Shown: positions 1 to 64,000 of the stretch, in pieces | Position numbering within the stretch: position 1 is the stretch's first letter | Layout: each line of letters begins with the position of its first letter | IMG/VR virus record: IMGVR_UViG_3300042534_000747 | Length of the DNA: 64,000 bases | Reading direction: 5' to 3' (one strand) | From: a virus | Translations under genes and position numbers: made by a program | The notes under the pieces: generated by a model | Databases searched by the model: none | What the model was told of the DNA's origin: nothing | Seen by the model: only the letters and a program-made list of their open reading frames with translations

Positions 1-250
1 TATACCTGCTCTATCCTCTGAATCTAAAATAAATACAGGTTCAGGCATAGTACATGCAAAGTGTGTTTTTCCAGTGTGAGTAGAACCATAGACAAGGATT
101 CTACTTTTAATTGGTCTTTTTACAATATCTTCAATCGTTTGAAACAAAGCTTCATCTTCATCAAATTCTTTCTGTTTCAGTGGATTTTTTATTTTACCAT
201 TTGCAATATTTCCAGACATGATTTCTCCTTAAAAATTAAAAAAAGAAAAA

Positions 251-1309
251 TCATTCACTGAATTTGAATGACTTTATTTCTTCAGATTCTCCAACTGTTT
301 CCTGATATCTCTGTGATTTAATGGATTCCTTTAAAGCATCCATTGAGAATCTTTTTACAGTAGGGATAATAAGGCAAGCTGTCATTTGGAAAATATTCTT
401 ATTAGGCAAAAAGACGTTAGTTCCAAAGAAATATACCTGACTTTTCTTTCCACAATCAAATTTCTTTGCTAAATCAGGTGGACACCAAATAGTATAAGTA
501 TCATTTTCTTGTTCAGAAATTGACCTGTCTGTAACAGTATAAACCGCCCATTCACGACCTGTATTTTGGTCAACACCTTCTGAATAATTGACAACTGTTC
601 CCTTAATACACTTCAAATCTGTAGGATTTACGAATGAACGTTTTCCATCAGGTGCAGGTGTCATTTTTGACCTGTTCTTATCAATTTTATTAAGGTCAAT
701 AACTGGATATTGAGCAGTTACATTCTTTTGCTTCTTTTTCATATCATTTGGAATACCTGTGATTTCACATGGCTTAAATTCAGTTGATTCCTGAATTGTG
801 AATCTCATTTCAGGCTTTCCTTCTTCATCCTCATAATAAGCAAGTAGGCAACTATATGTTTCAAGAACTTCAACATTCTTCAGTTTGATGAGCTTTTCAT
901 CATAAGCACGTATCATTCCCTTAATAGGTGCATCTGAATCTGATTCAGGGTCTTTTACCAATGCAAAAATATCTCTGTAATGACTTCCCTTTGAAGTTAC
1001 ATTTGCAGGATACATACCCATAACAAGAATTTCAAACAGGCGTTTAGGCATCTTTGCTTCCTGTTTAACAGAAACAATTACATCATCCTTCACCATGTCT
1101 ATAAATTCATCAGGTTCTACACCATCTTCTACAGAATCATCATCCGTAACTACAATGCCTAGTCCTTCAACTAAATCTGTAATATTTTTGTTAATGAAAT
1201 TAAAAATAATTTCTTCATCCATTTCATTATCAGATGCTATTTCTTTTCCCCATGTTCTGAGTTCTTCATATACATCTTCTGGAATTCCGCTTGGTATTTC
1301 AATTGACAT
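251..1309 (-). CDS. Putative OB-fold ssDNA-binding (RPA/SSB-like) protein
   Basis: 352 aa; acidic N-terminus; C-terminal beta-rich segment (CIKGTVVNY...WAVYTVTDRS...YTIWCP...QVYFFGT) has an OB-fold pattern; GGTGA RBS. Confidence 0.45.
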   Translation of the reverse strand: MSIEIPSGIPEDVYEELRTWGKEIASDNEMDEEIIFNFINKNITDLVEGLGIVVTDDDSVEDGVEPDEFIDMVKDDVIVSVKQEAKMPKRLFEILVMGMYPANVTSKGSHYRDIFALVKDPESDSDAPIKGMIRAYDEKLIKLKNVEVLETYSCLLAYYEDEEGKPEMRFTIQESTEFKPCEITGIPNDMKKKQKNVTAQYPVIDLNKIDKNRSKMTPAPDGKRSFVNPTDLKCIKGTVVNYSEGVDQNTGREWAVYTVTDRSISEQENDTYTIWCPPDLAKKFDCGKKSQVYFFGTNVFLPNKNIFQMTACLIIPTVKRFSMDALKESIKSQRYQETVGESEEIKSFKFSE

Positions 1310-1456
1310 TTTATTTCACCTATTTAACATACTACATAATTTTGCATGTTCTGTTTGATTTTTTAGATAGAATTCTCTATTTGTTGACAATTCCATTTAA
1401 GATTGTAAAAAAATACAGAATGTTTAGTTAAAACAACTGTGCTAATTATACAACCG

Positions 1457-1508
1457 TTGTTCTGTGTTAGAACAATACTATCAATGTACGTTTTAATATA
1501 TAAACGTA
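1457..1508. promoter_or_regulatory. Promoter of the OB-fold gene with two inverted repeats
   Basis: TACGTTT(1487-1493)-TAATATAT-AAACGTA(1502-1508) brackets the minus-strand TATA box; TTGTTCT-GTGTT-AGAACAA hairpin at 1457-1475. Confidence 0.45.
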
Positions 1509-1564
1509 TGCCAAGAAAGGAACATACTTACTTAAAATATTTAAAAAGTAAGGAAAAAAAGTAA

Positions 1565-1906
1565 TTATTTCTTCAATTCAAGTGGTTCAGTCGTTAGTAA
1601 ATAATTATATAATTCAGGATTTAATTCTTTAATGATATCCATTCTTCTCTTTTTTTGTACTGGATATGGTATTGTATTCAATTCTTCTAATTTACTATTA
1701 TAGAATGAATCAGTTTCATTATTAATATTAGTAACAACTTTCAAACATACATCAGGGCAATAATTTTTAAATTTACATGCATGACAACATGTAAAATCTT
1801 CAGTTGCATAACATTCTGAAGCGTTTTTATCAGTGCATAAAATATTATTTGCATCACATATTACTTTTTCATCTTTATTTGGTTTATAAAAATTAAACAA
1901 TGACAT
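1565..1906 (-). CDS. Cys-rich hypothetical protein, possibly Zn-binding
   Basis: 113 aa; CCHACKFKNYCPDVC cluster; coupled to upstream ORF. Confidence 0.7.
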   Translation of the reverse strand: MSLFNFYKPNKDEKVICDANNILCTDKNASECYATEDFTCCHACKFKNYCPDVCLKVVTNINNETDSFYNSKLEELNTIPYPVQKKRRMDIIKELNPELYNYLLTTEPLELKK

Positions 1907-2226
1907 TATAATCCATCCTTAAATATTAATTCTTTAAAAGGTTTAATTTTATTATTTGTTCTTATTTCAAGTGCATTATTGATTTCATGTTCAGAAGCAA
2001 TTCTATCAATGTGAAATGATTGAATTTTACATTTTTCACCATCCGATAAAAATTCACCAAATATAGATGCATTTTTTATAAAATGTTCCTGATTTGAAAA
2101 ACTGCCTTCTCCACCACTACAAAAAAATATACGTGTTAATGGATTTTTACCATTATAGTATTCTGATAATAATAACACATATTTGCCTTTATAATCCATG
2201 ATATCAAGGTAATATCTATACTTCAT
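1906..2226 (-). CDS. Hypothetical protein
   Basis: 106 aa ORF, stop/start overlap with next gene. Confidence 0.7.
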   Translation of the reverse strand: MKYRYYLDIMDYKGKYVLLLSEYYNGKNPLTRIFFCSGGEGSFSNQEHFIKNASIFGEFLSDGEKCKIQSFHIDRIASEHEINNALEIRTNNKIKPFKELIFKDGL

Positions 2227-2420
2227 TATATAAAAATGTTTCTACTAATTGATTATCAAGTTTATTTTTTTACAATGAAATGGTTATATTTACTGGTATT
2301 TAACTATGATGTTGTAAATAAATAAAATTGCATAAATAAAACAATATCTTTAAATATAAAGACTGTATAGTACAGGTGATATTATAATAATATCATAATG
2401 ATAAAAAGGGATGAATGTAA

Positions 2421-2972
2421 ATGAATAATATATGGAATACAGATAAATTAATTTTTAATGAAAGAACGGCACTTGTATTTAAACATCCTTATCATATGAG
2501 ATGTAAAAAGATATTTTTAGTAATTGATTGGTGTAATAAAGTAATAAGTACTGATGTAGAAAAATGTTTAACCCCTTATGAAAAAACTCTTTTTGTAAAA
2601 CCTGAAGATAATAAACATATTACAAGACATTCAATTATGAGCAATGTAAATGCTTTGACATTGAAGAGTATTGTTGATGAGAACATTGAATATTTCAATG
2701 AAGTATTTGATTATGGTAATCCTGAAACACATTATATGGAATATGCTGAAATGCTCATGGAAGGCATATATAGAGCCAATTTAAACGGTACTGACGGACT
2801 TTATTATTGTGATGAATGGTTTGGTAGCAAAAATATAATTGTTGATAAAAATATATATGGTAAAAAGTTTGATACTTTTATAACTAATAATGCAATTATT
2901 GCTAAAACCAATGGTGTTGTTTTTGTAGATGATATTTTTACTTATTTTATGGGATTAAGAGATAAATCTTAA
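2421..2972 (+). CDS. Hypothetical protein
   Basis: 183 aa ORF after TATA-like TTTAAATA; no motif recognised. Confidence 0.8.
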   Translation: MNNIWNTDKLIFNERTALVFKHPYHMRCKKIFLVIDWCNKVISTDVEKCLTPYEKTLFVKPEDNKHITRHSIMSNVNALTLKSIVDENIEYFNEVFDYGNPETHYMEYAEMLMEGIYRANLNGTDGLYYCDEWFGSKNIIVDKNIYGKKFDTFITNNAIIAKTNGVVFVDDIFTYFMGLRDKS

Positions 2973-3090
2973 TCTCATTTGTACTATTTTTACAAACCTT
3001 TATGTAGTATGAGGGTTATACTATGAACTGCAAGTTTGGTATACTTGTTGACATTAATAAAGTTTGCAAGATTAGTTACTTTACAAAAAA

Positions 3091-3330
3091 TTGAAGGTAT
3101 TAATTATGGTATATGAAAAAAATATAGGAGATTATGAATATAAGAATGGTATAAAAATGATAAGTTCATTAGGTACTCAGACAATTCAAATTAATGAAAA
3201 TTTAAAAGATTATACTATTGAAGAAATTGCAGATGCAATTGTGGAAAAATATGGTATTGAAAAAGGAATTTTGAAAATATTGAATGTTGAATTTACATAT
3301 GTAAAAGAATCAAAAAATCAAGAGGTATGA
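3091..3330 (+). CDS. Hypothetical protein
   Basis: 79 aa ORF. Confidence 0.6.
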   Translation: MKVLIMVYEKNIGDYEYKNGIKMISSLGTQTIQINENLKDYTIEEIADAIVEKYGIEKGILKILNVEFTYVKESKNQEV

Positions 3331-3591
3331 TTGAAAGATGATAAATGATATTGAATCAAAAAATATGATAATGATAGGTATTTGGATAATAAGTTTAGAG
3401 GGATTGTTATACAAATTAATAGAAATTATTCACATCCAACAACATGTGTTGTAAAGTATTCTGATGGTAATCAAGGCAATACATGGACTGATAAAATTGC
3501 AAAAATCGATTAAATATTATTTTTTTCTTTTTTACATAACATTTATATAATATAAGTGCCATTGTATGACTTGCAATTTTAGGTGAGACAT

Positions 3592-4185
3592 ATGATGAAG
3601 AGTGTTAACTATGCAATTTGGGTTATGATTGGATTTTTATATCTGGTTTTAACTGCAAATGTTGCAGTAAGTGGAACAATTGATTATAATCAAAGTTATG
3701 ATTATTTTGTAAATTATGAGCATAGTGTTTTAAAAATAAATGAATCTGATTACATGGGATTTGCAGGGGATTCATGTAAATATATGTATAATAATCCTGA
3801 AGCTGTTGATGTAAGTTATGATGAATTAATTAATTTTGTTGAAAATGATAAAACTGATAATTTATTATATGTTAATAATTTATTCAAATGTTTAGATTTT
3901 GCTACAGTACTTCATAATAATGCTGAAGAAAAAGGAATTAGAACAGGGATAGTTTTAATTAAATGGGAAAATAAATCAATAGGACATGCAATTAATTGTT
4001 TTAATACTACTGATAAAGGAATGATTTACATTGATAGTGTAGGCAGTAGTGAATATCAAAAAGATGTACAATATGATTCAATAAGTTGTTTTAGTGGTGG
4101 AAATTATATAGAAACTAATTTAAAAACAAATAAGGAGTGTATTAATCGAATGGGGAAATATCAATGGAAGAAAGAATATTGGTAA
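3592..4185 (+). CDS. Membrane-anchored transglutaminase-like (papain-fold) cysteine peptidase
   Basis: N-terminal hydrophobic segment; CLDFA...GHAINCF...IYID Cys-His-Asp triad; paralog of 21545..22156; start moved to the ATG after the AGGTGA RBS. Confidence 0.65.
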   Translation: MMKSVNYAIWVMIGFLYLVLTANVAVSGTIDYNQSYDYFVNYEHSVLKINESDYMGFAGDSCKYMYNNPEAVDVSYDELINFVENDKTDNLLYVNNLFKCLDFATVLHNNAEEKGIRTGIVLIKWENKSIGHAINCFNTTDKGMIYIDSVGSSEYQKDVQYDSISCFSGGNYIETNLKTNKECINRMGKYQWKKEYW

Positions 4186-4239
4186 TTTAGCAAATGATTA
4201 TATATCATTAGTGTATGATATTTACATGTAGGTGGAAAA

Positions 4240-4704
4240 ATGCATCTTGATAAAATTCATGATAATTGGGAAAATATATGTATGATAAGTGAAGATATTA
4301 GAGAAGAATTTATAAAGTATTTGGAAAATTTACCAGATGAATTTGATGATTATATAATAAAATTGATTGATGATACTGCATTTAAAAATGAATATTTTTC
4401 AAAAAATAGATATAAAATTTCAAAAAGTGCATTAGTATTAGGTGAAAAAATATATGATGAAATGGGTAGATATGTATTTCCATTTATTGAAAAAATAAAC
4501 ACAAAAGGTTATTCAGGTTGTGGCACTTGGAGTTGGTCAATGTGGGATTTAAAAACACAGTTTTCAATTGGTAGTAGTGATTCTGTTAATGATTGTAAAT
4601 TAAAAAAACATGGTTTGGATTTTGTAACACCATTATATGATTCTGAATATGTTGATGGTGAAATCAGTGTATTTTTAAAAATTCCTGAAAAATTTATTAA
4701 ATAA
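4240..4704 (+). CDS. Hypothetical protein
   Basis: 154 aa ORF behind a degenerate class-I promoter repeat. Confidence 0.8.
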   Translation: MHLDKIHDNWENICMISEDIREEFIKYLENLPDEFDDYIIKLIDDTAFKNEYFSKNRYKISKSALVLGEKIYDEMGRYVFPFIEKINTKGYSGCGTWSWSMWDLKTQFSIGSSDSVNDCKLKKHGLDFVTPLYDSEYVDGEISVFLKIPEKFIK

Positions 4705-4722
4705 TTCTTTTTTTAGCAAACA

Positions 4723-4769
4723 TTTATATATGATTAGTGCATTGTATGGTATTGTAGGTGAATATTATG
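4723..4769 (+). promoter_or_regulatory. Class-I intergenic repeat (T-tract terminator, BRE/TATA, TTGTA-N5-TTGTAGGT, RBS)
   Basis: TTTATATA starts exactly 29 nt before TTGTAGG; same architecture in at least 10 copies. Confidence 0.85.
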
Positions 4770-5087
4770 GCAATTACAAATTATGAATATGAAGTTGTAA
4801 AGATTCCAACAATGTTACTTATTGGTAAAGAAACAGAAAAGGGTATTCAGTATGAAGATGAAATTGAAGGATTTAATGTGAATCTTGTAAGATATGAAAT
4901 TCATGATGATGGTGATAGAGTAATTGATTCTAGTGGTAGTATTACTCTGACTGGTCTTACAAAGGATGAAGAAGGTCAATTTGAAATGATTAAAAATATG
5001 ATTATAAATACATGTTGTATGTTTGGACAGCATGTTACAGATATAAGCAGGTTTGATTTTCATAAGATGTTTAGGAAAGATAACTAA
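4767..5087 (+). CDS. Hypothetical protein
   Basis: ORF directly behind class-I repeat; ATG at 4767. Confidence 0.8.
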   Translation: MAITNYEYEVVKIPTMLLIGKETEKGIQYEDEIEGFNVNLVRYEIHDDGDRVIDSSGSITLTGLTKDEEGQFEMIKNMIINTCCMFGQHVTDISRFDFHKMFRKDN

Positions 5088-5281
5088 TGTATGGAAAAGC
5101 AATAGATATGTTGTTTGATAAGGATTTTGAAATTAAAGAATTACTTGAATCTTTGATTGATGAAGTTAAAGATTCTAAAAATCCTTCTGAAAAGACATTA
5201 TGTGTTTTGGAAAAACATATGGAAAAAAATTCATTTGTAGCAGAATATTTGATTGAATATTATAAAAAGAATTCAAGATAA
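5087..5281 (+). CDS. Small hypothetical protein
   Basis: 64 aa, translationally coupled. Confidence 0.7.
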   Translation: MYGKAIDMLFDKDFEIKELLESLIDEVKDSKNPSEKTLCVLEKHMEKNSFVAEYLIEYYKKNSR

Positions 5282-5293
5282 GGAGTGGAGTAG

Positions 5294-5482
5294 ATGGAAA
5301 ATACAATGCCTGAAAATGAGCATGAAATGATGCTTATCATTAAAAAAGAGCTTGAAATGAATGGTGATATTGAAGATATTCTGGTTGACGATGGTGTAAA
5401 ATATCCAACTGGATTTTCAATAACTTTCAAAAATGGAAAAACATTCTATATTCATCCAGAAGAACTTGATTATGAGGTATGA
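5294..5482 (+). CDS. Small hypothetical protein
   Basis: 62 aa, GGAG RBS. Confidence 0.7.
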   Translation: MENTMPENEHEMMLIIKKELEMNGDIEDILVDDGVKYPTGFSITFKNGKTFYIHPEELDYEV

Positions 5483-5703
5483 AAATGACTGAACATGTAG
5501 TATGGGAAATTATAAAAAAAGATGTATATACTGAAGAAGGTGTAAAGAAAATTGAAGATGTTTATGATGAACTCTATGAGATTTTCTATAAACCTTTGAA
5601 TCATACACCTAGAGAGAATGTACAGAATTATTTGGCATCGTTTAGTGAATTTTATAGTGAAGTATATTCTATCATGAGATATTTTTCAATGCAGAATGAT
5701 TGA
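5479..5703 (+). CDS. Small hypothetical protein
   Basis: 74 aa, ATGA overlap. Confidence 0.7.
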   Translation: MKMTEHVVWEIIKKDVYTEEGVKKIEDVYDELYEIFYKPLNHTPRENVQNYLASFSEFYSEVYSIMRYFSMQND

Positions 5704-5730
5704 ACTATATTTTTTAAAAATGTGATTTAA

Positions 5731-6198
5731 ATGAAAAATAATGATTATATTTTTGAAGAAAGTGAAAGATTGTCCGAATGGTTAAAAGATAATCCAAATG
5801 CATATTCAAAAAAAATTATATCTGAAATGAAATCACTTGTTTCAGCTCTTGATGAATATTTTTTTGAAAATGCATATATTACAAATTCACTGAATATAGC
5901 ATTTGAATCAGAAAAAGCAGATGTATGTCATGTTTGCCATACAAAAAAAGACCTTATAAAGACATTAAGTGCAAAAATTTATTATTCAAGTGATAGATGG
6001 AATTATGCAAGATTACATCATGTAAAAATGATTGTTGCAAAAATTGCAGAACTTGATGGATTTTCAGATAGATTAATGAATAATGAAATTAGAAATATTC
6101 GTACAATTGAAGCTAAAAGGCGATATATAAGAATTGATGGTGAAAAATATAAAATAAGAACTGATTATAGAAGAATACAAAAAATGACAAGAGGTTAA
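5731..6198 (+). CDS. Hypothetical protein
   Basis: 155 aa ORF, basic C-terminus. Confidence 0.75.
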   Translation: MKNNDYIFEESERLSEWLKDNPNAYSKKIISEMKSLVSALDEYFFENAYITNSLNIAFESEKADVCHVCHTKKDLIKTLSAKIYYSSDRWNYARLHHVKMIVAKIAELDGFSDRLMNNEIRNIRTIEAKRRYIRIDGEKYKIRTDYRRIQKMTRG

Positions 6199-6202
6199 AA
6201 AT

Positions 6203-7060
6203 ATGACAATAATTTGTTATCATCATGATGATTTAGATGGGATTGTAGCAGGTGCTATTGTATTGGAAGCAGAACGTAATGTAGAATTTATTGCTGTTAA
6301 TTATGGGGATATGTGGGATGAAGAGTTGGTGAAGGATGCTAAAGTTTATGTAGTTGATTTTAGTTTCCCTGTTATGATGAAATTGAAGGAATCTTGTAAA
6401 GAACTTGTATGGATTGACCATCATAAAACTGCAATGGAACAACAGATAGATGCATGGAATGATGAGGAAATCAAAGGGTTACGAAGTATGGAACTATCAG
6501 GTTGTGAACTTACATGGCAATATTTCCATAATGGTGAAAATGTACCACAGGTTGTAAAATATGTAGGTGACATGGATTTATGGGAGTTTGATTATGGAAA
6601 TGATACTAAACAGTATTGTGAAGCAGCTAAGTATATATTTACAACACCTGATGATTATTTGCTAGGTTTTATGCTAACTACTGGTCAACTTAATTTTGAA
6701 AAAGCAACAGAAATTAAAGAACAGGGAAAAATTCTTATTAAGGCAAAAGAAGAACGTGTTAAAAAAGTATTCCATAAAGGGATTGATATTTCATTGCAGG
6801 GTTATAGAGCACGTTTGATGAATACCACATGTGATACTTCTGAAGTAGGTGCTTATGTTTATACTATGCCTGAATATGATATGGCAGTGATGTATCAGAT
6901 AATAGGTAATGATGTTATATTGAGTTTTAGGTCAAATGTTGTTGATGTAGGTGAAATAGCTGAATCTTATGGTGGTGGTGGACATAAATTTGCATCAGGT
7001 GCAACAGTTGATTTTGAAATATTAATTGGTTGGTATAATACTTGTAAAAAGAATATTTAA
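6203..7060 (+). CDS. DHH/DHHA1-family phosphoesterase
   Basis: Motifs YHHDDLDG, VVDFS, WIDHH, GDMDLW and C-terminal GGGGHKFASG. Confidence 0.9.
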   Translation: MTIICYHHDDLDGIVAGAIVLEAERNVEFIAVNYGDMWDEELVKDAKVYVVDFSFPVMMKLKESCKELVWIDHHKTAMEQQIDAWNDEEIKGLRSMELSGCELTWQYFHNGENVPQVVKYVGDMDLWEFDYGNDTKQYCEAAKYIFTTPDDYLLGFMLTTGQLNFEKATEIKEQGKILIKAKEERVKKVFHKGIDISLQGYRARLMNTTCDTSEVGAYVYTMPEYDMAVMYQIIGNDVILSFRSNVVDVGEIAESYGGGGHKFASGATVDFEILIGWYNTCKKNI

Positions 7061-7084
7061 AAATGTAAAATTTAAGTGATAATT

Positions 7085-7480
7085 ATGAAAATATGTATTA
7101 GACATAAAATTTGTGGAAATGATGAAGATTGTCAATATTTTATAAAGGGTACATATCCTGTTTGTTCATCATGTTATGCTGAATATCTGAATTTTAATTC
7201 TGCATTTTTAGACATTGGTGATTATAAAGATTCAGATGGTAATGAATTACCGTATTTTAAATATTTCAATATTGGTGTTTGTGAAATAAAAAAATATAAT
7301 GCCAATTATGGTGATGATAGAGTTTGTGTATGTGGACATACATATGACAGACATTTTGACTATTATGAAAATTATGCGGCAGTAGGTTGTAAATACTGTG
7401 GTTGTGAATTTGAAGAAGCAGATTCAAAAGAACGAATCATACGTAATGATGCATGGTCAATGGAACAAATAATTAAATAA
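7085..7480 (+). CDS. Cys/His-rich (Zn-binding) viral hypothetical protein
   Basis: CVCGHTYDRHFD...GCKYCGC. Confidence 0.75.
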   Translation: MKICIRHKICGNDEDCQYFIKGTYPVCSSCYAEYLNFNSAFLDIGDYKDSDGNELPYFKYFNIGVCEIKKYNANYGDDRVCVCGHTYDRHFDYYENYAAVGCKYCGCEFEEADSKERIIRNDAWSMEQIIK

Positions 7481-7501
7481 CAATTCATTTTTTAGCAAAC
7501 A

Positions 7502-7549
7502 TTTATATACTTTGACACCATTGTATAGCATTGTAGGTGTATTAAAATG
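7502..7549 (+). promoter_or_regulatory. Class-I intergenic repeat
   Basis: TTTATATA 7502, TTGTA-N5-TTGTAGGT, 29-nt spacing. Confidence 0.85.
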
Positions 7550-7807
7550 AATATAAATGATATAGTAGATTTTGCAAAGGAAAATGGTTTTGCCATTGTA
7601 CAGATTACAAATGAAGAAAATTTTTGTGCCGATTTTGACACGATTGTTTTTGAAAATGTAGACAGATATGTAAGTGTTGAAACAAGAAGAGGAAAAATTT
7701 CAGTCAATTGGTCTGCAATTGGTAATTCCAGTATTGGTGCTACAACTAATTTCATTCATAAAATGGAAATTGCAAAGGAAATTGCAAAGATGCTTCAGGT
7801 GCTATAA
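7547..7807 (+). CDS. Hypothetical protein
   Basis: 86 aa behind class-I repeat. Confidence 0.8.
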   Translation: MNINDIVDFAKENGFAIVQITNEENFCADFDTIVFENVDRYVSVETRRGKISVNWSAIGNSSIGATTNFIHKMEIAKEIAKMLQVL

Positions 7808-8316
7808 TGAAACTTTTTTATAAAGATGAAGCAGGTAGAATTGAAGATGTTATTGCTAAGAATTGCACATTTCCTAAAATGACAGGTCATGGTGGCAGGT
7901 CATGGGATATAAAAGATATTTACATAAATGATGTGAAATATAGATTTTATTATGATACTACATGGGGTAGAAATTATTATTTTGTGTATGATGGAAAAAG
8001 CTATTCAATAGATGTAATTGATTTCCCATCAAATAAATATTATACACTTTTGTCATATGCATATCATAATCAGGCAATTCCTTCTGAAATGAAAAATATA
8101 GATGATTTGAATTCTATGTTTTTTAATACAGTGTATGAGTTAAAGAGATATTCATATACAGATTTAAATGAAGCATTTGAGCATTTAGAAGATGTTTATA
8201 TTTTCAAAGATGATGTAATCACTGATATTGAATATTTTATGAGGATAGTTGAAAATCCAAATAAAGTACAAATTAAAATAATGAAGATATTGAATTTCAA
8301 TCGTGTAGAATTGTAG
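7807..8316 (+). CDS. Hypothetical protein
   Basis: 169 aa; its TAG stop lies inside a TTGTAGGTGA motif. Confidence 0.8.
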   Translation: MKLFYKDEAGRIEDVIAKNCTFPKMTGHGGRSWDIKDIYINDVKYRFYYDTTWGRNYYFVYDGKSYSIDVIDFPSNKYYTLLSYAYHNQAIPSEMKNIDDLNSMFFNTVYELKRYSYTDLNEAFEHLEDVYIFKDDVITDIEYFMRIVENPNKVQIKIMKILNFNRVEL

Positions 8317-8325
8317 GTGAATATT

Positions 8326-8790
8326 ATGAATGTTGATTTAGAAAGTACAATAATTCAGATGGCAGAGTCAGTTGTTATAAATAATGAATTACCTGATTCT
8401 ATTTCTTTTACTATTAGGATGGAAACACCAATCTGTGAAATGCATGACGGTGAAAGATATTTTGAAGGGTCAGATTGCTCATTTTATCATATGATTTTCC
8501 ATACAAGAAGTAATTATGTTAAGGTGTATGCTGTGAAGTCAGAATCTATGTTTTATCCTGATATTGAAGATGTGCTTAAACTTGTTTCAAATCATGATTC
8601 AGGATGGCGACAGGACTCTTGGTATGACCTTAGAAAGATTGTAAGGGAAATCAATAATCCAGAATTGAGATTGAGTATTCAGAATGTAGAAATTTTCAAC
8701 TTAACAACTGAAATCGTACCTTGCAGTTACGAATATACATATAGATATAATCATCATCAAAAGACAATTGAAAAAAATAATTTAAATTAA
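8326..8790 (+). CDS. Hypothetical protein
   Basis: ATG after AGGTGA RBS. Confidence 0.8.
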   Translation: MNVDLESTIIQMAESVVINNELPDSISFTIRMETPICEMHDGERYFEGSDCSFYHMIFHTRSNYVKVYAVKSESMFYPDIEDVLKLVSNHDSGWRQDSWYDLRKIVREINNPELRLSIQNVEIFNLTTEIVPCSYEYTYRYNHHQKTIEKNNLN

Positions 8791-8815
8791 AATATAATTA
8801 TATAAAGGTGTATTT

Positions 8816-9199
8816 ATGAAAGCAATTTGTTTAAGAACTGGAAGAGAAGCTTCTTTGATGGAAACATGTAATTGTGCATTGAAAGTTAATGATAAAATAA
8901 TTGAATTTGATGAAATTTGTCAGGTTGGATGTGGATTTCTAAAAGAATGTCAGGAGTTCACAAATAAGGAAGCTCTTGAATTTGGCATAAGATTACATCA
9001 GATTATGGAAAAATGGAATTCCGATTTGTCATTTGAAACAGAATTGAATGAAGATACAGTAGATGAACTTGCTTCAAAATTGAAGGATGAGTTAGGTGAT
9101 TTGGCAATTATTTACGGTGTAATTTGGAATTTGAGAAAAGAACAACATGCAGTAAGATTGAATGAAGATTGCTATGATATGGCAAATTTGATGCTTTGA
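8816..9199 (+). CDS. Hypothetical protein with N-terminal Cys cluster
   Basis: 127 aa; AGGTG RBS. Confidence 0.75.
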   Translation: MKAICLRTGREASLMETCNCALKVNDKIIEFDEICQVGCGFLKECQEFTNKEALEFGIRLHQIMEKWNSDLSFETELNEDTVDELASKLKDELGDLAIIYGVIWNLRKEQHAVRLNEDCYDMANLML

Positions 9200-9240
9200 A
9201 GGTATATAAATAAAAACAGATAAACATAAAGGGTAATTAA

Positions 9241-9423
9241 ATGATATTTATTAAAAATTATGAAAAGTTTAGAGATGAAATTATTGATGTACTTAATAAA
9301 TCTGAAAAATTTGAAAAGATTTCATTAATTGCAGATGATATATTAAGAATTGAACTAAAAAATGAAGATAGAACGTTTAGTTTACACATTGGTGAAATAA
9401 ATCCAAAATATGATTTAAAGTAG
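9241..9423 (+). CDS. Small hypothetical protein
   Basis: 60 aa in gene array. Confidence 0.65.
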   Translation: MIFIKNYEKFRDEIIDVLNKSEKFEKISLIADDILRIELKNEDRTFSLHIGEINPKYDLK

Positions 9424-9432
9424 GTGTGAAAA

Positions 9433-9978
9433 ATGTCAGGTGGGAGTTTTAATTATTTGTTTGCTACAGATGGTATTGATTTGATTGATGAATGTAAATT
9501 GCGTTATATGAAAAAAATGTATCGTGAACTTATAGATTTAGGTATTCATGATGGTGCAAAAGAAACAAAAAAAATAATTGATGAAATGGAATTATTTGTT
9601 AAAAAATATGATAATACAATGGAAACTCTTAGTTCATTGTGGAAAGCAGTAGAGTGGGAATGTAGCGGTGATATTGGAGAAGATTCATTGAATGAAAAAG
9701 TTGCTGAATTTAGGAAAAATAAATATAATATAGATGTATTAAGTAAGAATTTTAAAATTAATGCTTATCAGTTTGATGGAACAAAAGCAAGTAAAGAAGC
9801 AATTTGTACTGTATTTCCTGATTTGGTGACAAGTTTCATAAAAGATGAAGAAAGTGATATAATTGAAATATGGGGAATATATATTGATTTTAAAAATGAA
9901 TGTTTATCACATCTTCAAAAAAATGATTGGATTTATCAAGATTCAAAAGGATTGTTCCATGTAGTTGAGTATTTTTGA
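9433..9978 (+). CDS. Phage-type hypothetical protein (MSGGSFNY N-terminus)
   Basis: 181 aa; appears two-domain (SGGSFNYL... and AYQFDG...DWI). Confidence 0.75.
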   Translation: MSGGSFNYLFATDGIDLIDECKLRYMKKMYRELIDLGIHDGAKETKKIIDEMELFVKKYDNTMETLSSLWKAVEWECSGDIGEDSLNEKVAEFRKNKYNIDVLSKNFKINAYQFDGTKASKEAICTVFPDLVTSFIKDEESDIIEIWGIYIDFKNECLSHLQKNDWIYQDSKGLFHVVEYF

Positions 9979-9989
9979 GGTAGATTAAT

Positions 9990-10406
9990 ATGTATGATTT
10001 AGATGATGTAACACATATAGTTGATAAGTGTTTTAATTGTAAAACATTTTTTGTAAAAGGTAATATAATTTGGGAATCAATTATTGATAGAATGGGTAGA
10101 AAAGAAAAAGTTTTTGAAGAACCTTTTCGAGAAGATAATGAATGGGGAAGTATATATTTTTGCAATAAATGTAATGATAAACATTTGAATTTAGTTGGTG
10201 ATAAAGGAGATAAAGCAGTATGTAATTTGAACAATGATATTGATTGTGTGCAATGTTTTGAATGTGGTGAATTTATCACAGATTGTATAAAAAAGAACAA
10301 TATAGGTGTTTTGAAATTTGAAAAAGGATATATAGGTAATAGAGATGAACCTTCTGAAGATGGTTATATTTATTTTATTTGCATGAATTGCTTTGAAGCA
10401 ATTTAA
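9990..10406 (+). CDS. Multi-CxxC Zn-binding hypothetical protein
   Basis: CFNC, CNKC, CVQCFECG, CMNC. Confidence 0.75.
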   Translation: MYDLDDVTHIVDKCFNCKTFFVKGNIIWESIIDRMGRKEKVFEEPFREDNEWGSIYFCNKCNDKHLNLVGDKGDKAVCNLNNDIDCVQCFECGEFITDCIKKNNIGVLKFEKGYIGNRDEPSEDGYIYFICMNCFEAI

Positions 10407-10424
10407 TTCTTTTTTTAACAAACA

Positions 10425-10473
10425 TTTATATATGATTAATGTCTACATATGTATTGTAGGTGTAATTAATATG
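10425..10473 (+). promoter_or_regulatory. Class-I intergenic repeat
   Basis: TTTATATA 10425, TTGTAGG 10454. Confidence 0.85.
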
Positions 10474-10629
10474 TCAAAAAATCTTGTTGAACATTGTTTT
10501 GAATATAATGGTGAATTGGAAAGAGTTTTTTATGCAGGTGATTTGTGTAATTATTGTCATAATTGTCAAATATGGATACATATTAGGGCTTTGACTGAAG
10601 AAGAAAAAAAGTATGAATTTTGTGTATGA
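10471..10629 (+). CDS. Small Cys-containing hypothetical protein
   Basis: 52 aa from the ATG behind the class-I repeat; CNYCHNC. Confidence 0.7.
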   Translation: MSKNLVEHCFEYNGELERVFYAGDLCNYCHNCQIWIHIRALTEEEKKYEFCV

Positions 10630-10642
10630 ATAGGTGATTTAA

Positions 10643-11326
10643 ATGTATACTGAAGAAGAAATTGAAACATTAATTACAAGAGAAGCAATTAAAGATTATT
10701 TTTCAAAAGAAGGGAAAATGATTGTTTATTCTGATACTTCACATGTTATTGTAAATGATGATGAAGGCATTTTGGAAGAAAAGGAAATTGTAGGTATTAT
10801 TAATTGTTTTAAATTGAATGAAGAAAGCATTGTGAATGCTTGTGATATAGGTGATGATGTTTCACCAGAGGTTGCATTTATAACTCAAAAATTGTACAAT
10901 TATCAGCTTAATCAAAAAAATGCAATGGATTTATCTGAAAATTATTTGGATATGTGTTCATATGCATGTGATGAATTTCAAGATTATTGGAATATTGAAA
11001 TTGGTGATTATTGCCTTGATACAGGTGATATTTTGCTCATTGATTCAGATGAAAGAAAAGATTATGCAGAAGAATATGAATCTACATGGATTCCCAAACA
11101 AGACCAATTAATTAATATTGTGATGAATGAATGTAAAACGGATTGGTTTGGTGCTATTGGAATTGTTAGAGATTGGGTAGTGAATCCATCAAAGAAAGTT
11201 AAGAAGGCATATCCTAATATTTCTAAAAATAGAGGATTTGAAACTTTTGAACAAACAATAATGGCTTGTATCATGGAAATGTTTTTTGGCAAAATTTGGG
11301 TAAATGGAAATTGGAAGGATGTGTAA
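10643..11326 (+). CDS. Hypothetical protein
   Basis: 227 aa; C-terminal WIPKQDQL...FEQ...KIW motif. Confidence 0.8.
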   Translation: MYTEEEIETLITREAIKDYFSKEGKMIVYSDTSHVIVNDDEGILEEKEIVGIINCFKLNEESIVNACDIGDDVSPEVAFITQKLYNYQLNQKNAMDLSENYLDMCSYACDEFQDYWNIEIGDYCLDTGDILLIDSDERKDYAEEYESTWIPKQDQLINIVMNECKTDWFGAIGIVRDWVVNPSKKVKKAYPNISKNRGFETFEQTIMACIMEMFFGKIWVNGNWKDV

Positions 11327-11617
11327 TTGATGGAATGGGAAGAAGAAATTTATTTCATTAAGGATAATATTGTTAGAAAATATAGTTTTGTTGCAGTACA
11401 TAGCAATGAACATTATGCTATTTATATGGGTGGTGGATGTGGTAATTATCCAATAAGAGTTTATCAGGATAAAACAGGAATGTATTCTACTGAAGAAATG
11501 GGTAAAGCTTATTTCAATGAAATTGATGCAATTGATTTTGCTATAGATGTACTTGAAAGAAGATTGGAAAGAATGAAGGAAAGAAAAGAAATTTATTTAA
11601 CTGAAAATCATGTTTAA
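11327..11617 (+). CDS. Hypothetical protein
   Basis: 96 aa in gene array. Confidence 0.7.
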   Translation: MMEWEEEIYFIKDNIVRKYSFVAVHSNEHYAIYMGGGCGNYPIRVYQDKTGMYSTEEMGKAYFNEIDAIDFAIDVLERRLERMKERKEIYLTENHV

Positions 11618-13052
11618 AATTATTGATGAAAATATAGATAATATAATTGGTAAAAAATATTATCTTTGTAAAATTAATTTGTTTGAATTAATTACAATTG
11701 TAAAAAATAAAATGGTAGATATAGACATTTCATCATTTAATCGTGATTTTTTAGATTTTAATGTGAATGATTATTATGAAACAGATAATGAAACACCTGA
11801 AAATAAAAAAATCAGAATTGAAGCAGAAAATAATGTAAAAAGATATAATGGAATTACTTTAACAAGTCCATATATAGATGATGGATATACAAGAGAAAGA
11901 ATAAATTATTTTAGTAATAAAAGTAAAAGCATAGAAAATGAATCAGAACATGGTTTTATTTTTAATTATGCAATTGAAAATAATTTTATATCTCTTTATT
12001 CAGAATCATTCAATGATGGGAAATTAGAAGGATATTTTTATTTATTGGATGGATATAGAAGATTACTATTTGATTTTAATACAATTGAAAAAAATATTGA
12101 TAAAGATGTGTATGTAAAAATCTATACTAATACTACTGAACAAGATATTATGGAATTGATGTTTGGGTTTAATATTTGGAAAATTCCACAAGGAATACAT
12201 GTTTGGTTTGATAGAGGATGGAGATTATTCATTTTTATGCATACTGGTATTTATTTAAGTCAGCAGCATTTTTATTTGTTAGATGAATATGTTGGTAGAG
12301 AATATATTAATTATAAAACATATGATGCACAAGAAAAAATAATTACATCTAAACAATTTTATAATGATATAAAGATTATTGATTATTTAGTTAATTGTGA
12401 AAAAATGCATCATTCAAAAGGTAAATATTTTAATTATGAATTTATTGAAAAATTAGGAAAGATAAGATTAAATGGCAATGAAAATTATTTAAATGTTGAA
12501 GATTGGATTCATTTTTTAGATTTAAAATATGAAGATGTTGATAAGATTAAAAGCATGACTGTTCACGGACATTATAATAAGAGAATTATATTGCTAGTGA
12601 ATGAATTCTTTGATATGTGGAAAAATCCAGAACTTATTGAAGAAATGAATACTGAAAAACCTAAATCAGTATCAAAAACGGTAATTGAAGATTTTTATTG
12701 GAATATTCCATCTTATGTAAGAAATGAACATACGATATCAATTATAAATGATGAATGTTTATATATTGATTGTGTAAATTATTATTATGAAAATAATAAA
12801 TTATATCAATATTCTACTTATAATAAATATAGTAACAAATACAGAGTATATTTAATATTTGATAAGTATAAAGTAATTAGTTATGATAAGGTTTATTATA
12901 TAATTAACAAAGATATGAAAATTAATTATGTAGATTTAGTATTTCATGATAATTATGTATTTAAAGGCTCAAAGGAAGAATTAATTATTAAAATTAAAGA
13001 AAATACTGGAAAGACATGGAAACCTAATACAAGATTGACTGAATTTTTATAA
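11610..13052 (+). CDS. ParB/Srx-superfamily (DGQHR/DndB-like) domain protein
   Basis: YLLDGYRRL followed by VYVKIY...MELMFGFNIWK. Confidence 0.55.
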   Translation: MFKIIDENIDNIIGKKYYLCKINLFELITIVKNKMVDIDISSFNRDFLDFNVNDYYETDNETPENKKIRIEAENNVKRYNGITLTSPYIDDGYTRERINYFSNKSKSIENESEHGFIFNYAIENNFISLYSESFNDGKLEGYFYLLDGYRRLLFDFNTIEKNIDKDVYVKIYTNTTEQDIMELMFGFNIWKIPQGIHVWFDRGWRLFIFMHTGIYLSQQHFYLLDEYVGREYINYKTYDAQEKIITSKQFYNDIKIIDYLVNCEKMHHSKGKYFNYEFIEKLGKIRLNGNENYLNVEDWIHFLDLKYEDVDKIKSMTVHGHYNKRIILLVNEFFDMWKNPELIEEMNTEKPKSVSKTVIEDFYWNIPSYVRNEHTISIINDECLYIDCVNYYYENNKLYQYSTYNKYSNKYRVYLIFDKYKVISYDKVYYIINKDMKINYVDLVFHDNYVFKGSKEELIIKIKENTGKTWKPNTRLTEFL

Positions 13053-13063
13053 AGGTGATATAA

Positions 13064-13309
13064 ATGATAAGTTTTGATAATTTGTTTAATGGATGTGAAC
13101 CTGATGAAAAAGGTATATTTGATTGTGTAATTACTCAATTAACAGCAGAATCAAAAAATAAACCTGCTAGAATGACTATTAAAATACCTAAAGAAATATG
13201 TACAGATAATTTGAAAGATTTCAATAAATTTGAAGAAGATTATATTTTGACAATTGTTTGTATAAAAAAATCTGCAATTAATAGATTAACTATTAATGAT
13301 AAAGATTAA
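13064..13309 (+). CDS. Hypothetical protein
   Basis: 81 aa, AGGTGA RBS. Confidence 0.75.
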   Translation: MISFDNLFNGCEPDEKGIFDCVITQLTAESKNKPARMTIKIPKEICTDNLKDFNKFEEDYILTIVCIKKSAINRLTINDKD

Positions 13310-13335
13310 CCACCATCTTCTTTTTTTGAGATATA

Positions 13336-13382
13336 TTTATATACTTTGAATGCCTTGTATTGTCTTGTAGGTAATTAAAATG
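13336..13382 (+). promoter_or_regulatory. Class-I intergenic repeat
   Basis: TTTATATA 13336, TTGTA-N5-TTGTAGG 13365. Confidence 0.85.
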
Positions 13383-13733
13383 ATAAAAATAGAAACTCTT
13401 GGAAATCAGATAATGATGAACGGTGACTTTCTTTTTGATGTTGAAAAACATGTTGTGAATTTAGCAGGTATTAATATGTCTGTTGAAACTGATGAATTTG
13501 CAATTATTCCTTTGCCAAAATATGCACAGGATGAAATTAAAGGCTTGTTATATGATGATGCAATGCCTAATGAACTTAGTAGAGTAGAATCTATTATTAC
13601 AATTCTTGGCAATGAATTTCAGGATGTAGAAGGGGAAATAAAGATAATGTCAAATGGCATTCCTTATAGTATTATGCTATGTTTAGAAACAAATCTTAGA
13701 ATGCATAATTTTAAATTGGTATCTGTTAGTTAA
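13380..13733 (+). CDS. Hypothetical protein
   Basis: 117 aa behind class-I repeat. Confidence 0.8.
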   Translation: MIKIETLGNQIMMNGDFLFDVEKHVVNLAGINMSVETDEFAIIPLPKYAQDEIKGLLYDDAMPNELSRVESIITILGNEFQDVEGEIKIMSNGIPYSIMLCLETNLRMHNFKLVSVS

Positions 13734-13741
13734 GGGATTAT

Positions 13742-13954
13742 ATGTGTGAAAATTGTAATGACGAAGAAGATTTATATCAAAAAATAATAGATGTTGGAGT
13801 TATAGATTTAAGAATCAATCCATGTGAAAATGATTATTTTAAGGTAATTAATTGCACTTGGACTGATTATGTATTTGATTATGGTGGTTTTGGTGAGATA
13901 AAAGTTTTATGTAAAATATGTAATGAAATTAAAAATATTGATATAAGTGCTTAA
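13742..13954 (+). CDS. Small Zn-ribbon-like protein
   Basis: CENC...CKIC. Confidence 0.7.
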   Translation: MCENCNDEEDLYQKIIDVGVIDLRINPCENDYFKVINCTWTDYVFDYGGFGEIKVLCKICNEIKNIDISA

Positions 13955-13969
13955 AGTGGGTAAGATAAA

Positions 13970-14401
13970 ATGCATGATAGATATTTAGCAAGAGTTGATT
14001 CAAAACATTTCAATATTATGGATTTGATTGAATATATTGATGAAAATCAAATTAAATATGTTCATTTTGAAGTTGATGATATTGTAAAATCTGAATTGAT
14101 TGAATCTATTTTGCTAAGAATTTCAATAGGTGTATTTTATTTTGATATGAGAAATAATTGTGTTCTTGAAACATTTGATGGTAAAAAAAGAATTTCAGTA
14201 ATTCATGATTTTGTAAATGATAAATTTAAGTTGAATGGTATGAAATTTTTCCCTGAATTGAATGAATTATCATATAGTGAAATTCAGAGAGGTATACAAA
14301 GACGAATTGATGAGTATATGATTAATTATGAACTTATTGATATAGAAGTTCCAGAAGATATGAAGGAAATAATTAAGCAAAGAATGATAACTAAATTATA
14401 G
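13970..14401 (+). CDS. Truncated DUF262 (GmrSD N-terminal, ParB-like) domain protein
   Basis: SELIESILLRISIGVFYF...ETFDGKKRI...FVNDKFKL...ELNELSYSEI; N-terminal PxYQR motif absent. Confidence 0.7.
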   Translation: MHDRYLARVDSKHFNIMDLIEYIDENQIKYVHFEVDDIVKSELIESILLRISIGVFYFDMRNNCVLETFDGKKRISVIHDFVNDKFKLNGMKFFPELNELSYSEIQRGIQRRIDEYMINYELIDIEVPEDMKEIIKQRMITKL

Positions 14402-14429
14402 ATAAGATTAAATAAAAAAGTGATTTATA

Positions 14430-14906
14430 ATGTCTTATATAAAATATGGTAGACGTTGGTTTATAACTCGACATGAAGCAGAAAAATACAATGAAAATGG
14501 AAAAAAGTTATATTTTGATAATGGAGAAATGGCATATTGTTTTATTAACAATGATGGTTCTTTTTGGAGAATTGATAATGAACTATTGACCAATAATAAA
14601 ATTTATGAACAGTATAAAATGTCAATTTCTGCTTGTTCACAATGTCGATTGGATATTGCTACATTTGAAATTGAACATATGATTCAAAAATTGAATAAAC
14701 TTATTATAAATATAAAATATGTTCATGAATATGAACAATTGGATTCATTAACTGAATATAAAAATGAAATTTATAAAACTGTAATCCCATATTATGAAAT
14801 TCTTTCTTATTTAAGAAAAAATAGATTTAATGTTCCAATAATTCAAGAAGAAGAAAATTATGGAATTAAAAATCGTGTAAAAGCATTTTTAAAAAAATAT
14901 AACTAA
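14430..14906 (+). CDS. Hypothetical protein
   Basis: 158 aa ORF. Confidence 0.75.
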   Translation: MSYIKYGRRWFITRHEAEKYNENGKKLYFDNGEMAYCFINNDGSFWRIDNELLTNNKIYEQYKMSISACSQCRLDIATFEIEHMIQKLNKLIINIKYVHEYEQLDSLTEYKNEIYKTVIPYYEILSYLRKNRFNVPIIQEEENYGIKNRVKAFLKKYN

Positions 14907-14934
14907 TATTTTTCAATTCCTTTTTTTAGATACT

Positions 14935-14982
14935 TATTTATAGTTTGTATGCATTGTATATGATTGTAGGTGTATTAAAATG
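14935..14982 (+). promoter_or_regulatory. Class-I intergenic repeat
   Basis: TATTTATA 14935, TTGTA-N5-TTGTAGG 14964. Confidence 0.8.
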
Positions 14983-15159
14983 AATATATATGATAAAATT
15001 GAAAAAATGTCTGATAATGATTTGTTGATTGTTTGGAATGGTCTTTTTCATGAATCATGGAATTGTGATACTATGTATGATGATGAATTTTCTATGGATG
15101 ATTGGGCACAAGGAATTTACAGTGAATTGAATAATCGTGAAATTGAATATAGGACATAA
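14980..15159 (+). CDS. Small acidic hypothetical protein (not in ORF track)
   Basis: 59 aa MNIYDKIEK...EIEYRT directly behind class-I repeat. Confidence 0.75.
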   Translation: MNIYDKIEKMSDNDLLIVWNGLFHESWNCDTMYDDEFSMDDWAQGIYSELNNREIEYRT

Positions 15160-15170
15160 AGGTGAACATA

Positions 15171-15545
15171 ATGATGATTAATGGATTTGAATTTATTGTT
15201 GAAGATGATATTTTAAATCTTACGTCAATGCTTGCTACAAAAGAGCAGCAGGAATTATGTGTTGTTGATTTAGATGATATTAGTAGGAGTCAAATAAGGG
15301 AATATATGACTTTCTATGAGATGCCTGATAATGAAGAAATTGAAAAAAGGGCATGGTATATTGTAAGAATTCTAAATGATTTGTGTGAAAGTGAAGATAG
15401 AAAGATTATGGTGTTAGTTGATTGTCCTCTTTGGTTTATGGAAACTTTCAAGAAATGGTTAATTAGTTATGATTTTATACCAATGTGTGAAGTTTATGGT
15501 ATAGTAGAAAATGAATGGGAATTTATGGGATTTAAGGAAGTGTAA
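15171..15545 (+). CDS. Viral hypothetical protein (ILNLT...ATxEQ motif)
   Basis: ATG after AGGTGA RBS. Confidence 0.75.
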   Translation: MMINGFEFIVEDDILNLTSMLATKEQQELCVVDLDDISRSQIREYMTFYEMPDNEEIEKRAWYIVRILNDLCESEDRKIMVLVDCPLWFMETFKKWLISYDFIPMCEVYGIVENEWEFMGFKEV

Positions 15546-15548
15546 AGA

Positions 15549-16190
15549 TTGAATTTTAATAATATTTTAATTGATGAACATAAGGCAATTAAATTATTAT
15601 TAGATAAATCTAAATTAACAGAATTATGCATTAAAAGAATAAATGACAAAAAGGAGATAAAAATAAAATTTTATAATCAATATAGTAGGTATCATTCAAT
15701 TGAATTTTTTGAAAATAAAGTAAATGTATGTTTTATAAATGGGAAAAATAAAAAAATTTTTATACCCTTAATAATTGAAGAAATATTAATTGAAGGTCAA
15801 TCTTGGAAATTTTATTTAGATTATTTAAAAAATAAAAATAGTTTTTATCTTAAATATTTATTTGATTTGAAATCTAAATATAGTATAGTAATGTCATTTA
15901 AAATGGAAAAGGGAATAATTCATGAGAAAACAAAAAAATGTGCAATATGTTATATTGAATTAAAAACATTAAATACTAGTTATGATAAATTATATTGTAA
16001 AGATTGTATTAAACAAGTAAATTTAGAAAAAAGAGTAAATATGATATATATAAATCGTGATTCAGATATACATCCAAATAGTTCATTATGTAAGATATTG
16101 AAAACACATAAAGATGAATTTCATGATGACCCTGAAAGATTGACTACTGGAGATATGATGAGAATTATATATGGTGATGAAGATGAATAA
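15549..16190 (+). CDS. Hypothetical protein with CxxC...CxxC Zn finger
   Basis: CAIC...CKDC. Confidence 0.7.
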   Translation: MNFNNILIDEHKAIKLLLDKSKLTELCIKRINDKKEIKIKFYNQYSRYHSIEFFENKVNVCFINGKNKKIFIPLIIEEILIEGQSWKFYLDYLKNKNSFYLKYLFDLKSKYSIVMSFKMEKGIIHEKTKKCAICYIELKTLNTSYDKLYCKDCIKQVNLEKRVNMIYINRDSDIHPNSSLCKILKTHKDEFHDDPERLTTGDMMRIIYGDEDE

Positions 16191-16470
16191 TGTTTGGAAA
16201 GATAAACTTTATATTTTTTTTCATGGTAAAATAACTGAATTTTATAAAGTGAATATAGTTGAAAATCAAACAGCTATATATAAAAATGAAAATGGTTTAA
16301 AATTATGTGTTAAGTATGATAATTATGGATATCATGCAGTGGGTTTTAAATATGTATTTATTTCATCTGAAAAAAATGATGTTATTGATAAAGTAACAAA
16401 TTATTGTGAAATGGAAATTAAGAATCTTGAATTGTATATTGAAAAAATAAAATGTTTGAAAGATATTTGA
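16171..16470 (+). CDS. Hypothetical protein
   Basis: ORF ending convergently with 16471..16767; probable start 16183. Confidence 0.7.
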   Translation: MVMKMNNVWKDKLYIFFHGKITEFYKVNIVENQTAIYKNENGLKLCVKYDNYGYHAVGFKYVFISSEKNDVIDKVTNYCEMEIKNLELYIEKIKCLKDI

Positions 16471-16767
16471 TTATTTCTTTTTTGCATTTTTATATTCAGT
16501 CATTAATTCATTTTCTAATTCAGACATTAATTTTTTTAGTTTTTGTTTTACAAGTTTATTTACAAGCACTGTATCAGTTTCTTTTATATAAGGGCAGTGT
16601 TTTAAAACTGATTTTGTATTAAATTTATTATAATTAACTGAAATTGAATGGAATAATTGATGAGCTAAAAAATCACTATTTTCTTCTTTATATTTTCTAT
16701 CAAATTCCTTCAATTTTGCTTTACGTTCATCTTCATATGATTGTAATTCAGGTGCATTGTATTTCAT
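16471..16767 (-). CDS. Basic hypothetical protein
   Basis: 98 aa behind a class-II repeat. Confidence 0.7.
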   Translation of the reverse strand: MKYNAPELQSYEDERKAKLKEFDRKYKEENSDFLAHQLFHSISVNYNKFNTKSVLKHCPYIKETDTVLVNKLVKQKLKKLMSELENELMTEYKNAKKK

Positions 16768-16796
16768 ATTATCTGAATAGTAATTTGTTTAAGAGC

Positions 16797-16837
16797 ATAT
16801 AAAGTTTTTTAGAATTAGTGGGAGTTAAAAAAGAAAA
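16797..16837 (-). repeat. Class-II intergenic repeat (terminator plus promoter), copy 1
   Basis: 27-bp core AGAATTAGTGGGAGTTAAAAAAGAAAA identical to 59361-59387; next to TATA (CTTTATAT on minus strand). Confidence 0.85.
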
Positions 16838-16859
16838 GAAGAAAAAGTTTAAAAAATAA

Positions 16860-19658
16860 TTAGCGGATAGGGCAAGCTCCGCCTTCACATCCACTTTCTA
16901 ATAATTCATAGTCTACATTTTCTACTTCATATTTTGAAATTAATGAAGGGTCAAAAGGTTTCATGTTAGCAAGTCTTTCTTCATATTCTTCTTTAGTTAT
17001 TGATTCATACGGTTGGAGTGGATAGAATGAATCATCAAGTGATAAGAAAGATATTGCCACTACATCATCCCAATTATCCCATACCCATTGTTCAACTAAT
17101 TCCCATTCATTTTCACGTACATGAACAGTGATTGAAGTGTTATGTTGCACATAGTTTTCCATGAACATTTTATAGTTTTCAAGCTGTTGGAGTGCAGATA
17201 CATCATATTTTGTAATACCTTCAGGTGCTTTGACAGGGAATTCTATAACTTTAGTTGTGCAATTTTCTTCTGTTTGTCCTGTTTCTGCAAATATAGGATA
17301 TTCCAAATCTTCACAAACACGACATAGAGGGTCATGAGATGCTATTCTTACACGTCTGATGTAATATGGACTATGTGAATAGTGGACTCCTGATGATACC
17401 AGTGGTAGAAGTGACAGAGAACCTTCAGGTTTGACCGTAGTGACTAGTTTAGGTTGTGGTAGACCTAACTTATCAGCGTAATTATTTGCGGAGTCTGAAG
17501 CAGCTTTATTTAGGCTTTTCAAAAGTTTCTTTTCTTCTTCTCTAGATAGGTTGAGAGCATTGACTATGTCCTGCCATCCAGTGAGTGAACATCCTGTGAG
17601 TTTATCTCTATGTAGAATTTCATTCCATTCAGGCATTTCCATTTCAACACAAGTCATTCTATAGCCCATTTTAGCAGACAATCTTTGAGCATTAAGTAAT
17701 CCTTCAATGTCAAGCTTGCCATCTTTTACAAAAGCCATTATATTGACAGTTGTGAGGTTACATGTTCCCTTATTGTCAAGAAGGATTTCACCACATGGGT
17801 TACATCCATTTGCATCATATCTTCTTTTTCTTGCAGCTTCAAGATTCATGAATGCAGGTTCACCAGAATAACGCATAGTCTTTATGTGCCAATTCCACTT
17901 TTCTCTAGTTGGTTTTGATTCATAGATAATTGTGTTATTTGACATTCTTCTATGAGATATTTCATCATTAATTACAAAATCATTACCTTGTTGAATATAG
18001 AGATTTGTTTTTGCATTAATACATTCTTCATCATCTGAATCAATGAGCACTATTTCTGATGTATTATGGGTTAAAATTCCTTCACATATGAAACAATGAT
18101 TATTTTCAACTGATATATCATAAGTTTCTTCTATTTCACCTGTATAAACAACTTCTTTTACAGTGATAGGAATTAATTTTTGAATTATATCAATTGATTT
18201 AATATAATTAGATAATTCTAAATTTTTAACATCTTTTGCATCAGGAATTGATACTAATCTATCATCAGGTTTAATATCCTTTGCCATTTTCCATTCATAC
18301 TTATCAATGTCTGTCATTATTGCCATTCTATGTTTATCAGTACATCTAAATTTACCAAATTGATGTTTTATAGTGACAATTTCTTGTTTACCTTGATATA
18401 CAAAATCAATAACATTTTGGTATCCATCGTCTGTAAGTACTTGCATACCTGTTTTAACATTCTCTATTGGAATCAAACCATCTTTGGTATGAACCATACT
18501 ACCTTCAGGTAAACATCTTCTTACTCCACCGCTTACTACATTTTCACCTATGATGTTAGCAATATCCATGCAGTTGATAGGTTTGAGTTTAAATGTTGTT
18601 GAATCTGCAACAATAGATGCTTTTTTAATTATTTTGTTGATTTTAACAAACATTGTTTTTAGGGATTCATGACCTGATGCAGTTCCACCAAACTTCTTTA
18701 ATTTCATACCTTTTGGTCTTACAAAATCATAATTCATTCTGATGGTTTTTATGTTCTTATATTCAGGTTTAGTAATTAAATCAAAATATGTTTGTAGAGC
18801 TTCAGACCAACCTTCTTTTGAATCTCCAATTGTGATTAAGACCATATCATTAGATTTAAAATCAATTGATGTGTTGTCACATTTGTTTTCAATTGTGTAT
18901 GTATAATCTTCATGAATTAATTCATGATTATAACGTACTTTAGGCAATCTTATAACATCTGATTTTAGGATTCTAATGCCTACTCCTGAACCTACCATAA
19001 GCAGATAGAAAAGTTCAATGAAATCACTGAATTTATTTATTATTTGAAAAGCACAATTATAATTAGACATAGGGTATTCATTTGCTACTGAAGTTCCACC
19101 TACCCATAGGGTTCTACCTGATGGAAATTGCCTAAGATTGAAGATATTGTCAAATATTTTTTCAGCTTCATCTTTTGTTGTGGGTGCAAGTGAACAATTA
19201 TATTCTACTGCCCTACGAATTGTTTCATACCATGTTTCCCTTCTACCTTTTTCTTGAATGAATCTGGAATATGTTCTGTAGTAAATGAATTTACCTAATT
19301 CAGATTCCATCGGCAAAGGTAAATGTTTGTATTTTGAAATGAATTCATCAGTGAGCAGTTGATTTTTTACAGGTTTACAGCATGTTCTTTCTTTAGCTCT
19401 TTCATCTCTATATCTCATGTATCTTCTTGCAGTTTCGATAAGGTTGTTTGCAAGGAGTTCTTTTTCAACCATATTTTGAATTTCTTCAACATCTACAATT
19501 TCTGTATCAATAGTTTCTTCAATCTTTTTTGCAATATCATATGCAATAGTAGTAGTAAATTTTTCAGATGATGTAGATTTAGCTAACATTATTACAGCAA
19601 TAATTTTTAAACCATCAAATTCAACTAATCTACCATCACGTTTTTTAATCATAGACAT
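16860..19658 (-). CDS. nrdJ: Class II (AdoCbl-dependent) ribonucleotide reductase, monomeric RTPR type, with ATP cone and intein
   Basis: ATP cone (IKKRDGRLVEFD), FPSGRTLW, NPCGEI, TTVKPEGSLSLL, C-terminal CEGGACPIR. Confidence 0.95.
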   Translation of the reverse strand: MSMIKKRDGRLVEFDGLKIIAVIMLAKSTSSEKFTTTIAYDIAKKIEETIDTEIVDVEEIQNMVEKELLANNLIETARRYMRYRDERAKERTCCKPVKNQLLTDEFISKYKHLPLPMESELGKFIYYRTYSRFIQEKGRRETWYETIRRAVEYNCSLAPTTKDEAEKIFDNIFNLRQFPSGRTLWVGGTSVANEYPMSNYNCAFQIINKFSDFIELFYLLMVGSGVGIRILKSDVIRLPKVRYNHELIHEDYTYTIENKCDNTSIDFKSNDMVLITIGDSKEGWSEALQTYFDLITKPEYKNIKTIRMNYDFVRPKGMKLKKFGGTASGHESLKTMFVKINKIIKKASIVADSTTFKLKPINCMDIANIIGENVVSGGVRRCLPEGSMVHTKDGLIPIENVKTGMQVLTDDGYQNVIDFVYQGKQEIVTIKHQFGKFRCTDKHRMAIMTDIDKYEWKMAKDIKPDDRLVSIPDAKDVKNLELSNYIKSIDIIQKLIPITVKEVVYTGEIEETYDISVENNHCFICEGILTHNTSEIVLIDSDDEECINAKTNLYIQQGNDFVINDEISHRRMSNNTIIYESKPTREKWNWHIKTMRYSGEPAFMNLEAARKRRYDANGCNPCGEILLDNKGTCNLTTVNIMAFVKDGKLDIEGLLNAQRLSAKMGYRMTCVEMEMPEWNEILHRDKLTGCSLTGWQDIVNALNLSREEEKKLLKSLNKAASDSANNYADKLGLPQPKLVTTVKPEGSLSLLPLVSSGVHYSHSPYYIRRVRIASHDPLCRVCEDLEYPIFAETGQTEENCTTKVIEFPVKAPEGITKYDVSALQQLENYKMFMENYVQHNTSITVHVRENEWELVEQWVWDNWDDVVAISFLSLDDSFYPLQPYESITKEEYEERLANMKPFDPSLISKYEVENVDYELLESGCEGGACPIR
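18063..18515 (-). mobile_element. 151-aa mini-intein in NrdJ (no homing endonuclease)
   Basis: GGVRR|CLPEGSMV...block B CTDKHR...YDISVENNHCFICEGILTHN|T. Confidence 0.93.
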
Positions 19659-19738
19659 TTTTTTACTCCATTAAAATTAGAACAAGTCAATTGATGTAAT
19701 GCAATATATATAAATGTATTGTAAAAATAGAAAGAGTA

Positions 19739-21391
19739 TTATTGATAAATACTCTTAAATTTATTATATTTAACAATTAATTCATCTGATGTTGTCAATT
19801 CATTGCCTTTTATGGTAGTGATATTGTCAGTTGAATCCATTACAAAAAGAGTTAATATTCCATCAATTTTCTTTACAATGTAAGTTTCTTCTAATTCTTC
19901 AATTCCATTATTAATTATAACATCTTCCTTCATTTCAATAATTTTAGAACTTATTGTTTCATACATTTCTTCAACTACATTTTTATCTTCTTCAATAGGT
20001 TCAATGATTTTTTCTTCAATAGGTTCAGGTTCTTCTATTGGTTCAGGTTCTTTGATAGGTTCAATAATTTCTTCTTCATCTAATTCTGATATATCAGGTA
20101 ATATTGGAACATTTGAAGATATTTCAGGTGTTTCCTGATGTGGCATTTTTAAAATTATTGAAGGTAAATCATTATCATATGCCATCAAAATTACATTTTT
20201 TATAGTTTTAATGTTTTCAATTTTAATAATAGTTTCAATATTATTGTTTGTGAATTCATTGAATTGAGATTGAAGCAGTATTATATCATCAAATTCTAAT
20301 TCATCTGTAAATGAATCTGTAAATGGAGATGCAATTAAAGATGTAATTTGTGAATTAATGGGTGATGAATTAGGAAATATTGTAGTTAATTTGGAATCTT
20401 TAAATTTATTGAATGGTTTAGCTCTTCCATCAATTCTACAAGATTCTCTCCATGCTAAATCATTAATAAATTTAGATATATTCTTTAATGTTGCAACTAC
20501 ATCATTTTTAGATTTCAATTCTAATTGATTCAAAACTTCATTAATTCCTATAATATTTAGATAAATAGGTAATGTGTTTTGCATATTCTCTTCTATTTCA
20601 GATGTAGGATAATGCAAATTTTGAGCATACCATTTTAACATTTGAACTGATGTTTCAACATATTCTCTAAGTATTTTATAGTCAAAACTATTATCTTCAT
20701 TGATTATTGAACTGATATTCAAATGTCCTGAAATAATAGATGAATTTTGATTAAAAAAATATCCATCATATGAAGGTATTACTATTTCATTTTCAAATGG
20801 ATGATATGCTTTTAAAATATCTTCAAAATAACAATTTATGTTAATGGGTGAATTAGATAAAGCATCAACTAAATCCTTTGAATTTAATATTTTCTTAACA
20901 CCTTCTTTAGTGTTAGTTGTATTGAAAGTACTATCTTTTTTGATGGCAATAGTTGTTTGTTCTGTGAATAAAATTGCCTTTTTATAATCAGTAGAATCAA
21001 GATTTATGAATTTTATAATATCTGGATTATCTGATTTCATTACAAATTGGTAATATTCTTCTTTAAATGCAATTTCAGATAAAGATGCAATTTTATTTAT
21101 AAAAGAAATATTATCTATGAGAATTGATAATTTACATCCAGTTACTTTTCTAAATAAATTCATATTTTGGTTATAATCTTCTTCAGTAAGAATATATGAA
21201 TTTGGAATTCCATCTACTGCATATGAATTAGGTATGAATATTCCATTTTTTATAATGCTATAAAATTCTTCTTTTTTATCAATGCTTACAATGATAGTTT
21301 CAGCAACTTTATTAGAAAAATCATCCCAACGTTCAATCTTATTAATTTCTGAATATGTATCTATTAATTTTTTAGTATATTCATTCATCAT
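19739..21391 (-). CDS. Catalytically inactive ribonucleotide-reductase-fold protein with acidic PE-rich linker
   Basis: Colinear RNR motifs (ERWDDF..VA, FIPNS, GHLNI, FDYKILREYV..V.ML, HYPTSEIEE, LNIIGI, LTTIFP) but no NPCGE and no catalytic Cys. Confidence 0.75.
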   Translation of the reverse strand: MMNEYTKKLIDTYSEINKIERWDDFSNKVAETIIVSIDKKEEFYSIIKNGIFIPNSYAVDGIPNSYILTEEDYNQNMNLFRKVTGCKLSILIDNISFINKIASLSEIAFKEEYYQFVMKSDNPDIIKFINLDSTDYKKAILFTEQTTIAIKKDSTFNTTNTKEGVKKILNSKDLVDALSNSPININCYFEDILKAYHPFENEIVIPSYDGYFFNQNSSIISGHLNISSIINEDNSFDYKILREYVETSVQMLKWYAQNLHYPTSEIEENMQNTLPIYLNIIGINEVLNQLELKSKNDVVATLKNISKFINDLAWRESCRIDGRAKPFNKFKDSKLTTIFPNSSPINSQITSLIASPFTDSFTDELEFDDIILLQSQFNEFTNNNIETIIKIENIKTIKNVILMAYDNDLPSIILKMPHQETPEISSNVPILPDISELDEEEIIEPIKEPEPIEEPEPIEEKIIEPIEEDKNVVEEMYETISSKIIEMKEDVIINNGIEELEETYIVKKIDGILTLFVMDSTDNITTIKGNELTTSDELIVKYNKFKSIYQ

Positions 21392-21544
21392 TTCATTTCC
21401 TATTTTTTGATACAGAACAAATAATGGCTTTTATTATATATAAGTCAATTGGTTGAATGGGTATTATTTTACTGAAATTTAATAAACTTTATATAATATG
21501 AGTGACATTCGTTGAACAATATTATAAACTAGAGGCATATATTA

Positions 21545-22156
21545 ATGATTAAAAATAGTTATATTCAAAAAATTACAAAATGTATAAGTTTAATATTTGT
21601 TATTTTGTCAATATTATTAACTATTCCAATTGTTGCATATGGTTTTGAAATACCTTACACCTATGTAAATGCAGTTGGTGAAAAAATTGTATTGATAGAT
21701 AATGAATCTGCTACAAATCCAACATATGATGAATTAGTTGAATTTATTCATGAAGATGAAACTGATAAAATATTATATGTTTATGATGAATATATGTGTG
21801 CAGATTTTGCAAAAGAATTACATGATAATGCTGAAGAAAAAGGAATTAGAGCAGGTTTTGTATTTATAGGATTTGAAAATAAAATAATAGGACATGCAAT
21901 CAATTGTTTTAATACTAGTGATAGAGGTTTAGTGTTTGTAGATTGTTGTGGTACTACTGAAATTGTAATTAATGATAACTATGATAAAATTGCATATGTT
22001 GAACTTGGTAAAGAATATGGAATGGTTTCAATGCAATATACCAATGATACTAGTTATGAATATTATGATTTAAGAAAAGATTTTAAAAGTGATAGAAAAG
22101 GATTTTTTGAAACTTTTGGAAATGTAAAAAATATAAGAATTTTTTGGGAAATGTAA
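21545..22156 (+). CDS. Membrane-anchored transglutaminase-like cysteine peptidase
   Basis: NPTYDEL..FI...CADFA...GHAINCF...VFVD; paralog of 3592..4185. Confidence 0.65.
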   Translation: MIKNSYIQKITKCISLIFVILSILLTIPIVAYGFEIPYTYVNAVGEKIVLIDNESATNPTYDELVEFIHEDETDKILYVYDEYMCADFAKELHDNAEEKGIRAGFVFIGFENKIIGHAINCFNTSDRGLVFVDCCGTTEIVINDNYDKIAYVELGKEYGMVSMQYTNDTSYEYYDLRKDFKSDRKGFFETFGNVKNIRIFWEM

Positions 22157-22420
22157 TTATTTTGCTTTTTTAAATGTAAATGTTTTTCCTGAAATTTCAA
22201 TTAATCTCCATCCTATTAAGAATAATACCATACTTGCAATCCATAATGCAATGAATGCATATCCCATTGATTCAGATGTGATTTCACCAAAGAAAAGTGT
22301 AGCAATTGAAGTAGAAAGAATATCAGAAGGAAAGGGATTTACCCATGAAATAGCACAAAATACTATAAAGTATCCTGCTTTAGCATATTGAGTTTTTGTA
22401 AATTTTTTATTTAAATTCAT
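22157..22420 (-). CDS. Small 2-TM membrane protein
   Basis: 87 aa, two hydrophobic segments, basic termini. Confidence 0.75.
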   Translation of the reverse strand: MNLNKKFTKTQYAKAGYFIVFCAISWVNPFPSDILSTSIATLFFGEITSESMGYAFIALWIASMVLFLIGWRLIEISGKTFTFKKAK

Positions 22421-22455
22421 ATTATCATTTCAAAATAATTAGGGTTAATCCCTAA

Positions 22456-22680
22456 TTACTTTTTAAACATACCTTCAACAAATTCTCCACCAATCTGACC
22501 AACTAGAACTACAACAGAAACAATTGCGTATCCTAATGGCTCTGCACTCTCTACAAGACCTGCCATAGAACCTAAAAATAGACCTGCTGCACCTGCAATA
22601 ACTATGATTGCACCCTTTACAACATCTCCTGTACCAATCTTGCCATTTCCATCAAAGTCTACTGATTTACCTTTTGCCAT
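22456..22680 (-). CDS. Small Gly-rich 2-TM protein (pilin, capsid or holin-like)
   Basis: 74 aa from MAKGK after AGGTGA RBS; DFDGNGKIGTGD leader then two Gly/Ala/Val helices. Confidence 0.75.
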   Translation of the reverse strand: MAKGKSVDFDGNGKIGTGDVVKGAIIVIAGAAGLFLGSMAGLVESAEPLGYAIVSVVVLVGQIGGEFVEGMFKK

Positions 22681-22742
22681 AATTTTTTCACCTTTTATTT
22701 TTATTTTTTTTGTTATGCATAACATGAAGTTATGATTGTGAT

Positions 22743-22910
22743 TTATTTCATATTGAATGGGTTTACTAATGTTACTATTGAAGTCAAACCACCTAATATG
22801 AATACTAGAGAATACTTAGTATAATCTATTTCAAATACTGCAATTAATAATGTTCCTATACAAAGGACAAGCAATGATTTCAATAAATCTGAACTTTTTA
22901 CATCCACCAT
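22743..22910 (-). CDS. Small 2-TM protein (not in ORF track)
   Basis: 55 aa MVDVKSSDLLKSLLVLCIGTLLIAVF...LVNPFNMK, overlaps upstream stop. Confidence 0.65.
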   Translation of the reverse strand: MVDVKSSDLLKSLLVLCIGTLLIAVFEIDYTKYSLVFILGGLTSIVTLVNPFNMK

Positions 22911-23350
22911 GCACTCATACTTCCTTTCACTGCATTACTCAATTCGCTTTCTATTAAAGTTGTAATATTATCATTGAAATTGTATTTTGTATAAAGCATT
23001 AATAATTTTATTTTATCTAAAATTCCTAATTTACCATTGTCACAAAATGAATCAATTAAATTATTTAATGTTTTAATATCATTTTCATTCGTTTGAATAA
23101 TATAATTGGGATTTTCAGTTGCACCTTCCGTTATACTTGAAGAATTTTCTCTCAGCAATACAATGTATTGTTCTTCTTCTATATAAACTTGTAGGTCAAT
23201 ATGAAAATCTGTAAAATATCCTAAATCTTGGATTTTATTCATATTTAATTCTAATTTTTGCATTTCATCTGATGCATTTGCTGAACATGTAGGAATAAAT
23301 ATCATTAATAAAAATGAAAGTAATAATATTTTTTTAATGTAATACATCAT
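22898..23350 (-). CDS. Secreted protein, possible SCP2-like lipid-binding fold
   Basis: Signal peptide (CSA-NA); ITEGATENPNYIIQTNENDI...GKL pattern; GGAGAG RBS. Confidence 0.4.
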   Translation of the reverse strand: MMYYIKKILLLSFLLMIFIPTCSANASDEMQKLELNMNKIQDLGYFTDFHIDLQVYIEEEQYIVLLRENSSSITEGATENPNYIIQTNENDIKTLNNLIDSFCDNGKLGILDKIKLLMLYTKYNFNDNITTLIESELSNAVKGSMSAWWM

Positions 23351-23999
23351 ATGCTCTCCTTTTTGTATCTTTTTCATCTGTATCAAACATTATGTAAATG
23401 ACTGTGCCAAATCCAATGAAGCTTAATAACATCATTCCATACGCAATTAAATATGATGATAATACAAATATTGAAATAGTTAAATCTAAACCAAATAAAT
23501 TAATAAATGCATTTGTTATCGATTGACCTAAACTTATAGGATTATCAAAGAATATTAATGAATTTGAACTTGTCAACATTACATCAAGTGCATTTTGACC
23601 ATCTGAACTTACAATTAATGGAACAAATGAAGCAATATTTAAAAATAAAATTACAATAGCCCAAATTCCAATTAATCTTTTTGGATATAACATTACTGCA
23701 ATTATACTAGTTGAACATAAAATCAAAGGAGGTGCTATATAATAAATCCATAATTTTAATGGTTCGTTTGAATAGGCATCCATCACTGTATAACCAGTCA
23801 TAATACCAATGTACATATCTACAAAATTCCATCCAAATAATAATCCTGTTATTGAATGAATCATTTCGTGTAAAATTGTAAGAGTGGTCATTAATAATAT
23901 TACAATGGATACAATCATGGGATAAACAGAACTATCTATTGTTGATTTTGGCTTTTTTTGAAATGATTTTTTATTAAATATCGTTTTTATTTGATTCAT
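23334..23999 (-). CDS. M50 (site-2 protease-like) membrane metallopeptidase
   Basis: HEMIH in a TM segment, downstream VPL...SDG, several TM helices. Confidence 0.75.
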   Translation of the reverse strand: MNQIKTIFNKKSFQKKPKSTIDSSVYPMIVSIVILLMTTLTILHEMIHSITGLLFGWNFVDMYIGIMTGYTVMDAYSNEPLKLWIYYIAPPLILCSTSIIAVMLYPKRLIGIWAIVILFLNIASFVPLIVSSDGQNALDVMLTSSNSLIFFDNPISLGQSITNAFINLFGLDLTISIFVLSSYLIAYGMMLLSFIGFGTVIYIMFDTDEKDTKRRAYDVLH

Positions 24000-24550
24000 T
24001 CAATTACACCTACGTCAACTATTATATTTTCAAATTTTCCAATTGCATATAATGTTAAAATATTATTATCTTTTTCCAATTTGTAAATATTAATATTGTC
24101 TGTGAAATACATAGAACTTCTATCAATTAATTTGAATTTATATGATAAACTTTCTGATGTATACTTATAAAAATCATCCTTTATATAGTTTATTGTAATA
24201 GTTGTTTCAGAATTATTTATTGTTATTAAATCATTATTGCTAGTGCATAATTCTGTTTTATTAAAAATTTCAAATGCATTACCATTGAAAGTATATTTAG
24301 CTCTATATCCATTTTGTGTAGATTCAATTACATTTACAATATTATGATTTTCAGTAATGATAGAATTATCTACATTTAAATTTGAATATGATATTTCATT
24401 ACCATTTGCAAAAATAAAAGATTCATTGTCTAAATAAATATTTTGAGAATATGTATTTAAATTTGAAACTATTATCATTGAAAGAATAAAAAATGAAAAA
24501 ATAATTAATACAGTTTTAAATAATTTATTAATCATTAATTCAACTCCCAA
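23996..24550 (-). CDS. Membrane-anchored hypothetical protein
   Basis: N-terminal TM, N-rich ectodomain. Confidence 0.7.
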   Translation of the reverse strand: MGVELMINKLFKTVLIIFSFFILSMIIVSNLNTYSQNIYLDNESFIFANGNEISYSNLNVDNSIITENHNIVNVIESTQNGYRAKYTFNGNAFEIFNKTELCTSNNDLITINNSETTITINYIKDDFYKYTSESLSYKFKLIDRSSMYFTDNINIYKLEKDNNILTLYAIGKFENIIVDVGVIE

Positions 24551-25347
24551 TTCAAAGTTTTATTAATTTCTTTTTCACTATGATGATTATATAAAAATAA
24601 TGCAGATACTAACATGTAAAATATTGCAATTTTTATAGGGCTAAATCCTGCACTCACTAACATAATAAATACATTTGTAAGTCCATGTGCAATTATTGGA
24701 GCTAATAAATTTTGTGTTAAAGCTAAAATTATTACAAATATTATTCCCCATAAAATTAATACTAAATACATGCTGAAAGGAGTTCCTGATTTTACCCAGT
24801 TGAAATAATGGTATCCAGACCATACACATATAGCTAAGAAGAATGCTATAATTGCATTTTTTGTAAATTGCATAAACATTGCAGGTAATAATGCTCTGAA
24901 TCCAGATTCTTCAGCAACTCCTACAATGAATATTTGAGCAATTAAACTAATAATTAATATAAAACCTGCATTTGCAAAAATAGTACCTGTGACTAATGAT
25001 TCTAATCCATTAACATTAGGAGTGATTAAAGATGCATTTTCAAAGAAATTTAATGACATTAAAATCGAACCTAATCCAATACATGAAAGTGATGTAAGTA
25101 TTCCTATTGGAATTACATATGATAAATTTTGAGTCCCCCAATGCATAGTTTTTAAATTCTTTTCAGCACTACCTTTATCTTGTAATGCTCCCCAAATTAA
25201 ATATGTCATTGTCATAAGGGCATATAAGAAATACATTGAATCATCAGTATGTAAAGCATAAGCTAATGTTATAAATATGGAAAAAATTAAAATGGCAATT
25301 ACTTTGCCACTCATTGTAGATTTAACATTTAAAGTTTTTTGTAACAT
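24535..25347 (-). CDS. CPBP (CAAX/Abi-like) intramembrane glutamic endopeptidase
   Basis: AEESGFR, W..YH and HGLTN motifs; about 8 TM segments. Confidence 0.88.
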   Translation of the reverse strand: MLQKTLNVKSTMSGKVIAILIFSIFITLAYALHTDDSMYFLYALMTMTYLIWGALQDKGSAEKNLKTMHWGTQNLSYVIPIGILTSLSCIGLGSILMSLNFFENASLITPNVNGLESLVTGTIFANAGFILIISLIAQIFIVGVAEESGFRALLPAMFMQFTKNAIIAFFLAICVWSGYHYFNWVKSGTPFSMYLVLILWGIIFVIILALTQNLLAPIIAHGLTNVFIMLVSAGFSPIKIAIFYMLVSALFLYNHHSEKEINKTLNWELN

Positions 25348-27204
25348 CTACTTCTTCCCACCCTTTTTCTTGCCTAACTTTGTGTAACCTATATATCCAA
25401 TAGCAGTGAATGCTAAAATTGTCATGATATAAAGTAACCAATTTGTACTATCACTTGCAGAATCTATAAGTCCTGATATATATTCAGTTTCATATTCAAG
25501 GAAATAACTTGTTTGACCTTCAACTACATTGATTTCAGTAGTGACAGGTATGAATCCATCCTGTGCATATCCTTTAATTGCAACTGTGCCTATATTGACG
25601 TATCCAGTCCAATTTCCTGCCTGTGTATCATCATTTTCTAATACTGTGATTAACATATCAGGTAATTTATTATTGCCATTTACAGCAGTTATTGAAATGT
25701 ATTGTCTTTCTTCTTTTGGAATTGTTTTTGAATTTGTTAATATGAATGAATAATCTAATTCATTGTATAATCCAGTAGAACCTTCTACACAAACTGTAAC
25801 AGATTGAAGCAATTCATCTTCTATAATATCATTACCAACTAATGAAAATTCTACAACTTCAGTTTCACCAGATGCAATGAATATTTCCTGTTTAGTATCT
25901 CCAAATGATACTGATTCAGTTTCACCATGTTCTAACCATGCTACTACCTTTCCACTATTTCCATTATTTTTGATAGTTGCTTCTAATACTGTTGCACCAT
26001 CTGAATATAAATCAGTGACTAAATTAATGTCTATGATTTCAGGATTTGTAGTTGAAAATATTTCTTCTACATTACCGTAATCTGAAGGGATATACCATGT
26101 TCCTATAATAGACATATCAGTAACATATAAAAGTTCAGAATCACTTATCAAATTATAATTTTCAATATCATTAATTCCATCATATTCAAATGTTTTAAAT
26201 GTTGCAACTTCTGCATCTGTAGTTGGTATAAATCCATATTTTTTATAACTGTTTTGAGAGAATTTTTCATTGCATAATCTATCTAATGTTATTGTTTGTG
26301 GTAATAAGTCTACATCTTTAGAATTTGATGTTCCATCATTATTCCAATCAATTGTTTTTGCATATTGACTTAATGCATAATTGAATGCAACTATGTGATT
26401 ATTTGCATCAAGTGCATAATTTCCATAAACACCATCTCCATATTTCATTCCACCTAATACTTCATCTGGTGTGTAATCAGAAGTATCCATGAAGAATAAT
26501 CCATTAGAACGTTTGAATATTGATAGGTCTTTTAATGTAGGTGCAGTTGATGTACTACGTGTATTAAGTAATCCCTGCTCAACATAATAGATAGTAGGAC
26601 TAGTACCTTCAACTTTGTACAGAATTTGACTATTCTTTACATCAGTTGTTAAATATGTAGCAGTATATGTCTTTTCACCATCATCAGTTTTAATTGTTAC
26701 AGTAGGCTTGTAATCAGCTACATAATTCCAATTTGCAGAGTCTAATTTATAATAAGATGCTCCTACATTTGAGTATTCAGCATCTATACTTGAAAATATT
26801 CCACTTACTGCAACTTTTGAAACATATGGTATAGTTGTTTGTTTCACTACATTTGTAACATATCCTATTGAATTAGGTTGGAATTTTAATGCGTATTCAG
26901 TTTCTATTGAACCTTTTACATTTGTTCCATCAGATGTGACACCTGAATCAAAATCTTTTGAACCTGAACCTAAATCAAGAGTTTGTTCTGTTGTTTTTGA
27001 TATATAATTTGAAATTGGTATTTCAGATTCTACTACTGAAAGTTGGTAATAGGTCATTTCACCTTCACCTAAATTTATTGTAGCAATAACTTCATCGTTT
27101 GATAACATTGAAGCTGTTGAAATATCATTATTTGTATAAGAAATAAATCCAATACAAAATAATAAAATTAAAAATGCTGCAATTATATTATTTTTTTTAG
27201 TCAT
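25348..27204 (-). CDS. Large surface protein with N- and C-terminal TM segments and CARDB/Ig-like domain
   Basis: 618 aa; TLEATIKNNG...IASGETEVVEF; C-terminal TM plus KKKGGKK. Confidence 0.7.
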   Translation of the reverse strand: MTKKNNIIAAFLILLFCIGFISYTNNDISTASMLSNDEVIATINLGEGEMTYYQLSVVESEIPISNYISKTTEQTLDLGSGSKDFDSGVTSDGTNVKGSIETEYALKFQPNSIGYVTNVVKQTTIPYVSKVAVSGIFSSIDAEYSNVGASYYKLDSANWNYVADYKPTVTIKTDDGEKTYTATYLTTDVKNSQILYKVEGTSPTIYYVEQGLLNTRSTSTAPTLKDLSIFKRSNGLFFMDTSDYTPDEVLGGMKYGDGVYGNYALDANNHIVAFNYALSQYAKTIDWNNDGTSNSKDVDLLPQTITLDRLCNEKFSQNSYKKYGFIPTTDAEVATFKTFEYDGINDIENYNLISDSELLYVTDMSIIGTWYIPSDYGNVEEIFSTTNPEIIDINLVTDLYSDGATVLEATIKNNGNSGKVVAWLEHGETESVSFGDTKQEIFIASGETEVVEFSLVGNDIIEDELLQSVTVCVEGSTGLYNELDYSFILTNSKTIPKEERQYISITAVNGNNKLPDMLITVLENDDTQAGNWTGYVNIGTVAIKGYAQDGFIPVTTEINVVEGQTSYFLEYETEYISGLIDSASDSTNWLLYIMTILAFTAIGYIGYTKLGKKKGGKK

Positions 27205-27616
27205 AAATTATTATCTCCTTAACATCTTTTATTGCAGAATTTTCAAGTAATGTTATTGTTACTGTTGATGCATCTGAAGGCACATCTTTTATTTTAAGTG
27301 TAAAAGTTTCACTTGTAGTTCTTGTTATTTCACCTACATTTGAAATTGCTCTTTTCCCATTACATTCAGCAACAATTTCTAAATTTCCACTTGTAGTAAT
27401 ACCTATTACATCATCTAAAATTCCACCAGTAGAAAGGATTGTGTGAGCAGAGCTAGATGCTATTCCAGATACAATATATGCATCTGCAATTAGTGGTTTA
27501 TGTATTGTGACATCTATAGATATATCTTTATTTGAATTAATTGGAATAATAAATAACAATACTATAATAGCAATTGCTGAAACTGCTCCAATTAAATATT
27601 TTTGTTCCTTATTCAT
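27197..27616 (-). CDS. Membrane-anchored small beta-rich protein
   Basis: 139 aa, N-terminal TM. Confidence 0.75.
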   Translation of the reverse strand: MNKEQKYLIGAVSAIAIIVLLFIIPINSNKDISIDVTIHKPLIADAYIVSGIASSSAHTILSTGGILDDVIGITTSGNLEIVAECNGKRAISNVGEITRTTSETFTLKIKDVPSDASTVTITLLENSAIKDVKEIIIYD

Positions 27617-27663
27617 TTTAACCTTCCTTCAGGTTCTAAAATGTGGATAATTTTCATATTCAT
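27613..27663 (-). CDS. Candidate 16-aa micro-ORF
   Basis: MNMKIIHILEPEGRLK; GAGGT RBS; ATGA overlap with 27197..27616. Confidence 0.35.
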   Translation of the reverse strand: MNMKIIHILEPEGRLK

Positions 27664-27804
27664 TTAAATAACCTCATAACTTTTTAAATTATAGATTAAA
27701 ATATAATTTACAAGTATATAAAGGTTGTCTGATAAAATGTTAATTAAAAAAAGAATGTAAAATATTAAAAAAAGAATTAAAAAAATAAATAGGTGTTAAC
27801 CTAT

Positions 27805-28965
27805 TTAAACGTAGTTAAAGCCCTGTGTTCCTGCATCAAGGATACTGATTTCAAAGTCAACAGTTTCAAGAACTTCATTCTTTAATACATTTCCTGCAAC
27901 TACATATACTAAGATATTACCTTCATCTACGGTAACAGCAGTCATATCAGCATCATATGTTACTCTGCATGGAATGATTGAATCATCAAGGTCTTTTGCT
28001 CTGGAAAGTTCTGTGTAGTATACACCATTGCTGATTTCACATACATACATTGTTCCTACTGCTGTAGGTGCATTGTCAATGATTGCATCTTCTAAATCAC
28101 TGTTTGCATTTTCAAAGTCAGCAAGCTCTTCAAAGTCTAATACAGTTCCACCAAGTTTAACTTCTGTAAGTGTAACATCTGCAACATTTGCAACATCATC
28201 AATTACATCAAGGTAAATTACTGCATTCTTAACTGTCTGGTATTCATCTGCAACACCAATACCGAATGTAACGGATGCATCTTCAAGGTCAGAATTATCA
28301 GATGTTTTTACATATGCATCTATTTCATCAGTTCCATCATAGAATCCAACAGTTCCACGTTCTGTAAGTGTGATTGAAGAACCAACAGTTGCACCATCAT
28401 TGTTTGCGGATACAATCTTTACATATTCTACACCATCAATGCTGTAACCTTCTACAATGAATGTTCCAATCATAGTGTTAAAGGTATTTGTACCACTAAC
28501 AGTTGCTTCATCGAAAATTACAATTCCGTACTGTTCTCCACCATTTGCTGCAACATCACCAAGTATATCATCAATTGTGACAAGTCCATCACCATCAGGG
28601 GATACACCTGTTGCAAATGAACCTGCTGTCATAGGGTCTACAATACCATCATTGTTGATAGCATCAATTACTTGTGCTTCAGAGGTATAGAAGTTAGGTT
28701 TTGTAACATATACATCTACAGTTGTTGATTCTCCACTTGTGATTAAAGTCTTTCCATCAGCATTATAGAGTTTGAATGATACATCTCCACTATATTCACT
28801 AAGTAATCCAGATGTTTTTGTAGTTGAGTCGTCTGTTCCTGTACTTGCACTAGGGGTATCTCCACCGACACCTGCTAAAGCTGCTACAACAACAACACCA
28901 ATTATGAGTAATAATATACCAATAACAGGGGTTACTGCTCTTTCATTTTTCTTAAAACTTTTCAT
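27805..28965 (-). CDS. Acidic structural protein with class III (archaeal type IV pilin-like) signal peptide
   Basis: MKSFKKNERA|VTPVIGILLLIIGVVVVAALAG, Ser/Thr linker, then about 340 aa D/E/T/V-rich domain. Confidence 0.75.
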   Translation of the reverse strand: MKSFKKNERAVTPVIGILLLIIGVVVVAALAGVGGDTPSASTGTDDSTTKTSGLLSEYSGDVSFKLYNADGKTLITSGESTTVDVYVTKPNFYTSEAQVIDAINNDGIVDPMTAGSFATGVSPDGDGLVTIDDILGDVAANGGEQYGIVIFDEATVSGTNTFNTMIGTFIVEGYSIDGVEYVKIVSANNDGATVGSSITLTERGTVGFYDGTDEIDAYVKTSDNSDLEDASVTFGIGVADEYQTVKNAVIYLDVIDDVANVADVTLTEVKLGGTVLDFEELADFENANSDLEDAIIDNAPTAVGTMYVCEISNGVYYTELSRAKDLDDSIIPCRVTYDADMTAVTVDEGNILVYVVAGNVLKNEVLETVDFEISILDAGTQGFNYV

Positions 28966-29214
28966 TTTAATTTTCCTGATTTTTATATTTCTAGTTTGTT
29001 CTATATATAGTTTGAAATATATTTTTTTCAAAATATAATCTTACAATACAGTGAATGTAACTCATAGTATATAAAGATATAGGGTTTTACGAGATTTGGA
29101 AAATGTTATCAGTAGACATTGCAAAAATTACGAGTTCTCGATAATCTAGACATATAATATGATTTGATGAAAAAATCAAAATAATAAATTTCAAAAAATG
29201 TTAAAAAGAATTTT

Positions 29215-29288
29215 TGTTAATCATATCGAAATCTCGAAACGATAACAGGATGCTTAAAAGATAAATGTTAATCATATCGAAATCTCGA
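29215..29288. repeat. Perfect 23-bp direct repeat (operator/iteron-like)
   Basis: TGTTAATCATATCGAAATCTCGA at 29215-29237 and 29266-29288. Confidence 0.9.
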
Positions 29289-29301
29289 TAATTGAGTAAC
29301 A

Positions 29302-39636: not shown

Positions 39637-39849
39637 ATGCGTACCATTAGTAGTTTTTTCAAAGAACATAATGCAAGAAAAATAATGAGATTTGAAAAAA
39701 TGATATTCATTTATGAAAGATGTAAATATTGTGATTGTTTAACAAATGAAAATAATTGTATTGGTTGGAGTTCTTTAAAAAGAATTAGTGAACCTAGTAA
39801 ATTTACATGTTATAAATGGAATAAATCAATTATAGAAGGTTTAGTATAA
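39637..39849 (+). CDS. Small Cys-rich protein
   Basis: CKYCDC...C...C. Confidence 0.55.
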   Translation: MRTISSFFKEHNARKIMRFEKMIFIYERCKYCDCLTNENNCIGWSSLKRISEPSKFTCYKWNKSIIEGLV

Positions 39850-39992
39850 TGTATGAAAGGAATAGTATTGATAGAATAGTCTATTGTGAATGTGGATTTA
39901 GAGATGAATTAAAAGAATATGAAATAATGGTTTTATGTCCTATGTGTTTTAAAAAATTAAAAGAAGAAAAAATTAAAGCTTATATCCATTAA
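39849..39992 (+). CDS. Small Zn-ribbon protein (not in ORF track)
   Basis: 47 aa, CECG...CPMC; TAATG overlap. Confidence 0.55.
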   Translation: MYERNSIDRIVYCECGFRDELKEYEIMVLCPMCFKKLKEEKIKAYIH

Positions 39993-40206
39993 AAGAATCA
40001 TCAATCATTTCTTGAATTTTAATTTTTTTATCTGTTATAATAGATGTTTGATTTTCAAGTTCATCTATCTTTTTAGAAATTTCACTAATTGCTTCCATTT
40101 CATTTTTTGCAGATGAACGAAATGAAAATGTAAGTCCTAACTGTTTCATAATATTATAATCATTATGATTCTTAGATAATTTTACAAATGCTATATATCC
40201 AGACAT
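39973..40206 (-). CDS. Small hypothetical protein
   Basis: 77 aa, GGAGTGA RBS. Confidence 0.7.
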   Translation of the reverse strand: MSGYIAFVKLSKNHNDYNIMKQLGLTFSFRSSAKNEMEAISEISKKIDELENQTSIITDKKIKIQEMIDDSFNGYKL

Positions 40207-40234
40207 TTTATCACTCCATTAAATGAAAATTGAG

Positions 40235-40825
40235 TTATTCACTCAACTTTCTATATACTTCAGTTCCATATTCATTAGACATAATTAGATTGTTACTATC
40301 AATTACATTGAAATTTATAACACTTGTAGATTCAGCACGTTTCCATGTTAATATAAGGTCTTTATTTTCATTAAATGTTTCATTATATGTAAAAGTATTA
40401 TTTCCAATTTCTATATATGAAGTTACATTAAAATCATAATTTTGATATACTTCTAATTTTCCACTTGAATTATTATTAAAAGTGATTACCCATGCAACAT
40501 CTTTTGTAAGATATAACCATTTACCTGTAATTACATCACTAATTGAACTAAATCTTTCATCAAATGGATACATATCTTCATCATTAATTACACCATCATT
40601 ATCTATATCTGCTTCAGTTTCATTAATTCCATAAACATTATATTTTACAATGGTAAAATCAGGAGATGTCAAAATTATTTTATCATTAAAAGTAACAAAT
40701 TCATTAAAAGTTGGTTCTTCATCAAATGAAGAATTTGATATATCATCATTTATTTTATCTGTGCATCCAGAAGTTAAAACACACAACATCATTACAATAC
40801 TAAATATAATTGTTTTTATTTTCAA
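40235..40825 (-). CDS. Putative lipoprotein with Ca-binding DxDxDG motif
   Basis: Lipobox LTSGC; DIDNDGVINDED. Confidence 0.7.
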   Translation of the reverse strand: MKIKTIIFSIVMMLCVLTSGCTDKINDDISNSSFDEEPTFNEFVTFNDKIILTSPDFTIVKYNVYGINETEADIDNDGVINDEDMYPFDERFSSISDVITGKWLYLTKDVAWVITFNNNSSGKLEVYQNYDFNVTSYIEIGNNTFTYNETFNENKDLILTWKRAESTSVINFNVIDSNNLIMSNEYGTEVYRKLSE

Positions 40826-40917
40826 ATAATCACCAATTTTTACAATTCAATTGATGTTCTTTATATTATATAAAGTTTTATGTGAAAGTAAAGTTTAAAA
40901 TTAGTATTTTTAGAAAA

Positions 40918-41142
40918 AATTGTAGGCACATACCTACAATTATTCTAGTGACCAGTGTTGAAAATAGTTATCTGCTTCCAAACCAACAACTATTCGCAAT
41001 TACTATATATTTTTTGGTTTACCTGTTTATAGACTTATTTTTTGTTTAAATTAGTCTTTCATTGAAATTTAAATTATGAACACATATTCATAAAATAAAT
41101 CACAATATATAGATATTAAAAAATTATGAACACATATTCACA
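40918..41142 (-). ncRNA. Candidate structured non-coding region with repeated UAUGUG-loop hairpins
   Basis: Stem-loops at 40918-40941, 41074-41093 and 41121-41146 share the loop TATGTG; 20-bp direct repeat at 41071/41121. Confidence 0.4.
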
Positions 41143-41526
41143 AATTAATAATATCTAAATTAAATGCATTTTCTTTACATTTAATTAATGCAATACTTTA
41201 CCTTTGCATGTATTTCCATCATTTTTTTATTTTTGTGTAAATGAAAGATTTACTAAGCATAACATATACCATATTATATTTAAGCATTTTGGTTGATTAA
41301 TTTTGGTATTTCCAAAAAAAGCAAAATATTATATATAATGAATGCTATCGTGTACTCTAAGGTAATATTAATGATAATTGATAAAATAATTGCAAATAAA
41401 CAAGATGAAAAATGTGAATATAATGAATGTATTTATTGTACTCAAAATGTTTGTTGTTTTAGTTTAAGGCATTTGGGATGTTTTCACAATGAAAAATGTG
41501 TTCAAAATTTTGTAAATTTATTTTAA

Positions 41527-42492
41527 GTGATAAATATGAATATAATATTTGAAGGAATTCATGGTAGTAGATTATTTGAACTTAATAATGAACTTTCAGA
41601 TACAGATATAAAAGCAATCTATATACCTGAATTATTAGATGTTGTCAATGGAAAATTCAAAAAAACCATTACTTATAATGATAAAGAATTTCATAATGAA
41701 AAAAGTGATTCTAAAACAATTGATAAAGAAGTTATGTCAATTCAATTCTTTATAGAAAAGGCACTAGAAGGACTAATTATACAAGTTGATATGCTATTCA
41801 GTCCTGAAGATAAAACTATTGTTACAAGTGATTTATGGAAGTTTATAGTAGCAAATAAAAATAAGATAGTTTCTAAAACTATGATTCCTGCTTTCAGAGG
41901 TTATGTGTATCAGCAAATTGGCAAATATGCTAAAAGAGTTAAAAAAGTATCACAGGCAGAGGAAATTGTAGATATTCTCAATAAATATAATGATGATACT
42001 GTATTTGAACATATTTTTGAAGAAAATAAAGCATTCTTTGAAGATAATCCTAATATTACATTGGATGTTCATCAAAATATTAGATGCTTTAATTTCATGG
42101 GAAAGATGTATATTTTTACAACTAAAAATTATCATATACTTGATTCATTAAATAAGTATATAGGTAAATATGGTAGTAGAGTTCTTGAACTGAAAAAGAA
42201 TGAAAATGTAGATTGGAAATCAATTAGTCATGCATTCAGAGGTATTTATCAGTTGAAGCGTCTTGCTCTTTATGGAGAATATCAACATCCTATTCCTGAA
42301 AAAGATTATATCCTTCAAATAAAGAATGGTGAACTTGATTATGAGTTATTGATGGATGAGCTGTATGAAGAAATAGAAAATACTCTTATGTTAGCTGAAA
42401 ATTCTACTATGATTCCTGATGAACCAGATTATGAATTTTGGAATAATTTCATATTAGATGTATATGTTAATCAAATAAAAGAAAAATATTGA
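41527..42492 (+). CDS. Pol-beta-superfamily nucleotidyltransferase (RlaP/PF10127-like, T4 NrdC.11-like)
   Basis: IHGSRLFELNNELSDTDIKAIYIP; DWKSISHAFR...LLQIKNG. Confidence 0.85.
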   Translation: MINMNIIFEGIHGSRLFELNNELSDTDIKAIYIPELLDVVNGKFKKTITYNDKEFHNEKSDSKTIDKEVMSIQFFIEKALEGLIIQVDMLFSPEDKTIVTSDLWKFIVANKNKIVSKTMIPAFRGYVYQQIGKYAKRVKKVSQAEEIVDILNKYNDDTVFEHIFEENKAFFEDNPNITLDVHQNIRCFNFMGKMYIFTTKNYHILDSLNKYIGKYGSRVLELKKNENVDWKSISHAFRGIYQLKRLALYGEYQHPIPEKDYILQIKNGELDYELLMDELYEEIENTLMLAENSTMIPDEPDYEFWNNFILDVYVNQIKEKY

Positions 42493-42506
42493 TTAATTTC
42501 AATATT

Positions 42507-42803
42507 TTATTTACTATATGCACTAATTATATGTTGCAAGTATATTTTTGTATTTTCTGCTTTTGGCTCTCTAATTTTACTCATTGGAATTGATTTTATT
42601 GTATTATTTAATGTTCTTTTACCAAATTCATCTTCAACTTTGAAATAATGTATTAATTTGAAATTATTTCCTGCAATTTCTACTTTTAATCTATTACCAT
42701 TTGGTAATTTGTAATTATATCCTACACCTGTTCCTTTTTGAAAACCTAAACCTATAATGACAGGTCTTATTTCATCTCTAATTTTTTCTAATTTAGAAGC
42801 CAT
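42507..42803 (-). CDS. Basic hypothetical protein
   Basis: 98 aa with own TATA. Confidence 0.7.
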   Translation of the reverse strand: MASKLEKIRDEIRPVIIGLGFQKGTGVGYNYKLPNGNRLKVEIAGNNFKLIHYFKVEDEFGKRTLNNTIKSIPMSKIREPKAENTKIYLQHIISAYSK

Positions 42804-42868
42804 GATTATTATTTGTTATTGTTCTATATAAACATTTTTAGAACAAATGTTGTTTGTTTTTAATTAAC

Positions 42869-42915
42869 TTTATATAAGATTAATACATACTATTATATTG
42901 TAGGTAATTAAAATG
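42869..42915 (+). promoter_or_regulatory. Class-I intergenic repeat
   Basis: TTTATATA 42869, TTGTAGG 42898. Confidence 0.8.
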
Positions 42916-43362
42916 ACAGAATTTACAATAGCTAATATTATGGAATGGGATGAAAATGATACTAGAAAGTTGAAATCTTTAGTATATAAATTAAGCAAGT
43001 GTGATGAAAATGGTGATACATTTGGTATAACATTTGATGATGTTAGAAATGAAGTAAGTTATGGTTATGATATCACAGATATAGAAGGATGGTTTTTAAC
43101 AATTGGTAGATTGGTATTAGAAACGATGTGTGAATATACTAAAGATTACATTGATGCAAATGCTGATGAAATAGAAAATTATGAAGAAATTTATGATAAA
43201 TTAACAGAAATTGAAGATTCTGCATTTAGTTATATTTCATTTGATTATGGAAAATTAATAGATGAAACACCATTTAAAATGTTTAAAGTGAATAACTTTT
43301 ATAGCACTTTTGATGATAAAGTAGATAAATTAATAAAACAACTTGAAAAGTTTGAAATTTAA
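42913..43362 (+). CDS. Acidic hypothetical protein (paralog of next gene)
   Basis: FTIA..M.W.E...; F.V.NFY..F..KV..L. Confidence 0.8.
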   Translation: MTEFTIANIMEWDENDTRKLKSLVYKLSKCDENGDTFGITFDDVRNEVSYGYDITDIEGWFLTIGRLVLETMCEYTKDYIDANADEIENYEEIYDKLTEIEDSAFSYISFDYGKLIDETPFKMFKVNNFYSTFDDKVDKLIKQLEKFEI

Positions 43363-43370
43363 AGGTAACA

Positions 43371-43823
43371 ATGATGAATAAATTTACAATAGCTACAGTA
43401 TTTGGATGGAGTGAAGAAGAAGTAAAGAGGATAGAAAATATTCTGGATACACTTGATAAACATGGATGGAATATTAGTATAAATGATATAAAACAAGATA
43501 TATTAAAATATGATGAAGATATAGAAATTTTTAACGAATGGAATATTGCAATTGCATCTGTTGTATTTGTAAAAATGTGTATTCATACAAAAAATTACAT
43601 TATTTCAATGTATATTGAAGATAAAATATATGAAAGTGAATTTGAAGATGCACTTTTTACATTGAATTCATGGATTGATGGTTCATTTGAAGGTGTAATG
43701 TTGCATACTAATTTAAAAATAGTAAGAAGTGATAATCCATTTTATATGTTTTCAATTACTGATTTTTATGAAATATTTGAAGGAAAAGTAAATGAATTGA
43801 TGGAGGGAATATTAAAATTTTAA
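43371..43823 (+). CDS. Acidic hypothetical protein (paralog of previous gene)
   Basis: FTIA..F.W.E...; FSITDFYEIFEGKVNEL. Confidence 0.8.
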   Translation: MMNKFTIATVFGWSEEEVKRIENILDTLDKHGWNISINDIKQDILKYDEDIEIFNEWNIAIASVVFVKMCIHTKNYIISMYIEDKIYESEFEDALFTLNSWIDGSFEGVMLHTNLKIVRSDNPFYMFSITDFYEIFEGKVNELMEGILKF

Positions 43824-43847
43824 ATAACCTCTGTTTTTTTAGATAAT

Positions 43848-43895
43848 TATATATACTATAAAGGTTATGTATTAACTTGTAGGTGAATTACAATG
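43848..43895 (+). promoter_or_regulatory. Class-I intergenic repeat
   Basis: TATATATA 43848, TTGTAGG 43877. Confidence 0.8.
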
Positions 43896-44402
43896 GATAA
43901 TACAATTGATGAATTTATGGAAAACTGGAAGGTAAAGAGTCTTGAATATTATAATGGTCTTAGAAATGGTTATTTTGAAATTATAAAAAATAAGAGTAAT
44001 CTTACTAAAAATGAAGCTATTGATTTAAGGCACTTGGGTTATGATGTTAAAGAAGGAAATAAAGGGGATTATTATAGAGGTGTCTTGTATTTAAGAACTC
44101 ATTTTGGTAGAAATTTTAGAATGCAAGATTATGTTAAAAGTATAGATGCATATTGGAATGAATACATTACTAAATTAATTGATAAAGAAGCTGAAGCAAA
44201 AAAGATAAAGCTTATTGCTCAAATTGAAAAGAAAGCAGGTAAATTTGTATCAACTGAATATCTTTATATTGGTCAAAATGGAGATATAAACGGTAGAGTT
44301 GTTGGAGATAAAGCAACTGTTTATGTAGAAACAATAGGTGCAGGTGGATACAATGTACAAAGGTATCATTATAGAGTATTAGTAAAAGAAGTAAAGGAGT
44401 AA
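43893..44402 (+). CDS. Conserved phage-type hypothetical protein
   Basis: C-terminal TIGAGGYNVQRYHYRVLVK motif. Confidence 0.8.
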   Translation: MDNTIDEFMENWKVKSLEYYNGLRNGYFEIIKNKSNLTKNEAIDLRHLGYDVKEGNKGDYYRGVLYLRTHFGRNFRMQDYVKSIDAYWNEYITKLIDKEAEAKKIKLIAQIEKKAGKFVSTEYLYIGQNGDINGRVVGDKATVYVETIGAGGYNVQRYHYRVLVKEVKE

Positions 44403-44414
44403 ATGTTTACTCTT

Positions 44415-44771
44415 TTATTTAATTAATTTGACTAATTTATTATCTTCACTTATCCATCCTATTTTATAAGCACAACCGCCTATTATAGCCCATCCTATAG
44501 GGTCTGTCATTGGGAATGGAATTATTATTAAAGCAAATCCTATTAAGAATCCTGATATGTATAACATTTTTTCCATTATGCTTTTTCCATCATCATTAAT
44601 TAAAATTGCAATTATAATTAGAACCATTGTTATTGTTGCAATTGTCATTCCTGCCATCCAGAATGACATTATTTCTAACCCATACATGATTAATATTGAA
44701 ATGAATAAAAGAGCATACCCTTTTAACATATTAAATAATAATTCATTTGATTGATTTGTTTTTTTAACCAT
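44415..44771 (-). CDS. Membrane protein (about 4 TM)
   Basis: 118 aa, mostly hydrophobic. Confidence 0.75.
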   Translation of the reverse strand: MVKKTNQSNELLFNMLKGYALLFISILIMYGLEIMSFWMAGMTIATITMVLIIIAILINDDGKSIMEKMLYISGFLIGFALIIIPFPMTDPIGWAIIGGCAYKIGWISEDNKLVKLIK

Positions 44772-44825
44772 TATTTTTACCTTTATATAATTATATTTTA
44801 ATAGTATATAAATATTTTTAAGATA

Positions 44826-45335
44826 TTATTCATATTTACTTATCCATTTTTTGAATTTAATATCTAAAACTGTGCCATTAGCATTTAATTTTCCAAATGA
44901 TAAAAATTTATTAACTGTCATTATTAATTGTGAATTATTATATGTTTTATGAAAAATATCATGTGGTGTTCCATTAATTTTTATTGTTTTTAGTAAAGTA
45001 TAATCTTTATTGTAACCTATAATTGTACAAAATGTATTTCCAGTTTCTAAACATTCAAATGTAATAAATGTGTATGGAAATGGTCTTGTTTGTTTTGATA
45101 ACATAATTTTCTTAGCTGCATCTATGTAATTACTTGCTTTAACACCTGTATATATGCCTTCTACAGAATTAATGCTGTCAAGGGCTTGATTTTGGCTTAA
45201 TAGATAATGTGCATGGTCTGAATAATTATGATAGTAACCTGTTAAGTTCAATACATCCTCTATCATGAATTCAAATGGTGATTTTGGCATGTCCCCCATT
45301 AAATCTAATTTATATGCTATGTATGTCTTGTTCAT
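44826..45335 (-). CDS. Hypothetical protein
   Basis: 169 aa with TATA and GGAAG RBS. Confidence 0.75.
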   Translation of the reverse strand: MNKTYIAYKLDLMGDMPKSPFEFMIEDVLNLTGYYHNYSDHAHYLLSQNQALDSINSVEGIYTGVKASNYIDAAKKIMLSKQTRPFPYTFITFECLETGNTFCTIIGYNKDYTLLKTIKINGTPHDIFHKTYNNSQLIMTVNKFLSFGKLNANGTVLDIKFKKWISKYE

Positions 45336-45687
45336 ATTGTATAACTTCCTTTGTATACAAGTTATGTAATATGACTATATAAACTTATTTAGACTAAGTG
45401 TATATTAATTATAATGTTGATGTTGAAAAGTAGTGATTGAAAAATTGATTAAGTAAATATTTGAATTGTTCTTTATTAATATTAGTTGTGTAAAGAAACT
45501 TATCCATTTACTTAACTGTAAAGAATGTCCTATTTGTTTTACAGTAAAACAGTAAAATCAATTTTTAATGTTTACACTGTAAAGAAAGTATAGGGAATAT
45601 GGGATATTCTTTCCACTTCCCTTATTTATATACATACGTAATGAATGTGCTAATATATATTAGTTATAAAAAATATAAAAAAAGTAG

Positions 45688-46158
45688 TTAACCTACTACA
45701 ATTTCTTTATTAGCAAATTTCAACATTTCTGCTTTTCTTCCAACATCCTTATTAATAAACCCTTTACCATCAATCATTCTTTTTATGCCTTTTGAATCTT
45801 CATAAAGAACTTGGTCATTTGGATATACTTTTTCAAGTGTATCATCAAACAGGCTATCAATACCAAATTGCCATCCATTACTAAAAACTATTCTGTTATC
45901 ACGAACTACTTTTATTAGTTTTCTATTATCTGGTAATTCAGGTTCAATAATATTCATGGCAAAACCATTCTTTTTTAGGTAATTCCATGCAGTTTCAGAA
46001 TTTGAAATATCCTTTACAAGTATGTTTTTATCTTTGCCATACTTTATTTTGTTTATTTTCAATACTCTTTTAGCATAAGCTATCATATCATCATTGTAGA
46101 GATATGTTCCGTTTGGATAATCAAATGATAAAATTTTATATTGTTTTATTTGTACCAT
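45688..46158 (-). CDS. Basic hypothetical protein
   Basis: 156 aa. Confidence 0.75.
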   Translation of the reverse strand: MVQIKQYKILSFDYPNGTYLYNDDMIAYAKRVLKINKIKYGKDKNILVKDISNSETAWNYLKKNGFAMNIIEPELPDNRKLIKVVRDNRIVFSNGWQFGIDSLFDDTLEKVYPNDQVLYEDSKGIKRMIDGKGFINKDVGRKAEMLKFANKEIVVG

Positions 46159-46168
46159 ATTGAATCAT

Positions 46169-46492
46169 TCATAAATTGCTTTTTAATTTTACATCTGTTA
46201 TACTATACCCACCACCACTAAATTCATGTAAGAATTTAGGATAATCTACAAAACTACCATTACTATTTTCTTTGGTTGAATAATATCCATTTTCTACAAG
46301 AACTTCAAAAGCAGTTTGTAAACATGTTTCCCCATAACCATATTCCATAGGTACTAACAATACAGTTCTGCCAGTTGTTACATCCTTAAATCTTACAGTG
46401 TGATATGTATTACCATATGTTTTTTGAAACCATCTTCTACACTCAATATACATATTCTTTTTTGGTATATCTATTTTTAAATCTCTTTTCAT
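46169..46492 (-). CDS. Conserved phage-type hypothetical protein
   Basis: RRWFQKTYGNTYHT...YGYG motif. Confidence 0.8.
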   Translation of the reverse strand: MKRDLKIDIPKKNMYIECRRWFQKTYGNTYHTVRFKDVTTGRTVLLVPMEYGYGETCLQTAFEVLVENGYYSTKENSNGSFVDYPKFLHEFSGGGYSITDVKLKSNL

Positions 46493-46589
46493 TATTTATT
46501 TGCTCCATATTTATATTTAAGCATTTAAATATTTATTTAAAAGTATATAAAGGTTTTTAAAAAAGATGAGTGATGAATTATATATTTTT

Positions 46590-46631
46590 AATTCACCTAC
46601 AATATTATTGATAGTCTTTTTAGTATATAAA
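46590..46631 (-). promoter_or_regulatory. Class-I repeat with no downstream ORF (empty cassette)
   Basis: TTTATATA-29 nt-TTGTAGGTGA then AATTAAAAATATATAA; no usable start codon before the next terminator/promoter. Confidence 0.65.
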
Positions 46632-46649
46632 AGTTTTGTAAATAATGAG

Positions 46650-47129
46650 TTAATATCTCATTATTGCATTCCATTGTTTATATGAAAGTGGATTTTTATA
46701 TTCAGGTTCATCCATTTCAACCCATGCCTTCACTTGTTCAAAAAGTGATTTGCGGAATTCACTCTTGAAAGTCTTTGTTTTGCAAAATTTATCAAGTGCA
46801 ACTTCATATTCATAAGGTAAAACAGACAACTTGAATGCATTTCTACCGAATTTTTGAATTAGATTAGGGTAAAACTGCATAAATAGTTGAATACTGCACT
46901 TAGATACTCTTCCATGTAGATATTCATCAACTGTAAGCCAATCAGGAATCTCTACATCCCTAACATCATAAAGATTACATTCTACAAGCATATCATTGAA
47001 TGCACTTACACAACAATTTCTTGTTTCTACAAGAAGCTCTGCATCTGTTTCTTCAACGTATTCCTTAATAGGACTTAATTCAGTATTTTGATTTTCACCA
47101 AATCTCTTGAATAGAAGTTTATAAATCAT
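46650..47129 (-). CDS. Hypothetical protein
   Basis: ATG behind class-I repeat. Confidence 0.8.
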   Translation of the reverse strand: MIYKLLFKRFGENQNTELSPIKEYVEETDAELLVETRNCCVSAFNDMLVECNLYDVRDVEIPDWLTVDEYLHGRVSKCSIQLFMQFYPNLIQKFGRNAFKLSVLPYEYEVALDKFCKTKTFKSEFRKSLFEQVKAWVEMDEPEYKNPLSYKQWNAIMRY

Positions 47130-47173
47130 AATATTCACCTACAATTCTATACTAGGTGTTAATGGTATATAAA
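47127..47173 (-). promoter_or_regulatory. Class-I intergenic repeat
   Basis: TTTATATA 47173-47166, TTGTAGG from 47144. Confidence 0.85.
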
Positions 47174-47230
47174 TGTTTGCAAAAAAAGGAAATTATTTGA
47201 AAATAGAGGTTTATTACCTCTATTAATAAT

Positions 47231-47512
47231 TTATTTCATTTTATAATATTCTCTTATATCTGAAAGTTCTCTTTCTTTATCAGGCTTTTTATTTCCACCT
47301 TTATAAAGTGCATATACTGTTTTACCTGCTCTTTTAAATGTTAATTTTCTTATTTTAAAACCCATTTTACGTAACCTTTCAGCTTCTTTATCCATATCTG
47401 ATTCTGAAAAAGAAGCATCTGTAAGTTGATACATATTTTTAGAGCCTACGATTTTTTTCCATTGTGGAAGTGCTTTTTCATTAAATCTTATATCATTAAA
47501 TTTTTTACTCAT
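47231..47512 (-). CDS. Small basic protein, KKF..Y.L...G..R...Y family
   Basis: Pattern shared with 54386, 59545 and 60133. Confidence 0.7.
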   Translation of the reverse strand: MSKKFNDIRFNEKALPQWKKIVGSKNMYQLTDASFSESDMDKEAERLRKMGFKIRKLTFKRAGKTVYALYKGGNKKPDKERELSDIREYYKMK

Positions 47513-47698
47513 TTTTTATTCCTTCTTTAAAGATAAAATATATTGTATTTTATTCTATATAACCTTTTTTAAAATAGATATTAATTAAATTCTAATGTTA
47601 TAATTGATTATATTTGTAAAATTAATAAATAACTATATTAAATATATATATATACTATAAAAACATGTTTTACATGTAAATAAATATGAGATGTTAAA

Positions 47699-48079
47699 AT
47701 GGTAAACTATAAAGTAAGAGATATTACATGCAATATAAATACAGAAATGACTACAACTGAAGTAGTAAAACATGCAAGATTTAGACTAAAAGGATATCAT
47801 GATATAGGAATTGATAAAGAAGTAAAAAGTGTAGATTTTAATAAATCAATTAATGCAATTGTATATTTAAATAATATAGGTGTTCTAGTTGTTGAAGTTT
47901 TAAATGAAAAATTCAAATGTAAAATTTGTGGTAAAACAAAAAATATTTCACAACATTATGATAATGGCAAGTCAATTAAAGAACCAGTATGTTCAAAATG
48001 TATGTCTGATGCAAAATGTGATTATTATGAAAGACAGTCAAATTTGAGAGAAGAATATAAAAAAATGAATGAAGAATAA
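47699..48079 (+). CDS. Hypothetical protein with C-terminal Zn finger
   Basis: CKICG...CSKC. Confidence 0.75.
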   Translation: MVNYKVRDITCNINTEMTTTEVVKHARFRLKGYHDIGIDKEVKSVDFNKSINAIVYLNNIGVLVVEVLNEKFKCKICGKTKNISQHYDNGKSIKEPVCSKCMSDAKCDYYERQSNLREEYKKMNEE

Positions 48080-48199
48080 AATTCATTCATTTTTATTGAT
48101 TTACATAACTATATTGCTTTTTTATCTACTAATTTTTACTACATTTTAAATAATAGAATATGCATAATGTGTATTTAATTTAAATTTTATTGTAAGTAG

Positions 48200-48652
48200 G
48201 TGTACAAAATGATATTGATGAAAATAGCAATAGTAGATAGTAAATATAGAATTCCTGCTAGAGACTTGTTAACTGATATAGTAACACATACTAAATTTAG
48301 AATTATGGATAAGGAAGGAAATGTTATTTTAAAAGGCACTAAAAATGACAAAAAAATGCAGATGTTTAATGATTTGATTAGTCTAGGATACATAATGCAG
48401 GAACAGGATTTTATTTCATATCAAGGCAAGAGAGAAATTGATGGTATTGAAGTAAAAATATTACCTGCTAAAACAAATTATCATTCAGGCACACGAATTG
48501 AAGTAAAAATACATGGTGAAACAGAGGAAGAAATTAGTAGGAATAGAACTGAATCATGGAATAAAATTGTGAAATATCTAAACAATAATGGAATTCCAGT
48601 AGATAGAATTTGTGAAGAATCGTATGTGGGATGCGTTTATAACACTGATTGA
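48200..48652 (+). CDS. Hypothetical protein
   Basis: 150 aa, AGGTG RBS. Confidence 0.75.
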   Translation: MYKMILMKIAIVDSKYRIPARDLLTDIVTHTKFRIMDKEGNVILKGTKNDKKMQMFNDLISLGYIMQEQDFISYQGKREIDGIEVKILPAKTNYHSGTRIEVKIHGETEEEISRNRTESWNKIVKYLNNNGIPVDRICEESYVGCVYNTD

Positions 48653-48661
48653 TGTGATAAA

Positions 48662-50239
48662 ATGGATTTACTATCTAAATCTAGGCATGAAAAATATTCA
48701 GTTGATGAAGTTAAAAAATTAGTAATGAATAAATTCAATGAACTAAACAAAATTCCTACTGAAGATGATTTTACAACAGAAGAATTATCTGCTATTACAT
48801 TTCATGGAATGCCATTATCTAATATGATTTTAAAACTTGATTTAAAGAATAAAGTAATTTTAGAAAGTAATTCTGATTTAGAAATGAATAGAAATCGTGC
48901 TCTAATTAATCTAATTCAAAAAAAGGGTGATTTAGGGCATAATCCTACTGAAGATGATTTTACAACATTAGACCAACATGAATTAAATAATATTAATAAG
49001 TTATTTGGAAATTTAAATAATGCAATAGAAATGGCAGATTTTTCTAATAACAATGTTATTTTTCCATGTTTGTATAATAAAACTGGTTCAAAATATAAAT
49101 TATGCAATCAAATATTGATTAATTTATATAATAAAGAATGTTATGATATTCAAAAACCATTAGCAATTACTAATTATCATATTTATAATCCTTATATGTT
49201 AAGCAAAAATACATTCAATGGGAAACTATTAAAAGAAAATATATTAAATAGTGAACCAATTTATATTGTTTGCAAATGTTATAATGCATCTAGTGATTTG
49301 TATATTAAACTTAATGATGATTTGAATGAAATGCGTAAAGTAATAAAAGGAATTGAAGGCAAATATGTTTATGTTTCTATAAGAAGAGAAAATCGGCAAA
49401 TAAAAATTAATGATAACATAGTTAAGAATTGTGAATTTTTAAATATGGATAGAATAAATGAATTAAAAAAAATCATAGTATCGGATGAATCATATAATGA
49501 TACTGAAAATAAAATTAAAAAATTAAATAATTCTAATGATATTTCACTTGTATTGGATGTATTTTATAAAAAAATATTTAACAAAATACATTCTGAAGGT
49601 GAAATAGTTGAAGAACAAATACATCCAAATAAGCAAATTACAGATAATAATCTTGTAAAATTGATTGAAGATAATTTTGTAGAAGGTGATGATACAAATT
49701 ATGTTACTAAAGATAAAATTATGCAAATATTTGAAGAAAATAAAGAAGTATATAATGTAAAAGATGGTAGAATAACAACTTATATTAGAATATTGTTCAG
49801 TCATGCTTATAAAGGAGAATTTGATAAATACATGAAAATTAAATTGAAAAATCATGAACCTGAAGTATCAAATGAAGAAATTATTTATAAAGATAGTGAA
49901 ATTGTATTAAAACATGATGTTTCTGTAATTGATAAAATTTCTACAAGTTTATTTCATAATATCATAGATGATGAAAATTTTGAGAATGATAATGCTGTTC
50001 ATATCAGTAAAGCAGAATTGATAAACAATAGATGGGAATTTGATATACCATTGAATTGTGAAATGGTTCTATTGTTAGCTATGAATGGTGATAAAATTGA
50101 GAAATCATGGATGATTCCTAGAGCAGAAATTCCAGATATAAAATTTGTATACTTAAATGTTAATGGTATGCTCAATAAATTATTTAAATATAATAAATAT
50201 GAAACAAATACAGACTATTTGAATGCAATAATTAGATAA
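48662..50239 (+). CDS. Protein with two homing-endonuclease-associated repeats and a possible degenerate C-terminal nuclease domain
   Basis: ELNKIPTEDDF / DLGHNPTEDDF...LFGNLNNAIEMA; C-terminal RWEFDI...KSWMIP. Confidence 0.5.
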   Translation: MDLLSKSRHEKYSVDEVKKLVMNKFNELNKIPTEDDFTTEELSAITFHGMPLSNMILKLDLKNKVILESNSDLEMNRNRALINLIQKKGDLGHNPTEDDFTTLDQHELNNINKLFGNLNNAIEMADFSNNNVIFPCLYNKTGSKYKLCNQILINLYNKECYDIQKPLAITNYHIYNPYMLSKNTFNGKLLKENILNSEPIYIVCKCYNASSDLYIKLNDDLNEMRKVIKGIEGKYVYVSIRRENRQIKINDNIVKNCEFLNMDRINELKKIIVSDESYNDTENKIKKLNNSNDISLVLDVFYKKIFNKIHSEGEIVEEQIHPNKQITDNNLVKLIEDNFVEGDDTNYVTKDKIMQIFEENKEVYNVKDGRITTYIRILFSHAYKGEFDKYMKIKLKNHEPEVSNEEIIYKDSEIVLKHDVSVIDKISTSLFHNIIDDENFENDNAVHISKAELINNRWEFDIPLNCEMVLLLAMNGDKIEKSWMIPRAEIPDIKFVYLNVNGMLNKLFKYNKYETNTDYLNAIIR

Positions 50240-50271
50240 TGTATAATTAATTTTTCCTTTTTTTAGATACC

Positions 50272-50319
50272 TATTTATAATATGACACCATTGTATAGAA
50301 TTGTAGGTGTTAAAAAATG
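50272..50319 (+). promoter_or_regulatory. Class-I intergenic repeat
   Basis: TATTTATA 50272, TTGTA-N5-TTGTAGG 50301. Confidence 0.8.
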
Positions 50320-50543
50320 CAGAAAATAATAGCAGTTATTGGAAATCCATATGATAATGAGATTGTACATTTGTTTTCAAGTAATGATGCTTTGAAACTT
50401 TGGATGTCAAAAGAGGATTTGTTTTTTCACCAAAATCCGATAAAATAATAATGTATGATATATTTAAACATGGATATCCATATGAGAAATACACAATTAA
50501 AGAGCTTGATGTACTTGATTTGAATGATGTAAAGGAAATGTGA
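50317..50543 (+). pseudogene. Frameshifted short gene (or homopolymer error)
   Basis: Frame stops at 50446-50448; one extra T in the T6 run (50422-50427) restores an ORF to TGA 50541-50543. Confidence 0.45.
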
Positions 50544-50548
50544 TTTTC

Positions 50549-50780
50549 ATGAATGGTGATATTGAATCTTTAATGAATGAAAAAGACTATCAAGGTATTC
50601 TGAATATTTTGAAAGATGACACTTACATCAATGGATGATTACAATATGGAATTAGGTAGAATTGTAAAAAAGAAGTTTGGTGTATTTGAATATGTAAAAA
50701 AGGAAGAGTTTGAGGGTATCTATTTTGACCAACTCAAACCTATATTTGAAGAAACAACAGGTTTATACCTGTCACTTTAA
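50549..50780 (+). pseudogene. Second apparently split short gene
   Basis: MNGDIESL... stops at 50638; protein-like sequence continues in another frame to TAA 50778-50780. Confidence 0.35.
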
Positions 50781-51250
50781 TATTTTTTAATCAATTCCCA
50801 ACCAATCACATTTAAATTATCATCAATTTTTTCTTTTTTAATAATTACATTTTTATAATGAATTGTAGTCATATATTCAGCATTTTCTTTAGCTTTGTTT
50901 AAATCTTTGAAATCAAAATATGTTTGTCCACCTACATTATCAGTTCTTGTACCTTCGACTCTATATGTAGATTCTCCAATATCAAGAGATTTATAATCAA
51001 CACATTCTGTAAAAATTTCATATAATTTTTCATTGGTTAATTTCATTGAATCACTATCAAAAATTAATTTACCATCTTTTTCAACAATTTGTTGCTGACT
51101 ACCTTTAAATTGTTTATAACCTTTAATCATACCACTATGCGAATCAAGTAATAATAAATTACGCATGTTCTTAGATGTTTTAGGATACATTTTTTCATAT
51201 GAAATAACTGTATTTTTAATCACTTTTAAAAAGTTTGTTTTACTTGTCAT
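50777..51250 (-). CDS. Basic hypothetical protein
   Basis: 157 aa, GAGGT RBS. Confidence 0.8.
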   Translation of the reverse strand: MTSKTNFLKVIKNTVISYEKMYPKTSKNMRNLLLLDSHSGMIKGYKQFKGSQQQIVEKDGKLIFDSDSMKLTNEKLYEIFTECVDYKSLDIGESTYRVEGTRTDNVGGQTYFDFKDLNKAKENAEYMTTIHYKNVIIKKEKIDDNLNVIGWELIKKY

Positions 51251-51278
51251 TTTAATACCTCATTAATAATATTTAGAT

Positions 51279-51308
51279 ATTCTTTTCGATTCTTTTCGAT
51301 TCTTTTCG
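51279..51308. repeat. Tandem repeat (ATTCTTTTCG)x3
   Basis: Three exact 10-bp units. Confidence 0.85.
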
Positions 51309-51473
51309 TTTTCTTTTTTAACAATTTTAATCACAATTATATTATGTTTTATTATTATATAAAGATTTGTAGAATAGATGTTTTATAAATATTTATCTAA
51401 TGATGCCTACTGTTATTTGTATATACCATCTATTATAAAAAAGTATATATAGTAAAAAAATGTATTTATTTAT

Positions 51474-53096
51474 ATGAAGGTTAAAAAAGTTTTATTTATT
51501 TTATTCTTATTATCAATTATAGGAATTGCGTGTTTCAGTATAATGGATACAGGCTCTTTATATGATGGTGATAATTATGAATATAGAACAATAAGTTACA
51601 CTAGTACAGATGATATTATCAAACTAAACCGTGCTGTAGAAGATGGAATGGAAGCAGATTTTAGTAATGTAGAGTATTATGATGTAGAGGGTAATTTATT
51701 AGAGCAAGATTATTATGGTAATATAGTTTTAATTGATATTCCTGATGGTTCAAGTAGTATTTATGAGAAATGGGGAGATAGTGTAACTGCTATTGATGGG
51801 GATTTAATTAGTGAAACATTATCATATTGGTCTGAAGGAGCTACAAGCGATTTTAAAACATGGATAGAAATAGAATCACTTGATGATAGTGAAGTAAAGA
51901 AATATGAAATTAAAAAAGAAGCAGGATACATACCAGATGGTAATGATGTATTTGAAGTATTTGATGATTTTGATACATTAGATGATTGGACTATTGTATT
52001 AGGTTCATGGTCAGTAGCTAATAGTGAATTATCAATTCCGGCAACTGGTTCAAATTCTAATTATTTAAAATACAATACTCAACTATCATTAGATACTTAT
52101 AAAATTGCATCTAGATATTATTTGTCTGGTAGTACATATTTAGTTGTTGAAGCAGATTCAACTCCTTATTATGCACATGCTCTTGATATTGCATCATGGA
52201 ATGGTGCATTACCAAAAGTAGTATCTGTGCTTCCTGATTGGAATGTTGCTAATACAGAAGGAGCATTATTATCAGAAGGACATACAAGTGAAAAATGGTA
52301 TGTTCAAGAAACAACTGTATTATCTGGAAATAATTATGCAGATATTTATGATAATGGAAGAAATAATTTAATTGGAACAAGTGATTTTCAAACAGTAGAT
52401 GGTACTGGTGCAGGTCATTATTTTGCAATTTGGGGAAGGTCTGATACAACAGGTACTAAATACGATTGGATAACTGTAAGAAAATATGCAAGTGTAGAAC
52501 CTACTGTGACTGTTACTGATGAAGGTGAATATTATGTAGTTACAGTGACTAATAATTTAGCAAGTGAATTGACTAATTATCAAGTTGGTTTTAGTTCTGC
52601 TGATATTGATTTATCTTCAATTGATGAATCATTAGAAATTACAGAATATATAGAAGATGCTGAAATAACTTATAGTGATACGTATATAACTGGTGTAAAT
52701 GAAAATATTCAAGAAGATATAACTGTTGATACTGATGTAACATTTACAAAAACATTTATTGAAGAATTAGACCATGAATGGTATGTAGATGATGATTTAA
52801 CACAAGAAAATACATCAGAAACAATTACATCTTTAACTATGACTATAGATGAAGCAAAAGAATATACAGTTACTTTAAAATCATATAATGGTGCATCTTT
52901 AGTAGATGAAAACACATGGACATTTAGCGGTATTGCTGTAGCTAAAAAGAGTTCAAGTACTATTATTGATGATGATGTAACTACTATTACAGAAACAAAA
53001 GTTACAGAAACAAATTCTAATAAAGTAATTGGGTTTATTAGCAATGCAATAAATACTATATTAAATTATATAAGAAGTATATTTGCTGCATTATAA
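51474..53096 (+). CDS. Secreted acidic surface protein with DUF2341-like/lectin-like domain
   Basis: N-terminal TM; WIEIESL...DGNDVFEVFDDF...DWITVRKYASVEPTV...TNNLASELTNYQV. Confidence 0.6.
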   Translation: MKVKKVLFILFLLSIIGIACFSIMDTGSLYDGDNYEYRTISYTSTDDIIKLNRAVEDGMEADFSNVEYYDVEGNLLEQDYYGNIVLIDIPDGSSSIYEKWGDSVTAIDGDLISETLSYWSEGATSDFKTWIEIESLDDSEVKKYEIKKEAGYIPDGNDVFEVFDDFDTLDDWTIVLGSWSVANSELSIPATGSNSNYLKYNTQLSLDTYKIASRYYLSGSTYLVVEADSTPYYAHALDIASWNGALPKVVSVLPDWNVANTEGALLSEGHTSEKWYVQETTVLSGNNYADIYDNGRNNLIGTSDFQTVDGTGAGHYFAIWGRSDTTGTKYDWITVRKYASVEPTVTVTDEGEYYVVTVTNNLASELTNYQVGFSSADIDLSSIDESLEITEYIEDAEITYSDTYITGVNENIQEDITVDTDVTFTKTFIEELDHEWYVDDDLTQENTSETITSLTMTIDEAKEYTVTLKSYNGASLVDENTWTFSGIAVAKKSSSTIIDDDVTTITETKVTETNSNKVIGFISNAINTILNYIRSIFAAL

Positions 53097-53111
53097 ATAT
53101 ACTTTCTTTTT

Positions 53112-53426
53112 TTAACATTTTAATGGTTGATTTGCATATTTTTTATATTCAAATTTATATTTAATAAATTTATTTTTTGCTTTAATTAATTCTTCTTTGA
53201 ATTCAGGATTTGCTTCTATAATTTCATCTGAAGGGTAACACCATCTCCAATAATTTCCTGCACCTATCCAATTGATTTCACCAGAATGACTACTAATACT
53301 TGATATAGTAATTTTTTGCATTCTAGTTGTAATCATATCACTTTTTGTAGGATGTGTGGATATGATTCTTGTACCTTTAGGTATTACAATTATTGATTTT
53401 TCAGGAATCTTTATTTTTTCAATCAT
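53112..53426 (-). CDS. Hypothetical protein
   Basis: 104 aa. Confidence 0.7.
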   Translation of the reverse strand: MIEKIKIPEKSIIVIPKGTRIISTHPTKSDMITTRMQKITISSISSHSGEINWIGAGNYWRWCYPSDEIIEANPEFKEELIKAKNKFIKYKFEYKKYANQPLKC

Positions 53427-53503
53427 AAAATCACTTTACTAATATTTGCAATACAACTGTATGCATTAATGATATAAAAAAGTATTTAAAAAAAAAATTA
53501 ACA

Positions 53504-54208
53504 TCACATATGATGCCAATTTTCTGAATTACTCATGTAAAATTTTTTATTAAATTCACCAATTTTCTCACTGTAATATAAATCATCATCTAATTGTGAA
53601 GAATCAAATAAATCTTTATCATTTCTGATAGTATCTCCATATTCTTCACCTTTAAACCTGCTCACTCTATGCATATCAGCTTCAAATCTATCCTCTACGC
53701 TTATATTTTTGATAGAGCCATCTAATCTACCCTTATGTGTTTTGACTTGATTGAGAGCATTCTGATAAGATGTGTGAAGGGTAGTTTGACCTATATTGAT
53801 TCCTTTGAATTTTGGTCTATATTTAATAGAATTTCCAATTTTATATTTATGAATTTCATAACCATTTGGTAAACCTTTAAATAAAACGGATTGAGTTGAA
53901 TTTTTTGGTGGTAATTGAAAACCTTTTGCATCAACACCTAACCAATCAATAGTTGAACTATTATCATTAGGATTAATTAATGCAGTATTACCTCTAACAA
54001 GATTTCTTTTTAATGTTCTTGATTTATCACGTTTTTGGTCTTGAAATGGTCTTTTTTCAAATTCATTTAAATATTCTTCTTTAGAAATTTCTTTTTTATT
54101 TACTGTTATAATTCTATCATGTGCTTTAACAGTAATTACTTTACCATTTTTCCGATATGTATTTTTCGGAATATGAATTTTCTTTTGGATTTTAACAATT
54201 TTACTCAT
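53504..54208 (-). CDS. Basic modular protein with N-terminal KIxIP...VKxHxR motif
   Basis: 234 aa; motif shared with 56784..57347. Confidence 0.75.
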   Translation of the reverse strand: MSKIVKIQKKIHIPKNTYRKNGKVITVKAHDRIITVNKKEISKEEYLNEFEKRPFQDQKRDKSRTLKRNLVRGNTALINPNDNSSTIDWLGVDAKGFQLPPKNSTQSVLFKGLPNGYEIHKYKIGNSIKYRPKFKGINIGQTTLHTSYQNALNQVKTHKGRLDGSIKNISVEDRFEADMHRVSRFKGEEYGDTIRNDKDLFDSSQLDDDLYYSEKIGEFNKKFYMSNSENWHHM

Positions 54209-54218
54209 AAATATTTAA

Positions 54219-54380
54219 TCACATCCCATTTTTTATAATTCTTATAGCTTCATCTACTTCTTCTACTCTTTTAGTGCTACCGCCCAATTTATTAGCTCTA
54301 CCAGTGATTATATGGTTTCTGTAATTATCTAAAAGATTGAATAGTCTTGTTTTATCTGATTTGAATTCTTTAGTTGTCAT
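54219..54380 (-). CDS. Small basic protein (not in ORF track)
   Basis: 53 aa MTTKEFKSDKTRLFNLL...IKNGM; GGAG RBS. Confidence 0.65.
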   Translation of the reverse strand: MTTKEFKSDKTRLFNLLDNYRNHIITGRANKLGGSTKRVEEVDEAIRIIKNGM

Positions 54381-54385
54381 ATTTT

Positions 54386-54634
54386 TTATCTCCTACATAC
54401 AAAAATATTGTAACCTTTTGCACATGGAACTACTCTTGCAAGATTGCCTTTTGCTCTTTCTTTATCAGCTATTTCATTAGCAACATTCTTTTTTCTTGAA
54501 AAATCAAGTAGTCCAAATGTTTTATTACCAAATTTACGTTTATTATTGGTATAACTATATTGTTGTTCATATGGTTGGTCTGAAAGCGTTCTAGCATCAA
54601 TTCTTTTTAGTTTTTTATTGTCTTTTCGTGTCAT
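54386..54634 (-). CDS. Small basic protein, duplicate of 60133..60381
   Basis: 63/82 identical residues by manual alignment. Confidence 0.85.
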   Translation of the reverse strand: MTRKDNKKLKRIDARTLSDQPYEQQYSYTNNKRKFGNKTFGLLDFSRKKNVANEIADKERAKGNLARVVPCAKGYNIFVCRR

Positions 54635-54903
54635 TATTATTCTCTTTTTTATATATATTTATAATATTGTAGTAATTTAATTAATTTTATTAAAACATAA
54701 ATTAATACAAATATTGTTATTCCTAGTCTAAACCAATCTATTATTTTATCTATATCTAGCATTATTTTATTATATCCTGCAAAATTATATTTGTTTTTTT
54801 ACTATATAAGCATTTTTAAAAAAGATGTTAATTAAATTAATATATAAAAAGAGTAGAGAAAATATTTATGAAAATTAAAAAATAATAGATTAATATCTAT
54901 TAT

Positions 54904-56679
54904 TTAATTTTTCTTTTTATTGCCTTGATTTTGATTTTCATTGTAAACAATTAAAAGTAATCCGGCAATTATCATTCCATACATTGTTTGTGCTGTTGAA
55001 TTCATATTTAATATATTTTCAAACAATAAAGCTAAAAATTTATTATCATCATCTTCTTTTACATTTTCATTAGTAATTGGTGTATTTTCTTCTACATAAT
55101 CATTTAAATCATCATACACTTTAACTATTTCTGGATTTGCTTCTACAACTGCATCTACTTCTGCTTCTGCTTCTGCTTCTGCTTCTGCTTCAGGTTCAGT
55201 GGGGGTTGTTCCTGCACCAGATTTACTTGCTTCAATTGTATTACCGTATGCACCTATATTGATTCTACCACCGTTGTTGTCAGGTTCATATTCAAAATTT
55301 GAAAGAGGATTACCTGCATCAATTAATGGAGAAATTGTTTCTGAAATTACCCATGAATTTCCATTCCAACTTCCATATGTTGATTTTAAGTGGAAATCTG
55401 CTTTTGCTGAATCATAAGATGGATATACAAATTCAGGGTCTAAATTAGTATTATGTGTTCCCCATACAATATTTGAATTGCCATCAGTTGCATCCATACC
55501 ACCATACCAATTGTTGTAATCAGCATATACAATATGTTTAGGAGAATTGACAATGCTATAATATTTAATCATTTCATAATTAGTATCTGTATTTTTACAA
55601 ATATTATTGTTAAAGTAAATTTTCATATCCCAATTTGTATCATCATGGTATGGATATGGTGAATAAATACTAAGGATACCACCCTGAAATACACCAAAAA
55701 TTACATTGTTTTCAATGACAACATTTGTAAATCCTGATACTGAAATAGCACCTTGTAGGTCAGATGTTCCATCATGGTTTACATCATAGAATACATTATT
55801 TAGAACATATATATTCTTTGCAGAATTTGAAGATGTTATATGTTTACTATCATATATTGCACCACAAATATAAACTGCTGAATCACATATATTATGGAAT
55901 TCATTATCTTTTATAAGTATGTTGTATGTTGGATAATAATCTACCCATCCTTTAATGTATACTGTTCCGTATCCACTAATTGCATTACCTGCACCCCATA
56001 TTTCATTATTCAAAATGTTTACATCATGTGATAATTCAATTCTAAATGCTGTATTTACCCAATGGTCACCACGATTATTAGTAATATCCATATTATTACA
56101 TTTGTTTAACCAAACATTTTCGTGACCTGATTCAAAGAATTCACAATTATTTACAAGTCCATTACTGCAAGATTCAAAATATACAAAATCCATTGCATTT
56201 TCATGTAAATACATATCTTCTACAACTACATTATCACAATTTACGAATTGGAACATTCTGTATAAATACATACCTCTAACCAATTCATCATTGTTAGCAT
56301 AGTTTCCATCAACTTCAAAGCCATGAACATATAAATCATCATAACCATTAGCATTGAACATTGTTTTATATGCTCCCCATAATGCATTATTTTTTAATTT
56401 AACAATTGCATTTGAGTCACCTGTTAATTCAGTACCTCTCATACTAAATCTTATAGTATCGCCTATAACATATGTTCCACTTTTTAAGTATACTGTTCCA
56501 TCAACACCTGCTGCACTAATAGCTTGATTGATTTGAACTTCATCATTTGTTCCATCACAATTATACGTTCCACTGCCATCTCTTGCAACTGTAACTGTTG
56601 AAGCAGATGCCATAGACATTGAAAACAATAAAATCAATGTAACTATCAATATTTTTATATTTTTCATTTTTTTAACCAT
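54904..56679 (-). CDS. Disaggregatase-related right-handed beta-helix (PbH1) surface enzyme
   Basis: Signal peptide; TVTVARDGSGTYNCDGTNDEVQINQA; PbH1 repeats; DFHLKS...SPLIDAG...GGRINIGAYGNT; C-terminal TM. Confidence 0.75.
   Translation of the reverse strand: MVKKMKNIKILIVTLILLFSMSMASASTVTVARDGSGTYNCDGTNDEVQINQAISAAGVDGTVYLKSGTYVIGDTIRFSMRGTELTGDSNAIVKLKNNALWGAYKTMFNANGYDDLYVHGFEVDGNYANNDELVRGMYLYRMFQFVNCDNVVVEDMYLHENAMDFVYFESCSNGLVNNCEFFESGHENVWLNKCNNMDITNNRGDHWVNTAFRIELSHDVNILNNEIWGAGNAISGYGTVYIKGWVDYYPTYNILIKDNEFHNICDSAVYICGAIYDSKHITSSNSAKNIYVLNNVFYDVNHDGTSDLQGAISVSGFTNVVIENNVIFGVFQGGILSIYSPYPYHDDTNWDMKIYFNNNICKNTDTNYEMIKYYSIVNSPKHIVYADYNNWYGGMDATDGNSNIVWGTHNTNLDPEFVYPSYDSAKADFHLKSTYGSWNGNSWVISETISPLIDAGNPLSNFEYEPDNNGGRINIGAYGNTIEASKSGAGTTPTEPEAEAEAEAEAEVDAVVEANPEIVKVYDDLNDYVEENTPITNENVKEDDDNKFLALLFENILNMNSTAQTMYGMIIAGLLLIVYNENQNQGNKKKN
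55158..55191 (-). repeat. In-frame hexamer repeat (GAAGCA)x5-6 encoding poly-EA
   Basis: (CTTCTG)x5 on plus strand. Confidence 0.9.
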
Positions 56680-56783
56680 TTTAACATAATTTATATAATT
56701 AGAATGTAATATAAGTTATGAGTATATAAAGGTTATGACATTAGAAAAATTATGATAATACACTATAAATATATATATTATGA

Positions 56784-57347
56784 ATGAATAATTTTATTAT
56801 GAATAAAATATATATTCCTGAATCAATCAGGATTCAAAATAATGATAAAATAATAGTAAAAGAACATATGCGTTCAACTGATTCATTATCAATTGTGTAT
56901 CATCTCACTAACCAATATCCTTTTTATCCAGATGGATATTTTATTAATAATCAACAAGAATTTGGTACTGGATTGTATGTTACTAATAAAGAAAGTGTGA
57001 AAAAATGGGATTGGGGATTAAGTGGTAGAAAATATATAGTTATTATTGAATTAATGAATGTCAATATAATTAATGAAAAAGATTTTCCTAGTAATATGAA
57101 TATGGTTCAATTTTTAAAATCAATTGGATTTTCAAGTAATGATTTAAAAGAATTTATCCCAAATGGTGATACATTTAATAGAAATCCTATTGATATTGCA
57201 ACTAAAAGAGCATGGATGTATTATAAAAATATTGATGTTATAATACCTTTTAAAGATGCAAAAGAAGGCGAACAAATGATAATTACAAATTTAGAAAAAA
57301 TAAAAATTGTAAATCAAATGCCTATTCAGGAATTTTATAATCTTTAA
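56784..57347 (+). CDS. Putative ADP-ribosyltransferase-fold protein
   Basis: VYHLT...F...EFGTGLYVT pattern; N-terminal KIYIP...VKEHMR peptide. Confidence 0.5.
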   Translation: MNNFIMNKIYIPESIRIQNNDKIIVKEHMRSTDSLSIVYHLTNQYPFYPDGYFINNQQEFGTGLYVTNKESVKKWDWGLSGRKYIVIIELMNVNIINEKDFPSNMNMVQFLKSIGFSSNDLKEFIPNGDTFNRNPIDIATKRAWMYYKNIDVIIPFKDAKEGEQMIITNLEKIKIVNQMPIQEFYNL

Positions 57348-57380
57348 TTAATTTATTATAAAAAAAGGAGGATGATTAAA

Positions 57381-58094
57381 TCATCTCCTATTAAGTATAT
57401 AATCCATTTCTTTGTTAATTAGATATTCACGAAGTGCCTGATGTTTTACAGGATTCTTGAATGTAAATCTCATTAATCCAGTTGATGTTACTTTAATTTC
57501 AAGTTCAGGATTTTCTTTGTTTATCCTAGATTCAAATTGCTTAACAGATTCACCATATTGCATGTAAACAGGTACAAATACTGTATTGGTAATCATCATA
57601 AATAAATCTTCAATGTTTCTTTGAGATTTATATGAATGTACATCAAGACCTACATGAATAGGTATGTTTTTTTCTGTCTTTTTGAGCATTATTTGTCTAA
57701 GTACTTCAGGTGGTTGAGTATTTCTAAAAGAACGTGAATCTTTATTTATTTTTTTAGCTTCAGAATCAAACACTACATTAGATAGTGAAATATAATTCTG
57801 ACCTAGTTTCTGTTCAAATGAATTTGTAACATATTTGCTCAATATTTTCTTTGCTTCTGCATATGAATTTACATTATAATGAAGTGCATGATTATCTTCA
57901 TTTGTCATATGTAGACTACCAATTTCTATATCATGGTTGTCTCTTGAAAATTTGCTTATAAATCTTTCACGAACACTATGCACTATTTTACCAACATCTG
58001 CATAAGCATTATATTCTTTTATTAATTTAGTTAAATCATTTTCAAATTTTGCTATTGAGATTTGTTCAATTTCCATATAAATCACTTTCTCCAT
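57381..58094 (-). CDS. Hypothetical protein (tandem paralog)
   Basis: Shares SEAKKI, SFRNTQP, KKTEK and RIN..NPEL with the adjacent ORF. Confidence 0.8.
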   Translation of the reverse strand: MEKVIYMEIEQISIAKFENDLTKLIKEYNAYADVGKIVHSVRERFISKFSRDNHDIEIGSLHMTNEDNHALHYNVNSYAEAKKILSKYVTNSFEQKLGQNYISLSNVVFDSEAKKINKDSRSFRNTQPPEVLRQIMLKKTEKNIPIHVGLDVHSYKSQRNIEDLFMMITNTVFVPVYMQYGESVKQFESRINKENPELEIKVTSTGLMRFTFKNPVKHQALREYLINKEMDYILNRR

Positions 58095-58801
58095 CCTTCA
58101 ATTAACTTCATTTCTTTATCAATGAAATACCTTCTAACATCTTCATATTTTGCAGGATTATTTATAAATAATCTCATGTTTCCATTTTTAAATGGTTTAA
58201 TATTTAATTCAGGATTTGTACTATTGATTCTTTTTTCATAATTTGCAATTGATTCATCATACCCTTTTCTAAAATCAATTTTAATATCACAAATTATTGA
58301 AATGATATTATTTAAATCATCAACAGTTTGACCTCTGAAATCATATACTCCTAATGTAACATATTTTTCAGTTTTCTTATACAATAAATTGTAAATGGTT
58401 TCAATGGGTTGAGTATTTCTAAAACTGTAACCTGTATAAACTTTATTGTTTGTCATTTCTGCAATTTTCTTTGCTTCAGATTCATAATAAACATCTGTAT
58501 TAAGATGCACTCTCATTTGGCTTAATTTTACATCACTTGAATTTTTTACATATTTATCAAGAATGGTTTTTAATTCTGAGTAAGAATCTGCATAAAAAAT
58601 CTTTTTCTTATCATCTGCATTAATTTGCAATCTATCAACATCTACATTGTGATTTTGAGCTGAATATTCACGAATGAATTTATTTCTGATGGATTCTCTT
58701 GCTTCACCAGTACTTAAATTAATTGAATATTTAGATTCAATTGCCTTTATTTCATCAATACATTTATTAATTGATATATTTTTTAATTCCATTATTTTCA
58801 A
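58082..58801 (-). CDS. Hypothetical protein (tandem paralog)
   Basis: As above. Confidence 0.8.
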   Translation of the reverse strand: MKIMELKNISINKCIDEIKAIESKYSINLSTGEARESIRNKFIREYSAQNHNVDVDRLQINADDKKKIFYADSYSELKTILDKYVKNSSDVKLSQMRVHLNTDVYYESEAKKIAEMTNNKVYTGYSFRNTQPIETIYNLLYKKTEKYVTLGVYDFRGQTVDDLNNIISIICDIKIDFRKGYDESIANYEKRINSTNPELNIKPFKNGNMRLFINNPAKYEDVRRYFIDKEMKLIEGWRK

Positions 58802-58882
58802 CCCTTTTAGTAAAGGATGGCACTAATGGTATATAAATGTTTTTAAAATTACGGTTAATTAAAAAAGAAAAAAGAAAATTAT

Positions 58883-59314
58883 TTAGTAAGATTCAGTGTT
58901 ATATAGTAAAATATCAAATTGTTCATTACCTAAAAGACGTTTCAAATCTTTTTCTGATTTCACACATGCTTTATAGATTTTTTCAACTTTTTTATTTTTT
59001 ACATATCTACCATAATCATCTTCATCATATTCTTCATATCCAAATTCACGGCAAAATTCTGAAAATGACATATCAGATGAATTTGCATCTGATGCTAAAG
59101 ATGATAACATTTCACATACATTAGGTTTTCTACCATTATGACCATAACCCATACTGTAATGAACTGTTAATTGTGTATTTCTTTTTCCACATACCAATAC
59201 ACATTTCCAATGGTCTGCATCTTTCCAATCAGTATTATTTGGATTCTGTCTAGTACGTTCACATGATTGTATACGTATTTTGTTGTTTTTTACAAATTGT
59301 TCTATTGATAACAT
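58883..59314 (-). CDS. Conserved phage/plasmid-type hypothetical protein
   Basis: P....LSSLASDA....SFSEFCREFGY motif. Confidence 0.8.
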   Translation of the reverse strand: MLSIEQFVKNNKIRIQSCERTRQNPNNTDWKDADHWKCVLVCGKRNTQLTVHYSMGYGHNGRKPNVCEMLSSLASDANSSDMSFSEFCREFGYEEYDEDDYGRYVKNKKVEKIYKACVKSEKDLKRLLGNEQFDILLYNTESY

Positions 59315-59345
59315 TTTATCACTACTATAAATATAGTATGGAAGT

Positions 59346-59387
59346 ATATAAAGTTTTTTTAGAATTAGTGGGAGTTAAAAAAGAAAA
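59346..59387 (-). repeat. Class-II intergenic repeat, copy 2
   Basis: Near-identical to 16797-16837. Confidence 0.85.
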
Positions 59388-59398
59388 AGGGAAGGGAA

Positions 59399-59524
59399 TT
59401 AATTTGTAGCTTCATCATGCCATTTTTGAACATCTTTTGCATGGTCTACTGGCACTTTATTAAGAACTACTGATTTCATATATGATATATCTTTAATATC
59501 AAAATTAATTTTAGTATTTGCCAT
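59399..59524 (-). CDS. Small protein (not in ORF track)
   Basis: 41 aa MANTKINFDIK...HDEATN. Confidence 0.55.
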   Translation of the reverse strand: MANTKINFDIKDISYMKSVVLNKVPVDHAKDVQKWHDEATN

Positions 59525-59544
59525 TATTTTTACCAATTATAAAA

Positions 59545-60126
59545 TTACCATTTGAATTTTTTATTTAACTTTCTAGCATTTTCAACAGTCATTGATACAG
59601 AAATTGTACCTATATAATCAGGAATTGGATTACTTATTTTATATGGTATTTTCGATTTTTTCAAAATATTTAATTCTTCATTATTTAAAAATACAATTGC
59701 TTCTTGTTTTGGATAAAAATGTCCATCCATTGCATATATCTTATTTCCATCTATCCTAGTTTCATTTCCTTTTTTATAATAACTTTTCATAAATCCTAAT
59801 AAAATATCATACATTTTTTCAGGATAATGACGATATTGAAGTATTTCATCTGCTTTTTCATCAGTTGTTACACCAAATATACTAAACTTATTTATTATTG
59901 AACTACGTTGATTTGCTAATGAATGACCTGTATAGTTCTTATATGTAAATGGTGTTTCATACGTTTCACGCACATAAACATCATAATATCCATCTTTTTT
60001 CTTAATTGTTCTTACTTTGCAACCAATAAATTTATGATATTCTTTAATTTTATCTGCACCTATTTTATTTACTGAACTATCACTTGAAACTAAACTATAT
60101 TCTTCATCGTTAAATTTTTTCCACAT
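59545..60126 (-). CDS. Basic protein with N-terminal KKF-family domain
   Basis: WKKFNDEEYSL...GCKVRTI...YYDVYVR. Confidence 0.75.
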   Translation of the reverse strand: MWKKFNDEEYSLVSSDSSVNKIGADKIKEYHKFIGCKVRTIKKKDGYYDVYVRETYETPFTYKNYTGHSLANQRSSIINKFSIFGVTTDEKADEILQYRHYPEKMYDILLGFMKSYYKKGNETRIDGNKIYAMDGHFYPKQEAIVFLNNEELNILKKSKIPYKISNPIPDYIGTISVSMTVENARKLNKKFKW

Positions 60127-60132
60127 TTTAAA

Positions 60133-60381
60133 TCACTCCCTGCATACGAAAACATTATATCCATTTTTGCAAGGAACTACTCTTGCAAGATTACCCTTTG
60201 CTTTTTGTTCATCTCTGATACCCATAGCAACATGCTTCTTTCTTGATGTGTCAAAGAGTCCATATACTTTTCCACCGAACTTACGTTTGTTATTTGTATA
60301 ACTGTACTGTTGTTCGTGTGGTTGGTCTGAAAGCGTTCTAGCATCAATCTTCTTTAATTTTTTATTATCTTTCCCTGTCAT
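60133..60381 (-). CDS. Small basic protein, duplicate of 54386..54634
   Basis: KRKFGGKVYGL...KGNLARVVPC..GYNVFV. Confidence 0.85.
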   Translation of the reverse strand: MTGKDNKKLKKIDARTLSDQPHEQQYSYTNNKRKFGGKVYGLFDTSRKKHVAMGIRDEQKAKGNLARVVPCKNGYNVFVCRE

Positions 60382-60428
60382 TATTTCACCTTATTTATAT
60401 TAAAGTAAATTTATATTGTTTTAGAAGT

Positions 60429-60469
60429 ATATAAAGATTTTTAGGATTAGTGAGGGTTAAAAAAGAAAA
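60429..60469 (-). repeat. Class-II intergenic repeat, copy 3
   Basis: 3 A/G transitions in the 27-bp core. Confidence 0.8.
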
Positions 60470-60479
60470 AAGGAAAGAA

Positions 60480-62087
60480 TTATTCTTCTACAAAATACAA
60501 ATTTTCTAATGGTCTTGTATATGCAACATAACGAATATTCTGTTCCTGTTGTAATTCCCAATCCTTTTTAGCATAGAGAGATGGCATTAAGTGAGGATAA
60601 AGGATGAATACATTCTTTGCTTCAAGTCCTTTTGCTCTATGAACTGTTGACAATAGTACTTCTACATCATTATTTTCAGAGAAAATGTTTTGGATATGTT
60701 TAATGAGGACATTTACGCTATCTGATTCAATCATTTCAATTAAAGTAAAGATACATTCACATTTGTCAATTAGGGCATTAGGGTTGAGATTTTTAGCCTT
60801 GTAACGTTCTTCCTCTTCATCTAACCAATCTGATATAAGATTACCCAAATCATCATTTGAAGTAGTTTTAAATTCCTTGATGAATTTAACTAATTCAGCA
60901 CCTATATCTCTACCATTAATAGTTGCTTTAATTCCATTTGAAATTAATGTGAAACATGGCTTTATAAGTGGTGCATTATTTCTACAAAGAACTAAATCAC
61001 CTGATTGAACATAATCACTAAATGCAGTGTAATTTATAGTTTCAACTTTACCATCAATTGCATTTTCAGCAGCTTCAATATGTGGAACTAATGTTTGAGC
61101 AAGTTTTACTACATTTTTAGGGCATCTGTATGTGATTGACAATGGTAATAATGTTGCATCCATTCTTGCAATGAAATTAGGAATTGAATCAACATCTGCT
61201 CCACGAAATCCATACAAACTTTGAAATTTATCACCCATTGCTATAATTCTACCATTTTCAGAAAGGCAATTAAGTACAAGCTCCATTTGTGTTTTATTGG
61301 CATCCTGTGCTTCATCAAAAAGAATGATATCATATTTTGGATAATTCATTTTCTTAGAATGTTTGACAGGAAGGTAAATCATATCATTATAATCAATTGT
61401 TTTTGTATTCATAAATGATTTTTTCAATGTGTTTTTTACGAAAGAGAAAACTATACTCTTATCAATAGATTCACCCATCATGATATCTGCTTTGTGTATG
61501 CTTAAAATTTCATCATCAGATAATTTTGGATTTTCCTTTTTCAATGATTCAAGAGCATCATCTAGTACATATTCAGGTAGTGTTATGTCGTGATGTTCCA
61601 TTAAATGATTAATATTTTCATTACTTGCTTCCATATTATTATTTTTCAAGAAACCAACTAATTTTATTGTAAAGCTGGATAATGAAGAAAACATATGTCT
61701 ACTAAGATTATAATCTTTTACAATTGCTGAAAATATTTGATATGATTTATCATTTTTCAAATCTACTTTAAAACCTGAACGAATTAAAACAGTTCTTCCT
61801 AAACTATGAGTTGTGCATACCTCAACATTCTTTAGTTTTTTTGATTTAATTTCATCAACAATACTATTATTGAATGCTATATAAATTACTTTTAATGAAC
61901 TAGGTATGAATTTTAATGCTTCCATTAAAGTTGTTGTTTTTCCTGAACCTGCTGTAGCTTCGATAACAGCATGTCCTTTACCATTTCTAATAAATTCAAA
62001 TATGTTTTCTTGATATATTGAAGGTGTGAATACCATTTTTTGATTACCATCCATGTTCTGAGTAATACAATAAATGGTTCTAATCAT
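60480..62087 (-). CDS. Superfamily 1 (UvrD/Rep-like) helicase
   Basis: ATAGSGKT, DEAQD, GDKFQSLYGFRG, TYRCP, STVHRAKGLE, YVAYTR. Confidence 0.93.
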   Translation of the reverse strand: MIRTIYCITQNMDGNQKMVFTPSIYQENIFEFIRNGKGHAVIEATAGSGKTTTLMEALKFIPSSLKVIYIAFNNSIVDEIKSKKLKNVEVCTTHSLGRTVLIRSGFKVDLKNDKSYQIFSAIVKDYNLSRHMFSSLSSFTIKLVGFLKNNNMEASNENINHLMEHHDITLPEYVLDDALESLKKENPKLSDDEILSIHKADIMMGESIDKSIVFSFVKNTLKKSFMNTKTIDYNDMIYLPVKHSKKMNYPKYDIILFDEAQDANKTQMELVLNCLSENGRIIAMGDKFQSLYGFRGADVDSIPNFIARMDATLLPLSITYRCPKNVVKLAQTLVPHIEAAENAIDGKVETINYTAFSDYVQSGDLVLCRNNAPLIKPCFTLISNGIKATINGRDIGAELVKFIKEFKTTSNDDLGNLISDWLDEEEERYKAKNLNPNALIDKCECIFTLIEMIESDSVNVLIKHIQNIFSENNDVEVLLSTVHRAKGLEAKNVFILYPHLMPSLYAKKDWELQQEQNIRYVAYTRPLENLYFVEE

Positions 62088-62156
62088 ATATAAATGTTAC
62101 TTAAAAATAGAAAACATTAATTAGATAATTAACTGTTTGAAAAATGTAAAGTAGAA

Positions 62157-62178
62157 GTAATTACCACATAGCAATTAC
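62157..62178 (-). other. UAUGUG-loop hairpin between DUF2828 and helicase
   Basis: Minus strand GTAATTGC-TATGTG-GTAATTAC, 8 bp with one G-U. Confidence 0.55.
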
Positions 62179-62248
62179 ATCACTTTAATCCAATATGACG
62201 GTTGGAATTCATAGAATGGCACTTATACTATAAATAAGTATCTAAATA

Positions 62249-63661
62249 TTAGATATGAATGATATCATATCTTTCTGAATTTAATATATCAAGCATTAAA
62301 TCAATTGCTGATAGTCCACTTGTAATCTGACTGAATAAATTAGGACTGAAACCACTTACAAGCTGAACACCTGATTTATTAACTGCAACTGTTGGTTTAG
62401 TTCCATAATTTTCAACATTCCAGAATACAATTTCTGGTAAATTATAACCTTCTTCATTAAATTCTATTGAAATATCAGTAAATGTGCTATTTCCAGTGAT
62501 ATCTTCACAATCAAATTGCATATCACTAATTATATAGAGTTTTGAAGGCATTTCTGATTGCGGAACTCTATTATTAATTGCAACTTTTAATATTTTTCGT
62601 AATGCAAGTCTTAGGTCTGTATTATAGCCTACATTAGAATGTTCAATAAAATTCATTTTTTCATAAAGAGTATTTCCTCTTATTTGTATTAATAGAGGTA
62701 TATTACTAAATGACATGTAATGATTTGCAAAAACACCTTTATTACGTTCTGCATAATAGAGTGCAAGTGATACTGAAACGCTCATAGGTCTACCTGTCAT
62801 AGAAGATGAAACATCTGCCATTACAAGAGCATTTTCATTTTGTACATAATTTGGTAGTGCATTCCATAATGCTTCAAGTGTATTATCTTCTCTTGATATT
62901 TTATCATAAATTTCATATGGATAAAGTGTAGATGAATTTATTTTCATTTCACCATTTATAGCTTTCTTTATAAAGGCAGAATAACGTTCTTCATCATGCC
63001 TTTTGAATGCATTTCTATAATTCATTGATGCTTTTGATGGAACTGTTGAATAATCAATAGAATGCCAATTATTAAATGACATTTCAGTTTCAACGATTCC
63101 TATCTGTTTACGCAAGCTACTAATTGTTTTTCTATAATGAATTTCTGACATATTTAATTCATTAGCTAGATAATGTGCAAGTTTTCTTGTATTATATGAT
63201 GATGCATTGATTGTAGGCATCCATTTTGCAAGGAGTGAAGGGTTATCAGATATTAAATCAGAGGCAAGTTGATTTTTGATAATGTTAATCATTTCATCTT
63301 CAAGTGAAGTTCCAATTAAAATGAACAAATCATCCCATCTTCCATATTCTGCAATATGTGGTATTAAATATTTAACATCTTCAGGATAATTTATAGCAAG
63401 ATGATTGAAAATTGTTCTAAATAATTCTCTTTCACCCTGTCCTTCACGAACATCTCTTGAATAAAAAAGTGCCTTTAATGCAAGATTCTTATCTTCAAAA
63501 TAAGCTTTCATGAAAGTATTTATCTGAATAGATTTAGGTGTATTTCTCATAGCACCTGATGCAGAAAAGAAATCCAATACTACATTATTTGTTGATTTAA
63601 ATGCTTTATCTCCATTGAGAGTTTCAGTTTCATTAAAATGGTTTTTTAATTCGTTTAACAT
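62249..63661 (-). CDS. DUF2828 family protein (TROVE/Ro60-like N-terminus plus vWA domain)
   Basis: TLNGDKAFKST, LKALFYSRDVREGQGER, EYGRWDDL, LLAKWMP, DVSSSM MIDAS, ISDMQFD. Confidence 0.9.
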   Translation of the reverse strand: MLNELKNHFNETETLNGDKAFKSTNNVVLDFFSASGAMRNTPKSIQINTFMKAYFEDKNLALKALFYSRDVREGQGERELFRTIFNHLAINYPEDVKYLIPHIAEYGRWDDLFILIGTSLEDEMINIIKNQLASDLISDNPSLLAKWMPTINASSYNTRKLAHYLANELNMSEIHYRKTISSLRKQIGIVETEMSFNNWHSIDYSTVPSKASMNYRNAFKRHDEERYSAFIKKAINGEMKINSSTLYPYEIYDKISREDNTLEALWNALPNYVQNENALVMADVSSSMTGRPMSVSVSLALYYAERNKGVFANHYMSFSNIPLLIQIRGNTLYEKMNFIEHSNVGYNTDLRLALRKILKVAINNRVPQSEMPSKLYIISDMQFDCEDITGNSTFTDISIEFNEEGYNLPEIVFWNVENYGTKPTVAVNKSGVQLVSGFSPNLFSQITSGLSAIDLMLDILNSERYDIIHI

Positions 63662-63708
63662 TAAAGGATTCTCCTATATACATTGATAATAGTTAAAATT
63701 TTATAGTG

Positions 63709-63749
63709 AGTTAGAAATAATCTATTAATAAACATGATTATTTCTAACT
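63709..63749 (-). other. Perfect 14-bp hairpin in the DUF2828 leader
   Basis: AGTTAGAAATAATC-13 nt-GATTATTTCTAACT. Confidence 0.7.
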
Positions 63750-63787
63750 TTTATTTTTACACTGTTGTGTACATTTGATATATGTTC

Positions 63788-63905
63788 AAGATACATTTTA
63801 TCATTGTATTGAAATGATTTTGCTGTTAGTATCTTTATTTTTATTCTCGACACTTTGTTTTTCAAATAATCAGTTTGTTTTTTATTTGTTTGCTGTGAGT
63901 GCCGA
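63788..63905 (-). ncRNA. Two tandem copies of a structured RNA motif (P1 - U(A/C)ACAGCAAA loop - P2)
   Basis: Unit 63847-63905: TCGGCAC/GTGTCGA and CAAATAA/TTATTTG. Unit 63788-63835: AAGATAC/GTATCTT and ATCATT/AATGAT. TATA at 63930-63937. Confidence 0.7.
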
Positions 63906-64000
63906 CAATACAGTTAATGTACTTAATACTATATAAAGTTATGTATTGAATGGAATTGTGAAATTGCATAGTATTAAATATTATTAGTACATATAACAAA

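What the first reader, a model, noticed from the sequence alone, without database searches (positions are those of the whole stretch)
19739..21391. Catalytically dead ribonucleotide reductase beside the active NrdJ
Seen: this 550-aa ORF keeps RNR barrel landmarks in order (ERWDDF..VA, FIPNS, GHLNI, FDYKILREYVETSVQML, HYPTSEIEE...IYLNIIGI, LTTIFP). The NPCGE finger loop is replaced by IPSYDG and the resolving cysteines are absent. A PEPIEE acidic linker and a small extra domain follow. The FIPNS signature resembles dimeric NrdJ/NrdA rather than the neighbouring monomeric RTPR (FPSGR), so it is probably not a tandem duplicate. Known precedent: betaherpesvirus inactive R1 homologs (e.g. MCMV M45) were repurposed. 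Inference: an exapted pseudo-enzyme acting as a dominant-negative inhibitor of host RNR, a nucleotide sensor or sponge, or a scaffold.
Basis: partly seen in the sequence, partly recalled or inferred. Interest (0 to 1): 0.75.

Follow-up and report, generated by a model that had tools for sequence, protein, structure and literature searches.

The report
Dead ribonucleotide reductase copy beside NrdJ
A large virus-like element carries, directly before its working vitamin-B12 ribonucleotide reductase gene, a second reductase-fold gene that has lost every catalytic residue yet is kept intact by selection; only one other copy is known and its job is untested.

Summary
The ORF (minus strand, 550 aa) is a full-length homologue of the RNR catalytic subunit. 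Profile comparison with active dimeric-type RNRs gives 99.5% probability over residues 17-416, and fold searches give Z 26-27 to human R1 and Thermotoga NrdJ. All three catalytic cysteines are replaced: S65, NPCGE to IPSYD, I219. The nucleotide-binding loops and the C-terminal redox cysteines are also gone. An acidic linker and a 50-aa conserved end domain follow the core.

It is not a duplicate of the neighbouring ATP-cone, monomeric-type NrdJ, with which it shares no detectable similarity.

Only one relative was found among 1.8 billion representative proteins. It has 27-29% identity and the same losses, and it sits 18 nt upstream of the orthologous NrdJ on a 183-kb IMG/VR contig. Neutral decay is excluded: simulation predicts about 25 stop codons at half the observed divergence.

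Function is unknown. My best guess, at about 0.35, is a non-catalytic partner or scaffold in the element's dNTP-supply module. The dNTP-sensor and dominant-negative readings are weakened, because the effector loops are lost and the dimer region is the least conserved part.

This scan has already reported dead RNRs on other DNA, and betaherpesviruses have inactive R1 proteins. This is therefore a new variant of a known kind.

The parts
19739..21391 (-). Pseudo-RNR gene, 550 aa (P0001), including the stop codon
20132..21391 (-). RNR-alpha-like core, residues 1-420: degenerate all-alpha N-terminus plus the complete 10-stranded-barrel region, shortened by loop deletions
   Evidence: hhalign 17-416; VIA model range 1-420, Z 26-27; AF2 pLDDT 70-90 for residues 1-330; ESM Atlas model TM about 0.7 over 2-429
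20765..20779 (-). Finger-loop remnant I205-P-S-Y-D209 in place of N-P-C-G-E (thiyl-radical Cys replaced by Ser; MPTYH in the homologue)
19892..20131 (-). Acidic Pro/Glu-rich linker, residues 421-500 (EPEPIEEPEPIEE); predicted disordered
   Evidence: pLDDT below 40; the homologue has an equivalent acidic stretch
19742..19891 (-). C-terminal small beta-beta-beta-alpha domain, residues 501-550, with Y..KKIDGI..L.V conserved in both family members; no known family
16860..19658 (-). Active-looking class II NrdJ, 932 aa: ATP-cone + RNR_Alpha + RNR-II insertion domain + barrel, with NPCGE and the C-terminal CEGGAC pair intact
18063..18515 (-). 151-aa mini-intein in NrdJ (residues 382-532), absent from the orthologue on the related contig
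21442..21451 (-). CAATTGACTT, 50 nt upstream of the pseudo-RNR ATG and directly before a TATA-like ATATATAATAAAA
19684..19693 (-). The second and only other exact CAATTGACTT in the window, 25 nt upstream of the NrdJ ATG and after a TATA-like TTTATATATA
19723..19756 (-). 9-bp hairpin spanning the pseudo-RNR stop codon followed by TCTATTTTT: possible terminator or attenuator between the two genes
   Evidence: dG -7.9; not picked up by the GC-rich terminator scan

Best explanation
SHOWN (about 0.9): the gene encodes a pseudoenzyme. It is a full-length, fold-preserving descendant of a dimeric-type (class II NrdJ-like) RNR catalytic subunit. It has lost the thiyl-radical cysteine, both redox cysteines, the finger-loop Asn and Glu, the effector and substrate loops and the C-terminal thiol tail, so it cannot reduce ribonucleotides. 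Its origin is different from that of the adjacent ATP-cone, monomeric-type NrdJ, whose closest cellular relatives are clostridial. It is kept by purifying selection and has stayed next to that NrdJ in two elements that have diverged to 25-40% protein identity. INFERRED (about 0.35): it works as a non-catalytic binding or scaffold partner in the element's deoxyribonucleotide-supply module. A rigid barrel body would present a small conserved C-terminal domain on a long flexible acidic tether. That tether is the remnant of the swinging C-terminal arm of class II RNRs. Through it the protein would contact the NrdJ, or a factor acting on it, and so modulate its assembly, localisation or regulation rather than sense nucleotides itself. 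A likely history is that an ancestral resident dimeric NrdJ was functionally displaced when the clostridial-type NrdJ was acquired beside it, and the old copy was then exapted.
For: Homology and fold. Loss of catalytic and nucleotide-binding residues in both family members; of 109 columns at least 80% conserved in 15 active RNRs, P0001 keeps 39, P0003 keeps 23 and both keep 12. Separate origin from the neighbour; the NrdJ is 55-59% identical to Clostridia and Atribacterota NrdJ. Selection: one full-length orthologue at 27-29% identity with the same architecture. A neutral simulation gives about 25 stop codons (minimum 13; 0 of 200 runs stay open) at half the observed divergence. P0003 alone still matches the RNR profile (E 3.3e-5). 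Linkage: P0003 lies 18 nt upstream of the orthologous NrdJ on the same strand, while the genes on both sides of the pair differ between the two elements. In the window both genes carry the only two exact copies of CAATTGACTT in their upstream regions. The C-terminal domain and the acidic linker are conserved in both members.
Against: No physical or expression data exist. Adjacency can be a historical leftover of in-place displacement, and with only two genomes the preserved junction is weak evidence of coupling. The protein evolves much faster than the NrdJ (27% against 62% identity), which fits a host-interaction protein as well as an accessory subunit. None of about 200 loci holding related NrdJ genes (bacterial genomes, metagenomes, other large viral contigs) has such a gene, so the NrdJ type does not need it. 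The shared 10-mer is not at the equivalent places in the related contig, and a shared 10-mer between two AT-rich leaders has roughly a 1-in-10 chance expectation by my own estimate.
Confidence: 0.4

Rival explanations
1. Host-interaction or anti-defence exaptation, as in the herpesvirus R1 homologues. The dead barrel, the acidic tether and the end domain would bind and neutralise or sequester a host protein unrelated to dNTP synthesis. The position next to NrdJ would only reflect ancestry.
For: It evolves fast (27% identity against 62% for NrdJ), as arms-race proteins do. It has a disordered acidic linker plus a small conserved domain. Precedents are inactive R1 of betaherpesviruses binding RIP1/NEMO/p65 (PMC5469499, PMC3271075, PMC11772975) and EBV BORF2 binding APOBEC3B, which is also a structural neighbour (7rw6, Z 21.4). 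The lineage range is very narrow.
Against: No motif or domain points to any host target. The identity level is similar to that of most other orthologue pairs of the two elements (28-41%), so the rate is not exceptional. The tight pairing with NrdJ is kept.
Confidence: 0.25
2. Dominant-negative 'poison subunit'. It would heterodimerise with the host's dimeric RNR through the alphaA/alphaB four-helix interface and disable or deregulate it, while the element's monomeric-type NrdJ is immune.
For: It is derived from the dimeric RNR type. The AF2 model keeps helices at 70-82 and 96-107. The element's own reductase is of the monomeric type with the insertion domain.
Against: The alphaA-betaB-alphaB block is the least conserved core part between the two members (16% identity, with a 5-residue deletion in alphaB of P0003). 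The host and its RNR classes are unknown. The benefit to the element is unclear, since the dNTP pool is shared.
Confidence: 0.1
3. Nucleotide (dNTP/ATP) or cobalamin sensor or sponge that uses the old specificity, substrate or cofactor site.
For: D72 (the specificity-site Asp position, Cys+7) is invariant in all 17 aligned sequences. The finger-loop block is the best conserved region (38%, gapless), so the barrel interior may still matter.
Against: Loop 2 (QGGxRRG), GGGxG..LRP, the Arg of TRKIGLG, APTGT and GIEP are all lost in both members. There is no ATP-cone. A Tyr replaces the finger-loop Gly next to the pocket that holds the adenosyl group in class II enzymes (PMC9531940, section 8), which probably fills that pocket; this last point is inference.
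Confidence: 0.07
4. Functionless relic of a displaced reductase that is still translated, kept open only by chance or for translational coupling of NrdJ.
For: All catalytic features are lost. The N-terminus is truncated in P0003. Only two members are known.
Against: Neutral evolution to this divergence would give about 25 stops per lineage. Both ORFs are intact, collinear and still recognisably RNR-fold. In the window the NrdJ has its own 80-nt leader with TATA-like and SD-like elements, so coupling is not needed.
Confidence: 0.08
5. A still-active enzyme with a different, non-radical chemistry in the old active site.
For: Ser or Thr replaces two of the three cysteines in both members, and P-[ST]-Y is conserved at the finger-loop tip.
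Against: Cys to Ser/Thr is the cheapest substitution. No new conserved catalytic constellation can be defined from two sequences. The substrate phosphate-binding elements are lost.
Confidence: 0.05

Closest known systems
Dimeric class II (adenosylcobalamin) ribonucleotide reductase NrdJ, Thermotoga maritima type (PDB 1xje, 3o0o); Pfam PF00317 + PF02867 (+ PF12637 TSCPD)
   Same: Same fold over the whole core (Z 26.1, 365 residues aligned) and the same order of motifs. These are the nearest sequence relatives. A flexible C-terminal extension ends in a small domain.
   Different: All catalytic cysteines, the Asn and Glu of the finger loop, effector loops 1 and 2, the phosphate loop and the C-terminal Cys/zinc-finger tail are missing. 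The core is about 130 residues shorter. TSCPD likeness of the end domain is not significant.
Inactive R1 homologues of betaherpesviruses (MCMV M45/vIRA, HCMV UL45, HHV-6B U28); PMC5469499, PMC3271075, PMC11772975
   Same: A virus-borne RNR large-subunit homologue that keeps the fold, has lost catalysis and is retained by selection.
   Different: Independent origin: those derive from class Ia eukaryote-type R1, this one from a class II-like prokaryotic type. Those viruses have no active RNR, whereas here an active NrdJ sits next door. No RHIM-type N-terminal extension is visible in the sequence by reading. The host is prokaryotic, probably archaeal.
Dead RNR paralogues reported earlier in this scan on other DNA (e1-1446145, e1-3760655, e1-5050829: class II-derived; e1-2310938: class I; several NrdD-derived)
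   Same: RNR barrel kept and radical/redox residues lost. Several lie beside an active RNR gene.
   Different: Those are cellular (bacterial or archaeal chromosomes). This one is on a large virus-like element, shares no close sequence similarity with anything but one orthologue, and has its own acidic linker plus end domain. I did not re-test those notes.
Minimal class O RNR alpha of Synechococcus phage S-CBP4 (PDB 7urg; PMC9531940)
   Same: A viral RNR alpha of similar small size (about 400-470 aa) consisting of little more than the barrel; structural match Z 16.8.
   Different: S-CBP4 alpha is active, with a catalytic Cys at the finger-loop tip, a redox Cys pair and a TTP-binding specificity site.

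Membership tests
RNR catalytic subunit, class I/II (PF02867 barrel) - homology | 10-stranded alpha/beta barrel with finger loop, detectable by profile and by structure | tested here: met
   Pfam 33 bits, above the 23.9 cutoff; hhalign 99.5% over 17-416; Foldseek E 2e-15; VIA Z 27.1 and 26.1; independent ESM model TM about 0.7. Caveat: my AF2 alignment was mostly active RNRs.
RNR catalytic subunit - enzyme | Thiyl-radical cysteine in the N-P-C-G-E finger loop, with Asn and Glu | tested here: not met
   I-P-S-Y-D in P0001 (205-209) and M-P-T-Y-H in P0003
RNR catalytic subunit - enzyme | Redox-active cysteine pair (LSAC strand and SCNLG strand) | tested here: not met
   S65 and I219 in P0001; Ser and Val in P0003
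RNR catalytic subunit - enzyme | Allosteric specificity site (loop 1, loop 2 QGGxRRG, Arg of LRP) | tested here: not met
   The loops are deleted or replaced; only D72 is kept
RNR catalytic subunit - enzyme | C-terminal cysteine pair or zinc finger for re-reduction | tested here: not met
   No Cys after residue 318 of P0001. P0003 has a single Cys in its C-terminal domain, which is not conserved.
Dimeric class II NrdJ (lgN + barrel + TSCPD) | TSCPD C-terminal domain | tested here: inconclusive
   No Pfam hit at E up to 10. hhalign finds only 17 columns at the start of the TSCPD region, E 0.078. The position and the beta-beta-beta-alpha order agree.
Dimeric class II NrdJ | Homodimer through the alphaA/alphaB helices | not testable with these tools
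   Helices are predicted at 70-82 and 96-107, but this block is only 16% identical between the two members.
Dimeric class II NrdJ | Adenosylcobalamin binding | not tested
   The tools give no residue-level map of the cobalamin site. The Gly to Tyr change at the finger-loop tip suggests loss (inference from PMC9531940, section 8).
Monomeric class II RTPR type (the neighbouring NrdJ) | RNR_Alpha (PF17975) and RNR-II insertion domain (PF21995); sequence similarity to the neighbour | tested here: not met
   Neither domain is in P0001; BLASTP E 0.91 and hhalign probability 0.1% against the NrdJ pair
Herpesvirus inactive R1 (M45/UL45 type) | Class Ia R1 descent with an N-terminal host-interaction extension (RHIM) | tested here: not met
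   The nearest relatives are class II-type prokaryotic RNRs. There is no N-terminal extension, as the protein starts in the lgN-like helices. No [IV]Q[IV]G motif is seen. It works like these proteins only in the general sense of being a viral dead R1.

The most novel reading that the evidence does not exclude
The pseudo-RNR is a dedicated non-catalytic alpha-like subunit of a class II reductase. It would bind the element's ATP-cone, monomeric-type NrdJ through its tethered end domain or its barrel, and set the enzyme's activity, oligomeric state or placement at the replication site. That would be the first accessory 'dead alpha' partner known for any B12-dependent RNR, and an example of a displaced enzyme turned into a regulator of its replacement.
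Probability: 0.15. Interest if true: 0.7.

Novelty: new variant of a known kind. Interest (0 to 1): 0.45.

Why it matters
RNR is the only de novo route to DNA precursors, and viral RNR genes are widely used as markers and counted as metabolic genes. A dead copy beside a live one shows that an RNR barrel hit cannot be read as activity. It also gives a prokaryotic, probably archaeal, virus-like parallel to the repurposed R1 proteins of herpesviruses. Here the active enzyme is still present next door, so exaptation after functional displacement can be studied directly. If the protein proves to bind or regulate the NrdJ, it would add a new kind of control to class II RNRs, whose regulation with ATP-cones is poorly known. 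With only two members and no functional data, the present value is a clear, testable lead rather than a discovery.

Tried and rejected
- PHROGs: no family for P0001, and none for ten other large ORFs of the window.
- PDB sequence searches with P0001 and with the two-member profile found nothing.
- tblastn and blastn against 50,697 phage records found nothing.
- The word-indexed search of 5.8 billion proteins, with the single sequence and with the pair, gave no hits and did not even recover P0003, so it was uninformative.
- Pattern scans of viral contigs (only the same 183-kb contig), metagenome contigs and species genomes found no further members.
- I looked for hidden members next to related NrdJ genes in 80 genome loci, 80 metagenome loci and 43 viral loci, by tblastn and by an HMM of the pair. 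None was found.
- Single-sequence AF2 failed, with pLDDT 35.
- The TSCPD identity of the end domain is not significant. The ESM Atlas search of the end domain gave only short, unspecific matches.
- Homodimer prediction of residues 1-420 returned 'no answer', which is neither support nor evidence against binding.
- A co-fold of the pseudo-RNR with the full NrdJ was not attempted. The pair exceeds the 1000-residue limit, and cutting either barrel would expose its core.
- dN/dS could not be computed. The two orthologues are saturated at 27% identity, and the two contigs carrying P0003 are identical in DNA.
- CAATTGACTT as a conserved operator is not supported: it is absent from the equivalent positions of the related contig.
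- No genome is held for this window, so the host and its RNR set could not be examined.

Full report
**What is there.**
The finding's coordinates hold one ORF on the minus strand (19739-21391, 550 aa, P0001). Eighty bases downstream on the same strand lies a 932-aa class II reductase (16860-19658, P0002). That protein has an ATP-cone, the RNR_Alpha and RNR-II insertion domains typical of the monomeric Lactobacillus-type enzyme, an intact NPCGE loop, a C-terminal CEGGAC pair and a 151-aa mini-intein.

**Is it an RNR?**
- Pfam's barrel model matches residues 222-336 above its curated cutoff (E 3.5e-8, 33 bits against 23.9). The N-terminal all-alpha model matches weakly.
- A full HMMER scan of 1.8 billion representative proteins found 27 hits. 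One is a full-length homologue (P0003, 540 aa, E 6e-24). The rest are genuine RNRs, mostly of the dimeric class II architecture lgN + barrel + TSCPD.
- A profile of P0001 + P0003 against 15 of these active enzymes gives 99.5% probability, E 1.6e-22. It aligns residues 17-416 with the whole N-terminal helix and barrel region of the enzymes. P0003 alone still scores E 3.3e-5.
- AF2 with a mixed alignment is confident for residues 1-330 (pLDDT 70-90) and poor beyond that.
- Foldseek's best hits are human R1 and Thermotoga NrdJ (E 2e-15).
- An all-against-representatives structural search gives Z 27.1 (5d1y), 26.1 (1xje) and 20.5 (1l1l), all spanning model residues 1-420. Glycyl-radical enzymes follow only at Z 8-15.
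- My alignment was mostly RNRs, so that model leans towards the RNR fold. The ESM Atlas's own model of this protein is independent of my alignment and also superposes on RNR clusters, with TM 0.66-0.70 over residues 2-429.

**Is it dead?**
The alignments show these replacements:

| Active-RNR feature | P0001 | P0003 |
|---|---|---|
| First redox Cys (LSAC) | S65 | Ser |
| Finger loop N-P-C-G-E | I-P-S-Y-D (205-209) | M-P-T-Y-H |
| Second redox Cys (SCNLG) | I219 | Val |
| His of HPDI | Asn | Asn |
| Arg of TRKIGLG | Leu | Pro |
| E-P of GIEP | T-S | T-S |

- Loop 2 (QGGxRRG), the GGGxG..LRP block and the APTGT phosphate loop are deleted or unrecognisable in both proteins.
- There is no C-terminal cysteine pair or zinc finger.
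- Of 109 columns at least 80% conserved among the 15 active enzymes, P0001 keeps 39, P0003 keeps 23, and both keep 12.
- One specificity-site position survives everywhere: D72, seven residues after the first Cys position. By my recollection this is the place of E. coli D232.
- P0003 has a Cys in 'TYHCNF' that one alignment places on the SCNLG Cys. The gapless pairwise alignment with P0001 instead puts it on G210, so it is not conserved in the family.
- The protein cannot carry out radical ribonucleotide reduction.

**Not a duplicate of the neighbour.**
- P0001 has no detectable similarity to P0002 (BLASTP E 0.91; profile-profile probability 0.1%).
- The NrdJ's closest cellular relatives are clostridial and atribacterial enzymes of identical architecture, at 55-59% identity over all 782 residues.

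**The family and its context.**
- P0003 lies on a 183-kb IMG/VR viral contig (UViG 3300042535_000037), and identically on a Logan contig.
- It sits 18 nt upstream of the orthologous NrdJ, which has no intein, on the same strand.
- That contig and the window are syntenic relatives. Orthologue pairs are 25-41% identical, the NrdJ 56-63% (62% in a full alignment) and the pseudo-RNR 27-29%.
- The genes flanking the pair differ between the two elements, so the pair has moved or stayed as a unit.
- No other member was found in phage records, PHROGs, viral contigs, metagenome contigs or 185,579 species genomes. None was found next to about 200 related NrdJ genes.
- Pfam hints elsewhere in the window and in the relative suggest an archaeal virus-like element: archaeal pilin N-terminus, disaggregatase-related, PTH2, and ERCC4 + HHH. 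Earlier notes of this scan say the same. I did not establish the host.

**Selection.**
- Classical dN/dS is impossible because the divergence is saturated and no close variant exists.
- I therefore simulated neutral substitution of the coding sequence at the window's base composition (26% G+C).
- At half the observed divergence (52% identity to the start), the sequence had a mean of 25 in-frame stops and a minimum of 13. None of 200 runs stayed open.
- Both real genes are intact, collinear and still recognisable as RNR folds. Neutral decay since their split is excluded.

**What the conservation pattern says.**
- Between the two members, the best conserved blocks are barrel-core strands. These include the finger-loop block (38% identity, gapless), FVMKxDN..FI (39%) and the long helix with KPF (34%).
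- The alphaA-betaB-alphaB block, which forms the dimer interface and the specificity site in real RNRs, is the least conserved core part (16%, with a deletion in P0003).
- The N-terminal helices are largely missing in P0003.
- After the core come an acidic Pro/Glu linker and a 50-residue beta-beta-beta-alpha domain with a shared Y..KKIDGI..L.V motif.
- The position of that domain echoes the TSCPD domain of dimeric NrdJ, but the likeness is not significant.

**How it most likely works.**
- The identity of the protein is shown. The mechanism is inferred.
- The nucleotide-binding elements are gone and the dimer region is not preserved, so I rank the dNTP-sensor and dominant-negative models low.
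- What is preserved is a stable barrel body, a flexible acidic tether and a small end domain, together with the position directly before the active NrdJ.
- I therefore favour, at about 0.35, a non-catalytic partner or scaffold in the element's dNTP-supply module.
- It probably arose when a resident dimeric NrdJ was displaced by a newly acquired clostridial-type NrdJ.
- The main rival, at about 0.25, is exaptation for a host-directed function, as in the herpesvirus R1 homologues (PMC5469499, PMC3271075, PMC11772975). In that case adjacency is only history.
- A homodimer prediction gave no verdict and is not used either way.

**Regulatory details in the window.**
- The only two exact copies of CAATTGACTT in 64 kb lie 50 nt and 25 nt upstream of the two start codons, each next to a TATA-like run.
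- A 9-bp hairpin with a T tract spans the pseudo-RNR stop codon.
- The 10-mer is not at the equivalent sites in the relative, where the genes are only 18 nt apart. I treat it as a weak lead.

**Novelty.**
- Dead RNR large subunits in viruses are known from betaherpesviruses.
- This scan has already reported dead class I, II and III RNR paralogues on other, cellular DNA.
- This case is an independent, class II-derived instance on a prokaryotic, probably archaeal, virus-like element, sitting beside a live NrdJ.
- It is a new variant of a known kind, of moderate interest, limited by having only two members and no functional evidence.

Noticed in passing
window 18063-18515 (-): The NrdJ carries a 151-aa mini-intein (C382...HN532, +1 Thr) inserted in GGVRR|TSE. 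The orthologue on the related 183-kb contig has the uninterrupted site, so the intein was gained or lost recently within this lineage.
   Followed up: partly
window 16860-19658 (-); loci L005-L084: The element's ATP-cone NrdJ is 55-59% identical over its full length to NrdJ of Clostridia (Tissierellales, Alkaliphilus, Sedimentibacter) and Atribacterota. Other genes of the element look archaeal. This suggests a cross-domain transfer of the reductase, or else the host assignment needs checking.
   Followed up: partly
window 19684-19693 and 21442-21451 (-): The exact 10-mer CAATTGACTT, which contains the palindrome CAATTG, occurs only twice in 64 kb. Both copies are in the leaders of the two RNR-fold genes. 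It is not conserved in the related contig.
   Followed up: partly
window 19723-19756 (-): A perfect 9-bp hairpin (AAGAGTATT/AATACTCTT, dG -7.9) overlaps the pseudo-RNR stop codon and is followed by TCTATTTTT. It is a possible terminator or attenuator before the NrdJ promoter.
   Followed up: partly
window 3583-4185 (+) and 21545-22156 (+): Two paralogous proteins of about 200 aa, both 38-41% identical to one gene of the related contig (L001 5917-6501). One is divergently oriented right next to the pseudo-RNR promoter. No family hit.
   Followed up: no
L001 11642-13990 (+): The orthologous NrdJ has N-P-C-M-E instead of N-P-C-G-E in the finger loop, an unusual Gly to Met change next to the radical cysteine.
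   Followed up: no
window 62249-63661 (-), 54904-56679 (-), 41527-42492 (+): Other recognisable genes in the window: a DUF2828/DUF7788 (Ro60-like/TROVE-related) protein, a beta-helix plus disaggregatase-related protein, and an RlaP-type nucleotidyltransferase.
   Followed up: no
hit P0008 (774 aa): One active relative is a natural fusion of a cobalamin adenosyltransferase domain (PF01923) to a dimeric-type class II RNR. This shows that cofactor supply and the reductase can be physically coupled.
   Followed up: no
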